Shown here: in pieces, positions 1 through 64,000 of the stretch | How positions within the stretch are numbered: position 1 is the first letter of the stretch | Layout: every line of letters starts with the position of its first letter | Assembly: GCA_041666325.1 (NCBI GenBank) | Contig: JBAYHC010000001.1 | Coordinates: forward strand, 59,338-123,337 | DNA from: Patescibacteria group bacterium | GTDB lineage: Bacteria; Patescibacteriota; UBA1384; XYA2-FULL-43-10; 1-14-0-10-43-13 | Length of the DNA stretch: 64,000 nucleotides | Direction: 5' to 3' | The notes under the pieces: generated by a model | The model's database searches: none | Told to the model about the DNA's origin: nothing | What the model saw: the letters and a program-made list of their open reading frames with translations, nothing else | Program-made: the position numbers and the translations under genes

Positions 1-218
1 TGGTTATCATTAATCATGTTTCCCATGGTTCTTTATCCACCTTAAAGGAGCGTGGTATGACTTGTTGTATCTTGATTGCGCGCCGAGAATCTACCTCTTT
101 CTTGTATTATTACACAATTCATTCTCTTTTTCTTTCAACTGGGCTACCCGCCACATCTTTATCAGGCATATATTTAGTGCTAAAATAATTATCAGCGGTT
201 AATTAACAAAGGATATTT

Positions 219-1304
219 ATGTTATACGGTGTAATTATGGCAGGTGGCCAAGGAACTCGATTGTGGCCGCTTTCTAGGGCTAAGGCGCCAAAACAGCTAC
301 ATTCCTTGGCTAGTGAAAAATCACTTATTCAAGAGACTTATGACCGACTGCTTCCGATGGTAAAAACTCCGGACAGGATCTATGTCTCGACCAATCCTCT
401 CTACGCCGAGAGAATCAAGGAGCAGTTGCCGGATGTGCCGGAGGAGAATTATATTATCGAACCATTTCCGATGAATACTGCTGCTGCCTGTATTTTGGCA
501 ACCGCGGTTCTATCCAAGAGGGCAGACAATCCTGTTATTTTCTTCGCCTACTCGGATCCAGCGATCAAGGACGAGGCTAGATTTCGAGAGATAGTTTTGG
601 CCGGCGAAAAGATTCTAGAGGATCGTCCGAACAATATCCTCACTGTTGGAATCAACCCAACCAAGCCTGATACAGGATTGGGATATATCCAGTTCGGCAA
701 GGAGATCACTGAGAATGGTAGTGAGATTCGGGCCTTCAAGGTAAAGAGGTTTGTTGAAAAGCCAGATTTAAAGACTGCGGAGAAATACGTCGCATCATTC
801 GATTATCTCTGGAATTCCGGTATGTTTATGTGGCACACTGACTACCTTTTGAAGTTGGCAGAAGAGTTTATGCCAGATACTCACAAGACAATTATGGGCA
901 TAGCCGATGCTTGGGACACACCAAATCGCGATGAAATATTAGCTAAGGAATACGCAAAAGTTGAGAAAACCTCAATCGACTATGGCATCATGGAAAAAAC
1001 AAAGGACATTCTTGTCATTCCTGGTGATTTCGGTTGGAGCGATATTGGATCTTGGGGTACTCTCTATGAACTTCTGTCCGACATGACCGACTCAAATGTT
1101 GTGTCTCGTGGCCACCATATCGGTCACAATGACACCAATTGCCTAGTTTATGCGGGTGACAAACTTGTTGCTACTGTCGGACTCGAGGATGTAGTTGTCA
1201 TTGATACGCCGGATGCCCTGCTGATTTGCAATCGCCATAAATCCCAGGAAGTAAAAGATCTTTTGAGCAAGATCAAAGAGGCAGGAGAGGAAGAATATTT
1301 ATAA
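219..1304 (+). CDS. manC: mannose-1-phosphate guanylyltransferase (GDP-mannose pyrophosphorylase)
   Basis: 361 aa ORF; N-terminal nucleotidyltransferase glycine-rich motif VIMAGGQGTRLWPLS; RBS-like aaggat upstream. Confidence 0.8.
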   Translation: MLYGVIMAGGQGTRLWPLSRAKAPKQLHSLASEKSLIQETYDRLLPMVKTPDRIYVSTNPLYAERIKEQLPDVPEENYIIEPFPMNTAAACILATAVLSKRADNPVIFFAYSDPAIKDEARFREIVLAGEKILEDRPNNILTVGINPTKPDTGLGYIQFGKEITENGSEIRAFKVKRFVEKPDLKTAEKYVASFDYLWNSGMFMWHTDYLLKLAEEFMPDTHKTIMGIADAWDTPNRDEILAKEYAKVEKTSIDYGIMEKTKDILVIPGDFGWSDIGSWGTLYELLSDMTDSNVVSRGHHIGHNDTNCLVYAGDKLVATVGLEDVVVIDTPDALLICNRHKSQEVKDLLSKIKEAGEEEYL

Positions 1305-1369
1305 AAGTTAGTAAGTACGCGAGTGTAAGGCGAAAGTAATCAAAATCGCAGAGAGAATGAAAGGAAAAA

Positions 1370-2734
1370 ATGGAAATCAACCTAAAGAGCATTTATCGAT
1401 CGTACGATATTCGCGGGGAGTATCCGGAACAGATCAATGACGAGGTCGCCTACAAGATAGCACAGGCCTATGTGCAGTACGTCAAGCCCGATGGCAAGAT
1501 CGCCGTGGGCATGGACGCCAGGACAACATCACCAGAGCTTCATGAATCTGTGATCAATGGTCTCATCGATGCTGGTATCGATGTTGTTGATATTGGTCCG
1601 GTTTCAACTGATATGTACTATTTCGCAGTTGGGTACTATAAGCTTGCGGGCGGAATCCAGGTTACAGCATCACATCAACCGGCGCAATTCAATGGGATGA
1701 AGATGATTAGAGAGAATGCTTATCCACTCTACGGCGAGGCTGGAATACAACAAATTCGAGATATCGTTGAGGCTGGTGAATGGGAAGTTTCAAGTGACAA
1801 AAAAGGCACTATCGAAAAGAAGGATATCTGGTCCGATTTTGCCGATTATGCCTTAGGATTCATAAAAACAGATGCAATCAAGCCGCTTAAAGTTGTCATA
1901 AACCCAAACTTTGGCTACCAGGGAAATATCTTCAAGTATATTGTTAAGCATGCAAACTTGCCTATCGAGATCGTTGGCATAAACGATGAGCCAGACGGCA
2001 GCTTTCCAAAGGGTCAGCCTGATCCATCTCTGCCAGAGAATAGGCCGGAGTTTATAGCACTGGTCAAGTCTAGTGGCGCAGACCTCGGGATTACCTGGGA
2101 TGCCGATGGTGATCGCGTTTTTTTCTGCACCGGTTCGGGCAGATTTGTCGATCCATACTATACCAATGCCCTGCTTTACGCTAACACTCTGATCAAGAAT
2201 CCTGGTGCAACCGTTCTCTATGAACCTCGATTCACTTGGGCGCTTATTGATACAGCCAAAGAATACGGCGGAACCGCAGTTCTTGAACGTGTCGGTCACT
2301 CATACATCAAGGCGAGAATGAAGAAGGAAGATGCCGTCATCTCCGGTGAATCATCTGGCCACACATATTTCAGAGATTTCTGGTATGCCGACAGCGGCAT
2401 TATTCCCTCGCTCATTATCATGGAGACGGTCTGCGTCGCCGGCAAATCACTGGATGAATTATTGGAGCCGCTATTCAATAAGTATTTCATATCCGGAGAG
2501 ATCAACAGTACAGTAAGTGACCACAAGTCAATGATGGCAACAATTCGCGACAAATATCAGGCAGAGGGGGCGGAAATATCTGAGTTCGATGGCGTCTCGG
2601 TCGAATACCCTGACTGGCGTGCAAATGTCCGGCCGTCTGCCAACGATCCTGTTCTGCGCCTCTGCGTTGAGGCCAAATCCGAGCAATTGATGGAGGAAAA
2701 GCGCGACGAGCTCCTGGCCATTATCAGAGCATAA
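1370..2734 (+). CDS. phosphomannomutase/phosphoglucomutase (alpha-D-phosphohexomutase)
   Basis: 454 aa; phosphoserine loop TASHQP, Mg-binding DGDGDR-like motif (DADGDR); directly follows manC-like gene. Confidence 0.8.
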   Translation: MEINLKSIYRSYDIRGEYPEQINDEVAYKIAQAYVQYVKPDGKIAVGMDARTTSPELHESVINGLIDAGIDVVDIGPVSTDMYYFAVGYYKLAGGIQVTASHQPAQFNGMKMIRENAYPLYGEAGIQQIRDIVEAGEWEVSSDKKGTIEKKDIWSDFADYALGFIKTDAIKPLKVVINPNFGYQGNIFKYIVKHANLPIEIVGINDEPDGSFPKGQPDPSLPENRPEFIALVKSSGADLGITWDADGDRVFFCTGSGRFVDPYYTNALLYANTLIKNPGATVLYEPRFTWALIDTAKEYGGTAVLERVGHSYIKARMKKEDAVISGESSGHTYFRDFWYADSGIIPSLIIMETVCVAGKSLDELLEPLFNKYFISGEINSTVSDHKSMMATIRDKYQAEGAEISEFDGVSVEYPDWRANVRPSANDPVLRLCVEAKSEQLMEEKRDELLAIIRA

Positions 2735-2762
2735 TACAGCTTGTGCATTACCTTTAAGATTA

Positions 2763-2796
2763 AGCCCTAGAAAATCAGAACATCTAGGGCTTTTTG
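2763..2796 (+). terminator. rho-independent terminator (AGCCCTAG...CTAGGGCT + T5)
   Basis: 8-bp stem flanking 13-nt loop followed by TTTTT immediately after the phosphomannomutase stop. Confidence 0.6.
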
Positions 2797-2803
2797 ATGC
2801 AAC

Positions 2804-2830
2804 AAAAAAGCCCCGGGCGGCCGGGACATG
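2804..2830 (-). terminator. rho-independent terminator for convergent minus-strand gene
   Basis: GC hairpin CCCGG/CCGGG followed on minus strand by T6; sits just 3' of CDS 2833..3591. Confidence 0.5.
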
Positions 2831-2832
2831 GG

Positions 2833-3591
2833 TCAAAGATTCTGAAACTGAACGGATTCTAGCAGCTCCCTCAGGTGTTCGTCTGAAACAGTTATGTTTT
2901 CTGGCAAAAGGCGGCGGATAACCTCGAGCTCAATATCGTCATAAGGGCGCCAGAGGCCGTCGCCAATGATATCTTCATAGTAGCAAGGCATTCCAGTGGC
3001 ATTCAGCGGTAGGGTTTCTCGACCTGATCGAACGACATGCCAATTCGGCAAATCATTGGCCAAGGCTAGATGAAAGTTTCTTCGACGTAGGTAGCTTTCT
3101 GCGATACTCCTAACTTGCTGACTCCTGCCCTCAATCTTGGCAATCCGATCGAACCGTGGATCAGCCACGATCAGGCCAATATCTTCTCTTGGCATGCCGG
3201 TTTTCTCGTACCAGAGATCGCAAAGTTCGCGTGCTTTCGCACTGGCTGTATCAAAATCGTCTGAACCCTCAGCCGAATATTTTGCCGCCCGATGCATGAC
3301 ATACTGTTCGAAAAAGATGTATATGCCAGCGTTAAGTGCGCTATCTAGGTAATCCAAAACTTCTGCGTACCTCGAGGTAGTCAGGCCGATGAGTACTTCG
3401 ATCGGCACTGGCCCTTGTCCGTTTTTGTCCGCATAATCGCAACAATCCAAATACAACATCGTGGCAATATCTCGCTTCTGCGCCTTGATTCCAAGCTTAC
3501 GCAAAACAAGCATAGTGTGCCGTTGGGCTTGCTCGGCGCTGTGTGTGCCATAGAAACTATCCATGGATACGAGTTTGCCTCTTTCGGGCAT
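2833..3591 (-). CDS. hypothetical protein
   Basis: 252 aa ORF with no motif I can recognise; first gene of (or adjacent to) the minus-strand cell-wall block. Confidence 0.5.
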   Translation of the reverse strand: MPERGKLVSMDSFYGTHSAEQAQRHTMLVLRKLGIKAQKRDIATMLYLDCCDYADKNGQGPVPIEVLIGLTTSRYAEVLDYLDSALNAGIYIFFEQYVMHRAAKYSAEGSDDFDTASAKARELCDLWYEKTGMPREDIGLIVADPRFDRIAKIEGRSQQVRSIAESYLRRRNFHLALANDLPNWHVVRSGRETLPLNATGMPCYYEDIIGDGLWRPYDDIELEVIRRLLPENITVSDEHLRELLESVQFQNL

Positions 3592-3669
3592 TGGCGTATT
3601 CCCCTCTCGTTTTCTCTCGTGTGCACTATATAACTTTTAGCCCAAAAAGTACAGTCGCATCAGGCGAGA

Positions 3670-3711
3670 TGCCTGCCCGCAGTCGCTTCGCTCCAGACGA
3701 TGCAGGCGGGC
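3670..3711. repeat. REP-like GC-rich intergenic element, copy 1 (inverted relative to copy at 7845)
   Basis: GCCTGCCCGCAGTCGCTTCGCTCCAGACGATGCAGGCGGGCG; reverse complement matches 7845..7884 with 1 mismatch; can form imperfect stem-loop. Confidence 0.7.
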
Positions 3712-3801
3712 GAAAGCGTGACAGGCACAACAAAAACGAACAGATCACTCTGTTCGTGCTGCTCACTCTCGCTTTACGTCTTAATAACTTTCATCCTTAT
3801 C

Positions 3802-4755
3802 TCAGTACTCAAGGTACATTATCTCTGGCTCGATACTCACATTAAATTTAGATTGAACTGCTGCTTGCGCCATTTTGATCAGCGACATAATGTCTGACGC
3901 TGTGGCATTGCCGGTATTAACAATAAAGTTTGGGTGCATGTCCGAGATCATGGCGCCACCGACGCTTTTACCCTTGAGATCACATTCAGAGAGGAGGTGC
4001 GCCACAGGAATCACTGGAAAAGGATCGTTCTTAATTACGTCTGCGCTCTTCTTGACGAGATCAGCTGGAGCCTTGGCGCAATCAATATTTTTGAATGTGC
4101 TGCCGGCACTGGGGTATCGCAGTGGTTGGCGAGAATTTCGATAAGCAATTTTTTCATTTGCGATACGTTCTATCTCTTCCTTGTTGCCAGGGGTTAGGCT
4201 AAATTTCGCCGAGGTGATCAGCTCGTCCTTGGCGGCATCTGTTTTGTAGATGCTGTGACGGTAGGCAAATCTGCACTCATGATTGTTCCGAACAATCGTA
4301 TTGGTGGTAGTGAGATTAATGCTCTCGACTTCAAGAACAGTATCCTTTGTTTCGCCACCGAATGCCCCGGCATTCCCTCTGACTGCGCCGCCGACCGTTC
4401 CGGGAAGGCCGCCTGCCCACTCTATTCCGGAGAGAGAGTTCTCTATGCAAAAATCGATTGCCTCCTGAAAGAGTAGTCCTCCGCCGAAAACAACTTCGTT
4501 ACCATCCCGATTCTTAAACTTGATGCTATTTCGAATAATTAGACCGTTATATCCCCTATCGTCGACCAGAAGATTCGTGCCGCTACCCAAAACAAATCTT
4601 TTGCGCGCTTCTGGCGGAAGGTCGGTGCTAATTGCGTGCCAATCTTTCAGTCCGCCAATTAACTCTTCTGTACTGCTGACCTCTAAGAAGTATCGGGCAG
4701 GACCACCGATCTTGTAGTGAGTGTAATCATTGAGTTGGATGTTTTCTTTTATCAT
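3802..4755 (-). CDS. murB: UDP-N-acetylenolpyruvoylglucosamine reductase
   Basis: 317 aa; N-terminal FAD-binding segment YTHYKIGGPARYF typical of MurB. Confidence 0.8.
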   Translation of the reverse strand: MIKENIQLNDYTHYKIGGPARYFLEVSSTEELIGGLKDWHAISTDLPPEARKRFVLGSGTNLLVDDRGYNGLIIRNSIKFKNRDGNEVVFGGGLLFQEAIDFCIENSLSGIEWAGGLPGTVGGAVRGNAGAFGGETKDTVLEVESINLTTTNTIVRNNHECRFAYRHSIYKTDAAKDELITSAKFSLTPGNKEEIERIANEKIAYRNSRQPLRYPSAGSTFKNIDCAKAPADLVKKSADVIKNDPFPVIPVAHLLSECDLKGKSVGGAMISDMHPNFIVNTGNATASDIMSLIKMAQAAVQSKFNVSIEPEIMYLEY

Positions 4756-4758
4756 AGT

Positions 4759-5586
4759 CTAGGACTTTTTTAGTTTATCAATTAGTACCAACAGGGTGAA
4801 ATAAGGCAGTGCCAGCTGGCGCCAAATTCTACTCGGTTCTGCTATGAGGCGATAGAACCACTCGAGTCCCGACCGCCGCATCCAAGCCGGGGCGCGCGTC
4901 TTGGTGCCAGCGATAAAATCAAAGGCCCCGCCGACACCTATACCAATTTTGCATCCACTTTTGGCTAAGTTCTGAGACAGCCAATATTCCTGTTTGGGAG
5001 CACCATAAGCAACAAGGATAATGTCTGCTTTCGATCTTCTAACCATGTCAATCGTTTGTTGTGTTTTGTCTGGTGAATTTGCGCTTATACCAGCAATGCG
5101 TAAGCCCGGCACTTCTGTTTGCAGTATCAGAGCACATTGTTCTGCGATGGCAGGACCGCCGCCCAAGAGAAATATTTTTAACTTCTTGTCGGCAGCTATT
5201 CGAGCAATATCCCAAACAAAATCAGTGCCAGTAATCCTCTCGGCAATCGGGCGATAAAAATAACGAGGGCATATCGGGATAAGAATTAGGGTGAAGACCC
5301 ATTGTATGATTGAGATAAGTTTTGAGATGAGTTTATTTTTCGGGGTCTTTAGGGTCTTGTACCTTGCAGCCCAAAGCAATCCAAAGCCATCGACAATATT
5401 CAACGAAGAATCTGAATTCAAGACGCTTCTTAAATCGTTATCCTTCTGGGCTTTAGTTACAATTTCCGTGTTTGGGGTACAGACAAGAGATGGCTCGCTT
5501 CCATTCGCGAAGTCATTTACTTTAGCTACTGCTTCGTCGTGAGTAAGCGCGTCAAGTTTAATGCCCAATATACTAATCCTGCTCAT
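4759..5586 (-). CDS. WecB/TagA/CpsF-family glycosyltransferase (UDP-N-acetyl-D-mannosaminuronic acid / ManNAc transferase-like)
   Basis: Family signature ...APKQEYW... and C-terminal RAPAWMRRSGLEWFYRL; ORF as given (to 5733) overlaps upstream gene, so start trimmed to internal MSRISILGIKLDALT (ATG ~5586). Confidence 0.7.
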   Translation of the reverse strand: MSRISILGIKLDALTHDEAVAKVNDFANGSEPSLVCTPNTEIVTKAQKDNDLRSVLNSDSSLNIVDGFGLLWAARYKTLKTPKNKLISKLISIIQWVFTLILIPICPRYFYRPIAERITGTDFVWDIARIAADKKLKIFLLGGGPAIAEQCALILQTEVPGLRIAGISANSPDKTQQTIDMVRRSKADIILVAYGAPKQEYWLSQNLAKSGCKIGIGVGGAFDFIAGTKTRAPAWMRRSGLEWFYRLIAEPSRIWRQLALPYFTLLVLIDKLKKS

Positions 5587-6709
5587 ATGCCTTCTTATAT
5601 TTAGTGTATGAAGAATTAATATGCTCCTCAATTTGGCCCAAAAAACTCTTTTTAGAGAACTCTTCCGCCCTGTTACGGCAGGTTCTGGGCACAAATTTTG
5701 TATAGTTCTCGCTAAGCTTTTCGATTGCTTCAATCAATGAATCAGCAGAGGGATTATCGAAGAACAAGCCGGTTTTGTTCTCTACCAGCGATTCGGTCAC
5801 ACCACCTCGACCATATGCGACAACCGGCCGACCAGCAGCCATTGCCTCAACGGGAGTCAGGCCAAAGTCTTCTTCTCCTGGAAATATGAGAGCATAGCAA
5901 TTTCTTAAGTACTCAGCTATTGATTGGTCAGACTGCCACCCAAGAAATTCAATATTGCTGCCTGCCATGGCCTTAAGCCTGTCCTTGTCTGAGCCCTCAC
6001 CGATAATAACAAGAGGACGCTTGAGCTTATTAAAAGCCTCAATGGCTAAATCAATTTTCTTGTAGGGTTCAAGGCGCGAAACGATCAGGCAATAGTCGTC
6101 CGGCAGGTCGTCACTAAATGCGATATCTTCTACGTTTGCCGGCGGGTATATAACAGTAGAATCAACTCTATAATATTTTTTTAATCGTTTTTGGGCTGTT
6201 TTTGATTGGGCAATCCAGACGTCTGTACGGTTTGCTGCTACTCTATCCCAAATTCTCAGGTCTTTCAGGATTGACCTGATTAGCAACCCCCTCAGTGAGT
6301 ATGAAATTTTATTCTCTTCAAGGTACTGATGATACCAATCCCAAACATAACGCATTGGAGAGTAACAATATGTGATATGGAGCGTCGTCGGCCGGGTAAT
6401 AACTCCATGGGCGTACGAGTTGGAAAAAGAAATCACGATATCGTATTCGGATAGATCAAACTGTTCTATGGCGGAGGACAAGAAAGGCAAAAATAACTTT
6501 GGGCGTTTGCGCAAGAAAGAGGGGTATTTATTCAGAGAAGAAGCATGAATTTGCCAGTCCTTTGCTTCAAATAATTGTCTCGTTCCCTCTTTGTCATAAA
6601 GAAGTGTATAAACCGGTGCGTCGGGATAGCGTTCGTGAAAAGCCATTAAAACTTTTTCGGCTCCACCGATTTTTGTTAGGAAGTCGTGAATGATTGCAAT
6701 ACGTGTCAT
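5573..6709 (-). CDS. glycosyltransferase family 4 (GT1 fold)
   Basis: 378 aa; N-terminal MTRIAIIHDFL...GGAE and C-terminal EDFGLTPVEAMAAGRPVV (E-x7-E GT4 motif). Confidence 0.75.
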   Translation of the reverse strand: MTRIAIIHDFLTKIGGAEKVLMAFHERYPDAPVYTLLYDKEGTRQLFEAKDWQIHASSLNKYPSFLRKRPKLFLPFLSSAIEQFDLSEYDIVISFSNSYAHGVITRPTTLHITYCYSPMRYVWDWYHQYLEENKISYSLRGLLIRSILKDLRIWDRVAANRTDVWIAQSKTAQKRLKKYYRVDSTVIYPPANVEDIAFSDDLPDDYCLIVSRLEPYKKIDLAIEAFNKLKRPLVIIGEGSDKDRLKAMAGSNIEFLGWQSDQSIAEYLRNCYALIFPGEEDFGLTPVEAMAAGRPVVAYGRGGVTESLVENKTGLFFDNPSADSLIEAIEKLSENYTKFVPRTCRNRAEEFSKKSFLGQIEEHINSSYTKYKKAYEQD

Positions 6710-7794
6710 TTGATTCCCTCCAGGATACCCAACAGCTTTTTAGCTGACCTCTCCCACGAAAAAAGCTTTGCGCGTTCGATGCCTTTTTTCTGCAACTTTT
6801 CAGCAAGTAGCTTGTCGCTTGTTATTATATCTATTGCATTAGCTATTTCTGACGTTTTTTCGGGATCTACAAGCAACGCTGCGTCTCCAGCAACTTCCGG
6901 CAACGAGGATGTGTTGGATGTAATCACGGGAGTGCCAGAGGCAAATGACTCCAGAAGAGGGAGGCCAAAGCCTTCGTAGAGTGTCGGAAAGAGTAATGCA
7001 TCAGCATTTGAATAAAGCCCTGGCAATTGATCGTCTCTGACATATCCTGTAAAGATGATATCATTTTTATGCTTGTCGTAATCTTTTAGAAGCGTCAGTA
7101 TGGCGTCAGAGCCGTATCCTGGCTTGCCGGCGAGAACAAGACGATGGCTAGAGCTGGATTTCTTCTTAAAAAGTATGAAAGATTCGATTATTCGCCGAAT
7201 ATTCTTTCTCTCCTCCAGGCGCCCGACATAGAGAAGATATGGCTTGGGCAGTCCTGCCAGAGAAGGCTTTTCGTCACTGTTATATCGCCCAGAATCATAA
7301 CCAAGATGAATGACCGATAAATTGTTGGTTCTGCATCGATATTGATTAACGAAATCTCTCTTGGTTGACTCACTGACAAACACAAGCGCGCTCGCGTATT
7401 TTGCATTTCTCTGTGCGGCATAATGCTGCAACTTACGCTCTGTCCGGCTATAAGCATGTGGGTAATGTACGAAGGCTAGGTCATGTATCAGGGCAACACT
7501 TTTTATACGAGAAAGCCGCGGAACCATATAGCTGGGGGTAAAAAAAACATCAGGTTTAGTTCGAATTAACTCGATGGGTAACCGTAATGTGTGCCACAGC
7601 CTTGCCGGTGACGAGAGCAAAACGGTGACATTTTTTAGGTCGGACATTTTGCTCTCAATAGGCCTCGGCGAATAAAGAATGAGCTCATGCTGGTGGTTAA
7701 GTTTCGCCATGTGCAAAATCAACTGATAAGAGGCATTCTCTACGCCAGTTTTGTGTTCAGTTGTGATTGATGATGCATCAATGCCTATGATCAT
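6706..7794 (-). CDS. glycosyltransferase family 4
   Basis: 362 aa; YEGFGLPLLESFASGTPVITS motif; 4-nt overlap with downstream GT4 gene. Confidence 0.75.
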   Translation of the reverse strand: MIIGIDASSITTEHKTGVENASYQLILHMAKLNHQHELILYSPRPIESKMSDLKNVTVLLSSPARLWHTLRLPIELIRTKPDVFFTPSYMVPRLSRIKSVALIHDLAFVHYPHAYSRTERKLQHYAAQRNAKYASALVFVSESTKRDFVNQYRCRTNNLSVIHLGYDSGRYNSDEKPSLAGLPKPYLLYVGRLEERKNIRRIIESFILFKKKSSSSHRLVLAGKPGYGSDAILTLLKDYDKHKNDIIFTGYVRDDQLPGLYSNADALLFPTLYEGFGLPLLESFASGTPVITSNTSSLPEVAGDAALLVDPEKTSEIANAIDIITSDKLLAEKLQKKGIERAKLFSWERSAKKLLGILEGIK

Positions 7795-7844
7795 ATATTT
7801 TGAGGCGAAAGGCTAATGGAAAACAAATTCGCGGTTCTCTTGCA

Positions 7845-7884
7845 CCCGCCTGCATCGCCTGGAGCGAAGCGACTGCGGGCAGGC
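7845..7884. repeat. REP-like GC-rich intergenic element, copy 2
   Basis: CCCGCCTGCATCGCCTGGAGCGAAGCGACTGCGGGCAGGC between GT4 start and mreB end; inverted copy of 3670..3711. Confidence 0.7.
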
Positions 7885-7895
7885 CTTACACCTAG

Positions 7896-8903
7896 TTACT
7901 CTCTTGCCCAAAGTACGGATCTTTTGAATGAGTCAATGTTTTCGATGGCAATGCCGGAACCTTTTGCAACACACTCAAGCGGGTTATTAGCCACCTCGCA
8001 TGGCACGCCCGTAACCTTGGTTAGAAGGCCGTCAAGATGCTGAAGGAGCGCGCCGCCGCCAGTGAGAATTATTCCCTTATCCATAACATCGGAGGCGAGT
8101 TCGGGCGGTGTTTTCTGCAAAACATCTTTGACTGCGTTAATAATCTCAAGTAGTGGGGACCTGATAGCAGAGACGACATCATTTGAGGAAACCATCACGC
8201 TTTCGGGCAATCCGGTGATAGAATTGGATCCAGAAACTTCCATTTTGACTTCTTTTTTGACTTGTTGGGCAGCCCCAATCGAAATCTTTATATTCTCAGC
8301 AGTCTGTTCTCCGATGATTAGGCTATATTTCTTTCTAATAAAATTAGCTATGGCTGCATCAAACTTGTTGCCACCGATTCTGACTGAGGAAAAAGCAACG
8401 ACATCACCAAGAGTTATGACCGCAACCTCAGTGGTTCCCCCGCCAATATCGATGATCATATTACCGGAGGGCGTTGCAATTGGAATGCCGGCACCCAACG
8501 CCGCAGCGACAGGCTTTTTAATAATATAAGTTTGTTTGGCGCCTGCAGCATTACAGGCATCGATGACCGCTCTGCGCTCAGTCGAAGTCACACCAGCAGG
8601 AACAGAAACCATTATGTCCGGCTTAAAGAGTCTAATGTTTCCAGAAACCTTGTTGATATAATAGCGAAGCATGGCTTCGGCGACACGATAGTTGGCGATA
8701 ACTCCGTCCTGAAGAGGACTGGCAGCAATAATACTTTCTGGCGTACGGCCAATCATCTTTTTTGCTTCTTCACCGATGGCCATAACTTTGTTGTCTGATG
8801 CTTGAATTGCAACTACGCTGGGCTCATTAACGACAATCCCCTTCTTGGGAACATAAACAAGAATACTGGTTGTCCCCAAATCAATTGCAATTTTTCTGAT
8901 CAT
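7896..8903 (-). CDS. mreB: rod shape-determining protein MreB
   Basis: 335 aa actin-like ATPase; IAIDLGTT phosphate-1 motif, IDIGGGTTE phosphate-2 motif. Confidence 0.9.
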   Translation of the reverse strand: MIRKIAIDLGTTSILVYVPKKGIVVNEPSVVAIQASDNKVMAIGEEAKKMIGRTPESIIAASPLQDGVIANYRVAEAMLRYYINKVSGNIRLFKPDIMVSVPAGVTSTERRAVIDACNAAGAKQTYIIKKPVAAALGAGIPIATPSGNMIIDIGGGTTEVAVITLGDVVAFSSVRIGGNKFDAAIANFIRKKYSLIIGEQTAENIKISIGAAQQVKKEVKMEVSGSNSITGLPESVMVSSNDVVSAIRSPLLEIINAVKDVLQKTPPELASDVMDKGIILTGGGALLQHLDGLLTKVTGVPCEVANNPLECVAKGSGIAIENIDSFKRSVLWARE

Positions 8904-8987
8904 ATATTAAACCAACGTATACGCTAGTGATACTAAATGGCAAGGCACAGACTGCAGATCAATAATACGAAGGTCAACCATGGTCCC

Positions 8988-10250
8988 TTACTCTGTTCTA
9001 TTGATCTTGGCGCCGACCGCCTGAAGTTTATTGTCGATCAGCTCATAACCCCTATCGACATAGTCGCATTGACCGATAGTTGTTTCACCATCAGCAATGA
9101 GAGCGGCCAAGACCAGTGCAACTCCTCCGCGGATATCGGGACAATTTATTTTTTTGCCTTTGTATTGTGTTGGGCCGGAAACGTTTACGATGTGAGGGCT
9201 TAGCTGCTCATATTTTGCCCCCATCTTCTCCAGCTCTGACAGATAAAGAAATCTACCTTCAAATATTGTTTCAAAAATTCGACTCTCGCCCTCTGCTTGA
9301 GTTAGTAGCACCGCAAATGGCGACTGCAGGTCAGTTGGAAAGCCCGGATAGGTCCTGGTATCAATATTAATGGGACGGAGTTTATTGCGCTTCTTCGTTT
9401 GTACATAGTAGAGGCCAGACCTTTGAACAACATCGAAGTTTGCCCCCATCAGTTCTAGTTTGCGCAGTACTATTGCCAAATGCTCCGGCACCAGCGGGCC
9501 AATCGTGATTTCCCAGTTGCCTGCAATAGCTGCGACTATATACGTACCCGCCTCTATTCTGTCTGGAAGAACATTATGCTCGACGCCATGTAATTCCTTG
9601 ACACCATCAACTTGAATATCGTGAGTTCCTGCTCCACTAATCTTTGCGCCCATCCGATTTAGATATTTTGCCAAATCAGCAATCTCTGGCTCTGCTGCTG
9701 CGACACTAATTCTGGTTGTTCCTGGAGATAGCACCGAAGCCATAATGGCATTTTCTGTAGCAGTAACGCTCATTTTGGAGAGCACAACATTTCCAGCCTT
9801 CGGCTTGCCATCCAAAAAATAGTCTTCGCCTCTTTGCTTGATCTTAACACCGAGTTGGGAAAAGACATCTAGATGATCATCGATTGGCCGAGCACCGATA
9901 AGACAGCCCCCGGGCTGACTAAAGGACGCCTTGCCGAATTTGGCCAGGAGCGGACCAATTGTAACAATAGACCCACGAAGTTTCTTCATAAGCTTTGGGT
10001 CTGGGTGCGCCGAGTTAATTCCTGCCGGATTGATGGTAATTGTTCTGTCATTAGTCAAAACATCTGTGCCGATGCTTTGGAGGATATCCTCCATTCTTTC
10101 AACATCGGAAATTCTCGGAACATTATGAATTATTGACTCTGACTTTGCTAAAATAGCCGCGGGAATAATTTTGAGAGCAGCATTCTTGGCGCCGCTGATT
10201 GGGATTTCTCCTCTTAATCTAGCTTTGCCTTGTACGGTCAGTTGTGTCAT
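8988..10250 (-). CDS. murA: UDP-N-acetylglucosamine 1-carboxyvinyltransferase
   Basis: 420 aa; N-terminal ...VQGKARLRGEIPISGAKNAALKII... typical MurA/EPSP-synthase fold. Confidence 0.9.
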   Translation of the reverse strand: MTQLTVQGKARLRGEIPISGAKNAALKIIPAAILAKSESIIHNVPRISDVERMEDILQSIGTDVLTNDRTITINPAGINSAHPDPKLMKKLRGSIVTIGPLLAKFGKASFSQPGGCLIGARPIDDHLDVFSQLGVKIKQRGEDYFLDGKPKAGNVVLSKMSVTATENAIMASVLSPGTTRISVAAAEPEIADLAKYLNRMGAKISGAGTHDIQVDGVKELHGVEHNVLPDRIEAGTYIVAAIAGNWEITIGPLVPEHLAIVLRKLELMGANFDVVQRSGLYYVQTKKRNKLRPINIDTRTYPGFPTDLQSPFAVLLTQAEGESRIFETIFEGRFLYLSELEKMGAKYEQLSPHIVNVSGPTQYKGKKINCPDIRGGVALVLAALIADGETTIGQCDYVDRGYELIDNKLQAVGAKINRTE

Positions 10251-10479
10251 AGTGCCTCGCTAAAGCTAACGGTTTCGTATTAATCTGTTTTGGCCCAAGA
10301 TATCAACCCATCAGAGGAAGCGCGCGAGCACAAGTTGAAGGCCCGATCGCATTAATTGTATGGTAAACCAGGCAATAATTCAATATATTCACCATGTTCC
10401 TCCAAAGTCTGACGTTGTCACCGAAGATACCGAGTGGACTTTAAAATTACTTGCTGTCTTGCTATAATCATGTAAAACA

Positions 10480-11196
10480 ATGAATAATCGACGAACAAAA
10501 AACATTTATAAAATAATAATATCCCAGCTTGGCGTAGGCTTGATCATGTTTGTACTGGGTCTTGTTATTGTCGTCTATGCACAAGGCTATCGCATCAACC
10601 CGAAGAATTTAAAGATCATCAAAACAGGGATCCTCTTTGTATCCTCTAACCAAAAAGTTGCTGATGTCTATGTTAATGGCAAGGTTGTCTCACAAAAAAT
10701 GCCCTATGCTACAAACCTTCTGCCTGGTACATACAGCGTTCTCATTAAGAAGGACGGTTATGCCAGTTGGTCCGCAATGTCTGATGTCAAGCAAGAGTTG
10801 GTTACAAGTTACAAAACAATCGTTCTTTTCAAGGAAAGTATTGTTTCGCAAGAATTGACCGACGAAAAGAAAATTGCCCTGCTATCTGTTCCTACCGACA
10901 TCCTGGCAGTCAACGCAGAAAAGGCCCTTGTCTATAATGAACACGAAATCTGGACGAACGATACTTTGGTCACACGATTTTCCAAGCCTATAACAAAAGC
11001 CATGTGGTATCCAGACCTTGATCATATTATTTATCAGCAAGGTCAAGAGATTCGTGTAATCGAAAAAAACGGTGTCAATGACACGCTTCTGGTTAGACTA
11101 GCAAATGACCAGCCAACAGTCTTTACGATTGGAAATCATGGCGAAGAACTCTACTATCTCGATAATGGCGTCTATCGCTTTGCGACAATTAGATAG
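10480..11196 (+). CDS. PEGA-domain membrane-anchored protein
   Basis: N-terminal TM helix then PEGA-like beta segment ADVYVNGKVVSQKMPYATNLLPGTYSVLIKKDGY. Confidence 0.55.
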   Translation: MNNRRTKNIYKIIISQLGVGLIMFVLGLVIVVYAQGYRINPKNLKIIKTGILFVSSNQKVADVYVNGKVVSQKMPYATNLLPGTYSVLIKKDGYASWSAMSDVKQELVTSYKTIVLFKESIVSQELTDEKKIALLSVPTDILAVNAEKALVYNEHEIWTNDTLVTRFSKPITKAMWYPDLDHIIYQQGQEIRVIEKNGVNDTLLVRLANDQPTVFTIGNHGEELYYLDNGVYRFATIR

Positions 11197-11248
11197 CCGC
11201 CACACTTACTATCCTGACCGATAGCATGCCTCTCCTTTGCCTCAAGCC

Positions 11249-12025
11249 CTATCTTGTCTTCGGCAGTTTTTGTTGTTTCCCTGTTTGGATACTCTTGTTG
11301 CTCTCATCCGGAGAAGGGCTGATTTGGTTTGCTCGAACTACCAGTCTTCTGAGTGTAGTCCCGACTGGCGTACATGTCATGAGAGTAAGGATTGGCTTGT
11401 CGGTTGATTCCATGACTGATAGGTCACTTGGCTCAACGACTTTTATCTCTGAGACTTTGTAAATATAGTCCTTGTTTTGGTACCTGAGCTGGACGAGATC
11501 ACCAACGACTACCTTGTCCAAAAGAGCAAATATTGCCTTGTAGTCGCCCTTGTTCCAAGGCAGATCAGAACTGTGCCCTGTGACAAAGACATTGCCCTTC
11601 TCTCCGGGCATGGCCGTGCCATTGATGTGTATCAACCCATTTTGAAGGTTCTTCCTAACATCAGAATCATTGTTTTCTACCCGCCAGGTTACGGGCGCAT
11701 AAACATTAATCGAGGGAACGGCGAGATGATTATCAGAAATTTCCGGTACCGATATGGTAACTGGCTTGCCGGATTCAACTTTAACCGCTAGCTTTTGGAT
11801 CTCCTGTGCGTACGGCTCAACTTTGTACTCTGTCCGATACCAGTAAATAAGTTGACGGTATAGGTTTTGGTAGTTAATTGCAGCAAAGACCGTTATGTAG
11901 AGAAAGGTTAAAGAAAAAAAGACTCGCAAAAATCTCGTTCTTTTTGAAAGTCTTTTCTTCTTTTTTTCGACAAAGAGATCAAGAAGATCATCTTCTGTCA
12001 GGGTTTTTTTTGTTATTCGCCCCAT
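11249..12025 (-). CDS. sortase-family transpeptidase
   Basis: TLxTC active-site motif ILTLMTCTPVG, catalytic His region VFVTGHSS; ORF in track is over-extended through tRNA-Leu (artifact N-terminus MAELVDAHDSKS...); start set to MGRITKK at 12025. Confidence 0.7.
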   Translation of the reverse strand: MGRITKKTLTEDDLLDLFVEKKKKRLSKRTRFLRVFFSLTFLYITVFAAINYQNLYRQLIYWYRTEYKVEPYAQEIQKLAVKVESGKPVTISVPEISDNHLAVPSINVYAPVTWRVENNDSDVRKNLQNGLIHINGTAMPGEKGNVFVTGHSSDLPWNKGDYKAIFALLDKVVVGDLVQLRYQNKDYIYKVSEIKVVEPSDLSVMESTDKPILTLMTCTPVGTTLRRLVVRANQISPSPDESNKSIQTGKQQKLPKTR

Positions 12026-12064
12026 AGTTTTCTCGATACTAAAGCTCTTGCACCAAGTGAATTT

Positions 12065-12149
12065 GGTGCCGCGGGTGGGAATCGAACCCACACTCCTTTC
12101 GGAACACGATTTTGAGTCGTGCGCGTCTACCAATTCCGCCACCGCGGCA
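12065..12149 (-). tRNA. tRNA-Leu (anticodon CAA), type II with long variable arm
   Basis: Minus-strand read GCCGCGGTGGCGGAATTGGTAGACGCGCACGACTCAAAATCGTG...GGGTTCGATTCCCACCCGCGGCACCA; 7-bp acceptor stem, anticodon loop CTCAAAA, T-loop GTTCGATTC, encoded CCA. Confidence 0.85.
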
Positions 12150-12324
12150 CAAATTTTTACTTGGTGTGTCTACTAGTTCCGCTATTCACTCACATTATTA
12201 TTCCGTCACCATAACACATTTGCTTAACAACCGAAGTTGATTATAGCACAAATTTATCATGTATACCAGATCCTAATTGATCAAATACTTAACCTGGTGC
12301 TATCATAAACATCATTATATAGCA

Positions 12325-12927
12325 CTAACTTCTTTTTATCTCCTTAATCTTTTCTGAGGTTAAATCATAGATCTGAGAGGGTCCGCTACTCTCGATTTGA
12401 CCGCCATCAACCATGATGTCAATCTTCCCAATGTCTTCTGGCGAAAATTGAATTAAAATATCATCGACAGAAAAGCAGCTCTGACTGCCTGATTTGTTGG
12501 CTGAAGTTTGGACAAGCGGCGACTTGATCCGGTCCGATATACCGAGAATTAGCTCACTGTCAGGAATTCTGACACCGATGGTTCCATTGTGGCTGCAATA
12601 ACGACAGATTGAGGCCTTCTGGGAAAGATTAAGGACAAATGTATAGCGACCAGGAACTCGTTGGCGAATAAAATCAAGGTGGTCACCGTGCATATCAGAG
12701 ATATCGAGCAAACCCTCGACACTATTGATGACGACACCGAGTGGTTTGACAAAAGATCGCCCTTTAATCTGATAGATTCTCTCGGCGATTGTATCATCGT
12801 CCGCTCTCGCCAAAAAACCATAGACAGTATCGAACGGCAATACGGCAATGCCGCCGCCAATAATGACCATCGCCACTTCATCGATAACACTATTGATATT
12901 CGTTTTTGATAGTTTAATAACTCTCAT
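12325..12927 (-). CDS. tsaC: L-threonylcarbamoyladenylate synthase (YrdC/Sua5 family)
   Basis: 200 aa; YrdC-domain motifs LPFDTVYGF and PLVQTSANKSG. Confidence 0.8.
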   Translation of the reverse strand: MRVIKLSKTNINSVIDEVAMVIIGGGIAVLPFDTVYGFLARADDDTIAERIYQIKGRSFVKPLGVVINSVEGLLDISDMHGDHLDFIRQRVPGRYTFVLNLSQKASICRYCSHNGTIGVRIPDSELILGISDRIKSPLVQTSANKSGSQSCFSVDDILIQFSPEDIGKIDIMVDGGQIESSGPSQIYDLTSEKIKEIKRS

Positions 12928-13081
12928 ATTTTGTGATTAATATTGTTTCCAACATATAGACTACTATCGCCACTTCGCTCCTTGAACGACCCGGGGGGTC
13001 CCTGCGGGCGCTGTATCAATAGCACATTACTTTATATCTTGTTATAATATTGGAAAGATAGCAAGGGTAGGAAGGAGATTA

Positions 13082-14125
13082 ATGATCGACTCTCAATTTG
13101 AGAGCCTTATTGAGGAGCTAGACAGCGAACACATGATTGACCAGATCGAATCTTTTGGCGGTGACTGCGAGGCAGCATGGCGGAAGTTCTCAGATGTTAG
13201 TTTTTCCGATGAGTATTCTTCGTGCTCCAATATTGTCTTAACGGGTATGGGCGGGTCAGGTGCTGCCAACGAAATGATCAAGGAGATAGCTTTTTCTGCA
13301 GATGTCAGCATCGAGGTAATACATGACTACACCCTGCCTGGCTATGTTGACGAAAGATCACTCGTTATCGCTAGCTCTTATTCTGGTAACACAGAAGAAA
13401 CAATAGCCAGCGTCAAGTCGGCCCTGGAGCTTGGCTCAAAGATCATCATTATTACAACTGGCGGCAAACTAGCGGCAATCGCAAAAGAGCACAATCTTCC
13501 CTGCTTAATGTTTAGCTTCCACTCACAGCCCAGAATGTCCTTTTCTTATCTGCTTATCGCACTTCTGGCCACCTTCTCTCGCCTTGGCCTCTATGAGACA
13601 AAACAAGATCTTGCACAGGTATTTCTCGATCTGAGCCAAAAAACAATCGCATTTCACAGAGAAACGACGAAGGATAGAAATCCCGCCAAGCGATTAGCCG
13701 AGAAGATGTATCAAAAATTTCCCATTGTTTACTCCTCTCCCCTGCTTAAGTCTTGTGGTTTGCGCTTCAAAACTATGCTCAACGAAGACTCCGACAGTTT
13801 TGCCGCGTTCGACTACTACCCAGAGCTCGATCATAATAGCGTGGCAGGCTACACCAAGCCACAGATTCCAGTAATCGTCGTTCAACTCGAATCCATGTAT
13901 GATACGGAGAGAATCAAAACGCGGCAGAGAGTTACGCTCGAAATTATGAAGCAAAATAATATCGAGACTGAGAGAGTTTTCATTGAGGATGCCAATGATA
14001 GTTTGACAGAGAGACTGATTATGACTAACCTACTTGACGCTGCATCCTACTACCTAGCACTTCTGTATGGTGTTGACCCATCAAACACTCCAAATATTGC
14101 GTATATAAAATCCGAATTAACTTAA
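13082..14125 (+). CDS. bifunctional phosphoglucose/phosphomannose isomerase (SIS domain, archaeal-type)
   Basis: 347 aa, two SIS-like halves (LTGMGGSG...SYSGNTEET); adjacent to gpmI. Confidence 0.65.
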   Translation: MIDSQFESLIEELDSEHMIDQIESFGGDCEAAWRKFSDVSFSDEYSSCSNIVLTGMGGSGAANEMIKEIAFSADVSIEVIHDYTLPGYVDERSLVIASSYSGNTEETIASVKSALELGSKIIIITTGGKLAAIAKEHNLPCLMFSFHSQPRMSFSYLLIALLATFSRLGLYETKQDLAQVFLDLSQKTIAFHRETTKDRNPAKRLAEKMYQKFPIVYSSPLLKSCGLRFKTMLNEDSDSFAAFDYYPELDHNSVAGYTKPQIPVIVVQLESMYDTERIKTRQRVTLEIMKQNNIETERVFIEDANDSLTERLIMTNLLDAASYYLALLYGVDPSNTPNIAYIKSELT

Positions 14126-14140
14126 GTCTGCCGGAGGGGC

Positions 14141-15730
14141 ATGATTCTGTCAAAAAAGAAACAACCATTCGTTTTGATAGTTCTCGATGGTTGGGGCATC
14201 GCTCCAGCATGGGGTGGTAATGCAATAGCACAGGCAGACACCCGTAATTTTGATCGTGCCTGGAATAGTTATCCTTCCACCATATTGCTTGCGTCAGGCG
14301 ATGCTGTCGGGCTGCCAACGAATTCGCCTGGCAACTCTGAGGCTGGCCATCTTAATCTTGGCGCCGGAAGAATTATCCACCAAGACCAAACTTTAATCGA
14401 CGAACAAATCGACAAGGGCAATTTTCAAAATAGCCCGGAAATTTTGGGTGCTATCTCGCATGCCCAAAAACACAATTCGTCGTTACACTTGGTTGGTCTT
14501 TTGTCAAAGACAGGAACACACAGCCATATCAAGCACTTATATGAACTACTCACTCTAATCCATACCAAAGGTTTCTCCCGTGTCTATATTCACCTTTTCT
14601 CTGATGGGAGGGACTCTGAACCAATGTCCGGCATGGAGATGGCCATGGAAGTTGAGAAGAAGATTAAGGAAATCGGGGTTGGTACAATAGCTTCTCTTTC
14701 TGGTCGGTTTTATGCTATGGACAGAGATAATCGTTGGGGGCGCATTGCAAGGGCTTACAATTTACTAACCAAGGGTGAGGGCCAGGTATTCGATTCAATT
14801 ATTTCTGCTTTTCGGGAGTCTTACGGCCGTGGTGTCACCGATGAGTTTGTTGAGCCGTGCCTCATCGCGAACAAGGAGCAGCAGAGATCAACGATCGGCG
14901 ATAATGATAGTATAATTATTTTTAATTTCAGAAGTGATAGAGTCCGGGAAATCACCAGAGCATTTCTGGAGGAAAAACTGCCTGAGTTCTCCGATCGACT
15001 CAAACTTTCCAATCTCTATATTGCTACATTCGTTGTTTACGACGACCACCTACTGTCCCACCAGGTATTCAAGCCCGAAAAGATTGATAATCCTATCGCA
15101 AAAGTCTGGTCTGATCAGAGTTTGCGCCAGTTTCATATCGCGGAGACGGAGAAGTATCCGCATGCAACTTACTTTATCAATGGAGGCGTAGAAAAGCCTT
15201 TCCCTGGTGAAGATCGATTGATGATACCATCTCCTCGAAACTTCCGGACTTACGATTACGTCCCTAAGATGAGCGCCGAGAAACTTAGTGCTATGTTGGT
15301 ACATGTTATCAAAAGCCGTTCCCACGATTTTATTATTGCCAATTTTGCAAATGCCGATATGGTTGGGCATACTGGCAATCTTCAGGCCACCGTGCAGGCC
15401 GTTGAGTTCGTTGACCGTTGCCTTGGAGATATCTTTGTCGAAACAGTTAAGGCAAATGGGGCCGTATTCATCGTCGGCGATCACGGAAACGCTGAGCAAA
15501 TGGTCAATCCAGTTACCGGCGAAGCAGATACAGAGCACACGACAAATCCCGTTCCGTTCGTGGTTGTCAGCGACATAGAGAAGATTAAAAATGCCAAGCT
15601 CTTAACAAACGGTGTGCTTGCCTCAGTTGCACCCACGATACTGGATCTAGCGTCGATCAAAGCCCCGGAGAGCATGGTTAACCCATCATTAGTTATCAGA
15701 GAGATTATAAAAAATGAACCCATCACCTAA
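14141..15730 (+). CDS. gpmI: 2,3-bisphosphoglycerate-independent phosphoglycerate mutase
   Basis: 529 aa; metal/catalytic motifs intact: LIVLDGWG, NSEAGHLNLGAG (catalytic Ser), SDGRDS, ADMVGHTGN, GDHGNAE. Confidence 0.9.
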   Translation: MILSKKKQPFVLIVLDGWGIAPAWGGNAIAQADTRNFDRAWNSYPSTILLASGDAVGLPTNSPGNSEAGHLNLGAGRIIHQDQTLIDEQIDKGNFQNSPEILGAISHAQKHNSSLHLVGLLSKTGTHSHIKHLYELLTLIHTKGFSRVYIHLFSDGRDSEPMSGMEMAMEVEKKIKEIGVGTIASLSGRFYAMDRDNRWGRIARAYNLLTKGEGQVFDSIISAFRESYGRGVTDEFVEPCLIANKEQQRSTIGDNDSIIIFNFRSDRVREITRAFLEEKLPEFSDRLKLSNLYIATFVVYDDHLLSHQVFKPEKIDNPIAKVWSDQSLRQFHIAETEKYPHATYFINGGVEKPFPGEDRLMIPSPRNFRTYDYVPKMSAEKLSAMLVHVIKSRSHDFIIANFANADMVGHTGNLQATVQAVEFVDRCLGDIFVETVKANGAVFIVGDHGNAEQMVNPVTGEADTEHTTNPVPFVVVSDIEKIKNAKLLTNGVLASVAPTILDLASIKAPESMVNPSLVIREIIKNEPIT

Positions 15731-17309
15731 AAACCAGCTGGCGCTATTATTAATAGAGGGCTTTGGCCTATCAACTTCCTCTATCGGAAATGCAATTTGG
15801 GCGGCAAATCCAAAAGCTTTTTTTGACCTGTGGAGAAGGTATCCTCACTTCGCGCTTCAAACACGGTCGGCCAAGGACAAAAAAACAAGTTCTTCTCACA
15901 CTTCTGAATCAAATTTTTCTACCCTGGCCAGTGGCACTATCACAGAAACAAATCAGGAATACATCAATCGCGTAATAAAAGATGGTTCAATTGATAAATC
16001 TGGTCACTTGGCCAAAAAGCTGGACCAGAATTCCGTGCACATGGCATCAGTTCATCTTGTCGGATCAATCTCAAAGGACGACTCACTAGGCTGCATCCGC
16101 CACCTGGAAGCAATTATCGACGAAATATCCAATAAGAATGTTCATAATGTATATATTCATTTAATTATTGACGAGACAATCGATACAAAATTTGATTTGC
16201 TTGATCTCGTTGAGAAAGTTGAGAAGCTGGCTGCCCGCTCTGCCAACATTCATATCGCTACTATCGGCGGGGCTGATTTTTTCCGAGAAACTGTCTCTGC
16301 CAAAATTGACAAACTGTCGACAGGGTTTAAATCCATCTACCGTGGGACAAATAATAGTGCCCTCTCGCTCTCTCAAGCGATATCACTGTATTTAAAATCG
16401 AATGAGAGACCTTCTGAGATGCAGCCAGTATCAATCTTGTCTAACGGCATGCTAAGCGGACGAATCGGCGACTTCGACTTAATTGTTTTCTTTAACCACA
16501 ATCTGGTTGGCCTAGAGAGATTGATGTTCTCGTTCGTTACAGACACAGGCATAAACAATCAGACAAGCCTGTCTCGATCTATCTCGGTTCTTTCTCTAAT
16601 TAGTCCAACGCATGGCAACGAGCGTATTATTTCAATCATAGACCGAAGCTATGAGACTAATCTTTTCTCAACGATCAGCTCTGCTGGCCTGTCTCAGATT
16701 GTGGCCTCTGACAGCAGCCGCATGCAACTTCTCCAGAGCTACTTTCCTTCCAACAAATCAGGAATAGAGGAAATGTACATTCCTGCCCCGCTTGCCTTTA
16801 ACCAATATCTATCCAAGTATCAACGTATTACAAACAAGGTTGCCGAAGGTGCTTTTTCTGCCCTCTCAAGAAAATCATGCGATTTTGCACTTTTGCATAT
16901 CCCCTGCCTTGATATAGTAGCTGAGTCCGGAAGCCTTAACGATGCTGTTGCGGCGGTAAAATACGTGGATAGGTTAATTGATCTATTCGTCAAATCTGCG
17001 TCCTCAATGGGCATAAGAGTGATTATCTCCGCAAGCATCGGCCGAGCAGAAAAGATGACGCGAACCGCAAACCAGAGAGCTTGTGTTGCAACCTCAAACC
17101 CAGTTCCATTTATCTATGTTCCGGACGAACAGGGCACAACCAAAAGAACGAAATTCCACCCATCGCACGAGATTATTACCGAACTGCTTCACCCTAAGCA
17201 TCACATTGCCGATATTGCTCCTACAATATTGAATATTCTTGGTCTCGAGACACCATCATATATGACAGGCAAGGCACTAACCGAATCTTTTGCCCGCGAT
17301 ATTGATTAA
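15714..17309 (+). CDS. iPGM-like paralog lacking catalytic/metal-binding residues (putative pseudoenzyme)
   Basis: 531 aa, collinear similarity to gpmI (LLLIEGFG, VYIHLIIDETID, VKYVDRLI) but SEAGH, DGRD, HTG and DHGN motifs replaced; start overlaps gpmI stop by 17 nt. Confidence 0.6.
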   Translation: MNPSPKNQLALLLIEGFGLSTSSIGNAIWAANPKAFFDLWRRYPHFALQTRSAKDKKTSSSHTSESNFSTLASGTITETNQEYINRVIKDGSIDKSGHLAKKLDQNSVHMASVHLVGSISKDDSLGCIRHLEAIIDEISNKNVHNVYIHLIIDETIDTKFDLLDLVEKVEKLAARSANIHIATIGGADFFRETVSAKIDKLSTGFKSIYRGTNNSALSLSQAISLYLKSNERPSEMQPVSILSNGMLSGRIGDFDLIVFFNHNLVGLERLMFSFVTDTGINNQTSLSRSISVLSLISPTHGNERIISIIDRSYETNLFSTISSAGLSQIVASDSSRMQLLQSYFPSNKSGIEEMYIPAPLAFNQYLSKYQRITNKVAEGAFSALSRKSCDFALLHIPCLDIVAESGSLNDAVAAVKYVDRLIDLFVKSASSMGIRVIISASIGRAEKMTRTANQRACVATSNPVPFIYVPDEQGTTKRTKFHPSHEIITELLHPKHHIADIAPTILNILGLETPSYMTGKALTESFARDID

Positions 17310-17358
17310 TTGTCACATTTTAGATATAATTTGATCCGTCCTCGGCCAAATAACCTTC

Positions 17359-17410
17359 GGGCCCATAGCTTAGCTAGCAGAGCGCCCCGATAGTTATCGG
17401 CTAGGTCAGG
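17359..17410 (+). other. tRNA 5'-half-like fragment (acceptor + D-arm, GGGCCCATAGCTTAGCTAGCAGAGCG) fused to direct-repeat copy 1
   Basis: First 10 nt identical to tRNA-Ala at 17681; no matching T-arm/acceptor 3' strand downstream; repeat AGAGCGccCCGATAGTTATCGGCTAGGTCAGG at 17379..17410. Confidence 0.5.
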
Positions 17411-17414
17411 GAAA

Positions 17415-17675
17415 ATGAAACCCGAGATTTATATATTATCACTTGCAAATGGTCAATATTACATTGGCTCTACCCATGACGTCGAGCGCCGTCTAATCGA
17501 ACACAATTCCGGCAAGACCAAGAGTATCAGACATAAACTCCCCGCGAGACTCGTCTTTCGACAAGAAATTGCCACATTACCAGAAGCCCGAAAGACTGAA
17601 TATAAGTTAAAACAAAAGAAAAGCAAAAGGATCATCGAAACAATAATTACGAGCGGCAAAATTGAAATAAAATAG
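17415..17675 (+). CDS. GIY-YIG nuclease family protein (YhbQ/UPF0213-like)
   Basis: 86 aa; GIY-YIG core IYILSLANGQYYIGSTHDVERRLIEHNSG closely parallels E. coli YhbQ [28 protein letters not shown]. Confidence 0.75.
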   Translation: MKPEIYILSLANGQYYIGSTHDVERRLIEHNSGKTKSIRHKLPARLVFRQEIATLPEARKTEYKLKQKKSKRIIETIITSGKIEIK

Positions 17676-17680
17676 CTGGC

Positions 17681-17757
17681 GGGCCCATAGTTCAGTTGGC
17701 TAGAACGCATCGCTGGCAGCGATGAGGTCAGCGGTTCGAATCCGCTTGGGTCCACCA
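17681..17757 (+). tRNA. tRNA-Ala (anticodon GGC)
   Basis: GGGCCCATAGTTCAGTTGGCTAGAACGCATCGCTGGCAGCGATGAGGTCAGCGGTTCGAATCCGCTTGGGTCCACCA; G3:U70 AlaRS identity pair, anticodon loop CTGGCAG, encoded CCA. Confidence 0.85.
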
Positions 17758-17771
17758 ACTATTTTACTTCA

Positions 17772-17828
17772 AGAGCGAGCCGATAGTTATCGGCTAGGTC
17801 AGGAGTTCAAGTCTCCTCAGATCCGCCA
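17772..17828 (+). other. tRNA 3'-half-like fragment (anticodon-like hairpin, variable loop, T-arm AGGAG-TTCAAGT-CTCCT, acceptor 3' strand CAGATCC, G, CCA) fused to direct-repeat copy 2
   Basis: Repeat AGAGCGagCCGATAGTTATCGGCTAGGTCAGG at 17772..17803; perfect T-arm and CCA but no complementary 5' acceptor strand (GGATCTG) nearby. Confidence 0.5.
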
Positions 17829-17878
17829 CAATTATTAATGACCCATGTGAGTCATTTTTATTATGATATAGTTTTGAT

Positions 17879-18436
17879 ATGAAGTTATACGCTCTCTACA
17901 CAACAATCAGACTACTGAATGGTCAGGAGTGGCTAGAACGCTATATGAGCAAATACGGCCAGCCTTATGATTTGCACATCACCTTGAGGCAGCCATGTTT
18001 TATTGATGAAAAAGATGAGGATAAGCTCAAGTCCAAGGTCGACGCCTTGTTACGGGAGGGCAAAATCAAAAGAATGGTAACGGGCTTCACGAGGGTTGTT
18101 TTTGAAGAGCCAACAACCCAAAATGGCGGGTGTATTATGCTTAATGCCTCATCGTCAACCAGTCTATCAAAGTTACAAAAACACTTGGTGCTAGGCCTAA
18201 AAGAGTATGCAGAATATCAGTACCCGGAGAGGAAAACGTACGAAGATAACTTTATGCCGCATATTACCATAGGAGATAATCTTTCTCTTAAATTGTATAA
18301 AGAAGCAGTCGCGGAATTACCTAGTAAGATTGACGTAAAGGCCGAAATCAACAGTGTTGTCTTGATAGTAGTTGTTGACGATAGTGAGACCGAACGGAAA
18401 AATCCCAATAACATAACAACGTACAATCTGGTATAA
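17879..18436 (+). CDS. 2H phosphoesterase superfamily protein (LigT / 2'-5' RNA ligase / cyclic phosphodiesterase-like)
   Basis: 185 aa with two H-x-T-x motifs: HITLRQ and HITIGD at the expected spacing. Confidence 0.65.
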   Translation: MKLYALYTTIRLLNGQEWLERYMSKYGQPYDLHITLRQPCFIDEKDEDKLKSKVDALLREGKIKRMVTGFTRVVFEEPTTQNGGCIMLNASSSTSLSKLQKHLVLGLKEYAEYQYPERKTYEDNFMPHITIGDNLSLKLYKEAVAELPSKIDVKAEINSVVLIVVVDDSETERKNPNNITTYNLV

Positions 18437-18568
18437 ATTCTCCTATCGACAACGAATAGTTTAAACACAACGACCAAGCCGCCCGAATGTCCTGGTCCAA
18501 ACGATTGATGTTTATTCAGTTTCACTTTTGTAAATCTTAGTCAGTTTCAGTGTTCACTCAAGGATAGT

Positions 18569-18657
18569 GCTGATAAAATCATTCATAATTATTTGACCTG
18601 GGTCCACCAAAAAATAACTAGCACCTTACGAGGTGTTTTTTATTTTTACTGGGAGCG
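18569..18657 (+). repeat. intergenic repeat family B copy 1 (ends in terminator-like hairpin CACCTTACGAGGTG + T-run)
   Basis: GCTGATAAAATCATTCATAATTATTTGACCTGGGTCCACCAAAAAATAACTAGCACC... shares order and long blocks with 19558..19627. Confidence 0.5.
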
Positions 18658-18726
18658 GTAAATTGTCAGCGCCGCGAAGCGGGAAAGGAAAAGATTAATT
18701 TACGAAAGCACTTCAGGAAACCAGTT

Positions 18727-18927
18727 CTATTTGTATTCCAAAATATCGCCAGGCTGACACTTCAAAGCTTTACAGACAGCCTCTAATGTTGATAATCGGA
18801 TTGCTTTGGCCTTTCCATTCTTCAACACAGAAATATTAGCCATCGTAATCCCAACTTTCTCTGCAAGTTCGGTGACACTCATCTTTCTTTTTGCCAGCAT
18901 CACATCGATGTTAATTATGATTGCCAT
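18727..18927 (-). CDS. HTH XRE-family transcriptional regulator (YozG-like)
   Basis: 66 aa; helix-turn-helix MSVTELAEKVGITMANISVLKNGK; paired with DUF2975-like membrane protein as in the known yozG pair. Confidence 0.75.
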   Translation of the reverse strand: MAIIINIDVMLAKRKMSVTELAEKVGITMANISVLKNGKAKAIRLSTLEAVCKALKCQPGDILEYK

Positions 18928-18937
18928 GTGATTTTCA

Positions 18938-19420
18938 TTAAACCGTTAGGTCGTTTTCAGTTTTTATATCTACAGCATTTTGCAGAAACCTCTCGAACAC
19001 AACCGCGGCAGTGGTAATTACGACAGAGGCAAAAATCATAAAAAGACCCACGGCAACACCACCCGCAATGTCATCCTTGCCTCTAATAGCGATGAACAGA
19101 TAGGCTTCAGCCCCCACGACAAAACTCACAGTGGCGAACGCACAATATTTTATAGTTCGCAAAGCGTTCACGGCCGCTCGCGAGAACACATTATTTTGCC
19201 CGATGTAGCCTAGTAGTCTAAACATTTGATGGAGCGCCACAAAAAATGGAATGGACGCTATATATACATACGCCAAAAAGGGGTCTTCGAAGTAAATCTC
19301 AAAGAGCGTGGCATGCACATTCCTGCCCTCGATGTGGGGTTCCCAAAGCATTAGGGCAAGAGCACTGATGCTGATGAGCACAATAACTACCTGAAGAAAT
19401 ATTGTTGAGCTTTTTTTCAT
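18938..19420 (-). CDS. DUF2975-like membrane protein (partner of YozG-type regulator)
   Basis: 160 aa, 4 predicted TM helices; immediately upstream of and co-oriented with the small XRE regulator. Confidence 0.55.
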   Translation of the reverse strand: MKKSSTIFLQVVIVLISISALALMLWEPHIEGRNVHATLFEIYFEDPFLAYVYIASIPFFVALHQMFRLLGYIGQNNVFSRAAVNALRTIKYCAFATVSFVVGAEAYLFIAIRGKDDIAGGVAVGLFMIFASVVITTAAVVFERFLQNAVDIKTENDLTV

Positions 19421-19557
19421 TGTTGTCTCTTGTAAATTTTATGCTTCCATAATAATTTATAGTTTATCGTATGTCAATATAAATATATCGTTATGAGCGA
19501 ATACGGCAAACCATAACAAATCTTCCTCGGCTTAGGTACCAACTAAAAGAAAATATT

Positions 19558-19627
19558 GCTAAAATCATTCGTAATTTTTTTCCCGGGTTCCAGCAAAAAA
19601 GTACCATGCAATTAGTCCTTTTTTGAA
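19558..19627 (+). repeat. intergenic repeat family B copy 2
   Basis: GCTAAAATCATTCGTAATTTTTTTCCCGGGTTCCAGCAAAAAAGTACCATGCA...TTTTTT; flanks the other side of the HTH/DUF2975 operon. Confidence 0.5.
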
Positions 19628-19659
19628 GTGGCAACATTGGGTGTGCCCCCAGCTATCGC

Positions 19660-19743
19660 TTGACTTCGTATTTTTGATCTGTTAAATTAAGCTGCTCTAA
19701 GCAGTTAGGATCTCGCGCCAACTTTTTGGAGGGAGCAATTTTG
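19660..19743 (+). promoter_or_regulatory. conserved promoter (TTGACT-N16-TTAAAT) plus conserved structured leader, copy 1 (upstream of NYN gene)
   Basis: cgcTTGACT...TTAAAT then conserved AGTTAGGATCTCGCGCCAACTTTTTGGAGGGAGCAATTTTG; 3 copies in window. Confidence 0.6.
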
Positions 19744-19858
19744 ATAAGTGCACTCTGTTCTCTGCTGAGCCAGGAAGTGGTACTATAAGAATAACACTTA
19801 GAGATCTTCGTACTCACACTTTAAATGATTAACGATCTCGCAAACCGCAAGGAGGTAA

Positions 19859-20611
19859 ATGGCATTTAGTTTTTTTATGAAAAGGAAGCCAGCAGAAGCA
19901 AAGTCGAAGCCGGCCAAAATACAGAATAAGCCTGCCCCAATCGAGGTAGCCCCGGCGCATTCACAATCCGTATCCCCGCCCGCAATTGGCAAGGCTGTCT
20001 ATGCATTCATAGATGCTTCGAATCTTTTTTGGGGCGGACAAGAAAGTCTGGGATTTCGGATTAACTATTCGTTGCTCATCGAGGGCATGCGCAAAAAGTA
20101 CAATGTCACGAAGGCATTTTATTATGGCGGAGTTCGTATCTTTGATTTTGAGTACTCTATTCTAGACAACAAACCCCTGGATTTGGCCGAGCTGATGGAT
20201 CACTTGCTTGCACTGAAGCAAAAATCAGAACCAGCAGAAGCAGAACTTGTCGAGAAATCGATCAAGAAAATTCATTTTTATCAATTGCTCGAGGGCTATG
20301 GTTACACCATGAGAATTAAGCCAGCCAAGGTTTTCTACGATGAGGACGACGAGAAACAGGAACGACCAATCCTCAAGGCTAACTGTGATGTTGATATGAC
20401 GTTCGATATGATGCGCTATATGTCTCAATACTCCGGCATTGTCGCCATGACTGGAGACGGTGATTTTGCTGCGGCACTCAATTACCTTAAGCACCAAAAC
20501 CGTCAAGTTACAGTCATCTCTCGATGGGATCGTACAGCAAAGGAAATTCGCCAGATTGGCGACGAGAGCTTTATCGACCTATCTCACTTCTACCGCCAAA
20601 TCCGTCACTAA
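19859..20611 (+). CDS. NYN/LabA-like (PIN-fold) domain protein
   Basis: 250 aa; NYN signatures AFIDASNLFWG and MTGDGDFAAAL; strong RBS aaggagg. Confidence 0.65.
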   Translation: MAFSFFMKRKPAEAKSKPAKIQNKPAPIEVAPAHSQSVSPPAIGKAVYAFIDASNLFWGGQESLGFRINYSLLIEGMRKKYNVTKAFYYGGVRIFDFEYSILDNKPLDLAELMDHLLALKQKSEPAEAELVEKSIKKIHFYQLLEGYGYTMRIKPAKVFYDEDDEKQERPILKANCDVDMTFDMMRYMSQYSGIVAMTGDGDFAAALNYLKHQNRQVTVISRWDRTAKEIRQIGDESFIDLSHFYRQIRH

Positions 20612-20649
20612 AGTATTTACAGCAGGTGCAGAACATCGCTTGACTATAC

Positions 20650-20734
20650 ATTTTTTTGATGGTAAATTTAGGTGCCATACGGCAGTTAAGACCTCGCGCC
20701 AGCTTTTGGGAAGAGGCAGTTTTGTGAAAATAGT
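20650..20734 (+). promoter_or_regulatory. conserved promoter (TTGACT-N17-TAAATT) plus leader motif, copy 2 (orphan; no downstream plus-strand CDS before terminator)
   Basis: Same -35/-10 and conserved AGTTAAGACCTCGCGCCAGCTTTTGGGAAGAGGCAGTTTTG; followed ~45 nt later by intrinsic terminator at 20778. Confidence 0.55.
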
Positions 20735-20777
20735 ACTACCAACTGATCCGACCAATCAATCAAAAACCTATTGCATC

Positions 20778-20808
20778 AAAAAAGAGCCTGCAAGCAGGCT
20801 CTTTTTTG
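20778..20808. terminator. bidirectional rho-independent terminator (GAGCCTGC..GCAGGCTC with A-run before and T-run after)
   Basis: Perfect inverted repeat flanked by AAAAAA / TTTTTT; serves minus-strand gene 20824..21195 and the plus-strand copy-2 transcript. Confidence 0.7.
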
Positions 20809-20823
20809 ATTGAGATATATTGA

Positions 20824-21195
20824 TTAGCCCTTAAATGGAGCTTTCAACGTTTCTTTGGCTTCCTCGAGACCCTTTTTGGCCGCATCGCCAATTGCCTCTA
20901 GCCCGGCCTCGCTGATATTGCCAATTGCTTGCTCTGCCTTAACCGTGACCTCACTGATGGCTTCCTCAGTTGTTTTACCGGACTCCTCTAGTGCCTTGAC
21001 TGCACCGACATAAACATCCTTAACACCAGAAGTAACATCTAGTACGCCCTCTTTGCCCAAGTCAATAACAGCACCAAAGACATCACCAACGTCCTCTGTT
21101 CCATCCTTAATCAATCCTGACACTGCACCAATCAAGCTTCCAGCCACTTCCCCAGTACCTTCAATGGTGGCTTTGAGTGTTTCCTTTAAGCCCAT
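20824..21195 (-). CDS. hypothetical low-complexity Ala/Gly/Glu/Lys-rich protein (amphipathic helical repeats)
   Basis: 123 aa ORF, repetitive ...GAVxxLxxxGxxxV... periodicity; terminator downstream. Confidence 0.45.
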   Translation of the reverse strand: MGLKETLKATIEGTGEVAGSLIGAVSGLIKDGTEDVGDVFGAVIDLGKEGVLDVTSGVKDVYVGAVKALEESGKTTEEAISEVTVKAEQAIGNISEAGLEAIGDAAKKGLEEAKETLKAPFKG

Positions 21196-21363
21196 CTCAC
21201 CTCCTAGATTAATAACTTCTTCAACTCTAACCTTAGCATCGCTGCGACTCGATGGTCAAGTTGCATTTTGCCCTCAACCCCCGACGTACTATGTTGGCGA
21301 GGAGTTATTTTGAGCAAATATCGCAAAAGCTGGACGAACAATATTGCCACCTCATCTGTACTC

Positions 21364-21451
21364 TCTTGACTCAAAATTTCCCAACTGTTAAATTTAGGCG
21401 CTCTCATAGTAGTTAAGACCTCGCGCCAACTTTTTGGAAGAGGCAATTTTG
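21364..21451 (+). promoter_or_regulatory. conserved promoter (TTGACT-N16-TTAAAT) plus leader motif, copy 3 (upstream of K+ channel gene)
   Basis: ctcTTGACT...TTAAAT then AGTTAAGACCTCGCGCCAACTTTTTGGAAGAGGCAATTTTG. Confidence 0.6.
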
Positions 21452-21520
21452 TAAAAGCTTGCCTTGGTCCAACCAAAGAATATAGAATATAGTTGAACTA
21501 ACAGTAAATATGAGGATACG

Positions 21521-21928
21521 ATGAAACGAAAATCCAGCTCAGTTATATTTATAACATTGTTTTTATCCGCCGTTTTGATTGGCGTTGGCGCCTGGTTCTT
21601 CAGACTCTCAGAGGGGTGGAACTGGATTGACTCATTTTACTTCACCGTGATGACAGTCACAACTGTTGGATATGGCGATCTGGTACCAACCCACGACTTT
21701 GGCAAAATTCTAACCTCGATCTATGGTCTAGTCTCCATACCGGTAATGCTCTATGTTTTTAGCGTAATTGTTGGAAATAATGTTGATTCTCGTATTGGTC
21801 ATCTTGAGCGTAAAATGAGAGAAATAATCGCCCGCGAAGAAGAGATCGAGGAAATTATCGAGGACGGCGCTGTAAACATGAAGAAAAAAAGAGCAAGCTT
21901 CTTCAGGCGTTTGCTCAGATTAGAGTAG
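21521..21928 (+). CDS. two-TM potassium channel (ion transport 2 / KcsA-like pore)
   Basis: 135 aa; selectivity filter TVGYGD in FYFTVMTVTTVGYGDLVP flanked by two TM helices. Confidence 0.8.
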   Translation: MKRKSSSVIFITLFLSAVLIGVGAWFFRLSEGWNWIDSFYFTVMTVTTVGYGDLVPTHDFGKILTSIYGLVSIPVMLYVFSVIVGNNVDSRIGHLERKMREIIAREEEIEEIIEDGAVNMKKKRASFFRRLLRLE

Positions 21929-22050
21929 AGCGCCAGCGTCAATACATGTTCTCTTATCGCTCGACCAGTCGATCATTTTTTTGTCCTAGGGCTCTCGCCG
22001 ATTTCGATATCGCACCAGTCCAGAGTCACTGACGATGCAGCCAAAACAAA

Positions 22051-22085
22051 AAGTCCCATGCTCTACCAAGCAAGGGACTTTTTCT
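22051..22085 (+). terminator. rho-independent terminator (AAGTCCC...GGGACTT + T6)
   Basis: 7-bp stem, T-run; ~120 nt downstream of K+ channel stop. Confidence 0.55.
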
Positions 22086-22518
22086 CTGCAACCTTAGCAC
22101 TTCGCACTCTGCACGCTATGGCGCCATACACACTTCACGTCGAGAAGGCCTAGTAGTGCCTCTTCTTTCGAATACTCATACCTTTTCCCCAGAGAAAGGG
22201 ACCCCAAGCAAGGTATGTGCCAGACCGCTCCTTATTCAATGTAAAAACTTAAGGCTAATCGCTGGCAAGGTACTAGAGAGTCACGTATCATGGTCCTCGA
22301 TCCCTCCATTTATCCGCTCTCCCATCGAGGGGGTTATTTGTATTTTATAGTAATGTCGAATCGCCGTCAACAACACTTTCAAGATTTAGACAGAATAACT
22401 GGGGATAACTCATCACATTCAGAGCCACAAATAGTAATTCGATTGAAATATGTTAATTCCGGCGCAACCAAATCGTCGTCTCTTTTATGTGGTCAATCTA
22501 TAAGCGTATAGTTAGATT

Positions 22519-23001
22519 ATGCAAACAACCGAAAAGCAAGCAACAGACGTTGATGTAATACTCAATCGATTCATCGCACAACAGGAGGGCGGCACTGGTG
22601 CCAACTTGGCCGAGGTACCAAACGAGAAGTTTTTGCATGGCTACTCAATGGGTGCCCTTACCTATAGCGCAGTGTATTTTTTTGCCATGAGTGACTCATT
22701 TTTCTCATGGCTAAGCATTATTTCTGCGCTCGTTTTCTTCCCTGCTCTGCTTATTCTTCCGTTTTTTGCCAGAAGAAGGGCTTGGCAAAATCACCATTGG
22801 CAGAGCTACACTGAATTTGAACACACCCAAAAATCTTGGGATCGTGCTGGCTGGTACGGATTAATCACAACATTCGCTCTTCTCTACTTCGCCTATCGAT
22901 TTGCTTACGCACCGGTTCTTCGCTCTTTCCTTCCTGACGGAAAAGACCAGCTGGAGCAGACAAAACAAGAGTTACAAGATTTACAAGAGTTACTAGACTA
23001 A
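22519..23001 (+). CDS. hypothetical membrane protein
   Basis: 160 aa, 3-4 hydrophobic helices, C-terminal coiled-coil-like QLEQTKQELQDLQELL. Confidence 0.45.
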   Translation: MQTTEKQATDVDVILNRFIAQQEGGTGANLAEVPNEKFLHGYSMGALTYSAVYFFAMSDSFFSWLSIISALVFFPALLILPFFARRRAWQNHHWQSYTEFEHTQKSWDRAGWYGLITTFALLYFAYRFAYAPVLRSFLPDGKDQLEQTKQELQDLQELLD

Positions 23002-23137
23002 CAGCCCCCTCAAACCAATACACTGGAGCATGATGGCGCATGGCCTGCTCCACTTCATTAAATATTGGCGGGGCAACCTTTCTCGGTGTAGAGTCTGTTT
23101 TTGATGTGCTCTCAAATTATAAGTAAGCAGAAGGACC

Positions 23138-23887
23138 ATGAGAGATAGCGGCCTGGGTATTATTTTTTGTCCTATTGTGAGATATACTATCTCTGACAAA
23201 GCAATGATTCATACATACGAGGCAGAAAAAGAGTTATTTGTGTATATCGAGGGCGAGACTAAAATTTTTAGGCCCAATTTTCACATGTTCTCATTTGAGA
23301 ATACAACAGACCAGCCGGTGCAATTACTTCAATCCCTAGGCAGGTCATATCTCGTTGTTGTCTTCGACCCAGACCGCCACACCATGAACAACGAAGAGTC
23401 TTGGTGGCAGGACAATTCGATCGATGGCAAGGTTGGCTATTTTCGTTCGAGTGCCAGCGAGGCAATTGGCCACTACCAGCGGCTGGCAGACAACCTGGAA
23501 CGAGCCATTGTTATTTTTGATGATGACAACGTGGACGAACCCGAAAAACTTACTCCGCACCAGATGATCAAGAAATCAAAACTCATACTCTTCTCCAAGA
23601 TTGAAGACGAGAGCCATGACAGTGGTTGGCTAGTGATATTTGGTAAAATTTCGCGGGCGGAGTTCGATCAGAGAATCGACACGTTAAATCAAAGACTCAG
23701 ATCAGCCATACAAAAAAGACGCGCTGCCGGAGAGGACAAGCTCTCGTGGAGCGAGCGAGTAATCGTCACGTTAAGTCCATTATGGATAATACTAATAGTG
23801 CTTCTTGTAATCGTTATTATCCCCTTCTTACTATTATCGCTTGCACTTAGCTCGATACCCAACTTTATTAAGAAAATAAGGCAGTAG
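23138..23887 (+). CDS. hypothetical protein with C-terminal TM anchor
   Basis: 249 aa ORF; C-terminal hydrophobic helix LWIILIVLLVIVIIPFLLLSLAL; start uncertain. Confidence 0.4.
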   Translation: MRDSGLGIIFCPIVRYTISDKAMIHTYEAEKELFVYIEGETKIFRPNFHMFSFENTTDQPVQLLQSLGRSYLVVVFDPDRHTMNNEESWWQDNSIDGKVGYFRSSASEAIGHYQRLADNLERAIVIFDDDNVDEPEKLTPHQMIKKSKLILFSKIEDESHDSGWLVIFGKISRAEFDQRIDTLNQRLRSAIQKRRAAGEDKLSWSERVIVTLSPLWIILIVLLVIVIIPFLLLSLALSSIPNFIKKIRQ

Positions 23888-23892
23888 CTACT

Positions 23893-24534
23893 ATGACAAC
23901 TATCGTACTCGGTACATCAAATCCGGCCAAAGTAAGGCTGATAGCCGGAGCCCTGGCAGGTGACGGTATTCACGTTCGCCCAATTAGCGATTTTGGTGAT
24001 ATCCCCGAAGTTGAAGAGGATGGCAAAACAGCCAAAGAGAATGCTCTCAAAAAAGCTCTTTCCTACGCTGATACAATTGATCAGCCAGTGTTCTCGATGG
24101 ATAGCGGACTATATTTTAGAAACGTGCCAGAGAACGAACAGCCTGGTCTCCATGTCAGACGGATCCCAGGAGAAAGTGTGCGACCATCTGATGATGAGAT
24201 GCTCAAATACTACACTCGGCTAGTCAAAAAGCACGGTGGCAAGATCGTTGGTTACTGGACCTACGCCGTTGCCAGAGCTCTGCCAGACGGTAGAGCAAAG
24301 GCCATAGAGCGTGTGTCTCCTGACCGCCATTTTTTAGCCGAGATCAGCCACGTCAAGATTCCGGGTAATCCGTTGCACTCGATACAGTTTGACCCAAAAA
24401 GCGGCAAGTTTCTGTCTGAGCTAGTGGAGGAAAACGAAGCTCTCTGGCGCGAGAGTGTTGGCACTATGATCAAAGAGTTGCTCAAGACAATGAGTTTATC
24501 GTCTGAACAAAGAAGGGAGAAACACCATGAATAA
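23893..24534 (+). CDS. putative non-canonical NTP pyrophosphatase (Ham1/ITPase-like fold)
   Basis: 213 aa; N-terminal IVLGTSNPAKV resembles Ham1 FVTGNxxK motif, mid-region SMDSGLYF resembles EDTxLxF; tentative. Confidence 0.4.
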   Translation: MTTIVLGTSNPAKVRLIAGALAGDGIHVRPISDFGDIPEVEEDGKTAKENALKKALSYADTIDQPVFSMDSGLYFRNVPENEQPGLHVRRIPGESVRPSDDEMLKYYTRLVKKHGGKIVGYWTYAVARALPDGRAKAIERVSPDRHFLAEISHVKIPGNPLHSIQFDPKSGKFLSELVEENEALWRESVGTMIKELLKTMSLSSEQRREKHHE

Positions 24535-24934
24535 CCCCGAAGCCAGACACCCGGAACAGCTAGATCGAATGAGTGCGATTGAGACCTTTAGGTTTGTGCA
24601 AGATCAAATTGGAAATTGTTTTATGGCTTTTCAAGGCCCGATGCTTCGTCTGTCGCTACCTCAGTACGAAGGGGACAAAGCTGCTAGCGTTGCTAGGCTA
24701 CAGGCAAGTGCTGAATTGTTGCTTGCTCGGATAGATTCCGCTATCGAAAAATTCGGCACATCTGGTGCACCCGCCGGCAATGTAAATCTCGATAATCTGA
24801 ACGCACTACGACAGGGAGCGGAAGCACTGAAAGCGAGCTTTGATAGCGGCGTGATTGACCAAGAACTGTTTAACCAGACTGAATCAATCTACACATCGAT
24901 GATCGAGTTGACTGATGGAAAATCAAAAATCTAG
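24527..24934 (+). CDS. hypothetical protein
   Basis: 135 aa ORF overlapping neighbours by a few nt (operonic). Confidence 0.4.
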   Translation: MNNPEARHPEQLDRMSAIETFRFVQDQIGNCFMAFQGPMLRLSLPQYEGDKAASVARLQASAELLLARIDSAIEKFGTSGAPAGNVNLDNLNALRQGAEALKASFDSGVIDQELFNQTESIYTSMIELTDGKSKI

Positions 24935-25529
24935 AGACAAAAAATTATTGTTAATCAAACAATCTGGTCTTGTGCTGGTGTCGGTTTTCTTTTTCCTATA
25001 TGCCTTCACGGCGACTTCGATTTATCTTTTCAGCAGAGGCAACCGAGAATGCGAAGCTGATACTGCCGTTGTCCTTGGTTCTGCCGTTTTCGGCAATGTG
25101 CCCTCCCCTGTTTTTGAGGAGCGGATCAACCATGCCATAAATCTTTACAATGAGGGCAAAGTCAGGAAAATCATCTTTACTGGCGGGAGAGCAGAAGAGG
25201 ACAGCCTATCCGAGGCGGAGGCAGCCAGGGATTACGCATTGGCCAGAGGTGTTGGAATCGAGAATATCTTGATTGAGACTGAGTCTTGGACAACTTACAG
25301 CAATCTGAGCAATACTAAGAAAATCGTTGAGACAGAAAATTTGGGTAAAGTGATGATAATTAGTGATCCGCTGCATATCAAACGCGCGGAGATGATGGCT
25401 GAAGGTCTCGACATCGATGCTTGCACTTCGGGTACGCCAACAACCAGATTTCGCACCGCATCAACCATTATCCCCTTCCTGATACGTGAAACGCACCTCT
25501 ATCTCCAGCACTATCTCATTAAGATTTAG
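24915..25529 (+). CDS. YdcF/ElyC/SanA-family (DUF218) protein
   Basis: 204 aa; N-terminal TM, DUF218 core AVVLGSAVFGNVPSPVFEERINHAINLYNEGKVRKIIFTGG. Confidence 0.6.
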   Translation: MENQKSRDKKLLLIKQSGLVLVSVFFFLYAFTATSIYLFSRGNRECEADTAVVLGSAVFGNVPSPVFEERINHAINLYNEGKVRKIIFTGGRAEEDSLSEAEAARDYALARGVGIENILIETESWTTYSNLSNTKKIVETENLGKVMIISDPLHIKRAEMMAEGLDIDACTSGTPTTRFRTASTIIPFLIRETHLYLQHYLIKI

Positions 25530-25580
25530 TTAAAAATCGTCTGGAGAAGCCATAATCCATGGCAAGATCAGCTACCTCTC

Positions 25581-25609
25581 TTGACAACAGTAAAAATCTA
25601 TGATATAGT
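25581..25609 (+). promoter_or_regulatory. sigma70-like promoter TTGACA-N17-TATAGT heading a ~310-nt leader of the DEAD-box helicase
   Basis: Consensus -35 and near-consensus -10 with 17-nt spacer; long structured leader follows (e.g. imperfect inverted repeat GGTTCCAGCCACTGGTCTGGAGCC). Confidence 0.55.
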
Positions 25610-25922
25610 GGATGCACTTAAGAATTAGCACTCGATTTTTAAGTTCGACTCGTTGCTTTTGCAACGTATGCACGATCTCAAATACTCACCAAATATTTTG
25701 GCATTACTATAGCCAAAGGGAGAGTCAACTAAAGAGACGACAGGTGACGAGTCGGTTCCAGCCACTGGTCTGGAGCCACATGATGTAACGAAATTGTTCT
25801 ATAGATTTCCGAAGGTAATTAATATTCGAACTGATCCCTCAACAGGAGCAGGACAGGTCTATACAGCAAATTCGATCTTATTAATTATCTTTTGGCGCTT
25901 TTTAAGTGCCCGGAAAGTAGAA

Positions 25923-27140
25923 ATGCAAAATACACGAAATGCTAACAGATTTAGCAGAAACAAATTTAGAAGCACGAGCTCTTCAAGTTTTCGTCCTCAA
26001 AATAGAAACAGAAATGTCTCAAAGAAATTTCGCGGCGAAGCTATCGATCCATCCCGTTTTATCAAAAAGGCTGTCAATACGCCCGAGACCATGATCGAAA
26101 TCACCAACGCTTTCGCTGACTTTGATCTCGTTCCAGAGCTTCAAGTTAACCTCAAGAAACGAAACTACAAAACACCCACACCGATCCAAGATCAGGCAAT
26201 CAAGCCAATTCTGGATGGTCGTGACCTCATTGGTCTTGCCAACACTGGTACCGGTAAAACGGCCGCCTTTCTTTTGCCGTTGATCAATAAAGTTTTCAAG
26301 AAAAAATCAGAACGTGTCCTGATTATCGCTCCAACACGCGAATTGGCCCAGCAAATTGAGACAGAATTTAGAGAGTTCTCATGGTCAATGAAGATCTTTT
26401 CAACTGCTTGTGTTGGCGGATTGCCAATCTACAAACAGATGTCTATGCTGCGCTCTAATCCAGGTTTTGTTATCGGCACCCCTGGTCGACTCAAAGATTT
26501 GAGCGAACGCGGCGCAATAAAATTTAGTTCATTTAGCAATATCGTTCTCGATGAGGTCGACCGCATGCTTGACATGGGATTCGTTGAAGAAATTACAAAC
26601 ATTTTGAATCAATTGCCTGAGAACAAACAATCCCTTTTCTTTTCAGCCACCATGCCAGTTAAGATTAAGGACCTTGTTAGGTTGTTCATGAAGGACCCGG
26701 TTATTGTCGAGGTCAAATCTGCTGAAACAGCAGCCAACGTCGATCAAGATATCGTCAAGTTCCGTGGTCAAGATGGTAAATTCAATCAGCTCAAAGACCT
26801 CTTGTCCAAACCTGAGCTCAAGAAGGTGTTGATTTTTAGCGAGACAAAGAGAGATGTTGAGCGTTTGACCGAGGACCTTATCCGCAAAGGCTTTTCTGCT
26901 GAATCCATTCACGGAGACAAAAAACAACACCAAAGACAGCGCGCCCTGTTGGGCTTTCGCAATAACGCTATCAATATCCTTATCGCTACTGATGTTGCAG
27001 CCAGAGGGCTTGATATCAAGGACGTCACACACGTCATCAATTATACCGTTCCGCAAACCTATAATGACTACGTCCACCGAATTGGCAGAACCGGTCGCGG
27101 TGACGCAAAGGGCATGGCCCTCACCTTCATCGAAGCCTAA
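25923..27140 (+). CDS. DEAD-box ATP-dependent RNA helicase
   Basis: Q-motif/TPTPIQ, Walker A ANTGTGKT, DEVD (motif II), SAT, HRIGRTGR (motif VI); start moved to MQNTRN (25923) since the annotated 5' extension is hydrophobic read-through. Confidence 0.85.
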   Translation: MQNTRNANRFSRNKFRSTSSSSFRPQNRNRNVSKKFRGEAIDPSRFIKKAVNTPETMIEITNAFADFDLVPELQVNLKKRNYKTPTPIQDQAIKPILDGRDLIGLANTGTGKTAAFLLPLINKVFKKKSERVLIIAPTRELAQQIETEFREFSWSMKIFSTACVGGLPIYKQMSMLRSNPGFVIGTPGRLKDLSERGAIKFSSFSNIVLDEVDRMLDMGFVEEITNILNQLPENKQSLFFSATMPVKIKDLVRLFMKDPVIVEVKSAETAANVDQDIVKFRGQDGKFNQLKDLLSKPELKKVLIFSETKRDVERLTEDLIRKGFSAESIHGDKKQHQRQRALLGFRNNAINILIATDVAARGLDIKDVTHVINYTVPQTYNDYVHRIGRTGRGDAKGMALTFIEA

Positions 27141-27249
27141 ACGAACTCATAACAATGTACTCATCTAGTTATCTCTTTCTGTGTCAACAGATCTAATTTT
27201 GTGCTATAATTGTAACAAATTTAGATCGCAATTATCAGAAAGGAAAACT

Positions 27250-27588
27250 ATGGCTTCACCAAAGGTGCGAATTGACTTCACTCCAAGTTGGTTTGGCGAG
27301 GAAGACGCAGAAACAAAGATCAGAGAGTTGCTCTCCGAGCTTGGCATCGAGACTGAGGAGGTCCGCGCAATCAGATATCCAGACACAGGCAAGTACAAAG
27401 GTGAACTTTATATAACTTTGCCAGAAAAAGCAGACGCGGATGAGACTGCCGAACTTCTAAACGGCCAAGAGATCATCGAGGGTCACAGACTGGTAGCTCG
27501 ACCTGCCACGTTCAAGCCGGCAGCAGAAAGTGCAGACGAATTAGGTAATGATGGACAACCCCCCGAGGGCAGTTTGCCCAGAATGTAG
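27250..27588 (+). CDS. putative RNA-binding protein (RRM-like)
   Basis: ~112 aa from MASPKV (RBS aggaaa); beta-alpha-beta layout with GELYITL and ARPA segments; follows DEAD-box helicase. Confidence 0.45.
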   Translation: MASPKVRIDFTPSWFGEEDAETKIRELLSELGIETEEVRAIRYPDTGKYKGELYITLPEKADADETAELLNGQEIIEGHRLVARPATFKPAAESADELGNDGQPPEGSLPRM

Positions 27589-27663
27589 ATTAATCCGAAA
27601 CAACTAGTCCGGATACTGGGCTGGTTTTTGTGTATTCGAATCGATAGCCATGGATCGTGTCAC

Positions 27664-27700
27664 AACTAGATATAAAAAGGCCGCGGGGTGGAGCCCCGCG
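27664..27700 (-). terminator. rho-independent terminator (GCCGCGGGG..CCCCGCGGC, 9-bp stem, T-run on minus strand)
   Basis: Perfect GC stem with loop CTCCA; followed (minus strand) by TTTTTAT. Confidence 0.6.
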
Positions 27701-27712
27701 GCACGTGGTGCA

Positions 27713-27808
27713 TCACTGAATGCCATAGTACTGGCACACAGCGACGGTGGTCAGAATCAGTGCGCCCAATCCGGCGCACAAATAGGCGAATACGTCGCCC
27801 TCATCCAT
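27713..27808 (-). CDS. possible small hydrophobic peptide (31 aa, MDEGDVFAYLCAGLGALILTTVAVCQYYGIQ)
   Basis: ATG preceded by gagagg, single TM-like core, immediately followed by the strong terminator at 27664..27700; not in ORF track (<60 aa). Confidence 0.3.
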   Translation of the reverse strand: MDEGDVFAYLCAGLGALILTTVAVCQYYGIQ

Positions 27809-27944
27809 ACCTCTCGACTTGAGCCAATCACGAAACTTACTGTCTCTGTTGTTTAGCCATTCGAACACAGACGCACCTCTTTCTGTTTGTAATAACGATT
27901 CTTATTATACCACATATCAAATAATATTGCAATAGCCGGAGCAA

Positions 27945-28415
27945 ATGATGAATTTAGACCAACTAGAACAATTTATTTACGAGAGTTCAGCGAGGGGCTA
28001 TGCTTCCGACAATAAGAATGAGCGAATCATGGAAGAGGATGGATCCACAACTATTGTCTACTCCAGAGACGACTGGCGCTCTCATGATAATTATTTTGGC
28101 GGAGAACCATACGGGGGCAGAACGGTTATTTTTTACAAGGACAAACCGGTTTGGATTATGGTCTACTATGGTGCGGTTGTAGAGAACATTAACCCAACTG
28201 ATATCTATGGTTTTCTGCAGAAAGCACTTCGCAGCACGCCGCCGGGTCACATATTTCGAGGACCCAAAGAATTCTGCCATGATGCTTTAGTTTATAAAAA
28301 TATTTGGCAAGGCGATACAAAATCTTACAGCGGCGAGGAAATAATCGAAAAAGAGGGTGAGAAAGTTTTTTACACCAAGTATTCGGGTGGTTTTGTCGAT
28401 ACTAGGAAGGACTAG
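27945..28415 (+). CDS. hypothetical protein
   Basis: 156 aa soluble ORF; no recognisable catalytic motif. Confidence 0.45.
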   Translation: MMNLDQLEQFIYESSARGYASDNKNERIMEEDGSTTIVYSRDDWRSHDNYFGGEPYGGRTVIFYKDKPVWIMVYYGAVVENINPTDIYGFLQKALRSTPPGHIFRGPKEFCHDALVYKNIWQGDTKSYSGEEIIEKEGEKVFYTKYSGGFVDTRKD

Positions 28416-28421
28416 GTAATT

Positions 28422-29012
28422 ATGTCTCTATTGGTTTCTACTGCCATCACTATTTTTCTACTCATGGATTTCATCGGCGGTATTCCTGTTTTTCTGATCC
28501 TGACCCAGAAAGAAAATAAATCTGACCGCAGAAAAATTGCTATCCTTTCTTCTCTAATCGCCGGGTTGATGATTGGCTTTTTTGCGTTTTGCGGCCAGAC
28601 AATTCTTGATTATTTTGGCTTCTCAATCGATGCTCTGCGCGTCGGGGGCGGAATAATAATGCTTTACATCGCTTTTGAGATGATATTTTCCGGCCAGATG
28701 ATTTATGTGAAGGATAATGAAGCACGCAATGTCGCCATTTCTCCCCTGGCAACACCAATGCTAGCTGGACCTGGCGCATTATCATTTGCAATGACAACCT
28801 TTGTCTCCGCCTCGGGACCAGAAAAAGCCATCGTACTTATGGCAATCTTGCTAGCATCGCTGGTAGGAGCAATTATTTTTATCTTCTCACCCACGATCAG
28901 TCGCATACTTGGCAAGGAAGCAGTTCGCGGCATAGAAAAGATTGTCGCTCTCTTGCTTTCAGGAGTAGCTGCCGAGATGATCATGGGCGGAATACAGGGA
29001 TACTTTGGCTGA
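28422..29012 (+). CDS. MarC-family (UPF0056) integral membrane protein
   Basis: 196 aa, 6 TM helices; family-typical N-terminus and GGxxMLYIAFEM segment. Confidence 0.65.
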   Translation: MSLLVSTAITIFLLMDFIGGIPVFLILTQKENKSDRRKIAILSSLIAGLMIGFFAFCGQTILDYFGFSIDALRVGGGIIMLYIAFEMIFSGQMIYVKDNEARNVAISPLATPMLAGPGALSFAMTTFVSASGPEKAIVLMAILLASLVGAIIFIFSPTISRILGKEAVRGIEKIVALLLSGVAAEMIMGGIQGYFG

Positions 29013-29596
29013 TGAAACAAATATTTGAGAAAATTTGGCAGCTAGCACTTCCCCATCAGGACAAAAGGAATGACCGTGGTCATGCAGAAACAACTTTGTA
29101 TTTTGCCCATAAACTACTCGAAACCGAGAAGGGAGATGACAATATCATTATTCCAGCCATTATATTACACGATATTGGTTGGAGCAAAGTCCCCCAGGAG
29201 GTCAGCCTAACCATCTTTGGCTACACCACACCGCAAGAGAAGATCGCGATTCAAAAACGTCATGAAATCGAGGGTGCAATCATGGCCCGGCAAATTTTGA
29301 CGCAAGTTAGCTATGACGGCACTTTGATCGATGAGATTGCGGAGATTATTAGCGGCCACGACACTCGCAATGGCTTCTTGTCACCAAATGATGGTATCGT
29401 TCGCGATGCGGACAAACTGTGGCGGTATTCACATCGCGGACTAGAGGTTGACGCTGTGCGCAGTGCCGATAAATCTGTCCAACGCAGGATCAATCATAAA
29501 GCAGAGAACATCGACAAGGACGGATTCTTTTATTCGGGGTCAGCAAGAAGAATTGCAAGAGAGGAACTAGACAAAAGAAGAGCAGAGTTGTTATAG
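29012..29596 (+). CDS. HD-domain phosphohydrolase
   Basis: 194 aa; HD motif in AIILHDIGW and downstream His/Asp (ISGHDTRN, DADKL). Confidence 0.65.
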   Translation: MKQIFEKIWQLALPHQDKRNDRGHAETTLYFAHKLLETEKGDDNIIIPAIILHDIGWSKVPQEVSLTIFGYTTPQEKIAIQKRHEIEGAIMARQILTQVSYDGTLIDEIAEIISGHDTRNGFLSPNDGIVRDADKLWRYSHRGLEVDAVRSADKSVQRRINHKAENIDKDGFFYSGSARRIAREELDKRRAELL

Positions 29597-29604
29597 GAGG
29601 CATT

Positions 29605-30204
29605 ATGGAATATCCCCTTCACCTTAGATTCAAGTACTGGGCATTGGCACCACAGATATATATCGAGGACACAGCCGGTAATAATGTCTTGTACGTTCAT
29701 CAAAAGCTTTTTAGGCTCAGGGAAAACATTGCTGTCTACCAAGACAAAACAAAGCAAAAACTTCTCTATACAATCAAGGCAGACAGAGTGATTGATTTTT
29801 CTGCCAAATATCGGGTCAGCGATCCTTCTGGTCAGGAGATTTGCACAATCAAGCAGCACGGCTGGAAATCGTTGTGGCGCACTCACTTTGAAATTTTTGT
29901 GGGCGAGAAGATGGTTTTTCGTTTGAGAGAAGAAGATCCTTGGGTCAAGGTTGCCGATGCAGTGCTTAGCGCCATACCGTTTCTAGATATATTTGGCGGC
30001 TTGGTTTTTCACCCTTCGTACAAAGTCATGAGGGTTAATGCGGATGGTTCCGACGCAAAAACCGTAATGCGCCTAAACAAGAAACCGTCTTTTTTCGAGC
30101 GTTTCTTCGAGATCAACAAAACTGAGGACATAGATGCGAAAGAAGAAGTCCAGGTATTGGCTTGCTTGTTGATTTCTACGTTATTAGAGCGCAATCGAGG
30201 ATAA
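29605..30204 (+). CDS. hypothetical protein (possibly LURP-one-related/tubby-like fold)
   Basis: 199 aa ORF; weak resemblance only. Confidence 0.35.
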   Translation: MEYPLHLRFKYWALAPQIYIEDTAGNNVLYVHQKLFRLRENIAVYQDKTKQKLLYTIKADRVIDFSAKYRVSDPSGQEICTIKQHGWKSLWRTHFEIFVGEKMVFRLREEDPWVKVADAVLSAIPFLDIFGGLVFHPSYKVMRVNADGSDAKTVMRLNKKPSFFERFFEINKTEDIDAKEEVQVLACLLISTLLERNRG

Positions 30205-30211
30205 GACTAAT

Positions 30212-30610
30212 ATGAACAAAGTTTCTAGTTTCGCCAATCAATACTCATTAACCGTTAAGGTCTTCGTAACGCTGGTGGCGCTTTGTTTGTTTGTGAACTT
30301 GATAGACTACTCGGCCACAAACATCTACAACAACTACTATGGCACAAAAGGTATCGACTCGCCCGCCCTACTTAATGCGATCATGCAAACCACAATATAC
30401 ATCAAACTGCCCATGCTTCTGCCGTCGATTATAGCCTTCTACCCACTTTGCCTTCACTTCGGCGATTCAGACGGCTCGACTCATGGATGTGGTGGCCCGC
30501 TACCAGAAACCATATCAATAACCTTGTTTTATGCATTCCAGATCATTTTGCTTTATCTTTTTGCCACACTTATCGCGCGCATCATAAATCAGACGCAACG
30601 CAAATATTAG
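30212..30610 (+). CDS. hypothetical membrane protein
   Basis: 132 aa, 3 hydrophobic helices. Confidence 0.4.
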   Translation: MNKVSSFANQYSLTVKVFVTLVALCLFVNLIDYSATNIYNNYYGTKGIDSPALLNAIMQTTIYIKLPMLLPSIIAFYPLCLHFGDSDGSTHGCGGPLPETISITLFYAFQIILLYLFATLIARIINQTQRKY

Positions 30611-30640
30611 ATAACCAAACAACGAAATCATAATGTGGTT

Positions 30641-31180
30641 TTACTCTTCTTTTCCCAGATACTCTCGCACTAGTTTGGGCAACGCTTTTTCAAGCTTCTC
30701 CCCCATCCTTACCTCTTCTTCCATGATCTCTTCGCAAACCCTAGCTGTCTCAGGCTCGTCGTAGTAATCTGCTGCCTCAGCTAGGGTCATGTATGACGCA
30801 TGCTCGAAATGCTCTGTTGCGTGTTCAACGATGGCATTTTTGATAACCTTATCCTTCGCTAAATCAGGCATCAACCCTTGAACCGTGCCCATCATATCAG
30901 CTAGAACTGACTTTACCTTCGAAACCTCACCTCCCAATCTTTCGATCTCGTTCTTGATACGCAGTGCCTGACCCTTTGTTTGCTCTATATGATCCTCTAT
31001 CATCTGTTTTGCTTCTGGATAGTCATTTGCGTCTTTGGCGTGTCCTTCCAGCGTATTTATAATTGACTGCTCCATAGCATAAGCATCATTCAACCAAGTC
31101 ATGAGCGGCTTCATCTCTTCGTCATCCATCTCCTCGTCCTCATCTTCCATATCGTCGTCAGTCACCATTTCTTCATCCAT
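30641..31180 (-). CDS. ferritin-like (DUF892/YciE-type) protein with acidic N-terminal tail
   Basis: 179 aa; helical bundle pattern with paired E/H residues (EQSIINTLEGHAKD..., EHATEHFEHASY); poly-acidic N-terminus. Confidence 0.5.
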   Translation of the reverse strand: MDEEMVTDDDMEDEDEEMDDEEMKPLMTWLNDAYAMEQSIINTLEGHAKDANDYPEAKQMIEDHIEQTKGQALRIKNEIERLGGEVSKVKSVLADMMGTVQGLMPDLAKDKVIKNAIVEHATEHFEHASYMTLAEAADYYDEPETARVCEEIMEEEVRMGEKLEKALPKLVREYLGKEE

Positions 31181-31310
31181 TTTCTCCTTTCATTTATTGA
31201 AAGCGTTCAAGTATAACACAGGGTGGTTTCAACCATATTATTCATTTCGCCCAAAAAGAAAATCGCCCACCAAAGCGGGCGAAACGAGATCAGCTCAGCA
31301 ACTGTTAAGA

Positions 31311-32132
31311 TCAAAGATTTTCGACAAAACCCTCTGCTATGCTCTGGAAGAAACCCATCGACATAGCCCGCGGCACGGCCGCGTTGATCCGGTACGAGAC
31401 ACAGAAACTGTTTGGGTCGGTAAGGAATGGTTTTTCCAAATCAGACAAGCGGTCGATCGGATAAGACTCGGTCGCTTGCCTAAATGCCATGCTCATCACC
31501 CTCTCCTTTTCGGGCAGTCTTATCGTCAGCAAGTCACTCAATTCACTTCTTGGCTCAGCAACATTGCCCAGGACAAAAACAGGCTCAATCATCAGAGTAA
31601 GATGATGCACTGCCAGCCTACCATGCCAAGAAATTCCAGGATCGTAGATACTTGCCGGCTGTACCAGTTCAAGCGTATTTTCGGCCTCCGTTACCGGATA
31701 GATTGCGCAATATATAGCCTTGGGCCACCGATGAAGAATAGCTGTCCGATAAAAGTCGCTTCTCGTCACCGAGTCAACGACTGGCCGCCGGCCCCTCTCG
31801 TCTCGCACATACTTCTCTGCTCGATTCGGATCTGTCTTTGCCAAATCAGGTTGCCCCATGTTACGGCAATAAACATCCAAAAATCTCCTCGAATAATCCG
31901 CAGAGAAACGAGTCAACTGAAACTGAAGCATAAATTTTTCGCCCCATTGACCAGTAATCAGTGTTGGCCGAGATCGCCTGACCAAGAAGATGCTCCCCCT
32001 GGTATCACCACCGATCTCAGCAGACAAAAGATCTGTACCTAAACCCCTGCAAATCTTCTCGAGCAACTGTTCAGATGTCGACATCTCATAATCAACCGGC
32101 TTCCCCTTGTAGGGAACCTGACGAATTGGCAT
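31311..32132 (-). CDS. hypothetical protein (locally GC-rich gene)
   Basis: 273 aa ORF, ~50% GC versus ~42% surroundings; no motif recognised. Confidence 0.4.
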   Translation of the reverse strand: MPIRQVPYKGKPVDYEMSTSEQLLEKICRGLGTDLLSAEIGGDTRGSIFLVRRSRPTLITGQWGEKFMLQFQLTRFSADYSRRFLDVYCRNMGQPDLAKTDPNRAEKYVRDERGRRPVVDSVTRSDFYRTAILHRWPKAIYCAIYPVTEAENTLELVQPASIYDPGISWHGRLAVHHLTLMIEPVFVLGNVAEPRSELSDLLTIRLPEKERVMSMAFRQATESYPIDRLSDLEKPFLTDPNSFCVSYRINAAVPRAMSMGFFQSIAEGFVENL

Positions 32133-32367
32133 TTTCCTCCCCTTTCGACCGTTAGTCAGCTTGGTCGCAAGACCAAGCTGCCTTCACGGCCAATAGTGCC
32201 GACCAGAGCATATTAAAAAATCCTCTTCCTGTCAACAAAAAACCATTGACCAGAATATGTAGAATCGCAGAAATCCTGATCATTAGCAAAAGATGAGCCT
32301 TCCGCAAGAACTCCCCCGTGAGATTGAACAATAAGTTCGAAAATGCTACAATCAGGGAAGAAAATTA

Positions 32368-35334
32368 ATGAATCAACCTATGGAAAAATACAATTTTCAC
32401 GAAATAGAAGTAAAGTGGCAGAAGATTTGGACAGAGAAGGATTACGCGAAGGCCGATGATTTCTCGGACAAGCCCAAACACTACCATTTAGTCGAATTCC
32501 CTTATCCATCAGGGGCAGGGCTTCATGTTGGCCACTGCATGGGTTATGGTGCTTCCGATGCTTATTGTCGCATGAAACGAATGCGCGGATATAACGTTCT
32601 CTATCCCATAGGCTGGGATGCTTTTGGGTTACCAACAGAGAACTATGCTCTGAAAACAGGGGTTCACCCAACAGTCGCTACAGCAGAAAATATTAACACA
32701 TTTAAAAAGCAGATCAAGAGCCTGGGATATTCTTTCGATTGGAACAGAGAGATAAACACTACTGACCCAGCCTACTACAAATGGACGCAGTGGATTTTTT
32801 TGCAGTTCTACAAACATGCTATCATTGATGGCAAACTTATCGAAGTAGCTGACGATGACACTGTGACAGAGCGGTTGGCATACCAAAAGGAGATGCCTAT
32901 CAACTGGTGCCCATCTTGCAAAATCGGTCTCGCTAACGAAGAGGTTATCAGTGGTAAATGTGAACGCTGCAGCACAGAAACCGAGAAAAGATCTCAAAAA
33001 CAATGGATTTTGCGCATCACCGCTTATGCCGACAGGTTGATCAATGATTTGAGCAGCGTAAACTACCTGGATAAAATCAAGACCCAACAGATCAATTGGA
33101 TTGGGCGAAGTACTGGCGCCGAAGTCATGTTCAGCATTAAGAACCACAAAACAGGACTCACCGTCTTTACTACGCGGCCGGATACACTTTTTGGCGCTAC
33201 CTTTATGGTCATCTCTCCCGAGCATCCGCTAATTAAAAACATCGCGAACAGCATCGAGAACAAAGAAGAAATCGATGAGTATATTCGAGAAGCCGCCAAA
33301 AAATCAGACCTTGAACGAACGGAAATGAATAAAGAGAAAACCGGCATTGAAATCAAGGGTATCAAGGCAATTAATCCAGTAAACAACGAGGAAATTCCAA
33401 TCTTTGTTGCCGATTATGTCTTGGCTTCCTATGGAACCGGCGCCATTATGGCTGTCCCGGCCCATGACGATCGTGACTGGGAATTCGCCAATAAATATGA
33501 CATTCCTATGCGCCAAGTCGTGGCCCCAGAGGTAACATACTACAAAACAAAACCTATCGAAGGCAAACCTTGGGTAGATCGCGTTGTCACTGAGTCAATT
33601 ATTCATGACCCGCGCACAAACAAGTATCTGGTTCTGAAGTGGAAGAAGCAACCATGGAACACATTCATTACTGGCGGAATCGAAAAGGATGAAGACATCA
33701 TCGAAGCGGCAAAGAGAGAAATACACGAAGAAACCGGCTACAAAAATGTTAAATTGGTTAAAAATCTTGGCATAACACGTCCAAGCTTTTACGCAGCCCA
33801 CAAAGACGAAAATAGACGAGCGATTTTTCACGGCTTGCTTTTTGAACTTGAGAATGACGAAAGAGATGAGACCGACCAATCAGAAAAAGATATCCACGAC
33901 ATTGTTTGGCTGAATAGAGGGGACCTCACTATTGATAGTATTGTTTGTGCCAGCTTTGATTATTGGATGGAAGCCCTAGATAACAAAGAGGCTGCTTTCT
34001 GTGGCGAGGGTATCGCCATCAACTCTGATTTTCTTGATGGACTATCAACCGACGAAGCAAAGACAAAGATCACAAAATGGTTGGAGCAACATGATCTCGG
34101 CAAAGCCGCTGTTAATTACAAGCTTCGAGACTGGATTTTCTCCCGCCAGCATTATTGGGGTGAGCCAATACCAATCATCCATTGTCAGAAATGTGGCATG
34201 CTACCGCTAGACGAAAAAGATCTTCCTCTTGAATTACCAATGGTTGAACGATACGAGCCGACCGATAACGGGGAATCCCCTCTTGCCAGAATTGATGAAT
34301 GGGTCAACATAACTTGCCCAAAGTGTGGAGGATCAGCAAAACGAGAAACTGACACCATGCCAAACTGGGCAGGGTCTTCGTGGTATTACCTTGCATATGC
34401 TATGCAAGAGCGAAATACGAAATACGAAATACGAAACACGGATCGAGTTCAGCCTGATGAGAATATATTCAAGCAAAAGAAGCACGAATTAGACTATTGG
34501 ATTCCCGTCGATATCTACAACGGCGGTATGGAGCACACAACGTTGCATTTACTTTATTCTCGTTTCTGGCATAAATTCTTATTTGATCTTGGCTTTGTGC
34601 CAACCTCAGAGCCATATGCCAAAAGAATCGCCCACGGCATCATCCTTGGGCCCGATGGTCAAAAGATGAGTAAATCGAGAGGCAATGTTATTAACCCAGA
34701 TGAAATGGTTAAAGAGTACGGTGCTGACACACTCCGGGCTTACGTGATGTTTATCGGTCCATATGACCAGGAATCAGCTTGGAATACAACGGGCATCCAG
34801 GGTGTGCACCGCTTCATGAACAGGGTATGGAATAATCAAAAACTTGTCACAACTCAAAATGACGATAAAGCATTGTTAATCAAGCTCAACCAAACCATCG
34901 TAGGAATTAGCGAAGATCTGGAAAACTTCGGACTAAACACGGTTGTCTCTAAGCTCATGGAATTTAACAATACTCTCGAAAAGGTCGGACACATCAGTAC
35001 TGAATCATACCGGAAATTCCTGCAATTACTCTCCCCTGTTGCACCGCATATAGCTGACGAGATCTGGCAGAAACACGAGTTCACAAGAACAACAGAGGAA
35101 TCATCGTGGCCAGAAGCCGATCCCAACTACCTTGTAGGCGACGAGATTGAGGTCGTAGTCCAGATTGATGGCAAGGTGCGAAATAGGCTAACTGTTTCAT
35201 CAACCATTACCGACGACGAACTGGAGCAGGCAGCTTTGGCATCGGCCAGAACACAAGAATTTATCGGTGGCAAAGAAATAGACAAAATAGTAGTCGTGCC
35301 GAAAAGATTGGTCAGTATCGCCACAAAAGGGTAG
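32368..35334 (+). CDS. leuS: leucine--tRNA ligase with embedded Nudix hydrolase domain
   Basis: 988 aa; HIGH-class motifs (PYPSGAGLHVGHCMGY), KMSKS (QKMSKSRGN), CP1 editing domain; extra ~155 aa between editing domain and the VNYKLRDW segment containing a perfect Nudix box. Confidence 0.9.
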   Translation: MNQPMEKYNFHEIEVKWQKIWTEKDYAKADDFSDKPKHYHLVEFPYPSGAGLHVGHCMGYGASDAYCRMKRMRGYNVLYPIGWDAFGLPTENYALKTGVHPTVATAENINTFKKQIKSLGYSFDWNREINTTDPAYYKWTQWIFLQFYKHAIIDGKLIEVADDDTVTERLAYQKEMPINWCPSCKIGLANEEVISGKCERCSTETEKRSQKQWILRITAYADRLINDLSSVNYLDKIKTQQINWIGRSTGAEVMFSIKNHKTGLTVFTTRPDTLFGATFMVISPEHPLIKNIANSIENKEEIDEYIREAAKKSDLERTEMNKEKTGIEIKGIKAINPVNNEEIPIFVADYVLASYGTGAIMAVPAHDDRDWEFANKYDIPMRQVVAPEVTYYKTKPIEGKPWVDRVVTESIIHDPRTNKYLVLKWKKQPWNTFITGGIEKDEDIIEAAKREIHEETGYKNVKLVKNLGITRPSFYAAHKDENRRAIFHGLLFELENDERDETDQSEKDIHDIVWLNRGDLTIDSIVCASFDYWMEALDNKEAAFCGEGIAINSDFLDGLSTDEAKTKITKWLEQHDLGKAAVNYKLRDWIFSRQHYWGEPIPIIHCQKCGMLPLDEKDLPLELPMVERYEPTDNGESPLARIDEWVNITCPKCGGSAKRETDTMPNWAGSSWYYLAYAMQERNTKYEIRNTDRVQPDENIFKQKKHELDYWIPVDIYNGGMEHTTLHLLYSRFWHKFLFDLGFVPTSEPYAKRIAHGIILGPDGQKMSKSRGNVINPDEMVKEYGADTLRAYVMFIGPYDQESAWNTTGIQGVHRFMNRVWNNQKLVTTQNDDKALLIKLNQTIVGISEDLENFGLNTVVSKLMEFNNTLEKVGHISTESYRKFLQLLSPVAPHIADEIWQKHEFTRTTEESSWPEADPNYLVGDEIEVVVQIDGKVRNRLTVSSTITDDELEQAALASARTQEFIGGKEIDKIVVVPKRLVSIATKG
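33529..34002 (+). other. Nudix hydrolase domain inserted within LeuRS (approx. aa 388-545)
   Basis: Nudix box GGIEKDEDIIEAAKREIHEETGY = G-x5-E-x7-REUxEExGU exactly; absent from canonical bacterial LeuRS at this position. Confidence 0.8.
34411..34440 (+). repeat. tandem heptanucleotide repeat (AAATACG x3 + AAACACG) inside leuS coding sequence
   Basis: cgaaatacgaaatacgaaatacgaaacacg encoding ...ERNTKYEIRNTDR... within a lineage-specific insertion. Confidence 0.8.
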
Positions 35335-35477
35335 CACGTATTTCGTATCTCGCACTTGATATTTCGGTGCTCCTAATAATACGTAATACCCGCTACCAGA
35401 TGCCGACAAGGGGTTGATTTAATTGCTTATTTGTGTAATAATTACAGAGATTTTTAGTATTAGATTAGGAAATTCCA

Positions 35478-35657
35478 ATGGCCGAACCAAAGAAAAGAAC
35501 GAATAATTCCAAGCAGGGCATGCGCCGAATGCATGACAAGGTTGCAAAGCCCGCATTGGTTTTCTGTCCAAAGTGCCACGAACCACAGCAGAAGCATGTA
35601 GTCTGTTATAACTGTGGTCATTATGGCGAAACTAAAGTTTTAGATATTGACAAGTAA
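35478..35657 (+). CDS. rpmF: 50S ribosomal protein L32
   Basis: 59 aa MAEPKKRTNNSKQGMRRMHDKVAKPALVFCPKCHEPQQKHVVCYNCGHYGETKVLDIDK; basic N-terminus plus C4 zinc ribbon; not in ORF track (<60 aa). Confidence 0.75.
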   Translation: MAEPKKRTNNSKQGMRRMHDKVAKPALVFCPKCHEPQQKHVVCYNCGHYGETKVLDIDK

Positions 35658-35915
35658 GAGATATTGACGTCTGGGCACACGTCTCGCCTTCGGCATCGCT
35701 GAGGCGGAAGACCTGGGCCCAAAACATAAAGCCCCGATCAATCGGGGCGCTAGAATGCCTTTTGTTACGACCCAAAGGATCCCTGTGGGCCTTGTTACCC
35801 CCGTATCGAGTCAGGGGCAAGCTCTATCGGGCGTTATTACATCTTGTAATGAAGTACGAATGCGATCAGGCTATGTGTTCATAATTCACACGCCATGTTA
35901 GCTGGAGATTAAGAC

Positions 35916-36323
35916 ATGAATCGTCATCTTTCCCGTTTAATTGCTATGCAGACTCTATATGAGTGGGATTTTCGAAAGGGATCAGAAGATCTTGATGATG
36001 TTGAGTTACGCAATGTCAACGAATATAAAGATGAGGCTGATGCTACCTTTATACGCGAGCTGGTACACGGAGTCTCGAGCAACTTGCCACTCGTTGACCA
36101 AGCAATCGTAAATTCTGCCCCAGAGTGGCCGCTTGATCAAATTGCTCTAATCGATAAAACTATTCTCAGACTAGCAATTTATGAACTACAGAACATCAAA
36201 GAAACTCCACCCAAGGTAGTCATCAATGAGGCAGTTGAGCTAGCGAAACAGTTTGGTGGCAGCAATTCTTCCAAATTTGTAAACGGTGTGCTTGGCTCAG
36301 TGTTTGACAAAGAGGAAAAATAA
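35916..36323 (+). CDS. nusB: transcription antitermination factor NusB
   Basis: 135 aa; [20 protein letters not shown]-terminus typical of NusB. Confidence 0.8.
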
Positions 36324-36467
36324 TAAGTTAGTTCTTAAAGTTTATAAAGTTATTAAAGTAACACTTAGTGTCATCCTAAATCCGCCATCCGGTAGATGAA
36401 GGATCTCTTGATTGGGATCCCTCAGTAAGATCGAGATGACTTAGTCACTTCATAAACTTAGTACTTT

Positions 36468-37205
36468 ATGAACTTTATGAACCCTGAAGGAGTCCCAATG
36501 AATAGTTTGGATACATTTCAAGAAATGATTGGGGTTCGGTTTAAGGATAGAGCACTCATCGAAAGAGTTTTTATTCACAGATCGTACCTCAACGAACACA
36601 AAGACCTAAAAATCGAGCACAACGAGAGGCTTGAATTTTTGGGTGATGCGGTCCTAGAATTGGCAGTTACTCGTTATCTCTACAATAATTTCCGAAAACC
36701 CGAAGGGGAGATGACAAGTTGGCGAAGCGCCCTAGTTAAGGGTGAATCATTGTCAGAAGAGGCAAAGCGCCTCGGCTTTAACGATTTTATCAAAACTTCT
36801 CGCGGAGAAGCCAAGAACGTTGGCAAGGCGCGAGATCTAATACTCGCGAATGCCTTTGAGGCTTTGATTGGCGCCATTTATATCGACCAGGGATTCGAGA
36901 TAGTAGCGAAGTTTGTCGAAGACAACGTTTGTTACAAACTTCAAGATATTTTAGAAAAAGGTCTTTATTACGATCCAAAAAGCAGGTTTCAGGAGCTTGC
37001 CCAAGAATCGTTTGGCATCACTCCGACCTACGAGGTCGTTGAGGAGAGCGGCCCAGACCACGCCAAGACGTTCATCGTCTCCGCTAATCTAAATGGCACA
37101 GAGGCAGCGACAGGGTCAGGACCATCTAAACAACGAGCACAAACGGAAGCAGCAAGGATTGCTCTGACAAGATGGGATGAGATTGCCCAAAAGTTCCAGT
37201 CATAA
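36468..37205 (+). CDS. rnc: ribonuclease III
   Basis: 245 aa; RNase III signature ERLEFLGDAVLELAV plus C-terminal dsRBD; alternative start at 36489. Confidence 0.9.
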   Translation: MNFMNPEGVPMNSLDTFQEMIGVRFKDRALIERVFIHRSYLNEHKDLKIEHNERLEFLGDAVLELAVTRYLYNNFRKPEGEMTSWRSALVKGESLSEEAKRLGFNDFIKTSRGEAKNVGKARDLILANAFEALIGAIYIDQGFEIVAKFVEDNVCYKLQDILEKGLYYDPKSRFQELAQESFGITPTYEVVEESGPDHAKTFIVSANLNGTEAATGSGPSKQRAQTEAARIALTRWDEIAQKFQS

Positions 37206-37212
37206 GATATAC

Positions 37213-37237
37213 AAAAACGCCCAAAAGGGCGTTTTTG
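37213..37237. terminator. bidirectional rho-independent terminator (ACGCCC-AAAA-GGGCGT flanked by A5 / T5)
   Basis: Between convergent rnc (+) and carboxypeptidase (-) genes. Confidence 0.7.
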
Positions 37238-37249
37238 TATATCTGCGAC

Positions 37250-38206
37250 TTACCTCCAGAGAATGTTTTGGAAGCCCCAATCCAGAAGTTTTCTTGATTC
37301 ATCGGCTGAAGCAGGAGCGGTATCTGCGAAGGTATCTACGACAACACCAACTAGCGTATGTCCGTCCCGGCGAGCCGCTGAAACCAGAATATGACCAGCT
37401 TCGGGCATGTATCCGGTTTTAACACCGATGGCACCACTATACTGGTATTCACCTACTAATCGATTTGAGTTCTTTAGCTCATGAAAAATTGAACCATCAA
37501 CATCCTTAACTACGGCATGTTCAGTTTTGACTATATCCGCAAAAATTGGATTTTTGAGGGCATGTTTAGTCACCAGATATAGATCAAAAGCTGACGAATA
37601 TCCCGTGGTATCCAGGCCAGCAGGATCACGATAATCTGTGTCGACCAATCCCAATTCCTTGGCCTTTTGGTTCATCAGACCAACAAATTTACCTGTTCCT
37701 GTTTCTCCTGAGGAATTAATGTGTTCGGCCAAAGCGTAGGCGGAATCGTTGCCAGACTTGATTAAGAGCGCTTTCAAAAGACTGCGCACAGTTATTTGTT
37801 CGCCTACTCTAAGAAAAGCATCTGCGCCAATCTGATATGCTGCACGCTCAGAAACAGTAACGACATCATCAAGATCATAGTTTTCTAGTACAACTACGGC
37901 GGTCATGATCTTGGTGGTGGATGCAATCGGAACACGCTCTTTCGGTGACTGCTTGATGATTATCTTGTCTGTGTCGGCATCTGCCAATAAATAGTGTTTG
38001 GCCAAGATTTGCGGTTGCGAACTGGTAGGACTAACGATTGGGCGAGGCAAAATATCCGGCAGTGAAAGAGAAATATTTGAAGCAACGGCAGATTGGGATG
38101 GACTGTACTCCTCTGAGATAATTGCACGGTCAAACCGATGAGACAGTGAATCAAGCCCCAACAGGTCCAAGATGATTGAAGCGATTATTAAGGACTTTAT
38201 TATCAT
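37250..38206 (-). CDS. D-alanyl-D-alanine carboxypeptidase (serine-type, PBP5-like)
   Basis: 318 aa; SxxK (ASTTKIMT), SGN (KSGNDSA), KTG (VKTGYMP) motifs; N-terminal signal/TM. Confidence 0.8.
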   Translation of the reverse strand: MIIKSLIIASIILDLLGLDSLSHRFDRAIISEEYSPSQSAVASNISLSLPDILPRPIVSPTSSQPQILAKHYLLADADTDKIIIKQSPKERVPIASTTKIMTAVVVLENYDLDDVVTVSERAAYQIGADAFLRVGEQITVRSLLKALLIKSGNDSAYALAEHINSSGETGTGKFVGLMNQKAKELGLVDTDYRDPAGLDTTGYSSAFDLYLVTKHALKNPIFADIVKTEHAVVKDVDGSIFHELKNSNRLVGEYQYSGAIGVKTGYMPEAGHILVSAARRDGHTLVGVVVDTFADTAPASADESRKLLDWGFQNILWR

Positions 38207-38943
38207 AAGATTTGGTCTTTGGTGATTTCTTTATAGCTTCCTGGCTTTAGATCCAGATCATCAAGCTTAAGTTTTCCGACTCTAGTGCGTATCAGCGCAT
38301 CAATAGATAATCCAATTTTATCACACATCTTTCGTATTTGTCGATTGTAACCAGTATGGAGAACAAGGGTCAGCGCCACGAAGGGTGAATCAGGAACTAG
38401 CGACACTGAGGCAGAATCAACCCGCATTATGTGGCCATCAATATCAAGTCCACTCAATAGCCTTGTGCTGATGTACTGCGCTATGTCTTTCCTCGCTCTT
38501 AACTCGCGGCTCATGATTCTCGCTCTGACCCAGTATTCCTTTTCATGTTCAAAGCGGGGATGAGTTAATCGCTGGGTTAATTCACCATCATTCGTCAAGA
38601 TTATCAATCCCTCTGACTCTATGTCCAGCCGACCAACCGGATAAACTCTCGGCTCTTCAGGCACCAGGTCAACAACTGATTCTCTTCCCGATTCATCTGA
38701 AGCAGTTGATACCACTCCCCTGGGCTTATATAACGCATAATAAACATGTGCGACCGTAGGCATCATAGTGATTGGATGACCACGAAATTCAACCTTATCG
38801 TTCCTGGGATCAACAAGCATGCCCAAAAGCGCAGGTGCTCCATTTACGCTCACATCACCAGCTTCAATGAGCTTATCAACGCTCCTGCGAGATCCAACGC
38901 CAACATCGGCTAGATATTTGTTCAGTCTAACTAAATTTGCCAT
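38203..38943 (-). CDS. pseudouridine synthase (RsuA/RluB family, S4 domain)
   Basis: 246 aa; S4 domain RLNKYLADVGVGSRRSVDKLIEAGDVSVNG, catalytic Asp motif VGRLDIESEGLIILTNDGEL. Confidence 0.8.
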   Translation of the reverse strand: MANLVRLNKYLADVGVGSRRSVDKLIEAGDVSVNGAPALLGMLVDPRNDKVEFRGHPITMMPTVAHVYYALYKPRGVVSTASDESGRESVVDLVPEEPRVYPVGRLDIESEGLIILTNDGELTQRLTHPRFEHEKEYWVRARIMSRELRARKDIAQYISTRLLSGLDIDGHIMRVDSASVSLVPDSPFVALTLVLHTGYNRQIRKMCDKIGLSIDALIRTRVGKLKLDDLDLKPGSYKEITKDQIL

Positions 38944-38946
38944 TAC

Positions 38947-39282
38947 CTATGAACCAATCTCTTTAATTTTTTCGGGTGAAAATGGAGGATTCATAATCAA
39001 AAGCATCTTTATTCGACCTCTATAATCAAAGGTATGTTTTGGGGGAATTTCTATCAGCTGACCTTGACTGACAGGAAACGTTTCGTCATCAATTATGAAC
39101 TCACCGCTACCATCGAGGATGTAATAATAATGCCACAAGATATCACTGACAACCTTGCCGCCATGACCACTTTTACTATCTATGTAATCAATTTCTATGT
39201 TCTGGCTTTGGACGCCAAAAGAAAAACCATCAACACCTTCACGACTGAACGAAACCAGTGATGGTATATCAAGAACAAACAT
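38947..39282 (-). CDS. cupin-domain protein
   Basis: ~112 aa from MFVLDIP; cupin beta-barrel motifs (HxH-like HGGKVVSDILWHYYYIL, GEFIIDDETFPVSQGQ). Confidence 0.45.
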   Translation of the reverse strand: MFVLDIPSLVSFSREGVDGFSFGVQSQNIEIDYIDSKSGHGGKVVSDILWHYYYILDGSGEFIIDDETFPVSQGQLIEIPPKHTFDYRGRIKMLLIMNPPFSPEKIKEIGS

Positions 39283-39298
39283 CTCCCTCCTCAATTTA

Positions 39299-40732
39299 TT
39301 AGTCTGCCATCTGGGTTTCGGCCTCAGCAAGGGCTTTACCCTCGGCTTCTTTGGCTAACTTGATGTGCACATCTCTTAGTTGGTGCTCTGATATGGCAGA
39401 AGGTGCACCCATCATCGGGTCCCTGGCATCGCCGGTTTTTGGAAAGGCAATAACTTCTCGAATGGCGCTCTCCCCGGCCAGCAAAGCGACCAGACGATCA
39501 ATCCCGGCAGCAATGCCACCGTGCGGAGGAGCACCATATTCAAAGGCATCAAGCATGTGTCCGAAACGTCGCTCTTTCTCTTCCTCGCTAACCCCAAGCA
39601 GGTCAAAAATATTATTCTGGATTTCTCTTTGATGAATTCTAATTGAGCCACCAGCCACCTCGTATCCGTTCAAAACAAGATCGTATGCGTATGCCCGAAC
39701 TTCTTCGGGTTTACTGTCCAGCTTACCAAGGTCTTCCGCACGAGGCATCGTAAATGGGTGGTGAGACGATACAAGTTTTTTCTCAGTCGCAGAGTACTTG
39801 AATAGCGGTGCTTCAATTATCCAACAAAAAGCCAACTCCGTTGGATCGCTCTTGTCCTTACGCAGATCCGGCTTGTCAGATTGATATTTTTCCATTGATT
39901 CCTTGTAAGTGATTCTAGAAAAAGGAACGGTCGCTATTTTACTTTTTGGAACAACAGACCCAACCATTTTGATCATCATGTCTTCGACGAGCGCCATAAT
40001 ATCTTCCTCGTCCACAAAGCTCATCTCCATATCAAGTTGCGTGAATTCTGGTTGGCGATCGCCTCGCTGGTCTTCATCGCGAAAACAGCGAGCTAACTGA
40101 AAGTATCGTTCGATGCCACCAACTTGGAGTAGTTGCTTAAATTGTTGTGGGCTCTGCGGTAAGACGTAGAATTCACCGGGAAATAGGCGTGATGGTACCA
40201 CAAATTCCCGCGCTCCCTCAGGTGTTGACTTGGTTAGATACGGAGTCTCTATTTCACGAAAATCTTTTTCCCAGAGATACTCACGGAAAAATCGCGTAAC
40301 GTCGTGACGAAGTGTAATATTGTTTGCCATTCGCTCTGTTCGCAAATCAAGATAGCGGTACTTGAGACGAAGCTCTTCATCAACACCAGCTGTGGACTTA
40401 TCAACCTCAAAAGGTGGCGTCTTGGCCCTATTTAAGATTTCAAGATCGATCGCTTCCATCTCTATCTTTCCGGAGATGAGATTATCGTTTACGAGCTTTT
40501 CTGGCCGAGGGTTTATCTTGCCCGTCACCGACAGGACCCACTCAGGCCGAACATCCTTGATCTTATCGTAAGCAGCTGACCCGGGAACAAAAACTATTTG
40601 CAGCAAACCACTGCGATCTCTTAGATCAATAAAAACAATTTTGCCGTGATCTCTGCGCGAGTGAACCCAGCCAGACACTTTTACTTCCTCGCCAACTTTA
40701 TCAACTATTTCTTCTATGCACATTCTTTCCAT
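39299..40732 (-). CDS. aspS: aspartate--tRNA ligase (bacterial type, lacking GAD insertion domain)
   Basis: 477 aa; class II motif 2 ARCFRDEDQRGDRQPEFTQLDMEMSF, motif 3 GGIAAGIDRLVALL; ~110 aa shorter than typical bacterial AspRS. Confidence 0.8.
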   Translation of the reverse strand: MERMCIEEIVDKVGEEVKVSGWVHSRRDHGKIVFIDLRDRSGLLQIVFVPGSAAYDKIKDVRPEWVLSVTGKINPRPEKLVNDNLISGKIEMEAIDLEILNRAKTPPFEVDKSTAGVDEELRLKYRYLDLRTERMANNITLRHDVTRFFREYLWEKDFREIETPYLTKSTPEGAREFVVPSRLFPGEFYVLPQSPQQFKQLLQVGGIERYFQLARCFRDEDQRGDRQPEFTQLDMEMSFVDEEDIMALVEDMMIKMVGSVVPKSKIATVPFSRITYKESMEKYQSDKPDLRKDKSDPTELAFCWIIEAPLFKYSATEKKLVSSHHPFTMPRAEDLGKLDSKPEEVRAYAYDLVLNGYEVAGGSIRIHQREIQNNIFDLLGVSEEEKERRFGHMLDAFEYGAPPHGGIAAGIDRLVALLAGESAIREVIAFPKTGDARDPMMGAPSAISEHQLRDVHIKLAKEAEGKALAEAETQMAD

Positions 40733-40741
40733 GGTTCTCCT

Positions 40742-43000
40742 TTAGTCCCGCAAGACTGCTTTGAATTCATTAGACACTGCATCCGTAACTTTCTTAACGA
40801 TCTCATCGGCTTCTTTGTCTGTGAGCGTTCTGTCGATATGTTCCAGGTAAACATGAAACGCCAAACTTTTTTTGTCTTGGCCAAACCTATCAGACACAAA
40901 TTCATCGAATAACTCAGCCCGGTTGATCATGTTTGATTGGTTATAGATTACCTTGACAATATCTTCTCCGTCGACGTTAGAGTCGACTATAAACGCTAAA
41001 TCTCTGGTAACAGCAGGGAACTTAGAAATCGGTCTATAGACGATATTTCGCTCGGTGGGCTTAATCGTAATGCTCTCAACAGAGATATCCATCTTTACCA
41101 CAATCTGATCAAACGAAAGCTCACACAGAAATACGGCTGATTTTCGAATTTTGTACGCCTCCAGATCGTTCCGATTTATTTCAGAGACTTTGAATGATTC
41201 TTGCTCAATACCTGTTTTTTCACAAATCTCTTTTATTGCTTTTCCAATCAAATCTTTGGCGCCCTTGCCTGAAGCGGCAATCGCAAGATGTTTTGCCTCC
41301 GCATCCCTTGTAAAGACCTTGCCAAATTCAAAGACGAGAACCGGATCAAAAATCGGATTCTTGGCGATAGTTCTAAGCAGTCCGGGAGCAAGAGCCAGGC
41401 GCAAGTACTTGTTCTCAGATTGCATCGGATTGGCTACTTCCAAAAGATTTTCTGGCGCAAGACCTGCCATCCTTATTTCCTCGGCGGACAAGAACGGATA
41501 ATTAATAACCTCAGAAAAACCGTTGTCCGCAAGAATATCCTTTAAGTGCTCCTGATAGTAATATGGTGATTTTGCGGGCAAGCTTTCAGGTCGAGGAGAG
41601 ATGGGAGAAATTTTACCATAACCATATATCCGGCCAACCTCCTCGGCCAGATCTTGCCAAACACTTATATCATGACGCCAAAGAGGTATGCGGCACTCGC
41701 CTGATTGCACTTCAAATCCAAGAGAGGCAAGAATGCTGTCTATTTCTGCAACAGAGAGATCTAGGCCAAGCAATTGGTTGATTTTGCCATAATTAACCGC
41801 AATACTCTGTTGTTTGGCTTCTGTGCCAACGCGGATAATATCGCCCTCAATCTTTCCACCAGCGATCTGTTCGATCATCGAAGCAGCTTTTTTCAGAGCG
41901 TACACAGTGCTGCCGGAATCAATTCCACGCTCAAATCTATAGCTTGCTTCAGTGACAAGACCAAGTCTTTTTGCTGTACGCCGAATGGATTTGCGGTCGA
42001 ATACTGCAGACTCAATCACAATGCGCGTCGTCATAGTATCAACCTCTGAATTAGTTCCACCGATTATGCCGGCGATAGCGATGGGCTTGTCTGAGTCGGC
42101 GATAACCAAATCATCAGTCTCTAGCGTCTTGGTTGTTCCGTCAAGTACGGGCAATCTTTCGCCAGCAATCGCGCTTCGAACAATAATTTTGCTGCCCGCT
42201 ATCTTGTCAGCGTCAAAAGCATGAAGCGGCTGACCCAAATCAAACAATATATAGTTTGTAACATCAACGACATTATTTATTGGTCTCAGGCCTATTTTCT
42301 CGAGGCGATCAGCCAGCCACTTGGGAGACTGTTCGACTTTTACACCTGACAAAGCCAGGGCACAATACTGGGAACAGGATTTATTTTGCACTACAGACAC
42401 AGACAGATCAGACTTTGGCAGTGAAGAGCTTAGTTCAATGTCAGAAATATCAACAGAATTGTTGCTGAATGAGGCAATTTCACGTGCTACTCCAAGATGA
42501 GAAAGACAGTCTCCACGGTTGGGAGTAATCTCAACCTCTATCACACTGTCGCCCTCTATATATTCAGATAGGCTCTTCCCCAACTCATACGATCTATCCA
42601 ATATCATTATCCCGGAATGATCTCCTCCTAGACCAAGTTCGTCTGGAGCGCACAGCATACCTTCAGACTCAACACCGCGGATAACAGCACGCTTGATTTC
42701 AATACCACCAGGCAACTTCGCTCCAACTTTGGCAAGCGGCACTCTTTGCCCGGGAGCAATATTGGGCGCACCGCACACAATATTCATCTCAGTCTGGCCA
42801 TCAGTCACCGTAGCAATGCGCAAACGGTCAGCATTAGCATGTGGATTGACTGCCAAAATTTCCGCAACTATAACATTTGGATCAATCGATCCTTCGATTG
42901 CTTCAACCTCGGTACCAGTAATATTAAGTTTTTCAACTAATTTATCGTTGGAAAAATCAAATTTGACAAAATCTTTTAGCCAACTTGTTAGAACCTTCAT
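40742..43000 (-). CDS. pheT: phenylalanine--tRNA ligase beta subunit
   Basis: 752 aa; N-terminal tRNA-binding domain MKVLTSWLKDFV..., B3/B4 and B5 regions. Confidence 0.85.
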   Translation of the reverse strand: MKVLTSWLKDFVKFDFSNDKLVEKLNITGTEVEAIEGSIDPNVIVAEILAVNPHANADRLRIATVTDGQTEMNIVCGAPNIAPGQRVPLAKVGAKLPGGIEIKRAVIRGVESEGMLCAPDELGLGGDHSGIMILDRSYELGKSLSEYIEGDSVIEVEITPNRGDCLSHLGVAREIASFSNNSVDISDIELSSSLPKSDLSVSVVQNKSCSQYCALALSGVKVEQSPKWLADRLEKIGLRPINNVVDVTNYILFDLGQPLHAFDADKIAGSKIIVRSAIAGERLPVLDGTTKTLETDDLVIADSDKPIAIAGIIGGTNSEVDTMTTRIVIESAVFDRKSIRRTAKRLGLVTEASYRFERGIDSGSTVYALKKAASMIEQIAGGKIEGDIIRVGTEAKQQSIAVNYGKINQLLGLDLSVAEIDSILASLGFEVQSGECRIPLWRHDISVWQDLAEEVGRIYGYGKISPISPRPESLPAKSPYYYQEHLKDILADNGFSEVINYPFLSAEEIRMAGLAPENLLEVANPMQSENKYLRLALAPGLLRTIAKNPIFDPVLVFEFGKVFTRDAEAKHLAIAASGKGAKDLIGKAIKEICEKTGIEQESFKVSEINRNDLEAYKIRKSAVFLCELSFDQIVVKMDISVESITIKPTERNIVYRPISKFPAVTRDLAFIVDSNVDGEDIVKVIYNQSNMINRAELFDEFVSDRFGQDKKSLAFHVYLEHIDRTLTDKEADEIVKKVTDAVSNEFKAVLRD

Positions 43001-43012
43001 GTGCTTCCTTCA

Positions 43013-43693
43013 TTAGAACTGTTTCAAAAAACGCAAGTTTCCCGATCTGAACAAACGTATTTCTGGGATATCGTACTTGAGCATAGCCAGACGATCGACA
43101 CCAAGACCAAAAGCCCATCCAGAGTATTCATCTGGATCTATTTTCATATTTTTTAATACAACAGGGTGAACCATGCCTGAACCAAGAACTTCCATCCACT
43201 TGCCCTTAAACTTTATATCGACATCCATGCCCGGCTCAACGAATGGATAATGATGCGGACGAAAACGAACATCAACACTGTTGCCGTAGAGCTGTTTGAG
43301 TAAATGCTCAATGATGCCAAAAAGATGACCAACCTTTACGTCTTTGTCGATATATAGCCCCTCTAGTTGCATCAAGGTAGTTTCATGGCGAGCATCAGTT
43401 GCCTCATTGCGATAAACTGTGCCGGGCACGATCACCTTTATTGGGGGCTGTTTACTTTCGGCAAATCTAACCTGGCTATTCGAGGTGTGAGTTCGTAAAA
43501 CTCGTCCATCAGTAAGCCAAAATGTATCTTGAATATCACGAGCAGGATGGTCCCCCGGCATATTTAGGGCGTCGAAGTTGTACCATTCAGTATCAACCTC
43601 TGGACCCTCATAAACCTCGAATCCAAGGGTTTGAAAAACCGCTACGACCTCTCGCACAAATAGCGTTAATGGATGAAGATTACCTTTTGTCAT
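43013..43693 (-). CDS. pheS: phenylalanine--tRNA ligase alpha subunit (short form without N-terminal coiled coil)
   Basis: 226 aa catalytic core; motifs HPARDIQDTFW, class II motif 3 GWAFGLGVDRLAML. Confidence 0.85.
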   Translation of the reverse strand: MTKGNLHPLTLFVREVVAVFQTLGFEVYEGPEVDTEWYNFDALNMPGDHPARDIQDTFWLTDGRVLRTHTSNSQVRFAESKQPPIKVIVPGTVYRNEATDARHETTLMQLEGLYIDKDVKVGHLFGIIEHLLKQLYGNSVDVRFRPHHYPFVEPGMDVDIKFKGKWMEVLGSGMVHPVVLKNMKIDPDEYSGWAFGLGVDRLAMLKYDIPEIRLFRSGNLRFLKQF

Positions 43694-43761
43694 ACTTGTT
43701 GTGAACGATATTATTAATCATAATTTTTCTTAAATATTGGTATCAATTGCTCCTGGATATA

Positions 43762-44154
43762 CTAGCTCGATATCTCTGTTTTTGCTGGGCGCTTGGTTTC
43801 AAAGAAAAGCTCCATCAAAATTACAACAATAACCAATGAGGTTCCAACCCACCAATCGAGCAGCCCAACACCGCTTAAAAACAGAAGCGTAGTCGCTGCC
43901 GTAGCCAAAAAAAATGATTGCCTAACCGATGGCCAAAACGAGGTATAAATAAGCTTGTCTTTAAACAAGAAAAGCTTTGAGTAGTAAATTATAAATGCCC
44001 CAAGGCCAAGGATAGTCAGATGCAAAGAGACAAAGAAGTTAACAAAAACCAATTTGCCCGATTCGAAAGGATTATAGTTAAACAGGTCCAAGACCAGAGA
44101 AGCAAATGCAAAAATGGTGACACTAAAAAGAAAAAACAGGTTTCGTTTAAGCAT
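43762..44154 (-). CDS. hypothetical membrane protein
   Basis: 130 aa, four hydrophobic helices. Confidence 0.4.
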   Translation of the reverse strand: MLKRNLFFLFSVTIFAFASLVLDLFNYNPFESGKLVFVNFFVSLHLTILGLGAFIIYYSKLFLFKDKLIYTSFWPSVRQSFFLATAATTLLFLSGVGLLDWWVGTSLVIVVILMELFFETKRPAKTEISS

Positions 44155-44497
44155 TATTTATCCTGGAAGTCTTATCGTCGTCATGAATTTCTTGGATTAG
44201 CTTATCGATTCTATCAACCTTCTCTACGGTGTGGTCGGCACAGAAATTTAGTCTCGGCATTTTGCGAATGGTTATCCTTGAAGCGATTGCCTCCCTCATC
44301 TCCGAAGCTTCCGACTGAACCGTTCTTGCAAGATCATCAAGATTGCCAATGCCACTAATCCAGATTCTGGCAGAATATAAGTCAGGTGAAACCTTGACAC
44401 TGGTTACCGTTATTATTTTCCCCGCAAAACGACGATAAATTTCTATCGCGACTTCACGCTTGATAAGTTCGTCAATTTTTGGCATTCTCTGAGTCAT
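44147..44497 (-). CDS. rbfA: ribosome-binding factor A
   Basis: 116 aa; KH-like RbfA pattern IITVTSVKVSPDLYSARIWIS. Confidence 0.75.
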   Translation of the reverse strand: MTQRMPKIDELIKREVAIEIYRRFAGKIITVTSVKVSPDLYSARIWISGIGNLDDLARTVQSEASEMREAIASRITIRKMPRLNFCADHTVEKVDRIDKLIQEIHDDDKTSRINNA

Positions 44498-44604
44498 ATT
44501 CTGTTGTATTATATCAAATAATCCAATTATTAGCTAGATCACGACCGCTCATCGGTTGTTAAATAATCACAAAGATTAATTCAAAACACCTAACTGATCT
44601 GGCC

Positions 44605-45279
44605 CTAAATTAGCTTGTACCCCTTCCCGTTTATTGTTTTTATATATCCTGTACCACTCACTCCGACTAGCTTTTTCCTGACCTTGCTAACAAGTACATT
44701 CAGCGCATCGTCCTGACGGCTCGTGTAAAGATAATTATCTCCCCAAAGATGCTCACTTATTGCTGTCCTGGTGCTTACCTCGTCTCTGTGCCTAAGCAAG
44801 AACTCGAGGAACAAAAACTCTTTTCTAACTAAGTCGATCTTCTTGCCACAAACGAAAATCTGATTTTCCTTTAAATCAAGGACGATTTCACGGTGTTCGA
44901 TCTTTTCCCAGTGAAGCTCCCTCTCCCTTCGAAGAAGCGCCCTAACTCGAGCAAAAAGCTCCTCAAGCGCAAATGGCTTTGTAAGATAGTCATCAGCTCC
45001 AGCATCGAGGCCGGAAACTTTATCATCAAGAGAGTCTCTGGCTGTGAGCATAAGTACCGGCATCTTTAACCCGAGTGTACGGATATGTCGACAGACCTCG
45101 TACCCGTCACAATCAGGTAGCATTATGTCAAGAATGGCTAAATCAAAATCCTCAGTCTCAATAATCTTCTTCGCCTGCAAACCATCACAAGCAATATTAA
45201 CAAGATACTTCTGGCCAGCAAGAGCCATTCGCGTTAAATTGGCAATCTTTTTATCGTCTTCGACCAGAAGTATTTTCAT
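44605..45279 (-). CDS. OmpR-family two-component response regulator
   Basis: Receiver domain MKILLVEDD...LDIMLPDCDG (phospho-Asp), winged-helix C-terminal domain; start set at MKILLVEDD. Confidence 0.85.
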   Translation of the reverse strand: MKILLVEDDKKIANLTRMALAGQKYLVNIACDGLQAKKIIETEDFDLAILDIMLPDCDGYEVCRHIRTLGLKMPVLMLTARDSLDDKVSGLDAGADDYLTKPFALEELFARVRALLRRERELHWEKIEHREIVLDLKENQIFVCGKKIDLVRKEFLFLEFLLRHRDEVSTRTAISEHLWGDNYLYTSRQDDALNVLVSKVRKKLVGVSGTGYIKTINGKGYKLI

Positions 45280-45643
45280 AATAATTAACTCCCCCAAAGT
45301 AAATTTAGATGGCTTAATTTTAGCACCGGAACTTTTTGGTGTCTAGGCAACGTATGTTAGAAAAAATTAAGGTTTGAATTGATATGCTTTAAGTAAGATA
45401 CGAATTGTTAAAGGAGGCATATGCAGAATTTTAGATCGACACATCGAGACGCGGTTCTTGACGAGGTCCTCGACCTATCCGAATTTACTCTTTTCCCTGG
45501 CATTACAGCCCAGCAAATTCTTAGAAGAGCAAGATCGGAGGACCCACTAAGTTTAGACAGCATAAGAACTTATCGAGAATTTGGTCAAGCAATCATGAAA
45601 GCACTTGAAAAGGCTCAGTAACGAGAGCCTGGCGCATACAAAA

Positions 45644-47677
45644 TTAAGCAGATTTTCCGCTGCTTGATTTTGTTTTGTTGTCAATATTTCTAGAAGCGCG
45701 ACCCTTCTTAATATTGCTTGCAGACAGGGGCAATGCCACAAAAAAAGACGTACCTGCAGGCTCCACACCATCATCTGTCTTTGACTCAAACCAAATCCGA
45801 CCACCAATCTGTTCCACAATTGACTTGGTCATATATAGGCCAAGCCCGGTTCCATCGCTTCTTGAAACATTTTTAGCACGGAACATCTTGTCAAAGATTC
45901 GATGCTGTTGCTCCTCTGGAATACCCTTGCCAGTATCTGCAATCTCAAGGATAATCTCGTCATCGGCTCTGCTTGCCTCGACCTTAATCGATCCTCCTGG
46001 TTCAGAATATTTTACAGCGTTTGAAATTAAATTATCCAATATGATAAGAAGCAATGTCAGGTCAGTCTTGAGTGGCGCTAAACTACTATTGTAAACCCTA
46101 TCTATTTTTAATGACTTACTTTCAATGATAGTATGAAAATCTTGAAGACATCGATCTATCTCTTCGGCAATATTTACTACCTCAAGATTAACTGGCCACA
46201 ATCCCATTTCTAGGCGGGAGATATTGAGTAATTTTTTAATTATGTCCGACATCTTAACTATCTCCTGGCCAATATCCGTAAGACGAGCTCTTGTTTCGGG
46301 GGCTAGGGACTGAGACAGCGTCACTTCTGTGGCCAGACTAGCAGCGGTTAGTGGGGTTCGAAGCTGATGGGCAGCGAACGCAATAAAATCAGACTTACTT
46401 TTTTCCATCTCCCTTTCCTTTGTGATGTCTCGATACAGAGCAATCGCCCCAATCGTCTTGTTGTTGCTCACCACGGGAGTTGCGACAATTGAAACATAAA
46501 TTTTCCGTCTTCCTCTACGGATATAATAGCTATCACTATGAACACTGGAGACACTGTCAGAAAAAAGGACACGTCCTAGCGGCCTATTACCAAATGGAAT
46601 TGGCTGATCCTTGCTGTCATATAGCTTTAATACTTTTTCCTGGTGTTTTCCCCTGATATCAACTTTTTTGCATCCAACCAATTCGAGAAGAGGTTTATTA
46701 GCATATAACACCATGCCATCCTTATCAACAGCAATAATGGCATCCTTAAGGCTAGAAATGAGCGCCTCTTCCTCATCTTTTTCGCGCTGTAATTGCTCTG
46801 CCTGGGCCCTCAACCTCTTTTCGCTCTGCTTTAGGTCCCAAAATAAAATATCATAAGGCTTAATCAAACTGGTTACAATAATCGCCCTATACACGAGATA
46901 AAAAGAGTACAAGCGAAACATGTGACCAATATAGTTATAGAAGCCATAAACATCAACGTACAATACAAATGACATCCCCGCTGCGGTTGTCAAAACAATC
47001 GACATCATCATCAAACGAAGTATTACCCTGTCCACAAATCGGCGCCGCAAATATAACAAAAACCCTGCCAGAATGAAGAGCGACGATGTAGAATACTCGG
47101 TAATCTTTTTAAAAAGAGTGAGTCCCGCTTGTTCATCATATGCTATGGGAAAATTCTTAAAGTAAAGAATCGATAGCAGCAAAGCGGCTGTGGCAATGGA
47201 ATATGACAGAAGAACATAACGACCCTTAATCCTCTTATTCAAGAACAAGGGTGCAACAACGAAGGATATGCTCACAAGAATTCTATCTGCTACCCAAAGT
47301 TGAGTCGCCAGATTCGTTGATTCGGCCACAGACAAGGGCAGAACGCTCATTCCACGGTAAGCAATCACATGAAGAAAGTCGATCAAGGATATGGACAGAA
47401 ACGAAGCGCCAATAATCAGTAGATAATGGTTGCTTAAAAAACGATATGAATTAAAAACAATCAAGAAGACACTGCAAGCAATAATAATCACAGCCAAGTC
47501 AATGAAGCTATGGAAAATAAGATAATTGTATCTACTGATATAAAAAAGGATGGCAGAGAGTATTGCTGCCATCAAAAACCAGATCAGATAATGAAAATGA
47601 TACGGCTGATACGTCCGTGTTAATAAAATTGATCTAGCCTTAATGTTGATCTTATTGTTAGGCTTGAGTAATTTCAT
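45644..47677 (-). CDS. sensor histidine kinase (multi-TM sensor, PAS-like, HisKA, HATPase)
   Basis: 677 aa; ~8 N-terminal TM helices, H-box FIAFAAHQLRTPL, N/G boxes (ISNAVKYS, DTGKGIP, GTGLGL). Confidence 0.85.
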   Translation of the reverse strand: MKLLKPNNKINIKARSILLTRTYQPYHFHYLIWFLMAAILSAILFYISRYNYLIFHSFIDLAVIIIACSVFLIVFNSYRFLSNHYLLIIGASFLSISLIDFLHVIAYRGMSVLPLSVAESTNLATQLWVADRILVSISFVVAPLFLNKRIKGRYVLLSYSIATAALLLSILYFKNFPIAYDEQAGLTLFKKITEYSTSSLFILAGFLLYLRRRFVDRVILRLMMMSIVLTTAAGMSFVLYVDVYGFYNYIGHMFRLYSFYLVYRAIIVTSLIKPYDILFWDLKQSEKRLRAQAEQLQREKDEEEALISSLKDAIIAVDKDGMVLYANKPLLELVGCKKVDIRGKHQEKVLKLYDSKDQPIPFGNRPLGRVLFSDSVSSVHSDSYYIRRGRRKIYVSIVATPVVSNNKTIGAIALYRDITKEREMEKSKSDFIAFAAHQLRTPLTAASLATEVTLSQSLAPETRARLTDIGQEIVKMSDIIKKLLNISRLEMGLWPVNLEVVNIAEEIDRCLQDFHTIIESKSLKIDRVYNSSLAPLKTDLTLLLIILDNLISNAVKYSEPGGSIKVEASRADDEIILEIADTGKGIPEEQQHRIFDKMFRAKNVSRSDGTGLGLYMTKSIVEQIGGRIWFESKTDDGVEPAGTSFFVALPLSASNIKKGRASRNIDNKTKSSSGKSA

Positions 47678-47956
47678 TTTCTGCCGCTCTGCCCCAGCTC
47701 TTTAATTGCTTTAGTATTACACAATATCACTTCTAGTTTTCAAAAAACAATATACCCCCCTCTTCTTTGCGACAGGCTGAGATGGAGGAATTTTTAATTG
47801 AAAATACTTTGTGTTTCACAAGATTTCTCTACCCATAAGCAAAGCCAAGGAATCGAAATGACGGGCAGAGGTGAACAATTTCAAACAAAAATCATTGCAT
47901 ATATCTTGATATTGTGGTATTATTACGCAAGCTATTGAGAGAGAGGACGGCGAACA

Positions 47957-48367
47957 ATGGCATTGAGCATTGCGCACGCACTCGAGGAATTATTAAGTCA
48001 ACGCATTTTGGACTCCGAAGAAGTCGTGCCGACCAGACCGGTCCATTGTCTGAGCCGAGAGGTGAGACAATATTTGTTAGACGAATTTGGAAGTGAGGGA
48101 TCCGATCCCCTCTTCCCATTCACCTGTCGACCGGTTGTTGTTACTCGGCCGATAGCCGGCTGTCATCCAGAAAAGAACGGCGTGCTTCAACCGGGATGCT
48201 ACCGAACGATAGGTCTTGACGTTCACTCTGGGCTCTATATCCGAATTGCATACAGAAAGATCGATGGCCCTTTTAGTGATACAGTTATCTATGTCGCTTA
48301 TGGCGACAAAGTTATTGACTGGCGCTGCACCAGCAGCTTTCACTCTTTCCTTGCGCCCCGGTGTTAA
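47957..48367 (+). CDS. hypothetical protein (GC-rich island)
   Basis: 136 aa ORF with upstream TTGATA..TATTAT promoter-like sequence and terminator hairpin overlapping stop; ~52% GC. Confidence 0.4.
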   Translation: MALSIAHALEELLSQRILDSEEVVPTRPVHCLSREVRQYLLDEFGSEGSDPLFPFTCRPVVVTRPIAGCHPEKNGVLQPGCYRTIGLDVHSGLYIRIAYRKIDGPFSDTVIYVAYGDKVIDWRCTSSFHSFLAPRC

Positions 48368-48385
48368 CCCGGGGCGCTTCTTGTG
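48353..48385. terminator. bidirectional terminator-like hairpin GCGCCCCGG-tgttaac-CCGGGGCGC
   Basis: Perfect 9-bp GC stem between convergent ORFs 47957..48367 and 48394..48828. Confidence 0.55.
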
Positions 48386-48393
48386 TGATGAGA

Positions 48394-48828
48394 CTAGATG
48401 GCTTGTATCTCTGTCTCAATTTTATCGGCGATTCGCTTAAAAGTACCGTTCTTAGTTCTTTGCCACTCCTGGCGAACGCTGAAGGCAGCATCTTCGAGTG
48501 CATCGCGATATCTCTGCGGTTGACCGCCATCGCGGTAGATGGTTGCTATAACAATCTCCTGGCCAATGCGAGCCAGTTCACTCACGCTATACTCCATGCT
48601 GTCTGTCAAAGCCATCGCCATATCTTGATACTCACCCATGGATTGCCGCGTGATGTCATGGTCTTGTCCTGTCATTGCTTCAATCGCGCGCTGTCTGGTC
48701 AGAGACATCTCCGGTGTCTCCACATAACCTAGCTCTTGCGCAAGTTCGAAAAGACCGTCCTTGCAAGCTTCAATCTCGGCACCAACTGGTTTATATCCCT
48801 CCAAATCCGCGCTATTCATCTGTCTCAC
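48394..48828 (-). CDS. hypothetical protein (GC-rich island)
   Basis: 144 aa ORF, acidic, helical; no motif recognised. Confidence 0.4.
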   Translation of the reverse strand: MRQMNSADLEGYKPVGAEIEACKDGLFELAQELGYVETPEMSLTRQRAIEAMTGQDHDITRQSMGEYQDMAMALTDSMEYSVSELARIGQEIVIATIYRDGGQPQRYRDALEDAAFSVRQEWQRTKNGTFKRIADKIETEIQAI

Positions 48829-49267
48829 CTTTCTATATTCTTAGCAAACATTCTACAGCGGACGATTCAGTTTTTTTACTTCGATCTCAATCGACCTGGG
48901 AACAGGAGCACATGAACAATGCTTCTGGTGCTCTCTGTGCCAGATAACTCGCTCTTGTTCGCTCGGATTTTTTGGCATCTTGTTTGCCCTGTGCCACTCT
49001 GCATTAATTTTTCCCATCTCCCTCCTTCAGTTAATTGTAGAATATATCAAAATAGAACTAACTATTATCTGCATTTTACGCTGATTGATGTCTTCCGCAA
49101 AATAGCCACATCAGGGAAGTTAGCGCGAGATCTTAACTGCCTGTGGCAGTCAAAAATACCATTCTATACCAATGACGTCAATGGTAAGGACTATGCACGA
49201 TTGTGCAAACAAAAAAAGGGCGAAGACGCATAAGAACATCTTGCCCCAGAGGCACAAACCAAATCGA

Positions 49268-50086
49268 TCACGCCCTTCGGCGCTGTCCAATGTTAGCAAC
49301 TGCACCTTGTTCAACATCACTCTGGGCATCTTCAAGCGCACCAAGTTCCATCTTTGCTTCGGACAGCAGCTCCTGCGCTCTTGCCTGAGCACGATCAGCC
49401 CGAGCGATCACTTGCTGTGAGCGCTCATCCAAACCGCTTAGCTGTCGTAGGATGTCTGCCTTGGCAGCAATCATCTGCTCAATCCCCTGCCGAGCTTCAA
49501 TCGTCTCTCTAATCTCCCGATCCAAGGTTGCCCTTAAGACCGGAGACTCAGGCAAAACGTCCGTATCATGCACAGCCCGGCGTTCGCGCAACAGACGCTC
49601 AGTTCTAGTTAGCTCCGCGATTTGTTCCTGCAGTCTTGCCAGTGTGTCGTGGCCGGTCTTATCGGCAACACGTTTGAAATGACTAGTCAAAACACTCCGA
49701 CTCCACTGCAGGCGCCACTTACCAAACAAGCCAAAACCGTTGGTCAGAGACAAAACACCTTCCATCAATCCAACCGACAAAAATCCTGGGATATAGCCGA
49801 TCGTTCCCAAAACCCAGAAAACCATTACAAACACGCCTTCTTTCTCACACTGACCCTTCGCTTCTGGATAGAAATTCAGGGTCATTTCCCAAAACTTTTT
49901 CTTGCCCTCACGAAGGCGAAAGCACAGATAAAAGCTCGCAACTAGCAGATAAAAGTAGCTAGCATAAGGCTCATATCTATGCAAGCCAAAGGCTGACACA
50001 AGTGCAATCGTCGAAAGAATACCGGTAATCATCACAACGCAACCAGGTCCCTCGTCGACCCTGCAGGTCAATTCATCCTGAGACAT
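49268..50086 (-). CDS. hypothetical membrane protein with coiled-coil C-terminal domain (GC-rich island)
   Basis: ~272 aa from MSQDEL; 4 TM helices then long coiled-coil (LARLQEQIAELTRTERLLRERR...). Confidence 0.4.
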   Translation of the reverse strand: MSQDELTCRVDEGPGCVVMITGILSTIALVSAFGLHRYEPYASYFYLLVASFYLCFRLREGKKKFWEMTLNFYPEAKGQCEKEGVFVMVFWVLGTIGYIPGFLSVGLMEGVLSLTNGFGLFGKWRLQWSRSVLTSHFKRVADKTGHDTLARLQEQIAELTRTERLLRERRAVHDTDVLPESPVLRATLDREIRETIEARQGIEQMIAAKADILRQLSGLDERSQQVIARADRAQARAQELLSEAKMELGALEDAQSDVEQGAVANIGQRRRA

Positions 50087-50326
50087 TCTTCTCCCCCCCT
50101 TGCCAACTCCTGGCTTAGCCAGTCCTACGATAGTACAATAACACGGGTAATTTGTCAATTAGGTAGAGAGAATCCTAGTCACATCAAAGTATAATTTTAG
50201 ACGAAAATACTGCCCTGCGAAGTTGAAGCAATCTCTTGAATGCTGTTAGTGCCTAAGTTCAATGCGCGAAAATTCAAAAGCGAAGATCTGACAATCTCTG
50301 CTCGAATTCCTGCCTATTGCAAGTAT

Positions 50327-50737
50327 CTATTCCTCAAAAATCTGTCTAACGCATTCAGAAAGATAATCAGCCAGATCATAATTTGCAAGTTCGTAAAATG
50401 TAACCCAGGCAGATTCGTCACGCACAGCAGTATCAGGACTGATATCATTAGCTATACGTTTAGCAACAAAGACAATATCCCTAAATTCCTGAACGTCTTC
50501 CTCGGCGCTTGAGCTGTAAATCGGCTGCTTGTTCTTGATCTCAACAGCAAGACCGCAAGAGTCCTGAACTGTCCGGATTAGTCCATCGATAACGCTCTCG
50601 TTGTCCTTCAGTGCCCCGCCGGGGAGCTCCCAAACATTGGCAGAGGTTTTATCTTGTTTGGCTCGTTTTAATATCAAAAACTGGCCGGCATTATTAAAGA
50701 CCAGCCCATGAACAAGTGGGGTGATGATGTTTGTCAT
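50327..50737 (-). CDS. Nudix-family hydrolase (stand-alone, divergent Nudix box)
   Basis: ~136 aa from MTNIIT; Nudix-like GGALKDNESVIDGLIRTVQDSCGL (G-x5-E-x7-R..). Confidence 0.5.
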   Translation of the reverse strand: MTNIITPLVHGLVFNNAGQFLILKRAKQDKTSANVWELPGGALKDNESVIDGLIRTVQDSCGLAVEIKNKQPIYSSSAEEDVQEFRDIVFVAKRIANDISPDTAVRDESAWVTFYELANYDLADYLSECVRQIFEE

Positions 50738-50873
50738 ATGAATAAATATACACGATCTTGCCAGAATCAAAAAGGGTATGTACAAATCGATATTTCGTCA
50801 ATATCCCGCGGACCATGCTCTTGCAATCAGACTGTATAATAAAACTAGGTGGAATAATAACAAAAGGAGCATA

Positions 50874-51080
50874 ATGCCACGAATGAATACACTCGATTGG
50901 ATTGCGATAATACTGGTGATTATTGGCGCATTGAACTGGGGGTTAGTCGGATTATTCAATTATGATCTGGTCGCAGCGATCTTCGGATCACTCTCAACAC
51001 TGAGTCGAATCATCTATGATCTTGTCGGCCTAGCTGGCCTTTACTTGATATGGATGTTCACAAGATCCAGAGAAATGTAG
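50874..51080 (+). CDS. DUF378-family small membrane protein
   Basis: 68 aa from MPRMNTLDW with RBS aaggag; two TM helices with DUF378-like IGALNWGLVGLF segment. Confidence 0.55.
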   Translation: MPRMNTLDWIAIILVIIGALNWGLVGLFNYDLVAAIFGSLSTLSRIIYDLVGLAGLYLIWMFTRSREM

Positions 51081-51186
51081 CAAAACAGGATCGACTAAGG
51101 ACAGTTAGTTAATTACGTTCACCTTACCAAAAACCCCAACTAATATTGCGGGGGTATTTGGTGTTTGAAGTAAATTAGAACAAGTT

Positions 51187-51570
51187 TTAGCGCTTTGAGA
51201 ACTGTGGAGCGCGACGAGCACCCTTGAGACCAGGCTTCTTTCTCTCCTTTTCTCTAGGATCTCGAGTTAAAAGACCAGCCTTTTTAAGAGTGGTGCGAAA
51301 TTCGGTATTATAGCGCTCTAAAGCACGAGCGATCCCATGGCGAATAGCCTCGAGCTGACCTTCCTTGCCGCCTCCACTGACATTGGCTGAAATTGAAAAA
51401 GCATCTTTTTTTCCAACTAGCTCAAGAGGAAGCAAAACGCCATTAGGCAAATCATTCTTTTGGCCATTGATCAGAACACTCTTCTCGCCTTCATAAATAC
51501 GAACCAAAGCGACAGCAGTTTTGCGTCGACCAACTCCGAACCAATATTTTTTAGTTGTTGACTCTGACAT
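51187..51570 (-). CDS. rpsI: 30S ribosomal protein S9
   Basis: C-terminal GGGKEGQLEAIRHGIARAL...RKKPGLKGARRAPQFSKR; start set to ATG (MSESTT) with AGGAAA RBS. Confidence 0.9.
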   Translation of the reverse strand: MSESTTKKYWFGVGRRKTAVALVRIYEGEKSVLINGQKNDLPNGVLLPLELVGKKDAFSISANVSGGGKEGQLEAIRHGIARALERYNTEFRTTLKKAGLLTRDPREKERKKPGLKGARRAPQFSKR

Positions 51571-51601
51571 ATTTCCTATCACAATCTTTGATTAGCGCTT
51601 G

Positions 51602-52015
51602 TTATTCAGCGAATTTAACGTTTTGATGTGGGTGCTTGCTACCAGTATAGATCTTTAATCTCTTAAGGAACTGATCGCGAAGTTTGTTCTTCGGCAACAT
51701 TCCGGCAACAGCATGCTTGATAATTTCCCCTGGATGCTCTTTGCGCATCTCTTTGAGGGTAGTAACTTGAAGATTGCCAAGATAACCAGTGTGACGATAA
51801 TATCGCTTATTTTCCTCTTTGCTACCCGTCAGGACAATCTTTTCGGCATTAACAACAACAACGTAATCACCATTGTCGAGATTCTCCCGAAAAGAAACTT
51901 TTCTTTTGCCACGCAAAGAACTGGCTACTTCGGTTGCAAGCCTGCCCAAAATTTGTTCCTTGGCATCAAAAAGATACCAATTTCTATTTTCGTTCTTAAT
52001 TTCCGCCATCTTCAA
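51602..52015 (-). CDS. rplM: 50S ribosomal protein L13
   Basis: 137 aa; NWYLFDAKEQILGRLATEVA typical L13 N-terminus. Confidence 0.9.
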   Translation of the reverse strand: MKMAEIKNENRNWYLFDAKEQILGRLATEVASSLRGKRKVSFRENLDNGDYVVVVNAEKIVLTGSKEENKRYYRHTGYLGNLQVTTLKEMRKEHPGEIIKHAVAGMLPKNKLRDQFLKRLKIYTGSKHPHQNVKFAE

Positions 52016-52475
52016 CCTTTGGTTTATCTTCAGTCTTCTTAGATTTAGCTTTGCGGGTTACGACAGTCTTAACTCCGGCTTCCTCAGAAATAACTTCCTT
52101 CTTGCCTGCACCCTCAGCCTCCTCAACAAAGACAAGCCTGTCCATCAACTCTAGGCGCATCATGGGAGCATTGTCTCCCAAGCGATTCTTTAGCCGAAAG
52201 CTTTTAACAAAACCACTCTTGCGATTGCTGTATCGCGGAACTAGCTCCTTGATAACCTTAACTGCAGCATTCTTGTCAAAGAAGATTGCTCTAGTTTGGC
52301 GTTGTGCATGCAAATCATTTGGCAGGGCTCTTGCGATCGCCTGATCAACAAAACTCTTAACTTCTTTTGCTTTAGCTTCTGTTGTATCAATTCTTTCATA
52401 CAACACTAAAGAATCAGCCAAGTTTCTAATGGTGTGATCGCGATGATCTGGATTTCGTCCTAGCTTTCTATTCAT
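51996..52475 (-). CDS. rplQ: 50S ribosomal protein L17 (with C-terminal extension)
   Basis: 159 aa; MNRKLGRNPDHRDHTIRNL N-terminus typical of L17. Confidence 0.85.
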   Translation of the reverse strand: MNRKLGRNPDHRDHTIRNLADSLVLYERIDTTEAKAKEVKSFVDQAIARALPNDLHAQRQTRAIFFDKNAAVKVIKELVPRYSNRKSGFVKSFRLKNRLGDNAPMMRLELMDRLVFVEEAEGAGKKEVISEEAGVKTVVTRKAKSKKTEDKPKVEDGGN

Positions 52476-53412
52476 ATCGTTTCAAGACCTCTTCGACTTC
52501 TAAAATGCCTTTCTTGCCCAAGCCCTTGATCTCTTCGATCTTTAATGGCGAGAGCCTTTTTAGTCCGGCAATTGTTTTTACGCCAGCATTCAATAAAGCG
52601 TTCATTGTTCTAGGTGAAAAACCGGCTTCTTCAATTTTAACTTTGCTATCGGTAGCGTTTTCTTTCTCATCCTCGTCTTCGACATCGTCAGACGCCTGAA
52701 CAAGCTCTTCCCGAACAGTCAGATCTGGATTAAAGGTGGGGTCGGAGATAATTGCCTCAAAATGGTCAACGAGTACCTTAGATGCCTCTTTGAGTGCATC
52801 CTGGGGCGAAATGGTACCATTTGTGATGACGTCTAGTGTAAGTTTGTCAAAGTTGGTCATCTGGCCAACACGAGTATTTTCTACGTCGTAGCTAACTCTT
52901 GATACTGGAGAGAAAGCAGCATCAATAGCAACCCAACCGATTTCTTTCTTCTCAGCCGCTGATCCGCTTGGACGAAACCCGCGATCCTTTTCAACGAGTA
53001 CCTCGAGCTGAAAATCAGCCTCTTTATCAAGAGCGGCGAGATGAAGCTCTGGGTTGGCGATTTCAATTTTGTCGCTTGCCTTAAAGTCGCCAGCTTTAGC
53101 TTCTCCCGAGCCTTTCTTGGCAAGCTCAAGTGTTACAGGCTCTTCTGAATGAGATAAAAAGTTAATGCCTTTAACATTCATCAGCAGTTCAATCATGTCC
53201 TCTTTTACACCAGGGATAGCAGAAAATTCATGGCTTAAACCCTCAACACGAAAATACGTCGCAGCAGCACCCGTGATTGAGGAAAGTAAAACTCGGCGGA
53301 GAGAATTTCCAACTGTTGGACCGTAACCTGGGTAAAGCGGCTCGATCACAAACTGAGAGTGATTAGGAGCAACTACCTTTTCTTCGATTTTGGGTAAACC
53401 AATTTTTTCCAT
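52468..53412 (-). CDS. rpoA: DNA-directed RNA polymerase subunit alpha
   Basis: 314 aa; N-terminal domain GNSLRRVLLSSI and C-terminal HhH CTD (GFSPRTMNALLNAGVKTIAGL). Confidence 0.9.
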   Translation of the reverse strand: MEKIGLPKIEEKVVAPNHSQFVIEPLYPGYGPTVGNSLRRVLLSSITGAAATYFRVEGLSHEFSAIPGVKEDMIELLMNVKGINFLSHSEEPVTLELAKKGSGEAKAGDFKASDKIEIANPELHLAALDKEADFQLEVLVEKDRGFRPSGSAAEKKEIGWVAIDAAFSPVSRVSYDVENTRVGQMTNFDKLTLDVITNGTISPQDALKEASKVLVDHFEAIISDPTFNPDLTVREELVQASDDVEDEDEKENATDSKVKIEEAGFSPRTMNALLNAGVKTIAGLKRLSPLKIEEIKGLGKKGILEVEEVLKRYE

Positions 53413-53449
53413 TATAATTTCCTTTCCAAGAAGATATACGAGCTATTTA

Positions 53450-54058
53450 CTAACGAGAGTAGAACTCAACAATAAGATTTTCATTAATTGGAGTATCAAT
53501 TTCCTCGCGAACAGGCACGTTCTTGACTTGGCCAGTAACCTTTTTAGCGTCTAAGTCCAACCAGCTCGAAACACCATCGGCCTTAATATCGGTGTACTTT
53601 TCCTTATACTTGGGCTCAATCGAGTCACCGACGCTTACAGAATAGGACGGAATAGTTACCTTACGGCCGTTTACTCGAACTAATCCGTGCGAGACCATCT
53701 GTCTTGCCTGTGCACGGGTAGCAGCAAGCTTAAGTCTAAAAATAACATTATCAAGTCGAAGCTCCAATAGAGTGAGAATGTTCTCAGCTGTATTTCCAAC
53801 CATCTTCTCGGCCCGGGTAACATAACTTCTGAACTGCTTTTCGCGAATTCCGTAGATGCCTCGAGTTTTTTGTTTCTCTAGAAGTTGACGGCCGAACTCG
53901 CTTTTCTTCGGTGCACGGGAATCTGAGCCACGAGAACCTGGAGCAAATGGATGCTTAACCATGGCGCACTTTGCAGACAAGCAACGATCGCCTTTAAGCA
54001 TCAATTTGTCCCCCGCTCTTCTACATTGTTCGCAAACTGTGTTCATAATTAAATCCAA
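53450..54058 (-). CDS. rpsD: 30S ribosomal protein S4
   Basis: Zn-ribbon CEQCRRAGDKLMLKGDRCLSAKC, S4 domain; true start may be MNTVCEQ (54046). Confidence 0.9.
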   Translation of the reverse strand: MDLIMNTVCEQCRRAGDKLMLKGDRCLSAKCAMVKHPFAPGSRGSDSRAPKKSEFGRQLLEKQKTRGIYGIREKQFRSYVTRAEKMVGNTAENILTLLELRLDNVIFRLKLAATRAQARQMVSHGLVRVNGRKVTIPSYSVSVGDSIEPKYKEKYTDIKADGVSSWLDLDAKKVTGQVKNVPVREEIDTPINENLIVEFYSR

Positions 54059-54071
54059 ATCGCATAAGCAT

Positions 54072-54132
54072 GTAAGCTAGTAAGCCCGTAAGCAATTTTA
54101 TTGATCCAACAGCTTACTTGCTTATAAGCTTA
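54072..54132. repeat. intercistronic hairpin element (GTAAGCTAGTAAGCCCGTAAGC ... GCTTACTTGCTTATAAGCTTAC), copy 1
   Basis: GTAAGC / GCTTAC inverted arms between rpsD and rpsK; near-identical arm sequences recur at 55167..55239. Confidence 0.6.
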
Positions 54133-54152
54133 CTCACTTATTTGCTGATTAA

Positions 54153-54563
54153 TTAAACTCTTCTTGGTTTCTTTGGACGGCACCCATTGTGTGCAATTGG
54201 TGTAATGTCCTTAATCAATGAAATATCAATGTTGGCATTCATGAAAGCACGCACTGCAGACTCACGACCAGAGCCAACCCCTGAAACATAAATCTTTCCA
54301 CCAGAAAACCCAACGGCCTTTGCCTTTTCTATTGCAGCTGCTGCGGCAATCGAGGCAGCATAAGGAGTAGACTTCTTTGTGCCCTTGAAGCCGGTTGACC
54401 CAGCAGTAGCCCAAGAAATTACCCCGCCGTTTTCGTCGGTTATTGTAATCATCGTATTATTAAAAGTAGATTGAATGTAAACACTGCCAGAGGTTACATT
54501 TCGTTTTACTTTCTTTCGTACGACGCTCTTCTTGTTTTCTTTGCTTTTAACTGCTTTGGCCAT
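54153..54563 (-). CDS. rpsK: 30S ribosomal protein S11
   Basis: 136 aa; typical S11 C-terminus ...[17 protein letters not shown]. Confidence 0.9.
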
Positions 54564-54765
54564 AAATAATCCTAGTGTGAAAGTGTGACCTTTGACCTCG
54601 CTCGGGTCACCATGAATGTTAATCGGATGGTGAAAGTTCTAAGTACTAAGTTGAGCGCAATAATGCAGTGCCTTTCGCCCCATGAGGGGGACTACCCAAA
54701 GGGCAATCAGAAAACTCCTGGTGGGGTGTTTAGTACTTTTGCACTGAGTGCTTACCATACTATTG

Positions 54766-55152
54766 CTATGTTTTCTGTGCGGATGGTTTGCGACCAGATC
54801 CAACTGTAACCTTGCGGCCGCGCTTGGTTCTAGCGTTTGTTTTGGTTCGCTGTCCTCTAAGCGGCAAGCCCTTGGTGTGCCTGACGCCACGATAGGCGCT
54901 GATATCTTTCAGGCGCTTGATATTTTGTGTGATCTCCATTTTGAGATCACCCTCAACTCTGTAGCGTCCAACTGCAGCACGGATCTTATCCAATTCGGCA
55001 TCAGTTAGGTTCTTTACTCGAGTATCGGGACTAATCTTGGACTCAGCCAAGATTTTCTTACTCAAGGTTAAGCCAATGCCGAAAAGATAGGTCAATGCTA
55101 TCTCAACTCTCTTGCTGTCAGGTAAATTTACGTTTGCAATTCTTACTGCCAT
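54766..55152 (-). CDS. rpsM: 30S ribosomal protein S13
   Basis: MAVRIANVNLP... typical S13 start; C-terminal RTKTNARTRKG-like tail. Confidence 0.9.
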   Translation of the reverse strand: MAVRIANVNLPDSKRVEIALTYLFGIGLTLSKKILAESKISPDTRVKNLTDAELDKIRAAVGRYRVEGDLKMEITQNIKRLKDISAYRGVRHTKGLPLRGQRTKTNARTKRGRKVTVGSGRKPSAQKT

Positions 55153-55166
55153 AAGTTTAATCAAAC

Positions 55167-55239
55167 TCCATTAGTGTGTAAGCTAGTAAGCCGGTAAGTG
55201 CGTAAGTAGATTGAAATTTGCTTATACACTTACTTGCTT
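55167..55239. repeat. intercistronic hairpin element, copy 2 (between rpsM and rpmJ)
   Basis: GTAAGCTAGTAAGCCGGTAAGTGCGTAAG ... GCTTATACACTTACTTGCTTGC. Confidence 0.6.
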
Positions 55240-55251
55240 GCTGGCTTAGTG

Positions 55252-55398
55252 TTATCCTTGTCTCTGCTTGTGCTTGGGATTCTCGCATATTACAAATAGG
55301 CGACGCTTCAGGCTTATGCGTTTTGACTTACCCTTCTTGCTACGCAAGACGATTTTGCACTTACTACAAATTTTTTTTACAGATGCTTGGACTTTCAT
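55252..55398 (-). CDS. rpmJ: 50S ribosomal protein L36 (with ~10-aa internal insertion)
   Basis: 48 aa [48 protein letters not shown]; conserved CxxC...C..H zinc ligands and [10 protein letters not shown] tail; not in ORF track. Confidence 0.75.
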
Positions 55399-55440
55399 TG
55401 CAAAACAAAAAAATAATAATTAAACACAAACAGGCGGTCA

Positions 55441-55677
55441 CTACGCCCTATTGCGATCAGGATTAAAACGACGGGTTATGCGCCCGCGCGTCAAATCATA
55501 TGGGGTTAGCTCCAGCAAGACTTGATCACCAACAGTAACCTGAATACGATTCTGGATCATCTTGCCTGAGGAATATCCCAGAACAATATGACCGTTCTCT
55601 AGCTGAACTCGAAACTTGGAATCAGGTAATACTTCGATAACCTTGCCGGTTACTTCTATAACATCTTCTTTGGACAT
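55441..55677 (-). CDS. infA: translation initiation factor IF-1
   Basis: ~78 aa from [13 protein letters not shown]; S1-like OB fold sequence. Confidence 0.85.
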
Positions 55678-55814
55678 ATTTTGTTCTTCTTTGAGAAATT
55701 TAACATAATTAACGCGAGAAGTCAACACTTTTAGCTATATTTTCTTGCAAAAGAAGGCGATAGTGCAAGCAGACAAAGCCAGAGGGGCAAGAAAAAGCGT
55801 ACCCCGGCTGATTC

Positions 55815-56576
55815 TTACCTGGTAACAACGACTGGCTTGCCATCCTCAACAACTACTGTGTGCTCGAAGTGTGCAGCAAGGGAACCATCTGTTGTCAGGA
55901 TGGTCCATCCATCAGGGGCAACCTTGATTCTGTGGCTCCCCGTTGTCAGCATAGGCTCGATTGCCAATGCCATGCCCTCAACTATGACCGGACCCTCGTT
56001 TCCCCTACCGTAGTTAGGTACAGAGGGCTCCATGTGGACCTCTGGGCCAATACCGTGGCCGACAAGGTCTCTCACAACACCAAACCCTTCCGATTCTGCT
56101 GTTTTTTGGATATTGTGCCCAATTTGCCCAATTTTTGCTCCGGCCCGCACTGAACTCAACCCGACTTCAAGGCAACGTCTTGTCATGTCGATTAATTTTT
56201 GAGCCTGCGATGACACCTTACCGACAGCAAACGTTCGCGCCATATCAGTATGGACCCCCCCCTTGTTCGCGCCAAGATCAACGGAAACGATATCACCCTC
56301 CCTCAGGATCTTGTCTGAAGTTGGCAAACCGTGAACAATCTCGTCATTAATAGAAATGCAAGATGTCGACGGGTATATTCCCCCACCATGAACCTCGTAA
56401 TTCTTAAATGAAGGCTTGGCACCTCCTTTCAGAATCGCACTTTCTGCTATGGAATCGATCTCTGCAGCTGTTAAGTTTGGCGCGATCGATTTCTCAACCT
56501 CATCCATGGCCTGGCTAAGAATCTTGCCACACTCCTTTATAGCCTCAATCTGATTCTTGTTTAAGATATTATCCAT
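55815..56576 (-). CDS. map: type I methionine aminopeptidase
   Basis: 253 aa; metal-ligand motifs (DIVSVD, HGIGPEVHMEP, EPMLT). Confidence 0.9.
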   Translation of the reverse strand: MDNILNKNQIEAIKECGKILSQAMDEVEKSIAPNLTAAEIDSIAESAILKGGAKPSFKNYEVHGGGIYPSTSCISINDEIVHGLPTSDKILREGDIVSVDLGANKGGVHTDMARTFAVGKVSSQAQKLIDMTRRCLEVGLSSVRAGAKIGQIGHNIQKTAESEGFGVVRDLVGHGIGPEVHMEPSVPNYGRGNEGPVIVEGMALAIEPMLTTGSHRIKVAPDGWTILTTDGSLAAHFEHTVVVEDGKPVVVTR

Positions 56577-57255
56577 TCTTGGTGTTCCTATTTACGATCG
56601 ATGCGCTATCACGCTCAATCCTCTCTATCGCATGGATCAAGCCATTGTACACGATTTCAATTGGTGGCTCACCATCAATTTCAATAACACGTCCGCTCGG
56701 CTTGTACCACTCAACAACCTCTCTAATACGGGGCAAATAGTGCTCGATCCTTTTTTTCACGGTATCTTCGTTGTCGTCAGATCGTGATACGAGAGATCCG
56801 CCACATTTTTCGCAAATGGCTGCTTGACTGTCTATATAGTTTTCACCGCACTCTGAACAAACCTTACGATGGATAACCCGCCTGACAGCTGTAGCTGGAT
56901 CAATCTTGAGATAAATAATTATAGGTTTGGGCAATTGCGAATGCGTGGTGAATTCATCCAAATGCTTTGCTTGCGTGCGTGAAAATGGAAAGTTGTCAAA
57001 GATAACTCCACGAGGTGATTGAGTAAGTTCACGCTTAATAAGATCAAGCACAACTTCATCCCTCTGTGGTATGCCCGAATCATAGCGCTGCTTAATCTCA
57101 GCGAAAAATGGATCGCCCTTATCCCCCTGAGAGATCTCTCTTCTCACTAATTGACCAATGCCAACAATCTCAATATGTTTATTATCAGACAACAACTTTG
57201 TCTGTGTTCCTTTACCAGAGGCTGGCAAACCTAAAAAAGAATAAATTTGTTTCAT
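56569..57255 (-). CDS. adk: adenylate kinase (with zinc-finger LID)
   Basis: P-loop GLPASGKGTQ, LID domain with CSECG...CEKCGG. Confidence 0.9.
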   Translation of the reverse strand: MKQIYSFLGLPASGKGTQTKLLSDNKHIEIVGIGQLVRREISQGDKGDPFFAEIKQRYDSGIPQRDEVVLDLIKRELTQSPRGVIFDNFPFSRTQAKHLDEFTTHSQLPKPIIIYLKIDPATAVRRVIHRKVCSECGENYIDSQAAICEKCGGSLVSRSDDNEDTVKKRIEHYLPRIREVVEWYKPSGRVIEIDGEPPIEIVYNGLIHAIERIERDSASIVNRNTKNG

Positions 57256-57318
57256 GGTTTTAAATCAGCAAGCCCCACAGCGGAGCACTTCGGTATAGTC
57301 TACCGGTCTATTCCTTGT

Positions 57319-58590
57319 TTAGTACTGGTCATATGTGTGCATAACAATTTGCGATTCAATCTGGCGCATGGTTTCTACAACAACAGAAACCATGATAAGC
57401 AGTCCAGTACCACCAAGCACTAGTGTATCTATGTTTGTAATCGCCTGAACGATGAAAGGTAGTATTGCAATAACACCAAGGAACAATGACCCAAAGAGAG
57501 TAATCCTGACAATAATATTTCCAAGATATTCCTTGGTCTCTCTCCCTGGACGAATTCCCGGGATGAATCCGCTCTGTTTTTGCAAATTCTCGGCAATTTG
57601 CTCAGGTTTGAAAACGATGCTGGTATAGAAGTACGTAAAAATGACAACAAGCACGAAGTAAAACGAGCCATAGAAAATCTGATTGCTGAAAAGATCACGA
57701 ACCGACTTTGCTCCGGTCGCCAACCAGGCGGTACGCGCGTTTTCTAGGTATTGAGCAAAAACATTCGGTAGTACAAGCAGGCTTAAGGCGAATATGATCG
57801 GAACAACGCCGGCAATATTTACACGAATTGGCAAAAAGCTTGTGGATGTGCCATAGCCCGAAGAGCGGAGTTTTCTAGCGTAGTGAACAGGAACATTGCG
57901 CTGTCCTTCTTGGACAAAAACAATGGCAGCAATAACAACAATAAAGATTGCCAAAAGCGCTATGGTCCCAATAATTTTGCTCGTATCTCCGGTCTGAACA
58001 ATGGCAATTGTATTCCTTATCTGGGTAGGCAAACCAGCTAGAATACCAATCGTAATCACGAGCGAGACACCATTGCCAACGCCTTTTTCGGTAATAATCT
58101 CACCGATCCACATCAGAAGCATTGTTCCGGCCATAACTGATATAAGCATGACAGCAAGATTAAAGGGTGTCCAGCTAGGAATTATTTGTTGGTTTCGAAG
58201 CATAACAAGCATGGCATAGGCCTGGATAAAGGAAAGTGGAACAGTAGCGATGCGAGTATACTGGGTAATGCGCTGCCTGCCAGCCTCACCTTCTTTTTGA
58301 ATCTCCTCAATAGAAGGAAAAATCATTGCCAGAAGCTGAAAGATAATGGAGGCTGTAATATACGGACCAACACCCATCAAAATGATGGAGAAATTTTCCA
58401 TCGATCCACCAGAAAACATATTGAGCAGTCCAAATGCCTGATTTTGCTGGAAAAAGGCCTGCAGCCTGGAAATATCGACTCCCGGCAATGGAATATGAGC
58501 AATTACGCGTGTTACAAAAAGCAAACCAAGCACAACCAGAATCTTGGTGCGCAAATCCTTATATTCCCAAATCTTTGACCATTTTGTCAT
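57319..58590 (-). CDS. secY: preprotein translocase subunit SecY
   Basis: 423 aa, 10 TM helices, typical SecY N-terminus and plug region. Confidence 0.9.
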   Translation of the reverse strand: MTKWSKIWEYKDLRTKILVVLGLLFVTRVIAHIPLPGVDISRLQAFFQQNQAFGLLNMFSGGSMENFSIILMGVGPYITASIIFQLLAMIFPSIEEIQKEGEAGRQRITQYTRIATVPLSFIQAYAMLVMLRNQQIIPSWTPFNLAVMLISVMAGTMLLMWIGEIITEKGVGNGVSLVITIGILAGLPTQIRNTIAIVQTGDTSKIIGTIALLAIFIVVIAAIVFVQEGQRNVPVHYARKLRSSGYGTSTSFLPIRVNIAGVVPIIFALSLLVLPNVFAQYLENARTAWLATGAKSVRDLFSNQIFYGSFYFVLVVIFTYFYTSIVFKPEQIAENLQKQSGFIPGIRPGRETKEYLGNIIVRITLFGSLFLGVIAILPFIVQAITNIDTLVLGGTGLLIMVSVVVETMRQIESQIVMHTYDQY

Positions 58591-58724
58591 AAAAAAATAC
58601 CAAATTAGGCGAAAGTGCTAAGTTCTAAGTAAAATAGTAATTTCTATTAAGCTCTTAAATTAGGACCTTCGCGCTTCTAAGCTTTACGCCTTCATCCTAT
58701 CAAAATCTACTCGTAAAAGCAAAC

Positions 58725-58955
58725 CTAGTCTTGCAGTTCTTCCTCTTCCGTCTCAACATCACCAGGATCAGAACCACCCACCACGTGTTTATCGTGCTTT
58801 GTTGGATCAATCAGGGAGTCTTCGGTTGTCTCGGGGAGAGAAGCATCAAAATCGACACCCCCATCCAGAGCGGTATCTGTGGCATCGCCGCGGCGCGACA
58901 TACCGTCTCCTGGTGTATGGGTGTCGTCAGGTTGTACTTTCTTAGATTTGGTCAT
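58725..58955 (-). CDS. hypothetical small acidic, probably disordered protein
   Basis: 76 aa ORF rich in D/E/T/G immediately upstream of secY where rplO is normally found. Confidence 0.3.
   Translation of the reverse strand: MTKSKKVQPDDTHTPGDGMSRRGDATDTALDGGVDFDASLPETTEDSLIDPTKHDKHVVGGSDPGDVETEEEELQD

Positions 58956-64000: not shown

Follow-up and report, generated by a model that had tools for sequence, protein, structure and literature searches.

The window analyzed here, a stretch of 64,000 nucleotides from a Patescibacteria genome, carries an open reading frame of gpmI size (ORF2, or copy 2) that begins before gpmI, the gene for 2,3-bisphosphoglycerate-independent phosphoglycerate mutase (iPGM), has ended. 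This raises the question of what a second iPGM-like protein does in such a genome, and whether it is an enzyme, a protein put to another use, a decaying duplicate or a partner of the iPGM with which it is encoded.

The gpmI–ORF2 locus

The features of the region are collected in Table 1. ORF1 (copy 1) scored 579.1 bits against TIGR01307 (cutoff 330.65), matched 1EJJ with an E-value of 2.6e-148 and carries 16/16 catalytic and substrate residues in the alignments, which identifies it, as judged from its sequence, as a bona fide iPGM. The sequence-only reading of this DNA had reported that ORF2 overlaps the gpmI stop by 17 nt. This was confirmed by the positions of the ORF2 ATG and of the gpmI TAA, and the overlap is likely to couple the translation of the two genes. 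A GGAGGGG ribosome-binding site lies just 5' of the gpmI ATG, while the ATG of ORF2 is preceded by a weak one only (GAGAG). A programmed frameshift fusing ORF1 and ORF2 was rejected, as the junction in other lineages is a gap of 0 to +26 nt or an overlap of another length.

Table 1. Features of the gpmI–ORF2 region, in window coordinates.
Feature	Position	Strand	Basis or remark
Bacterial-type phosphoglucose isomerase (PGI; SIS + bact-PGI_C), opening the operon	13082..14125	+	Pfam PF10432 (118 bits), PF01380
gpmI (copy 1, ORF1), intact iPGM, 529 aa	14141..15730	+	TIGR01307 and 1EJJ matches
gpmI end/ORF2 start overlap, 17 nt, ATGAACCCATCACCTAA	15714..15730	+	ORF2 ATG at 15714; gpmI TAA ends at 15730
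ORF2 (copy 2), catalytically degenerate iPGM paralog, 531 aa	15714..17309	+	BLASTP; TIGR01307 below cutoff; AF2; Foldseek; codon usage
E15, aligned with metal ligand Asp12	15756..15758	+	Alignments; column E/D/S/N/G/P in relatives
T63–F68 (TSESNF), degenerate phosphoserine loop, F68 for His66	15900..15917	+	S64 aligned with Ser62; low local pLDDT
iPGM_N (phosphotransferase) domain, matched part, ORF2 residues 84–262	15963..16499	+	Pfam PF06415, 51.9 bits (cutoff 27)
I151–D157 (IIDETID) for FSDGRDS, Arg153 and Asp154 lost	16164..16184	+	Alignments
F259–G266 (FFNHNLVG) for FNFRSDRV, Arg261 to N263, Arg264 to G266	16488..16511	+	Alignments
L399–G406 (LDIVAESG) for ADMVGHTG, Asp403 kept as D400, His407 to E404	16908..16931	+	Alignments
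A440–R444 (ASIGR) for GDHGN, Asp444 to S441, His445 to I442	17031..17045	+	Alignments
A459, aligned with metal ligand His462	17088..17090	+	Alignments

ORF2 is a full-length homologue of iPGM

Residues 6–523 of ORF2 are collinear with ORF1 (BLASTP, 24% identity, E 4e-34), and ORF2 is likewise collinear with residues 3–508 of 1EJJ (phmmer), so that its initial description as a collinear gpmI homologue holds over the full length. Its score against TIGR01307 was 142.2 bits, below the curated cutoff of 330.65; the best E-value of that profile across 38 members of the dead family was 1.9e-59. By this measure, ORF2 cannot be classed as an iPGM enzyme (TIGR01307 equivalog, EC 5.4.2.12). At the level of domain homology, it is assigned to the alkaline-phosphatase superfamily: besides the iPGM_N match, Pfam Metalloenzyme (PF01676) covers residues 10–512 with 50.8 bits (cutoff 24.3). 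The AF2 model of ORF2 reached a pLDDT of 87.8 and a pTM of 0.88. Foldseek returned the iPGM structures 1EJJ and 1O98 as the closest to this model (E about 1e-36), with 1EJJ on top (E 1.3e-36, TM 0.73–0.76). The two-domain phosphatase and phosphotransferase fold of iPGM is thus predicted, with high confidence, to be kept.

In-frame codon usage gave ORF2 a log-likelihood of +0.154 per codon, against −0.35 and −0.38 out of frame, and a second, independent assembly (Logan SRR6484324), the only other occurrence of ORF2, was 100% identical in DNA. These two results rule out a frameshifted pseudogene and an assembly artefact. A secreted or membrane role was also set aside, since the N-terminus matches that of the cytoplasmic iPGM and shows no signal-like segment by eye.

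Loss of catalytic and substrate residues

Catalytic residues are numbered as in 1EJJ, from the alignments of ORF2 and ORF1 to that structure. In iPGM, the two-metal centre consists of site 1 (Asp403, His407, and His462) and site 2 (Asp12, Asp444, and His445). Six of the 7 metal and nucleophile positions are counted as changed in ORF2 (D12 to E15, S62 to S64, D403 to D400, H407 to E404, D444 to S441, H445 to I442, and H462 to A459); one of the six metal ligands is identical (D400) and none of the three His ligands is left. All eight phosphoglycerate-binding residues differ as well (H123 to L, R153 to T, D154 to I, R185 to A, R191 to T/V, R261 to N, R264 to G, and K336 to R). The possibility that a misalignment had hidden conserved catalytic residues was checked in this way and did not hold, and the replacements first read by eye (DGRD by IDETID, VGHTG by VAESG, and DHGN by SIGR) were all recovered in the alignments. 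With the two-metal centre and all contacts to 3- and 2-phosphoglycerate lost, ORF2 would be incapable of phosphoglycerate mutase activity.

One element of the sequence-only reading has to be corrected. The catalytic Ser was said to be lost, but S64, within TSESNF at the place of the GNSExGH loop of iPGM, aligns with the catalytic Ser62/Ser66 in BLASTP, in phmmer against 1EJJ, and in three MAFFT alignments. This residue sits in a Ser-rich loop of lower confidence (residues 51–60, pLDDT about 62). Its column is P/E/D/I/K/L in almost all of the closest relatives examined, with Ser also in P0016 and L021. The match of S64 to Ser62 is probably coincidental, and S64 is unlikely to act as a nucleophile because the column varies in relatives and the metal partners are gone.

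A degenerate iPGM family in Patescibacteria

An exhaustive HMMER scan of 1.84 billion representatives (50% clustering level) gave 1750 matches, and 154 sequences besides ORF1, namely the best 150 of the 1750 and four earlier matches, were aligned. We called degenerate those that keep no more than 3 of the 7 metal residues and no more than 2 of the 8 substrate residues. Among the best 150 of 1750 plus four, this class comprises 57/154 sequences (ORF2 and 56 others) and another 43/154 are intermediate, that is, partly degenerate. All named sources are Patescibacteria/CPR. Searches indexed by 5-mer words, with ORF2 or with a 38-sequence family profile as query, matched nothing beyond ORF2 and four ordinary iPGMs; they missed the relatives because the degenerate family is too divergent.

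Nearly every column that the dead family conserves corresponds to a core residue found in true iPGM as well (G18, N26, G74, H114, H149, G186, D255, D419, and P465). Residues conserved specifically in the dead family are few (S20, W40, L150, Q221 at 89%, F254, and S440), and column conservation of the alignment revealed no new conserved polar constellation. To judge from these columns, a structural or binding role would fit the family better than new chemistry. The suggestion of phosphonate or sulfatase-like chemistry found no support here: it lacks such a constellation, and sulfatase-type matches were stray and weak, in 1–2 of the 38 members.

Some second copies have lost the substrate residues and retain all metal ligands (P0027/L014, P0032, P0080, P0095, and P0114). 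This full metal centre in part of the family could be taken to mean that ORF2 is still an enzyme, with a remodelled site (E15, S64, D400, E404, and S441) that would bind one metal ion and hydrolyze or transfer phosphate or sulfate esters on a different substrate. The alkaline-phosphatase superfamily is catalytically promiscuous, and of the seven positions of the site, four or five in ORF2 still have oxygen-donor side chains, including the Ser at the nucleophile position. However, these residues vary even in the nearest relatives, the seven positions being S, P, S, R, A, Y, and P in copy 2 of L005 and D, P, D, R, N, Y, and A in that of L003. The absence of every His ligand, the low model confidence of the loop approaching S64 and the missing family-wide polar constellation speak against such an enzyme as well, and we regard it as very unlikely.

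The tandem pair is conserved

The check for this arrangement in related genomes had a positive outcome: the degenerate copy is adjacent to and co-oriented with iPGM in 18/18 lineages examined. When copy 2 was the query, an iPGM with 16/16 catalytic residues was found immediately upstream on the same strand in 14/14 lineages, the iPGM of L003 being cut by the contig end. With copy 1 as query, the degenerate copy was found downstream in 4/4 loci that are 56% or more identical to ORF1; among loci more distant from ORF1, the tandem was present in 2/76 only and the second copies were intact. Eight GTDB loci were found through a nine-sequence subset and one peptide pattern, and this number is a lower bound and not a prevalence.

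At this locus and 12 related ones, the junction between the genes measures −17, −14, −8, −4, −1, 0, 0, and +6 to +26 nt, and four further loci have 0, +1, about +139 nt (L019), and an overlap of 11–29 nt. The usual operon in relatives is PGI-iPGM-copy2(-PTA-ACK-POR), with the PGI gene preceding the pair in L004–L007, L011, and L013. Genes beyond copy 2 vary, from GIY-YIG/tRNA at this locus to PTA-ACK(-POR) or acetyl-CoA synthetase-POR in other lineages.

The dead copy evolves under constraint

The clades of copy 1 and copy 2 have sub-groupings in common (the pair of this window with L005, and L006 with L007 and L008), and across pairs of lineages the identity of copy 1 correlates with that of copy 2 (r = 0.67). 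Pairs of copy 2 sequences share 28% identity on average and pairs of copy 1 sequences 55%; most dead copies are 20–31% identical to each other. Selection was gauged on L006 and L007, because the only other occurrence of ORF2 is 100% identical. Copy 2 of this pair had a pN of 0.27 and a pS of 0.79 (saturated), and copy 1 a pN of 0.15 and a pS of 0.77; as dS is saturated, these values state only that pN is far below pS. They indicate purifying selection on the dead copy, which evolves about twice as fast as iPGM.

These data bear on the simplest explanation, that ORF2 is a functionless duplicate in decay whose deletion is pending. Its faster evolution, the loss of all catalytic residues and the weak ribosome-binding site would agree with decay. 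Yet ORF2 is an open frame of 531 codons with coding-like codon usage and a confidently predicted fold, full-length intact ORFs persist in dozens of lineages at 20–30% identity, and pN stays far below the saturated pS. Moreover, the host contig (687 kb) is typical of streamlined CPR, in which 1.6 kb of junk would be unlikely to last over such evolutionary depth. The conservation of the frame across the family largely refutes decay, which we find scarcely credible. Since many related lineages have the pair of enzyme and dead copy, the latter is most likely kept as a non-catalytic partner rather than being junk.

A proposed non-catalytic partner of iPGM

Our preferred reading, to which we give a probability of roughly 45%, is that ORF2 is a conserved dead iPGM paralog, made together with iPGM and most likely serving as its non-catalytic partner. 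An old tandem duplication of gpmI within Patescibacteria/CPR would have given rise to ORF2, a real and presumably translated protein that keeps the iPGM fold and would be catalytically dead, without two-metal centre and substrate contacts. It would be produced with the active iPGM from one operon, here through the 17-nt stop/start overlap, and may bind the enzyme so as to stabilize, regulate or scaffold it, as GlgD does with GlgC or HisZ with HisG. The earlier proposal of a probable pseudoenzyme co-expressed with iPGM gains support from the residue loss, the kept fold, the conserved tandem and the purifying selection. Beyond the homology, fold, catalytic-residue loss, conserved adjacency, co-divergence and purifying selection that we observed, we infer that ORF2 associates physically with iPGM and may have an effect on its activity.

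Several points count against a partner. The adjacency could be merely a relic of tandem duplication and a convenience of the operon, the drift of the dead copies (20–31% identity) exceeds what is expected of a tightly co-evolving interface, and the metal-only copies hint that copy 2 may first have taken another catalytic job. To our knowledge, characterized bacterial iPGMs are monomers and a heteromer would be unprecedented for the family. Copy 2 might instead have been repurposed for a role unrelated to iPGM, for example to bind or sense a ligand or to scaffold other enzymes of glycolysis or fermentation, its place in the operon reflecting the site of duplication and suitable expression. Purifying selection on a fold kept without catalytic residues would suit such a protein, as would the few residues specific to the dead family; operons that run on to PTA-ACK-POR or acetyl-CoA synthetase-POR make partners other than iPGM possible, and the intermediates, which kept the metal centre intact and lost the contacts to phosphoglycerate, suggest a past shift in function. 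Those specific residues are, however, mostly hydrophobic or small and form no evident binding motif, and the position right after gpmI is invariant (18/18 lineages) whereas the genes further downstream change. We hold repurposing to be rather unlikely.

The partner reading can be extended, more tentatively, to a broad set of CPR/Patescibacteria, in which iPGM might act as a heteromer, obligate or regulated, that joins one catalytic subunit with one dead subunit of iPGM fold, the series from intact through metal-only to dead copies recording the stepwise birth of a pseudoenzyme subunit. If true, this heteromer would be a new quaternary architecture for an otherwise monomeric enzyme.

CPR bacteria are among those with the smallest and most streamlined genomes, yet many of their lineages devote 1.6 kb to an inactive duplicate of a glycolytic enzyme, whose translation is likely coupled to that of the live copy. 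That it is kept implies an unrecognized layer of control or stabilization in a minimal central metabolism. The copies also provide a graded natural series for the origin of pseudoenzymes from tandem duplicates (both intact; metal centre only; everything lost). Annotation is affected too: dozens of 50%-identity clusters of degenerate copies match both iPGM Pfam domains, which leads some pipelines to label them as iPGM. JGI and some GenBank records name them 2,3-bisphosphoglycerate-independent phosphoglycerate mutase and PGAP calls them hypothetical, and CPR metabolic reconstructions would count two iPGMs where one exists.

Comparison with known systems

ORF2 resembles iPGM/GpmI (TIGR01307; structures 1EJJ and 1O98, both of Geobacillus stearothermophilus) in length, collinearity, iPGM_N and Metalloenzyme domains, predicted fold and core motifs (GNA, LHL, YIHL, D255, D419, NPxP, and APTIL). 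Unlike these enzymes, it lacks both metal sites and the phosphoglycerate-binding residues and falls below the TIGR01307 cutoff.

Dead paralogs are obligatory or regulatory subunits of metabolic enzymes in the HisZ/HisG ATP-phosphoribosyltransferase and in the trypanosomatid AdoMetDC-prozyme. HisZ derives from HisRS, a different enzyme than its partner HisG, and AdoMetDC-prozyme is eukaryotic and not operon-encoded; in contrast to ORF2, neither belongs to the alkaline-phosphatase superfamily. A further parallel is the ADP-glucose pyrophosphorylase of Firmicutes, whose operon has glgD next to glgC. The inactive GlgD forms a heterotetramer with GlgC and modulates it (PMC9093745). Here too, a catalytic gene was duplicated and the inactive paralog retained, and adjacency of the kind seen in GlgC–GlgD-type enzyme/pseudoenzyme pairs was found for ORF1/ORF2 in 18/18 lineages. 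The families are unrelated, GlgC is itself an oligomer and iPGM usually a monomer, and the complex and kinetic effect of GlgD have been demonstrated, while the ORF2 pair is known here from sequence and predicted fold.

Literature searches on inactive paralogs of iPGM and on pseudoenzymes of CPR yielded no description of such a pair. Foster et al. (2010) reported that bacterial iPGM paralogs are rare and stem from lateral gene transfer, a recent 90%-similar duplicate or a stop-codon pseudogene, and that PGM paralogs occur mainly in larger genomes (PMC2964296). Their cases likewise concern genomes with an additional iPGM-like gene, but the ORF2-type paralog is old and catalytically dead, lies in tandem with gpmI and extends lineage-wide among very small genomes. 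The CPR pattern is the opposite of this earlier picture.

The iPGM pair and the integrity of its genes

Judged by its sequence, ORF1 is a textbook iPGM, with 579 bits against the equivalog model TIGR01307 (cutoff 330.65) and an E value of 2.6e-148 against the Geobacillus stearothermophilus enzyme 1EJJ. The sequence-only reading had described ORF2 as a collinear homolog overlapping the stop of an intact gpmI by 17 nt. Our analysis agrees on both points: 17 nt run from the ATG of ORF2 (15714) to the last base of the ORF1 TAA (15730), and the two proteins are collinear over nearly their full length (24% identity, E 4e-34). ORF2 is also collinear with residues 3-508 of 1EJJ and passes both Pfam domain thresholds, while reaching only 142 bits against TIGR01307. 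Its in-frame codon usage is coding-like (+0.154 bits per codon; other frames -0.35 and -0.38). The same protein and DNA recur, without a difference, on a 687-kb contig from a 'Patescibacteria group bacterium' MAG and in a Logan assembly made independently; ORF2 is therefore neither an assembly or frameshift artefact nor a frameshifted pseudogene of low coding potential.

In the window, the operon stops after ORF2 and is followed by a GIY-YIG gene and a tRNA-Ala; a GIY-YIG gene also lies just upstream of the pair in the related locus L017. Further upstream in the window, the N-terminal 'MAELVDAHDSKSCSERSVGSIPTRGTKF' of a mechanical ORF is translated tRNA, and the true sortase gene, which the public gene call gives as 294 aa, starts inside this ORF.

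Features at and around the iPGM pair in the window
Feature	Position	Strand	Remarks
Mechanical ORF	11249-12142	-	runs into tRNA-Leu(CAA)
tRNA-Leu(CAA)	12064-12148		
Phosphoglucose isomerase (PGI), bacterial-type	13082-14125	+	co-oriented with ORF1 and ORF2
ORF1, iPGM	14141-15730	+	529 aa; TIGR01307 579 bits
ORF2, iPGM paralog	15714-17309	+	531 aa; Pfam iPGM_N and Metalloenzyme
Stand-alone GIY-YIG domain ORF	17415-17675		86 aa; ends 5 nt before tRNA-Ala(GGC)
tRNA-Ala(GGC)	17681-17757		
2'-5' RNA-ligase-family ORF	17879-18436		after tRNA-Ala

Active site and predicted fold of ORF2

Residue numbers of 1EJJ were checked directly in the alignments of ORF2 and ORF1 to this structure; we take the catalytic and substrate roles from published structures of iPGM of G. 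stearothermophilus, the enzyme whose S62A mutant is entry 1O99. The metal/nucleophile residues Asp12, Ser62, Asp403, His407, Asp444, His445 and His462 correspond in ORF2 to E15, S64, D400, E404, S441, I442 and A459, respectively. Among the substrate contacts, His123 is replaced by L, Arg153 by T, Asp154 by I, Arg185 by A, Arg191 by T/V, Arg261 by N263, Arg264 by G266 and Lys336 by R336. The alignments to ORF1 and 1EJJ thus confirm the motif replacements named earlier. However, the catalytic Ser, which had been reported as lost, aligned as S64 with Ser62 in all alignments made. This serine probably has no catalytic meaning, since model confidence is reduced in the Ser-rich loop around it (KKTSSSHTSESNFS), nearly all of the closest relatives examined have P, E, D, I, K or L at this position, and ORF2 is without any His ligand that would activate it. 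Residual or alternative catalysis through E15, S64, D400 and E404 is improbable, as these residues are unconserved even in the nearest relatives.

An AlphaFold2 model of ORF2, built with a 38-sequence family alignment, gave a mean pLDDT of 87.8 and a pTM of 0.88. The top Foldseek matches of this model in the PDB were iPGM structures only (1EJJ/1O98, E ~1e-36, TM 0.73-0.76), with phosphopentomutases and other alkaline-phosphatase-superfamily members far lower. ORF2 is therefore predicted to be a well-folded, iPGM-shaped protein.

A family of degenerate iPGM paralogs

A word-indexed protein search with ORF2 returned, apart from ORF2, ordinary iPGMs only. When 1.84 billion representatives were scanned exhaustively with HMMER, 1750 matched (61 below 1e-30), the best at 27-31% identity and 200-230 bits, well above genuine iPGMs at about 95-122 bits. 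We sorted 155 sequences by their catalytic columns: ORF1, the best 150 of the 1750 matches and 4 earlier matches, ORF2 being counted among the 154 others. Fifty-seven (ORF2 included) retain at most 3/7 metal and 2/8 substrate residues, 55 (ORF1 included) are intact or near-intact, and 43 are intermediate. A distinct intermediate set (P0027 from L014, P0032, P0080, P0095, P0114) keeps 7/7 metal/nucleophile residues with at most one substrate residue, and may be a neofunctionalised phosphatase/mutase with another substrate. P0027 (L014:4001-5557) lies directly 3' of an intact iPGM and 5' of PTA-ACK-POR (phosphotransacetylase, acetate kinase, pyruvate:ferredoxin oxidoreductase).

Pfam iPGM_N matched 38/38 dead-family members tested, none of which appears to near the TIGR01307 cutoff (best E 1.9e-59). 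Columns at least 75% conserved in dead members are nearly all structural core common to true iPGM (G18, N26, G74, H114, H149, G186, D255, D419, P465); only S20, W40, L150, Q221, F254 and S440 are family-specific, and no new catalytic-looking constellation was seen among the conserved columns. Public annotations are inconsistent: JGI labels ORF2 '2,3-bisphosphoglycerate-independent phosphoglycerate mutase', a name also carried by GenBank OQA03966.1 (P0006), and in PGAP both ORF2 and P0013 are 'hypothetical protein'. The mutase name is almost certainly a misannotation.

Conservation of the tandem

Copy-2 relatives, looked up or scanned for, came from 14 lineages (L003-L015/16 and L017). In 14/14, an iPGM lies directly upstream on the same strand, with 16/16 catalytic residues wherever complete (in L003 the contig ends within the upstream gene). 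Across 12 loci, the window included, the junctions measure -17, -14, -8, -4, -1, 0, 0 and +6 to +26 nt. To reduce bias, metagenome contigs were also searched with the true iPGM (copy 1) as query. All 4 loci with an iPGM at least 56% identical to ORF1 have a degenerate second copy downstream (junctions 0, +1 and about +139 nt; in L020 an overlap of 11-29 nt, copy 2 being cut by the contig end). The tandem is thus conserved in the related lineages reached by either route.

Among 76 more distant loci (at most 50% identity to ORF1), only 2, L031 and L036, have tandem iPGM genes, and the extra copies retain catalytic residues. L031:909-4538 (Ga0194053_10005274) has three iPGM-like ORFs in a row, the third cut by the contig end and carrying R153 -> T, and L036:840-4081 (Ga0172364_10001767) has two; the remaining alignable catalytic residues are intact, and these iPGMs share only 40-47% identity with ORF1.

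The gene before the pair is usually PGI. In other lineages the pair is followed by PTA-ACK-POR or by ADP-forming acetyl-CoA synthetase and POR; in L004, L014, L015 and L017 these genes come directly after it, forming a compact lower-glycolysis/fermentation operon that is absent downstream in the window. All named sources are Patescibacteria/CPR (Saccharibacteria-labelled MAGs, Berkelbacteria, 'Patescibacteria group', ADurb.Bin400).

Evolution of the pair

In a neighbour-joining tree, copy 1 groups as a single clade among the true iPGMs and the dead copy 2 as a second clade, with matching sub-groupings (window with L005; L006 with L007 and L008). Pairwise identities of the two copies are correlated (r = 0.67). 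Both observations agree with a single old duplication and co-inheritance since then, a tree of this kind on such divergent data being only indicative. Mean pairwise identity is 55% for copy 1 and 28% for copy 2. In the closest dead pair, L006/L007, copy 2 has a pN of 0.27 and a pS of 0.79, which is saturated, and copy 1 a pN of 0.15 and a pS of 0.77; by these values the dead copy evolves about twice as fast as copy 1, yet is clearly constrained. Functionless decay of ORF2 is most improbable, as the ORF is conserved family-wide in very small genomes.

The second copy of L009 and L010 keeps 15/16 catalytic residues (only R191K) at a dN/dS of about 0.077, so the tandem can also hold two presumably active enzymes, a state that may be ancestral for the pair or an alternative one. 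These copies (L009:1816-3414 and L010:3959-5557, two Saccharibacteria-labelled MAGs) share 38-39% identity with ORF1 and 39-40% with their own upstream copy.

Discussion

We consider ORF2, with a probability of about 90%, to be a genuine iPGM paralog that is catalytically dead but under selection, and a member of a CPR-wide family whose genes always come directly after that of the real enzyme. Its earlier description as a probable pseudoenzyme is upheld by the replaced catalytic residues, the fold kept in the model, the conserved tandem and the constrained evolution.

Because the adjacency is invariant and the junctions are tight or overlapping, copies 1 and 2 would be co-translated in similar amounts. 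We tentatively suggest, at somewhat less than even odds, that ORF2 serves iPGM as a non-catalytic partner. Against such a partner stand the normally monomeric state of iPGMs and the very fast sequence drift of copy 2. A binding or scaffold role independent of iPGM is a less likely alternative. In favour of the partner role, beside the adjacency and the junctions, the iPGM fold appears to be kept without the chemistry, and the inactive GlgD, which modulates GlgC, offers a precedent (PMC9093745).

In the only systematic survey of PGMs across bacteria, iPGM paralogs were rare and were attributed to lateral gene transfer, to a duplicate of recent origin or to a stop-codon pseudogene; PGM paralogs occurred mostly in larger genomes (PMC2964296). 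We came across no account of degenerate iPGM paralogs in our literature search. The enzyme-pseudoenzyme paralog pair is already known as a concept; the case of ORF2 appears new in three respects, namely the iPGM family, its place in central glycolysis, and its lineage-wide presence in ultra-small genomes, where degeneration forms a graded series.

Follow-up and report, generated by a model that had tools for sequence, protein, structure and literature searches.

A small GIY-YIG nuclease gene with an associated palindrome nested in a partially duplicated tRNA-Ala gene of a Patescibacteria group bacterium

At positions 17,359 to 17,828 of the stretch analysed here (64,000 nt of contig JBAYHC010000001.1, hereafter called the window), a gene for a small GIY-YIG nuclease and a complete tRNA gene stand between two pieces of tRNA. 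This arrangement raises the question whether the pieces are parts of a functional, divided tRNA or the remains of a tRNA gene into which the nuclease gene has moved.

Layout of the locus and origin of the tRNA fragments

A preliminary description had reported a 32-nt repeat, a GIY-YIG open reading frame (ORF), a tRNA-Ala(GGC) and two pieces of tRNA, namely a 5' half and a 3' part. Each of these elements was confirmed at the position given there, and all features listed below lie on the forward (+) strand. The unit begins with a tRNA-Ala-type 5' fragment (17359..17384), consisting of the acceptor 5' strand GGGCCCA, TA, the D arm GCTT/AGCTAGCA/GAGC and G26. The first copy of the direct repeat (17379..17410) is composed of the D-stem 3' strand AGAGCG, a palindrome termed H, the variable loop AGGTC and the first bases of the T stem, AGG; its H (17385..17402, CCCCGAT AGTT ATCGGCT) has lost the two outer pairs. 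There follow the nuclease ORF of 86 aa (17415..17675), which belongs to the UPF0213/YhbQ/Slx1 branch, and an intact tRNA-Ala(GGC) with G3:U70 and encoded CCA (17681..17757; called by ARAGORN, 65.9 bits and E=5e-14 against Rfam RF00005). The second repeat copy (17772..17803; AGAGCG, H, AGGTC and AGG) contains a perfect H (17778..17795, AGCCGAT AGTT ATCGGCT) with a 7-bp stem and a 4-nt centre. The last element is a 3' fragment (17796..17828), of another tRNA-Ala lineage and made up of AGGTC, the T arm AGGAG/TTCAAGT/CTCCT, CAGATCC with U70 retained, and GCCA. As had been noted, the two repeat copies differ only at one dinucleotide, CC versus AG (30/32 identical); they form the top repeat family of the region and, by our own estimate, a 30/32 match would occur by chance within 1.2 kb with p ~1e-10. 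Three further public contigs, assembled independently, have exactly this sequence at the locus, so that an assembly artefact is excluded. Judged by its sequence, the intact tRNA-Ala(GGC) is the functional copy kept within the cassette.

A putative promoter-like site (TTGATT-17 nt-TATAAT, 17302..17330), a consensus match only (10/12), is the best-scoring one in 17200-18000 and lies ~29 nt 5' of the 5' fragment. The original tRNA gene was probably transcribed from this site, which would now drive the whole unit. No terminator-like site was found in 17200-18000; the locus has only one strong intrinsic terminator, AGCACCTTACGAGGTGTT with a run of T after it, which is located at 18620..18647 and probably terminated the original tRNA gene. 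The intact tRNA-Ala ends in the 11 nt TGGGTCCACCA; a second exact copy of these is present at 18599..18609, giving two matches in the window against 0 expected from shuffles. This copy lies 842 nt downstream of the tRNA-Ala, so that the pair brackets the 3' fragment and a gene for a 2H phosphoesterase, and it is probably an outer layer.

Direct repeats of tRNA sequence around an inserted segment, a palindrome with inverted arms around a short centre resembling a recombinase core, and the second 11-nt repeat further downstream would suit a small integrative element, with the 32-nt repeats as attL and attR and the tRNA gene as attachment site. Known integrative elements of this kind likewise target tRNA genes, have direct repeats of tRNA sequence at their ends and preserve a working tRNA. 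We nevertheless regard integrase-type integration as very improbable. The list of ORFs in 16000-19500 with 30 aa or more includes no recombinase, none of the three of them that were scanned with Pfam is one, and none was seen among the called genes of those homologous loci that have gene tables. Unlike in integrative elements, the insert measures about 360 bp, the intact tRNA lies inside it and is not regenerated at a junction, and both junction copies are disrupted by H, the repeat spanning the central part of the tRNA, from D stem to T stem, and including a palindrome foreign to it. Furthermore, the same layout is seen hundreds of times, and the only gene common to these loci is the GIY-YIG ORF of 80-100 aa.

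The 5' fragment is degenerate, as the GG dinucleotide of its D loop has been lost. Over 31 nt, it shares 74% identity with the beginning of the intact tRNA-Ala, leader included, and when 237 tRNAs of related loci were compared with it, the 11 best matches were all tRNA-Ala. For the 3' fragment, 12/12 of the best matches listed and 17 of the top 40 from the same 237 tRNAs are tRNA-Ala 3' parts, the best one being ...GTCAGGAGTTCGAATCTCCTCAGCTCCACCA. Its acceptor CAGATCC is one substitution away from the common tRNA-Ala acceptor CAGCTCC; in the 5' piece, the acceptor is of the local type, GGGCCCA. Both fragments thus derive from tRNA-Ala, yet from two different lineages of it, and the earlier suggestion that they are the two ends of one ancestral tRNA was given up, since their acceptor types differ. 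The Rfam tRNA model detects neither fragment at E<=10, so that formally both score below background; the reading as tRNA pieces was kept, because these scores are explained by truncation and not by want of tRNA ancestry.

A split, permuted or intron-containing tRNA, with its halves joined as RNA, possibly by the 2H enzyme, was another option raised at the outset: the two fragments together hold every part of the cloverleaf, and the 2H phosphoesterase gene follows. We consider this reading hardly probable at all. The acceptor strands of the two fragments mismatch at 3/7 positions, the joined halves gave no tRNA call by ARAGORN, even with relaxed thresholds or the intron option (in agreement with the preliminary description, according to which they do not make one valid tRNA), and on the locus as a whole ARAGORN with the intron option and relaxed scores found no tRNA besides the tRNA-Ala. 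The window contains no half that would complete the 3' fragment, i.e. no GGATCTG with a D arm after it. An Rfam cmscan of 17200-18000 at E<=10 returned the tRNA-Ala and chance hits only, with no group I intron, riboswitch or other RNA family; a group I intron with an intron-encoded endonuclease was rejected on the same evidence. In addition, both fragments carry the same hairpin, which presents an 8-nt, non-anticodon loop in place of the anticodon loop. The number of fragments in relatives ranges from none detected at some loci to at least 8 copies per locus, and because of this variation we regard them as remnants and not as functional halves. Finally, the 2H phosphoesterase gene occurs at none of about 200 related loci. 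Its proposed functional link to the system was therefore dropped, and the gene was rejected as a component; in a scan of their domains, the genes next to the only detectable 2H homologue showed no GIY-YIG domain.

The nuclease and its palindrome

The ORF matches Pfam PF01541 with E=3.8e-12, and the catalytic domain takes up residues 5-71 of the 86 aa. A profile of its clade matches two UPF0213 proteins of known structure, BH0048 (1zg2, 1e-14) and EF2693 (1ywl, 4e-12), followed by SLX1 (1e-4), and the window protein is 36% identical to E. coli yhbQ; the initial label 'YhbQ-like' was thus right. The catalytic Tyr (GIY), Tyr (YIG), Arg, His and Glu are kept, and Y6, Y16, G18, R26, H30 and E62 are invariant in an alignment of 10 homologues. 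With 86 aa, the stand-alone domain is of the size of the UPF0213/SLX1 branch (about 80-100 aa). It is devoid of a DNA-binding domain such as that on which the specificity of GIY-YIG homing endonucleases depends, and it scores 21 bits against the NCBIfam model for group I intron endonucleases, the cut-off of which is 56. Pairs of homologues yielded dN/dS values of 0.11-0.20. The ORF is under purifying selection, a result that is also compatible with a resident gene useful to the host. YhbQ and YazA have been assigned to the Slx1 family (PMC7017083). The minimal domain of the UPF0213 type lacks the last GIY-YIG motif, and in prokaryotes, domains like that of Slx1 are linked to putative methyltransferases of nucleic acids, either by fusion or by a shared operon; one such partner is a TrmH-like tRNA methyltransferase (PMC1564403). 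With ~20,000 clusters at 50% identity found by the clade profile, UPF0213/YhbQ is among the commonest uncharacterised small nucleases of bacteria.

The core of H, CCGAT-AGTT-ATCGG, is part of a 7-bp stem in the downstream copy (AGCCGAT/ATCGGCT) and in the upstream copy no more than 5 bp are paired; for the fold of 17766-17832, the z-score is -3.0. Within the 64-kb window, CCGAT-N4-ATCGG is perfect only at the two H copies and H is confined to this one locus, so that a genome-wide REP was rejected as its identity. It occupies the exact position of the anticodon arm, and the same motif was found in the same place in homologous loci, the palindrome of the window clade being yCCCGAT-N3-5-ATCGGGr as an exact replacement of the anticodon arm. 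Among relatives, the stem is conserved with covarying outer pairs, and the centre varies in sequence and in length (3-5 nt). The type of palindrome follows the protein clade across phyla and tRNA isotypes (0/2000 shuffles in a permutation test, p<0.001): CCGAY is present in all members of the window's cluster, CCTGCC...GGCAGG in another cluster and TCCCGC...GCGGGA in yet another. Depending on the locus, H precedes the ORF, follows it or does both, and in two loci (L009 and L179) the H centres are reverse-complemented between the two ends. The centre equals the host anticodon in only a few loci (L127, L197, L201), and such an identity was rejected as a rule. Some H-bearing, full-length tRNA-like genes are called as tRNAs by ARAGORN, including ones with 4-base anticodons. 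A leader-trailer helix around the tRNA-Ala was rejected as a family feature; it is specific to the window, and the z-scores of relatives centre on 0.

The placement of H also bears on a possible role as RNA. H is in register with the anticodon arm, so that a tRNA-like shape would be kept, the ORF and the tRNA have a promoter and a terminator in common, and the homologous ORFs end in conserved tRNA TAG triplets. Moreover, the non-Watson-Crick pairs of H are mostly G.T on the sense strand, i.e. G.U in RNA, exceeding A.C by 9:1; this bias could mean that the hairpin matters as RNA, or could be the product of a transcription-linked C-to-T bias. Together with a relative (L125) in which 8 H-units are arrayed upstream of the tRNA and the ORF, these features would fit an RNA-level device, in which the H-bearing pieces act as processing or stability elements of a tRNA-embedded mRNA, or as a nuclease-binding decoy or antitoxin RNA loosely like that of type III toxin-antitoxin systems. 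We judge such a device improbable. Most fragments are without one acceptor strand and unable to fold as tRNAs, the acceptors of the window being unpaired, and the position of H relative to the ORF is not fixed. Tandem arrays, which reach 8 x 72 nt, are exceptional (few relatives, L125 and L118), and there the tRNA separates the array from the ORF; in L125, the H centres are constant, with no hypermutation seen within the array. Flipped H centres and duplicated junctions are events at the DNA level, and to our knowledge the GIY-YIG enzymes characterised so far are DNases. A ToxIN-like identity was rejected on the same grounds of layout and fold: ToxIN-like systems have a tandem repeat array directly upstream of the endoribonuclease toxin gene, whereas the window has one H upstream, one downstream and no array, and the fold is GIY-YIG and not ToxN-like.

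Recurrence at other tRNA genes and possible traces of movement

The distribution of the layout was assessed from two sides. On the protein side, we sampled 77 homologous ORFs of 60-140 aa from GTDB genomes, drawn through the peptide pattern RL[IL]EHNSGK. A same-strand tRNA gene abuts 64 of them, an adjacency of 83% that describes this subclade and not all of UPF0213, and these tRNA genes represent 15 isotypes. In 35 of the 64 cases the tRNA is on the 3' side of the ORF, its start lying -23 to +40 nt from the stop codon; in the other 29 it is on the 5' side and ends -1 to 109 nt before the start codon. A significant partial copy of the same tRNA lies across the ORF in 41/64 (23/35 with the tRNA on the 3' side, 18/29 with the tRNA on the 5' side). 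The preliminary description had called GIY-YIG genes beside tRNAs a recurrent feature of CPR; this was borne out, and tRNA-adjacent homologues were also found in Bacteroidota, Ignavibacteriota, Omnitrophota, Margulisiibacteriota and others, isolate genomes included. The full order seen in the window (5' fragment with H, ORF, intact tRNA, and D stem-H-variable loop-T arm) is present in five loci (L009, L010, L019, L181 and L199), and the isolate Spirosoma fluviale (L079) has the same order with another palindrome. On the palindrome side, a search run blind to the protein returned 120 metagenome loci, 95 of which are in a tRNA-like context. In 45 of these 95 loci the ORF is beside H, mostly within about 30 nt, and 23 have an H-fragment and an intact tRNA without the ORF. 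These results show that the architecture recurs throughout the clade and is a property of this family of nucleases at many different tRNA genes. Neither E. coli yhbQ, inspected in a mis-filed chromosomal region, nor the copy of Rhizobium phage RHph_Y65, the sole phage copy inspected, is adjacent to a tRNA gene, and phages and plasmids as vectors yielded distant copies only (35-40% identity).

Between two Flavobacterium loci (L023 and L028), the cassette is 97-100% identical and the ORF is identical at 244/246 positions with zero synonymous changes; the upstream flanks are 82-89% identical and the downstream flanks unalignable. This is the one clear case among the relatives of a cassette more similar than its flanks. 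In another pair (L045/L050), the dS of the ORF (0.135) is about the divergence of the flanks, and these two look vertically inherited. An ORF remnant, LKKKKNRRIIEKIINDGYIKFK, was found between an H-fragment and its tRNA; together with the tandem arrays, the flipped H centres and the dN/dS values, we read it as a trace of the life cycle of a selfish element. For the lineage of the window, whose flanking genes are without close relatives in the databases, no pair of filled and empty alleles and no uninterrupted ancestral locus were found, the next best matches being 34% identical for the 2H protein and 23% for the upstream iPGM-like protein.

These data can also be read in terms of a resident host gene, i.e. 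a UPF0213 nuclease that is co-transcribed with tRNA genes and serves, for example, in replication-transcription conflicts or tRNA-related metabolism, with the partial tRNAs, palindromes and arrays as collateral of the nuclease or of tRNA-locus fragility and not of spread. The purifying selection and the apparently vertical pair would be expected of such a gene, as would the occupation of the same tRNA-Arg(TCG) position in several genera of Flavobacteriaceae (L016, L023, L028, L049, L070 and L085), the link of Slx1-like domains to methyltransferases (PMC1564403) and the RefSeq name of E. coli YhbQ, DNA damage response exodeoxyribonuclease. Against it stand the 15 tRNA isotypes, at the loci of which the flanking genes are not conserved, and the occurrence of close protein relatives with the same palindrome type in different phyla. 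The sharp fall in identity at the edges of the Flavobacterium cassette, the foreign tRNA-Ala lineage to which the 3' fragment of the window belongs and the remnants from which the ORF was deleted point the same way, and we consider a resident gene rather unlikely.

Proposed mode of spread and comparison with known elements

We think it fairly probable that the feature is a selfish, homing-endonuclease-like cassette inside a tRNA-Ala gene, with the palindrome as its cis site and with a movement that we infer. With its layout repeated at numerous tRNA genes of several phyla, this would be a widespread selfish element that dwells in tRNA genes, and the initial idea of a tRNA gene disrupted and duplicated around a GIY-YIG-tRNA module is supported. 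The locus would form one unit from promoter to terminator, comprising a dead 5' piece of tRNA-Ala with H, the nuclease gene, the intact tRNA-Ala(GGC), which would keep the cell supplied, a further H and a dead 3' piece. The nuclease would break DNA at or near a tRNA gene or the palindrome; to judge from its kinship to Slx1, it may be specific for DNA structures and act on hairpins or cruciforms. Recombinational repair, with the conserved D-arm and variable-loop/T-arm sequences as short homology, may then copy the cassette, duplicate part of the target and leave H in the place of the anticodon arm, and only products that retain one intact tRNA would survive. The 32-nt repeat would accordingly be the junction (D-stem 3' strand, H and variable loop), duplicated so that it borders the inserted segment of ORF and tRNA on either side, and the mismatched 3' fragment may have been brought in from the tRNA-Ala of a previous host. 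The duplication step is a gap in this model, as we derived no single repair pathway that gives H on both sides together with an intact tRNA.

Several known systems resemble the cassette in part. Phage T4 has free-standing GIY-YIG homing endonucleases, among them SegB, which is located in the T4 tRNA gene cluster and is thought to spread by cutting the allele without it, repair then co-converting the flanks. SegB thus has in common with the window a GIY-YIG gene among tRNA genes with no surrounding intron. However, enzymes of the Seg/I-TevI type have more than 200 aa and a C-terminal DNA-binding domain, whereas the window protein, on the UPF0213/Slx1 branch, consists of a catalytic domain only; in addition, SegB is not known to lie inside a partially duplicated tRNA gene or to have an associated palindrome. 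Partial duplications of host genes around homing endonuclease genes have been reported from fungal mitogenomes, and the mitochondrial atp6 element of the fungus Allomyces is a mobile GIY-YIG ORF accompanied by a duplicate of the end of the gene. There too, a nuclease ORF sits in an essential gene, a replacement part is supplied and the displaced piece persists as an adjacent pseudogene fragment; its target is, however, protein-coding and the ORF is fused in frame, whereas loci of the window type have a tRNA gene as target, fragments that may occur on both sides and in tandem arrays, and a conserved palindrome replacing the anticodon arm. The REP/RAYT 'REPtrons' also combine a small nuclease-type gene with its own short, GC-rich flanking palindromes, the type of which co-varies with the protein clade, but they employ a Y1/HUH transposase and their REPs are scattered genome-wide, whereas the enzyme of the present loci is a GIY-YIG nuclease, with palindromes found solely in the copies of tRNA genes next to its ORF. 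The canonical UPF0213/YhbQ/YazA proteins belong to the same sequence family and have the same minimal domain; their genes, however, are single-copy, of the housekeeping type and not next to tRNA genes, and no report of mobility or of a cognate palindrome was found for them in the literature searched. Nor did we find a published description of tRNA-nested UPF0213 genes in that literature, beyond which most subscription-journal papers lie.

More speculatively, and as a possibility to which we give limited credence, an Slx1-like GIY-YIG nuclease and its cognate palindrome may constitute an unrecognised, minimal class of mobile element on tRNA genes. Such an element would swap anticodon arms for its palindrome or insert palindromes at tRNA loops, duplicate tRNA genes in tandem and move between phyla, with tRNA-like genes bearing arbitrary 'anticodons' of 3-5 nt as by-products, and would act as a natural engine of tRNA-gene turnover. 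If the proposed reading is true, a large branch of UPF0213 would be a selfish dweller of tRNA genes with a palindrome of its own, which would give the family a concrete, testable biology. It would also account for many fragments of tRNA pseudogenes, and for many odd calls of tRNAs, in the annotated genomes of CPR and Bacteroidota. The nuclease and its site would then be a new and very small mobile system, possibly of use as a structure- or site-specific cutter, and a source of the duplication and rearrangement of tRNA genes would have been identified.

The window locus and its tRNA fragments

The locus lies in a Patescibacteria (CPR) metagenome-assembled genome, and three further public contigs, assembled independently, carry exactly its sequence. 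All elements named in the preliminary description were found at the positions stated there: a tRNA 5' half (17359-17384), a 32-nt direct repeat (17379-17410 and 17772-17803) whose copies are 30/32 identical and, as described, differ solely in CC versus AG, a GIY-YIG ORF of 86 amino acids (17415-17675; Pfam E=3.8e-12), an intact tRNA-Ala(GGC) (17681-17757; called by ARAGORN, 65.9 bits in Rfam), and a variable loop, T arm, acceptor 3' strand and CCA (17796-17828), the two tRNA parts being recognized from their sequence. The repeat contains the palindrome CCGAT-AGTT-ATCGG plus outer pairs, hereafter H, and no H was found elsewhere within the 64-kb window. A good promoter-like site (17302-17330) lies upstream of the 5' fragment, and no terminator-like site was found inside the window's cassette, i.e. 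the unit of ORF, tRNA gene and H-bearing partial tRNA copies.

Sequence comparison identified both fragments as tRNA-Ala-like. The 5' fragment has GGGCCCATAG and part of the leader in common with the intact tRNA-Ala, and its D loop is degenerate; the T arm of the 3' fragment is perfect. Since the acceptor strand of the 3' fragment, CAGATCC, is one change away from CAGCTCC, widespread in tRNA-Ala genes starting with GGGGCU, and differs in type from the local TGGGTCC, the two fragments stem from different tRNA-Ala lineages; on the simplest reading, the 3' fragment would have been brought along with the cassette from an earlier host. The joined fragments were not called as a tRNA, in line with the preliminary description. 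This result and the different lineages speak against the split or permuted tRNA also considered there, and a functional split tRNA is exceedingly improbable. The other proposal, a tRNA gene disrupted or duplicated with a GIY-YIG-tRNA module, was borne out, and the layout recurs in relatives.

Several further features were noted around the locus. The ORF end (17662-17687) and the tRNA-Ala trailer (17747-17772) form 26-nt inverted repeats, 85% complementary, which lengthen the acceptor stem of tRNA-Ala by ~17 bp (fold z = -4.9). As they were not seen in related loci, they are specific to the window genome, and may serve as a processing stem or represent a palindrome that received the tRNA. The last 11 nt of tRNA-Ala, TGGGTCCACCA, recur without mismatch at 18599-18609, 842 nt downstream (0 expected by chance), and the 3' side of this second copy is followed by a strong terminator (18620-18647), the sole one at the locus. 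This copy lies downstream of the 2H phosphoesterase (LigT-like) gene (17879-18436), which is therefore itself bracketed by the tRNA 3'-end repeat and resembles, in its arrangement, a second tRNA-nested ORF; the functional link between the 2H gene and the tRNA fragments suggested earlier was judged not to hold. Directly upstream (~14130-17309, gene table of locus L001) is a tandem pair of iPGM-like (metalloenzyme/iPGM_N) genes, both very divergent, which encode 529 and 531 amino acids, the second with nearest database relatives of only 23% identity.

The nuclease and its tRNA-nested layout across genomes

A profile built from the ORF and nine homologues matched the solved UPF0213 structures BH0048 and EF2693, followed by SLX1, and the product is 36% identical to E. 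coli yhbQ; YhbQ and YazA have been assigned to the Slx1 family (PMC7017083). The product has no separate DNA-binding domain. Since the catalytic residues are invariant in the alignment of ORF and homologues and dN/dS is 0.11-0.20 between homologue pairs, which establishes selection on the ORF, the gene is predicted to encode a functional Slx1-like nuclease of minimal type. Among 1.84 billion representatives, the clade profile matched 20,312 clusters at E<=0.001 and 3,918 at E<=1e-10, counted by protein profile alone and in any gene context.

The architecture and its breadth are established by homologous loci from other genomes and metagenome contigs (L-numbers). In the first four homologous contigs, a copied 5' half of the downstream tRNA is followed by an 18-nt hairpin, xxCCGAT-N4-ATCGGxx, in the anticodon-arm place, a variable loop, the ORF and the complete tRNA, which is Ala in L005 and L007 and Asp in L004. 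Scanning one genome per GTDB species with the conserved peptide of the clade gave 80 more loci, hosted by Saccharibacteria, other Patescibacteria, Bacteroidota, Ignavibacteriota, Omnitrophota, Margulisiibacteriota and others, including the Bacteroidota isolates Spirosoma, Flagellimonas, Bizionia, Terrimonas, Gillisia and Jiulongibacter. Adjacency was counted on 77 ORFs of 60-140 amino acids. A same-strand tRNA gene, of 15 isotypes in all, abuts 64 of them, directly downstream in 35 and directly upstream in 29, and on the opposite side of the ORF 23 and 18 of these loci, respectively, have a significant partial copy of the abutting tRNA; the remaining 13 ORFs have no abutting same-strand tRNA gene. 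Where the ORF runs into the downstream tRNA, its stop is in 11/15 cases a conserved TAG at tRNA positions 8-10 (e.g. L004, L005, L025, L026, L038) or ~20-23 (e.g. L013, L037, L072, L085), so that the tRNA supplies the stop codon of the ORF.

The complete order of the window (5' fragment with palindrome, ORF, intact tRNA, spacer, D-stem 3' strand with palindrome, variable loop, T arm, acceptor) is also present in L009, L010, L019, L181 and L199 and, with a different palindrome, in Spirosoma fluviale (L079). In a sister layout the intact tRNA stands ahead of the ORF (L096, L110, L115, L125, L139, L172, L179, L180, L187). A hypothetical deletion of 17676-17771 in the window would fuse the ORF stop to the palindrome (...AAAATAG/AGAGCG-H), a junction that appears to resemble the ORF-to-palindrome junction of the sister layout with one AG extra. 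A more distant homologue, L006 (2920-3352), has a tRNA-Glu-like 5' part and the palindromes TCACCC...GGGTGA and CCACCC...GGGTGG, and its whole unit is repeated head-to-tail, extending past the contig end.

Palindromes, remnants and arrays

GC-rich palindromes occur in the partial tRNA copies, not in the intact ones. In the protein cluster of the window the palindrome is yCCCGAT-N3-5-ATCGGGr, exactly in the anticodon-arm place. A Bacteroidota-rich cluster has CCTGCCTGCCGGCAGGCAGG, which in most cases follows position 21, in the D loop, or position 26; further clusters have TCCCGC...GCGGGA or TCCGCC...GGCGGA. The pairing of protein and palindrome is established, as palindrome type tracks protein cluster and not host phylum or tRNA isotype (permutation, 0/2000 shuffles, p<0.001), an association to which common descent of ORF and palindrome contributes. 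CCTGCCTGCCGGCAGGCAGG usually sits between ...TA and G... (21/22 or 26/27) of the redundant tRNA copy (L013, L016, L023, L031, L036, L037, L049, L070), and the number of internal CTGC units varies among palindromes of this type, which suggests a preferred insertion site and slippage.

Metagenome contigs were also searched, blind to protein, for AGAGCR-NN-CCGAT-N3-5-ATCGG-NN-AGG, yielding at least 120 loci. Among the 120 matches listed, 25 were chance matches in coding genes; in tRNA-like context, 45 had a GIY-YIG ORF beside H, mostly within ~30 nt, 23 had an H-bearing 5' fragment and then an intact tRNA without ORF, 5 had H within a full-length tRNA call, 10 lay <=330 nt from a contig end and 12 were of other kinds. 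Since the spacer of the ORF-less locus L095 retains coding sequence for the 22 C-terminal residues of the family, the ORF-less forms are deletion derivatives. Besides these decay products, there are arrays in which a unit of tRNA 5' half, H, variable loop and spacer is repeated in tandem upstream of an intact tRNA, with 8 x 72 nt in L125 (198-773), 4 x 88 nt in L118, and others in L172, L103, L124 and L144; downstream 3' fragments are tandemly repeated in L009, L010, L079 and L031.

Stem statistics were taken on 107 H instances in tRNA context. The outermost pair is Watson-Crick in 96, with four pair types, G.T in 9 and A.C in 1. This G.T bias is the best support for a role of the H-bearing pieces at the RNA level, but it may be mutational, and we regard such a role as improbable. 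The centre, of highly variable sequence, measures 3, 4 or 5 nt in 30, 56 and 21 instances, respectively. The centre at one end is the reverse complement of that at the other end in L009 and L179, so that the palindrome has flipped at the DNA level. In apparently genuine tRNA-Ala(GGC) genes of L095 (1505-1580), L102, L175 and L200 the anticodon arm reads TCCCG-ATGGCAT-CGGGA, equivalent to H centred on GGC; judged by this likeness, an arm of this kind may have given rise to H, or these genes may be natural targets.

Possible movement and relation to known systems

In two Flavobacterium MAGs, L023 and L028 (1431-1822), 5' fragment, palindrome, ORF and tRNA-Arg are 97-100% identical and the ORFs agree at 244/246 positions with no synonymous change, whereas the upstream flanks are 82-89% identical and the downstream flanks unalignable; identity drops abruptly at the tRNA 3' end. 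L045 and L050, in contrast, were apparently inherited vertically, which argues against movement and favours a resident host gene with local scars, an explanation we consider unlikely. In the mechanism we propose instead, the nuclease would break the palindrome or tRNA-gene DNA, its kinship to Slx1 suggesting a preference for hairpins or cruciforms. For recombinational repair, short homology would then be provided by the blocks best conserved among tRNA genes, the D arm and the variable loop with T arm, and selection would keep only outcomes with one intact tRNA. No single repair pathway giving H on both sides could be derived.

Three features meet in the cassette: its nuclease is Slx1-like and consists of the domain only, it is nested in a tRNA gene that has been duplicated in part, and a palindrome specific to the clade takes the place of the anticodon arm. 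None of the closest known systems is known to unite all three: free-standing GIY-YIG homing endonucleases such as T4 SegB, which resides in a tRNA cluster, fungal mitochondrial GIY-YIG elements, which bring along a copy of the disrupted gene end, REP/RAYT systems, and tRNA-targeting integrative elements; integrase-type integration of the cassette is itself very improbable. For prokaryotic Slx1-like domains, a 2006 GIY-YIG survey reported solely methyltransferase fusions, one of them TrmH-like (PMC1564403). No published description of a tRNA-nested UPF0213 class was found in the literature searched, of which coverage was partial, and an earlier account is possible.

The window thus holds a somewhat decayed member of a widespread, apparently undescribed class. 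ARAGORN also called H-bearing full-length tRNA-like genes with arbitrary 3- or 4-base anticodons, e.g. 'tRNA-???(agta)' (L099, L129, L149, L186, L143, L127/L197/L201). These calls are likely annotation traps; if expressed, such genes might mis-decode or frameshift.

What the first reader, a model, noticed from the sequence alone, without database searches (positions are those of the whole stretch)
19660..21451. Three-copy family of a conserved promoter plus structured ~55-nt leader
Three intergenic sites (19660..19743, 20650..20734, 21364..21451) share (c)gcTTGACT - 16/17 nt - TTAAAT/TAAATT. A conserved transcribed segment follows: AGTTAAGACCTCGCGCCAACTTTTTGGAAGAGGCAATTTTG. The first hairpin differs in sequence between copies yet keeps base-pairing (GCTGCT-cta-AGCAGC in copy 1, TGCC-atac-GGCA in copy 2), which is the covariation expected of a functional RNA structure. 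It is followed by conserved CCTC...GAGG and CCAA-cttt-TTGG stems. Copies 1 and 3 sit ~115 and ~70 nt upstream of a NYN-domain RNase-like gene and a K+ channel gene. This looks like a shared cis-regulatory leader (riboswitch, RNA thermometer or protein-binding site) or a mobile promoter cassette.
Basis: seen in the sequence. Interest (0 to 1): 0.55.

Follow-up and report, generated by a model that had tools for sequence, protein, structure and literature searches.

The report
Repeated promoter-plus-leader cassette in a CPR bacterium
A small uncultured (Patescibacteria-type) bacterium carries at least four copies of one ~85-base unit, a standard strong promoter fused to a ~50-base conserved leader; the copies sit in front of unrelated genes, selection has preserved the leader, but nothing supports a riboswitch-like fold, so it is a new example of a duplicated promoter cassette whose leader function is unknown.

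Summary
The repeat is real. Three + strand copies lie at 19660-19743, 20640-20724 and 21366-21451. A fourth, diverged copy lies on the minus strand at 49181-49098. Each copy has TTGACN, a 17-nt spacer, TGn and TAAATT (TATTTT in copy 4), then about 55 nt ending in an invariant TTTTG. The infA gene has the same promoter hexamers without the leader.

A sister species (NYN protein 84% identical) keeps the element upstream of its NYN gene. There the leader is 88% identical, while four-fold sites (46%) and the rest of the UTR (52%, equal to shuffled sequence) are saturated. So the leader is under purifying selection.

RNA structure is not supported. Folding z-scores are ordinary, the CCTC/GAGG and CCAA/TTGG stems show no compensatory changes and are broken in copy 4, and Rfam has no match. 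Hairpin 1 has one compensatory pair, but its 5' arm starts right after the -10 box.

Best reading: a lineage-restricted duplicated promoter-leader cassette (a "putative mobile promoter"). Its leader is constrained at the sequence level. It may act as a 5'-proximal ribosome-docking or stabiliser module, or as a factor-binding site. Copy 2 has no gene and should give a ~135-nt terminated transcript.

The parts
19660..19743 (+). Copy 1. Promoter TTGACT-17-TAAATT (19660-19688, with TGT before the -10). Hairpin-1 palindrome 19689-19707. Conserved 41-nt core ending in TTTTG at 19743. Likely TSS near the invariant G at 19694.
19859..20611 (+). NYN-domain (LabA-like) protein gene, 250 aa, 115 nt downstream of copy 1.
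   Evidence: Pfam PF01936, E=2.7e-19. The orthologue in L025 keeps the element upstream.
20640..20724 (+). Copy 2, with the same promoter and leader. It starts 29 nt after the NYN stop codon. No credible gene follows it.
20775..20810 (.). Strong bidirectional intrinsic terminator (A-run, GC stem, T-run). It should end the copy-2 transcript after about 135-140 nt. It also serves the NYN mRNA and the convergent 123-aa gene.
   Evidence: Sequence. Fold (16-bp stem including the A/U runs). Terminator-like weak Rfam hits.
21366..21451 (+). Copy 3, with the same promoter and leader. Weak similarity to copy 2 continues about 40 nt further.
21521..21928 (+). Small two-transmembrane K+ channel gene (135 aa), 69 nt downstream of copy 3.
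   Evidence: Pfam PF07885, E=6.9e-20
49098..49181 (-). Copy 4, diverged. Promoter TTGACG-17-TATTTT. Perfect 8-bp hairpin 1 (TGACTGCC-aca-GGCAGTTA). Core 73-78% identical to the other copies. The CCAA/TTGG stem and the purine tract are lost; TTTTG is kept.
   Evidence: nhmmer E=9.6e-8 before inclusion in the profile. Sequence. CM 68.1 bits. Identities.
48394..49017 (-). Two hypothetical genes downstream of copy 4: 54 aa at 48853-49017 and 144 aa at 48394-48828. Neither has a Pfam, PADLOC or PHROG match.
   Evidence: (both are called as genes in the NCBI and ENA records)
55697..55725 (-). Comparator, not a family member. The infA promoter has identical hexamers (TTGACT-17-TGTTAAATT) but no leader. 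This shows the promoter half matches this organism's ordinary strong-promoter consensus.

Best explanation
This is a lineage-restricted promoter-plus-leader cassette, spread by duplication to at least four sites in the genome. It has been kept by selection since before the split from a sister species. Shown: the first 29 bp match the organism's normal sigma-70-type extended -10 promoter (TTGACN, 17-nt spacer, TGn, TAnnnT). Shown: the next ~55 nt end in an invariant TTTTG and are conserved as primary sequence at the level of first and second codon positions, while the flanking UTR is saturated. Inferred: transcription starts at the invariant G about 6 nt after the -10. All four transcripts would then begin with the same ~50-nt leader. 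Inferred, the mechanism I commit to: the leader acts in cis on the RNA as a shared 5'-proximal module. In 4 of 5 copies a purine tract (GGAGG, GGAGGAGG or GAAGAGG) is as complementary to the anti-SD as the genes' real ribosome-binding sites. An invariant TTG follows 5-8 nt later and opens only a start-stop or a short non-conserved mini-ORF. An upstream CCUC can partly mask the tract. A ribosome docked there, far from the real start codon, would protect or co-tune these long-leader mRNAs in the manner of STAB-SD or the hbs mRNA. Copy 2 has no gene and a strong terminator about 50 nt after the leader. It should produce a ~135-nt leader-only RNA.
For: Repeat family. Promoter: both hexamers are identical to the infA promoter, and TGn extended -10 boxes occur in 8 of 17 TTGAC-N16-18-TAnnnT sites in the window. 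Every copy that precedes a gene points at that gene. Selection: between the NYN orthologues, amino-acid identity is 84%, third codon positions 52%, and four-fold sites 46%. The leader after the -10 is 88% identical (50/57). The rest of the UTR is 52% and the upstream flank 52%, against 55 +/- 3% for shuffled sequence. Conservation starts at the -35 and stops exactly at TTTTG. Unrelated downstream genes: NYN, Ion_trans_2 and two hypotheticals. SD-like tract: duplex energies with the anti-SD core are -9.8, -11.7, -5.8 and -5.8 kcal/mol, against -5.6 to -12.6 for the real RBSs. The TTG-led ORFs are 1, 1, 11, 11 and 15 codons long. Copy 2 is absent from the 59 nt that follow the NYN stop codon in the sister species, where the contig ends; in the window it starts 29 nt after that stop codon. 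It shares extra similarity with copy 3, which is consistent with duplication after the species split. The precedents for a non-initiating SD or an initiating ribosome protecting an mRNA are Agaisse & Lereclus 1996 and Daou-Chabo et al. 2009, taken from the reference list of PMC7509114, and the abstract of PMC5737220.
Against: No TSS or expression data exist, so the promoter and the leader-as-RNA are inferences. Copy 4 has lost the purine tract (-1.5 kcal/mol) yet keeps the 5' half of the core and TTTTG, so the SD-like tract cannot be the only constrained feature. A stabiliser would not obviously need 41 nt of near-invariant sequence, for example CTCGCGC in all five copies. Such conservation fits a specific binding site better. 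Only about 83 kb of a genome of at least 687 kb could be examined, and three of the four copies lie within 1.8 kb, so the genome-wide family size and regulon are unknown. Only one orthologous comparison is available.
Confidence: 0.45

Rival explanations
1. The leader is an operator or binding site for a trans-acting factor that co-regulates these genes. One version is a DNA-binding repressor acting as a roadblock just downstream of the promoter, for example the divergently encoded 66-aa XRE-type HTH next to copy 1. The other version is an RNA-binding protein or RNase that recognises the nascent leader, for example the NYN protein encoded behind copy 1.
For: The conservation is of primary sequence with no compensatory changes, which is what a binding site predicts. 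The core contains an imperfect palindrome, CCTC-N3-CCAA-N4-TTGG-N2-GAGG. CTCGCGC and GCAGTTA are kept even in the diverged copy 4. An HTH_26 gene lies divergently upstream of copy 1. Copy 1 precedes a predicted RNase gene, and this arrangement is conserved in the sister species. RNase III autoregulates by cleaving its own transcript (PMC7509114). That RNase E does so through its 5' leader is my own recollection, not checked here.
Against: A contiguous 41-nt block is long for one bacterial operator. Copy 2's substitutions break the palindrome's symmetry, though an RNA stem can still form in a shifted register. The hairpin-1 palindrome has spacer lengths of 3 to 5 nt, which does not suit a fixed protein dimer on duplex DNA. 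No experiment or co-occurrence statistic links either protein to the site. NYN orthologues at 62% identity or lower lack the element.
Confidence: 0.3
2. The leader is a structured cis-regulatory RNA that senses a ligand or temperature (riboswitch or RNA thermometer).
For: Hairpins can be drawn in most copies. There is one compensatory T-A to C-G change in hairpin 1, plus three one-sided changes that keep pairing. The 5' UTRs are long (about 120-170 nt) for a compact genome. A CCUC...GAGG pairing masks an SD-like tract.
Against: Fold z-scores are -0.83, -0.39 and +0.49. RNAalifold gives -5.7 kcal/mol with a covariation term of +0.96 and 0 compensatory pairs. Copy 4 lacks the inner stem. There is no Rfam hit at the gathering score or at E<=10. 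The masked SD-like tract is not the genes' RBS, which lies 70-115 nt downstream. The gene set (NYN, K+ channel, hypotheticals, and no gene) does not suggest a common ligand. Most of hairpin 1's 5' arm lies between the -10 box and the expected TSS.
Confidence: 0.1
3. Copy 2, and possibly the family as a whole, is a small-RNA gene family. The conserved ~50 nt would be the 5' domain of an sRNA, and the copies before genes would be co-opted or read-through versions.
For: Copy 2 has a promoter, the leader, about 50 further nt and a strong terminator, with no credible ORF. The only candidate is a 29-codon GTG frame that runs through the terminator stem. It lies in the 3' region of the NYN transcription unit, like promoter-bearing 3'-UTR sRNAs.
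Against: The other three copies and the orthologue have no terminator before the downstream gene. Copy 2 is absent from the 59 nt that follow the NYN stop codon in the sister species, where the contig ends. There is no Rfam match beyond generic terminator similarity.
Confidence: 0.1
4. The copies are neutral leftovers of recent segmental duplication, or the end of an IS or MITE, with no function of their own.
For: Three copies lie within 1.8 kb. Copies 2 and 3 share some extra flanking similarity.
Against: The orthologous copy is 84-88% identical while neutral sites are saturated. The flanking genes are unrelated. There are no terminal inverted repeats, no target-site duplications and no transposase nearby. 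There is no match in the phage, plasmid or viral collections.
Confidence: 0.05

Closest known systems
Putative mobile promoters (PMPs; Matus-Garcia, Nijveen & van Passel 2012, PMC3488235)
   Same: Homologous 50-100-nt upstream regions with about 80% identity or more lie in front of non-homologous genes within one genome. They are not explained by IS elements or known riboswitches. The family is small (PMP families range from 2 to 93 members).
   Different: The conserved block lies further from the start codons (-70 to -200) than the -50 to -150 window used to define PMPs. One copy has no downstream gene. One copy falls below 80% identity. Here there is also direct evidence of purifying selection on the transcribed part from an orthologue.
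STAB-SD of cryIIIA and ribosome-protected hbs mRNA in Bacillus (Agaisse & Lereclus 1996; Daou-Chabo et al. 2009; Braun et al. 2017, PMC5737220)
   Same: An SD-like purine tract sits in a long 5' UTR, far upstream of the real start codon. In 4 of 5 copies it is as complementary to the anti-SD as genuine RBSs. It lies near the 5' end, where a bound ribosome could block 5'-end-dependent decay.
   Different: No stability data exist. Here the tract is followed by an invariant TTG (a start-stop or mini-ORF) and is embedded in a much longer invariant sequence. The tract is missing in copy 4. The RNase complement of this organism was not examined.
Autoregulatory 5' leaders of ribonuclease genes (RNase III acting on its own operon, PMC7509114; the rne 5' UTR, cited from my own recollection)
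   Same: A conserved leader precedes a predicted RNase (NYN) gene and is kept in the sister species.
   Different: The same leader also precedes non-RNase genes. There is no structural conservation comparable to the rne5 hairpins. No evidence shows the NYN protein binds or cuts the leader. More distant NYN orthologues lack it.
Promoter-bearing 3'-UTR-derived or orphan sRNAs (applies to copy 2 only; the kind is cited from my own recollection)
   Same: There is an internal promoter just after a stop codon, a short transcript and a shared terminator.
   Different: Its 5' half is the same leader used by mRNAs elsewhere. No target or expression evidence exists.

Membership tests
Sigma-70-type extended -10 promoter | -35 TTGACA-like hexamer, 16-18 nt spacer, TGn, and a -10 TAnnnT hexamer, oriented toward a gene | tested here: met
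   Copies 1-3 have TTGACT-17-TG(T/G)TAAATT and copy 4 has TTGACG-17-TGGTATTTT. The hexamers are identical to those before infA. Transcription itself was not observed.
Putative mobile promoter (PMC3488235) | Upstream regions align over more than 50 nt at 80% identity or more | tested here: met
   The best 50-nt windows give 0.82 for c1-c3, 0.80 for c1-c2 and 0.80 for c2-c3. Copy 4 reaches only 0.66-0.76 and fails.
Putative mobile promoter (PMC3488235) | Downstream and upstream coding sequences are not homologous | tested here: met
   The downstream genes are NYN (PF01936), Ion_trans_2 (PF07885) and hypotheticals without a family. The upstream neighbours also differ.
Putative mobile promoter (PMC3488235) | Conserved block lies within the -50 to -150 window upstream of the translation start of a transcription unit | tested here: inconclusive
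   Copy 3's block spans -155 to -70 and copy 4's -164 to -81. Copy 1's spans -199 to -116, so it is only partly inside. Copy 2 has no downstream CDS.
Any Rfam 15 family (riboswitches, leaders, sRNAs) | Covariance-model score at or above the family's gathering score | tested here: not met
   Only two tRNAs pass in the window. At E<=10, the sole match overlapping a copy is a 16-bit SmY snRNA hit over copy 3 (gathering score 39, E=1.9); the other matches are terminator-like hits near 20775-20810.
Riboswitch or structured cis-regulatory RNA in general | A conserved secondary structure supported by compensatory base changes | tested here: not met
   There are 0 compensatory pairs in the two core stems, and pairing equals shuffles. 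The RNAalifold covariation term is positive. Hairpin 1 has one compensatory pair among 8 pairs x 5 sequences, with 4 broken cells. With only 5 sequences the test has little power.
RNA thermometer (ROSE, fourU type) | The SD or start codon of the regulated gene is sequestered in the temperature-labile hairpin | tested here: not met
   The genes' SD sequences lie 70-115 nt downstream of the element, outside the conserved block.
STAB-SD-like 5' stabiliser | An SD-complementary sequence in the 5' UTR that is not used to start the main ORF | tested here: met
   This holds in 4 of 5 copies, with duplex energies of -5.8 to -11.7 kcal/mol, similar to the real RBSs. Copy 4 lacks the tract.
STAB-SD-like 5' stabiliser | The element increases mRNA half-life through 30S binding | not testable with these tools
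   This needs decay assays or toeprinting.
IS element end or MITE | Terminal inverted repeats, target-site duplication, an associated transposase or many dispersed copies | tested here: not met
   The ends are TTGACT... and ...ATTTTG, which are not inverted repeats. No flanking direct repeats or transposase were seen. There is no match in the phage, plasmid or viral collections. Four copies were found in about 83 kb.
Intrinsic terminator or attenuator within the leader | A GC-rich stem immediately followed by a U-run | tested here: not met
   The terminator scan reports none on the + strand in any copy; its one call inside a copy is a minus-strand stem over the hairpin-1 palindrome of copy 1 (19704-19692). 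The TTTT lies 3 nt after a weak, interrupted stem. Copy 4 keeps TTTTG but has no stem.

The most novel reading that the evidence does not exclude
The invariant leader sequence is the recognition site of a dedicated trans-acting factor. The most attractive candidate is the NYN-domain nuclease encoded directly behind copy 1. The cassette would then define a small autoregulated post-transcriptional regulon in a CPR bacterium. The gene-less copy 2 would produce a leader-only decoy RNA that titrates the factor. This would give a first physiological RNA target for a bacterial LabA/NYN protein.
Probability: 0.1. Interest if true: 0.65.

Novelty: new member of a known kind. Interest (0 to 1): 0.35.

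Why it matters
Almost nothing is known experimentally about transcription and mRNA control in Candidate Phyla Radiation bacteria. This cassette offers a ready-made, apparently strong native promoter. Its ~50-nt leader is demonstrably under selection and is reused before unrelated accessory genes. That makes it a concrete case of regulatory rewiring by promoter duplication in a reduced genome. If the leader proves to be a binding site, for ribosomes or for a protein such as the adjacent NYN nuclease, it would define a small co-regulated gene set and a testable function for poorly understood genes. As it stands, it is a modest, lineage-specific regulatory repeat and not a new class of RNA.

Tried and rejected
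1. Pattern scans of genome contigs, metagenome contigs and viral contigs with CTCGCGCCNNCTTTTNGGNNGNNGCA, plus a second 5'-core pattern in viral contigs. They returned only chance or unrelated hits, mostly one conserved Rhodocyclales/Sulfuritalea locus, whose flanks do not resemble the element. They did not return the window's own genome either, so these negatives say little about close relatives.

2. Rfam at the gathering score and at E<=10 found nothing relevant.

3. A covariance model (R1) with filters off, and nhmmer --max, were run on the window, on 19 kb of extra flank from the same genome, and on all fetched relatives. No copies appeared beyond the four plus L025.

4. A chimeric protein query (K+ channel + 54 aa + 144 aa) meant to find orthologous loci for copies 3 and 4 gave no close homologues, so no further orthologous copies could be fetched.

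5. An exact look-up of IF-1, meant to reach sister species through an identical protein, returned only the same strain.

6. NYN orthologues at 60-62% identity (L027, L039, L040) were checked. The element is absent upstream.

7. Coding explanations were rejected. The plus frames hit stop codons or lack start codons. The minus-strand ORFs across the core translate differently in copy 1 than in copies 2 and 3. A 67-aa gene call over copy 3's promoter in one assembly looks spurious.

8. A defence-island or prophage context was checked. PADLOC gave only the generic NYN model and PHROGs only K+ channel relatives.

9. A leader attenuator and a long-range fold common to all copies were looked for. No consistent structure was found.
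Full report
**What is in the sequence**

A degenerate version of the 32-nt core matched three times in the window and never in 100 dinucleotide-preserving shuffles. A profile HMM scored the three copies at E values of 1e-25 to 1e-27.
- Copy 1 spans 19660-19743.
- Copy 2 spans 20640-20724.
- Copy 3 spans 21366-21451.

All three read TTGACT, a 17-nt spacer, TG(T/G)TAAATT, then a short palindrome, then AGTTA(A/G)GA(C/T)CTCGCGCCA(A/G)CTTTT(T/G)GG, then a purine tract, then GCA(A/G)TTTTG.

It lies on the minus strand at 49181-49098. It is diverged:
- Its promoter is TTGACG-17-TGGTATTTT.
- Its core is 73-78% identical to the other copies.
- It sits about 80 nt upstream of a 54-aa gene and a 144-aa gene that have no known family.

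No further copy was found in the window, or in 19 kb of additional flank from the same genome.

**Whose genome it is**

The window is identical to ENA ERZ27249449 contig k141_115123 (687 kb) and to NCBI MAG GCA_041659665.1. The closest named homologues of its proteins come from Patescibacteria/CPR bacteria.

**The promoter half**

The two hexamers and the TGn extension are identical to those in front of infA at 55725-55697. That site has no leader. TGn-extended -10 boxes occur in 8 of the 17 TTGAC-N16-18-TAnnnT sites in the window. So the first 29 bp match this organism's ordinary strong-promoter consensus. Every copy that precedes a gene points toward it. Transcription itself is inferred, not shown.

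**Is the leader functional?**

The closest NYN homologue is 84% identical and comes from a Logan contig, L025. It carries the element at the same position upstream of its NYN gene. It shares copy-1-specific characters (GCTGCT hairpin, TTAGGA, GGAGG), so the two copies are orthologous.

| Region compared between the orthologues | Identity |
|---|---|
| Third codon positions of the NYN gene | 52% |
| Four-fold degenerate sites | 46% |
| Rest of the 5' UTR | 52% |
| 124 nt upstream of the -35 | 52% |
| Shuffled UTR sequence with the same aligner | 55 +/- 3% |
| Whole element, -35 to TTTTG | 84% |
| Leader after the -10 box | 88% (50/57) |
| First and second codon positions | 87-91% |

Conservation begins at the -35 and stops exactly at TTTTG. 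This is strong evidence of purifying selection on the leader, and it excludes a neutral duplication relic.

The element is narrowly distributed. NYN orthologues at 60-62% identity lack it. Copy 2 is absent from the 59 nt that follow the NYN stop codon in L025, where that contig ends. In the window it starts 29 nt after the stop codon. Copies 2 and 3 share about 40 nt of extra weak similarity. Together these points are consistent with at least one duplication after the species split.

**Is it a structured RNA?**

The evidence does not support that.
- Single-sequence folds are unremarkable, with z-scores of -0.83, -0.39 and +0.49.
- RNAalifold on five sequences gives -5.7 kcal/mol, a positive covariation term and no compensatory pair.
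There are no double-sided changes. Copy 4 has lost the inner stem.
- Longer folds of the full UTRs share no common architecture.
- Rfam 15 has no match at the gathering score. At E<=10 the only match overlapping a copy is a 16-bit SmY snRNA hit over copy 3 (gathering score 39), which is noise.

Hairpin 1 is somewhat better supported. In a hand-registered alignment, 36 of 40 cells pair. One pair changes T-A to C-G in copies 2 and 4, three changes are one-sided and compatible, and the loop length varies from 3 to 5 nt. The variable loop argues for a nucleic-acid hairpin over a fixed dimer site on duplex DNA.

Two things weaken it. It has four disrupted cells, and its 5' arm begins immediately after the -10 hexamer. 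If transcription starts at the invariant G 6 nt downstream, only the top 3 bp are in the RNA. With five sequences, one of them an orthologue, the power is low either way.

**What the leader most likely does**

The constraint is on primary sequence. Two features stand out.

First, in four of the five copies a purine tract (GGAGGGAG, GGAGGAGG or GGAAGAGG) pairs with the anti-SD core as well as the genuine ribosome-binding sites of these genes do. The tract energies are -5.8 to -11.7 kcal/mol, against -5.6 to -12.6 kcal/mol for the real sites. An invariant TTG follows 5-8 nt later. It opens only a start-stop (copies 2 and 3) or a non-conserved ORF of 11-15 codons.

Second, the real start codons lie a further 70-115 nt downstream, so total 5' UTRs are about 120-170 nt.

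This resembles 5'-proximal ribosome-docking stabilisers such as STAB-SD and the hbs mRNA in Bacillus. For these I rely on Agaisse & Lereclus 1996 and Daou-Chabo et al. 2009, as listed in PMC7509114, and on the abstract of PMC5737220. I commit to this as the single most likely mechanism, with modest confidence.

The main difficulty is that copy 4 has lost the tract. It still keeps GCAGTTAAGATCTCGCGC and TTTTG. An invariant 41-nt block also looks more like a specific binding site. The chief rival is therefore a trans-acting factor site. On DNA, one candidate is the divergent 66-aa HTH_26 gene next to copy 1. On RNA, the candidate is the NYN nuclease behind copy 1, by analogy with RNase genes that autoregulate through their own transcripts (PMC7509114).

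**Copy 2**

Copy 2 starts 29 nt after the NYN stop codon. About 50 nt after its leader comes a strong bidirectional terminator at 20775-20810. The only ORF is a 29-codon GTG frame that runs through the terminator stem. Copy 2 should therefore give a leader-only RNA of about 135 nt. This could be an orphan by-product of duplication, an sRNA, or a decoy if the leader binds a factor.

**Comparison with known systems**

The family fits "putative mobile promoters", with reservations. These are defined as alignments of more than 50 nt at 80% identity or more, upstream of non-homologous genes (PMC3488235).
- Copies 1 to 3 meet the identity criterion (0.80-0.82). Copy 4 does not.
- The flanking genes are unrelated.
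- The block lies further upstream than the defining window, and one copy has no gene.

It is not an IS or MITE end. It has no terminal inverted repeats and no transposase, and it has no match in the phage, plasmid or viral collections. It is not in a recognisable defence or prophage context.

**Limits**

- Only about 83 kb of a genome of at least 687 kb was available.
- The public-collection scans did not return the source genome itself, so they cannot bound the family's distribution.
- Only one orthologous copy could be retrieved.
- There are no expression data.

**Verdict**

It is a promoter-plus-leader cassette under selection, but there is no evidence for a riboswitch-like structure. It is a new, lineage-specific member of a known kind of element, of moderate-to-low general interest unless the leader turns out to be a specific factor-binding site.

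Noticed in passing
window 17359-17410 and 17772-17830 (repeats at 17379-17410 and 17772-17803): A 32-nt direct repeat (94% identical) brackets a GIY-YIG endonuclease gene (17415-17675) plus tRNA-Ala(GGC) (17681-17757). The left repeat is preceded by a tRNA-like 5' end (GGGCCCATAGCTTAGC...). The right repeat is followed by a T-arm and acceptor-like 3' end (GGAGTTCAAGTCTCC...CCGCCA). It looks like a tRNA-like gene split or duplicated by insertion of a GIY-YIG/tRNA module. ARAGORN and Rfam call only the tRNA-Ala.
   Followed up: partly
window 59409-60191 (-), and L035 7515-14522: A heliorhodopsin gene (PF18761) and several unrelated genes (PaaX_M, a 444-aa hypothetical, an AP-endonuclease-like gene) lie between ribosomal protein S5 and secY. 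This interrupts the usually contiguous spc ribosomal operon of this CPR genome.
   Followed up: no
window 14141-15730 and 15714-17309 (+): Two tandem genes of 529 and 531 aa overlap by 17 nt. Both match the cofactor-independent phosphoglycerate mutase domains (PF01676 and PF06415). Tandem paralogues are unusual in such a small genome.
   Followed up: no
window 48000-50200: The segment carrying copy 4 has higher GC (0.488 against about 0.44). Its ORFs (54, 144, 296 and 136 aa) have no Pfam, PADLOC or PHROG match and no close homologues. It may be a recently acquired island.
   Followed up: partly
L026 1100-2400 (relative with 74% identical NYN): The 23S rRNA gene downstream of NYN in this relative is interrupted by several AT-rich insertions. 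Each is bracketed by short hairpins of the type CCGTGC(N4-5)GCACGG.
   Followed up: no
L025 1-16 and 1131-1144: The 1.1-kb sister-species contig begins and ends with an inverted repeat (ACGTCATTGCGAGAG ... CTCCTCGCAATGAC). This suggests a dispersed palindromic repeat that breaks the assembly on both sides of the NYN locus.
   Followed up: no
L002-L005, L007-L010, L015, L016, L021 (Sulfuritalea/Rhodocyclales contigs): The pattern scan happened to retrieve a highly conserved leader in Rhodocyclales: TTGACC..., about 35 nt, then CTCGCGCCCTCTTTTTGGTGGGGGCAgcaATGGCCAAACCTCAACT. It is conserved across 11 contigs immediately upstream of an ORF starting MAKPQL. It is unrelated to the element studied but is itself a conserved 5' region.
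   Followed up: no
window 21230-21259 (-): A likely promoter of the conserved 123-aa Gly/Val/Glu-rich protein gene (TTGACC-18-TGCTAAGGT) lies 35 nt upstream of its ATG. That protein family is widespread in this CPR group (60-72% identity, about 70 clusters) and has no Pfam domain.
   Followed up: partly
L034 9160-9792 (just left of the window): An ECF-type sigma factor gene (Sigma70_r2 and r4_2) lies immediately outside the window. In one of the two assemblies of this region (L033, not L034) it is followed by a called 139-aa ORF. It was not linked to the cassette, whose promoter is of the housekeeping type.
   Followed up: no
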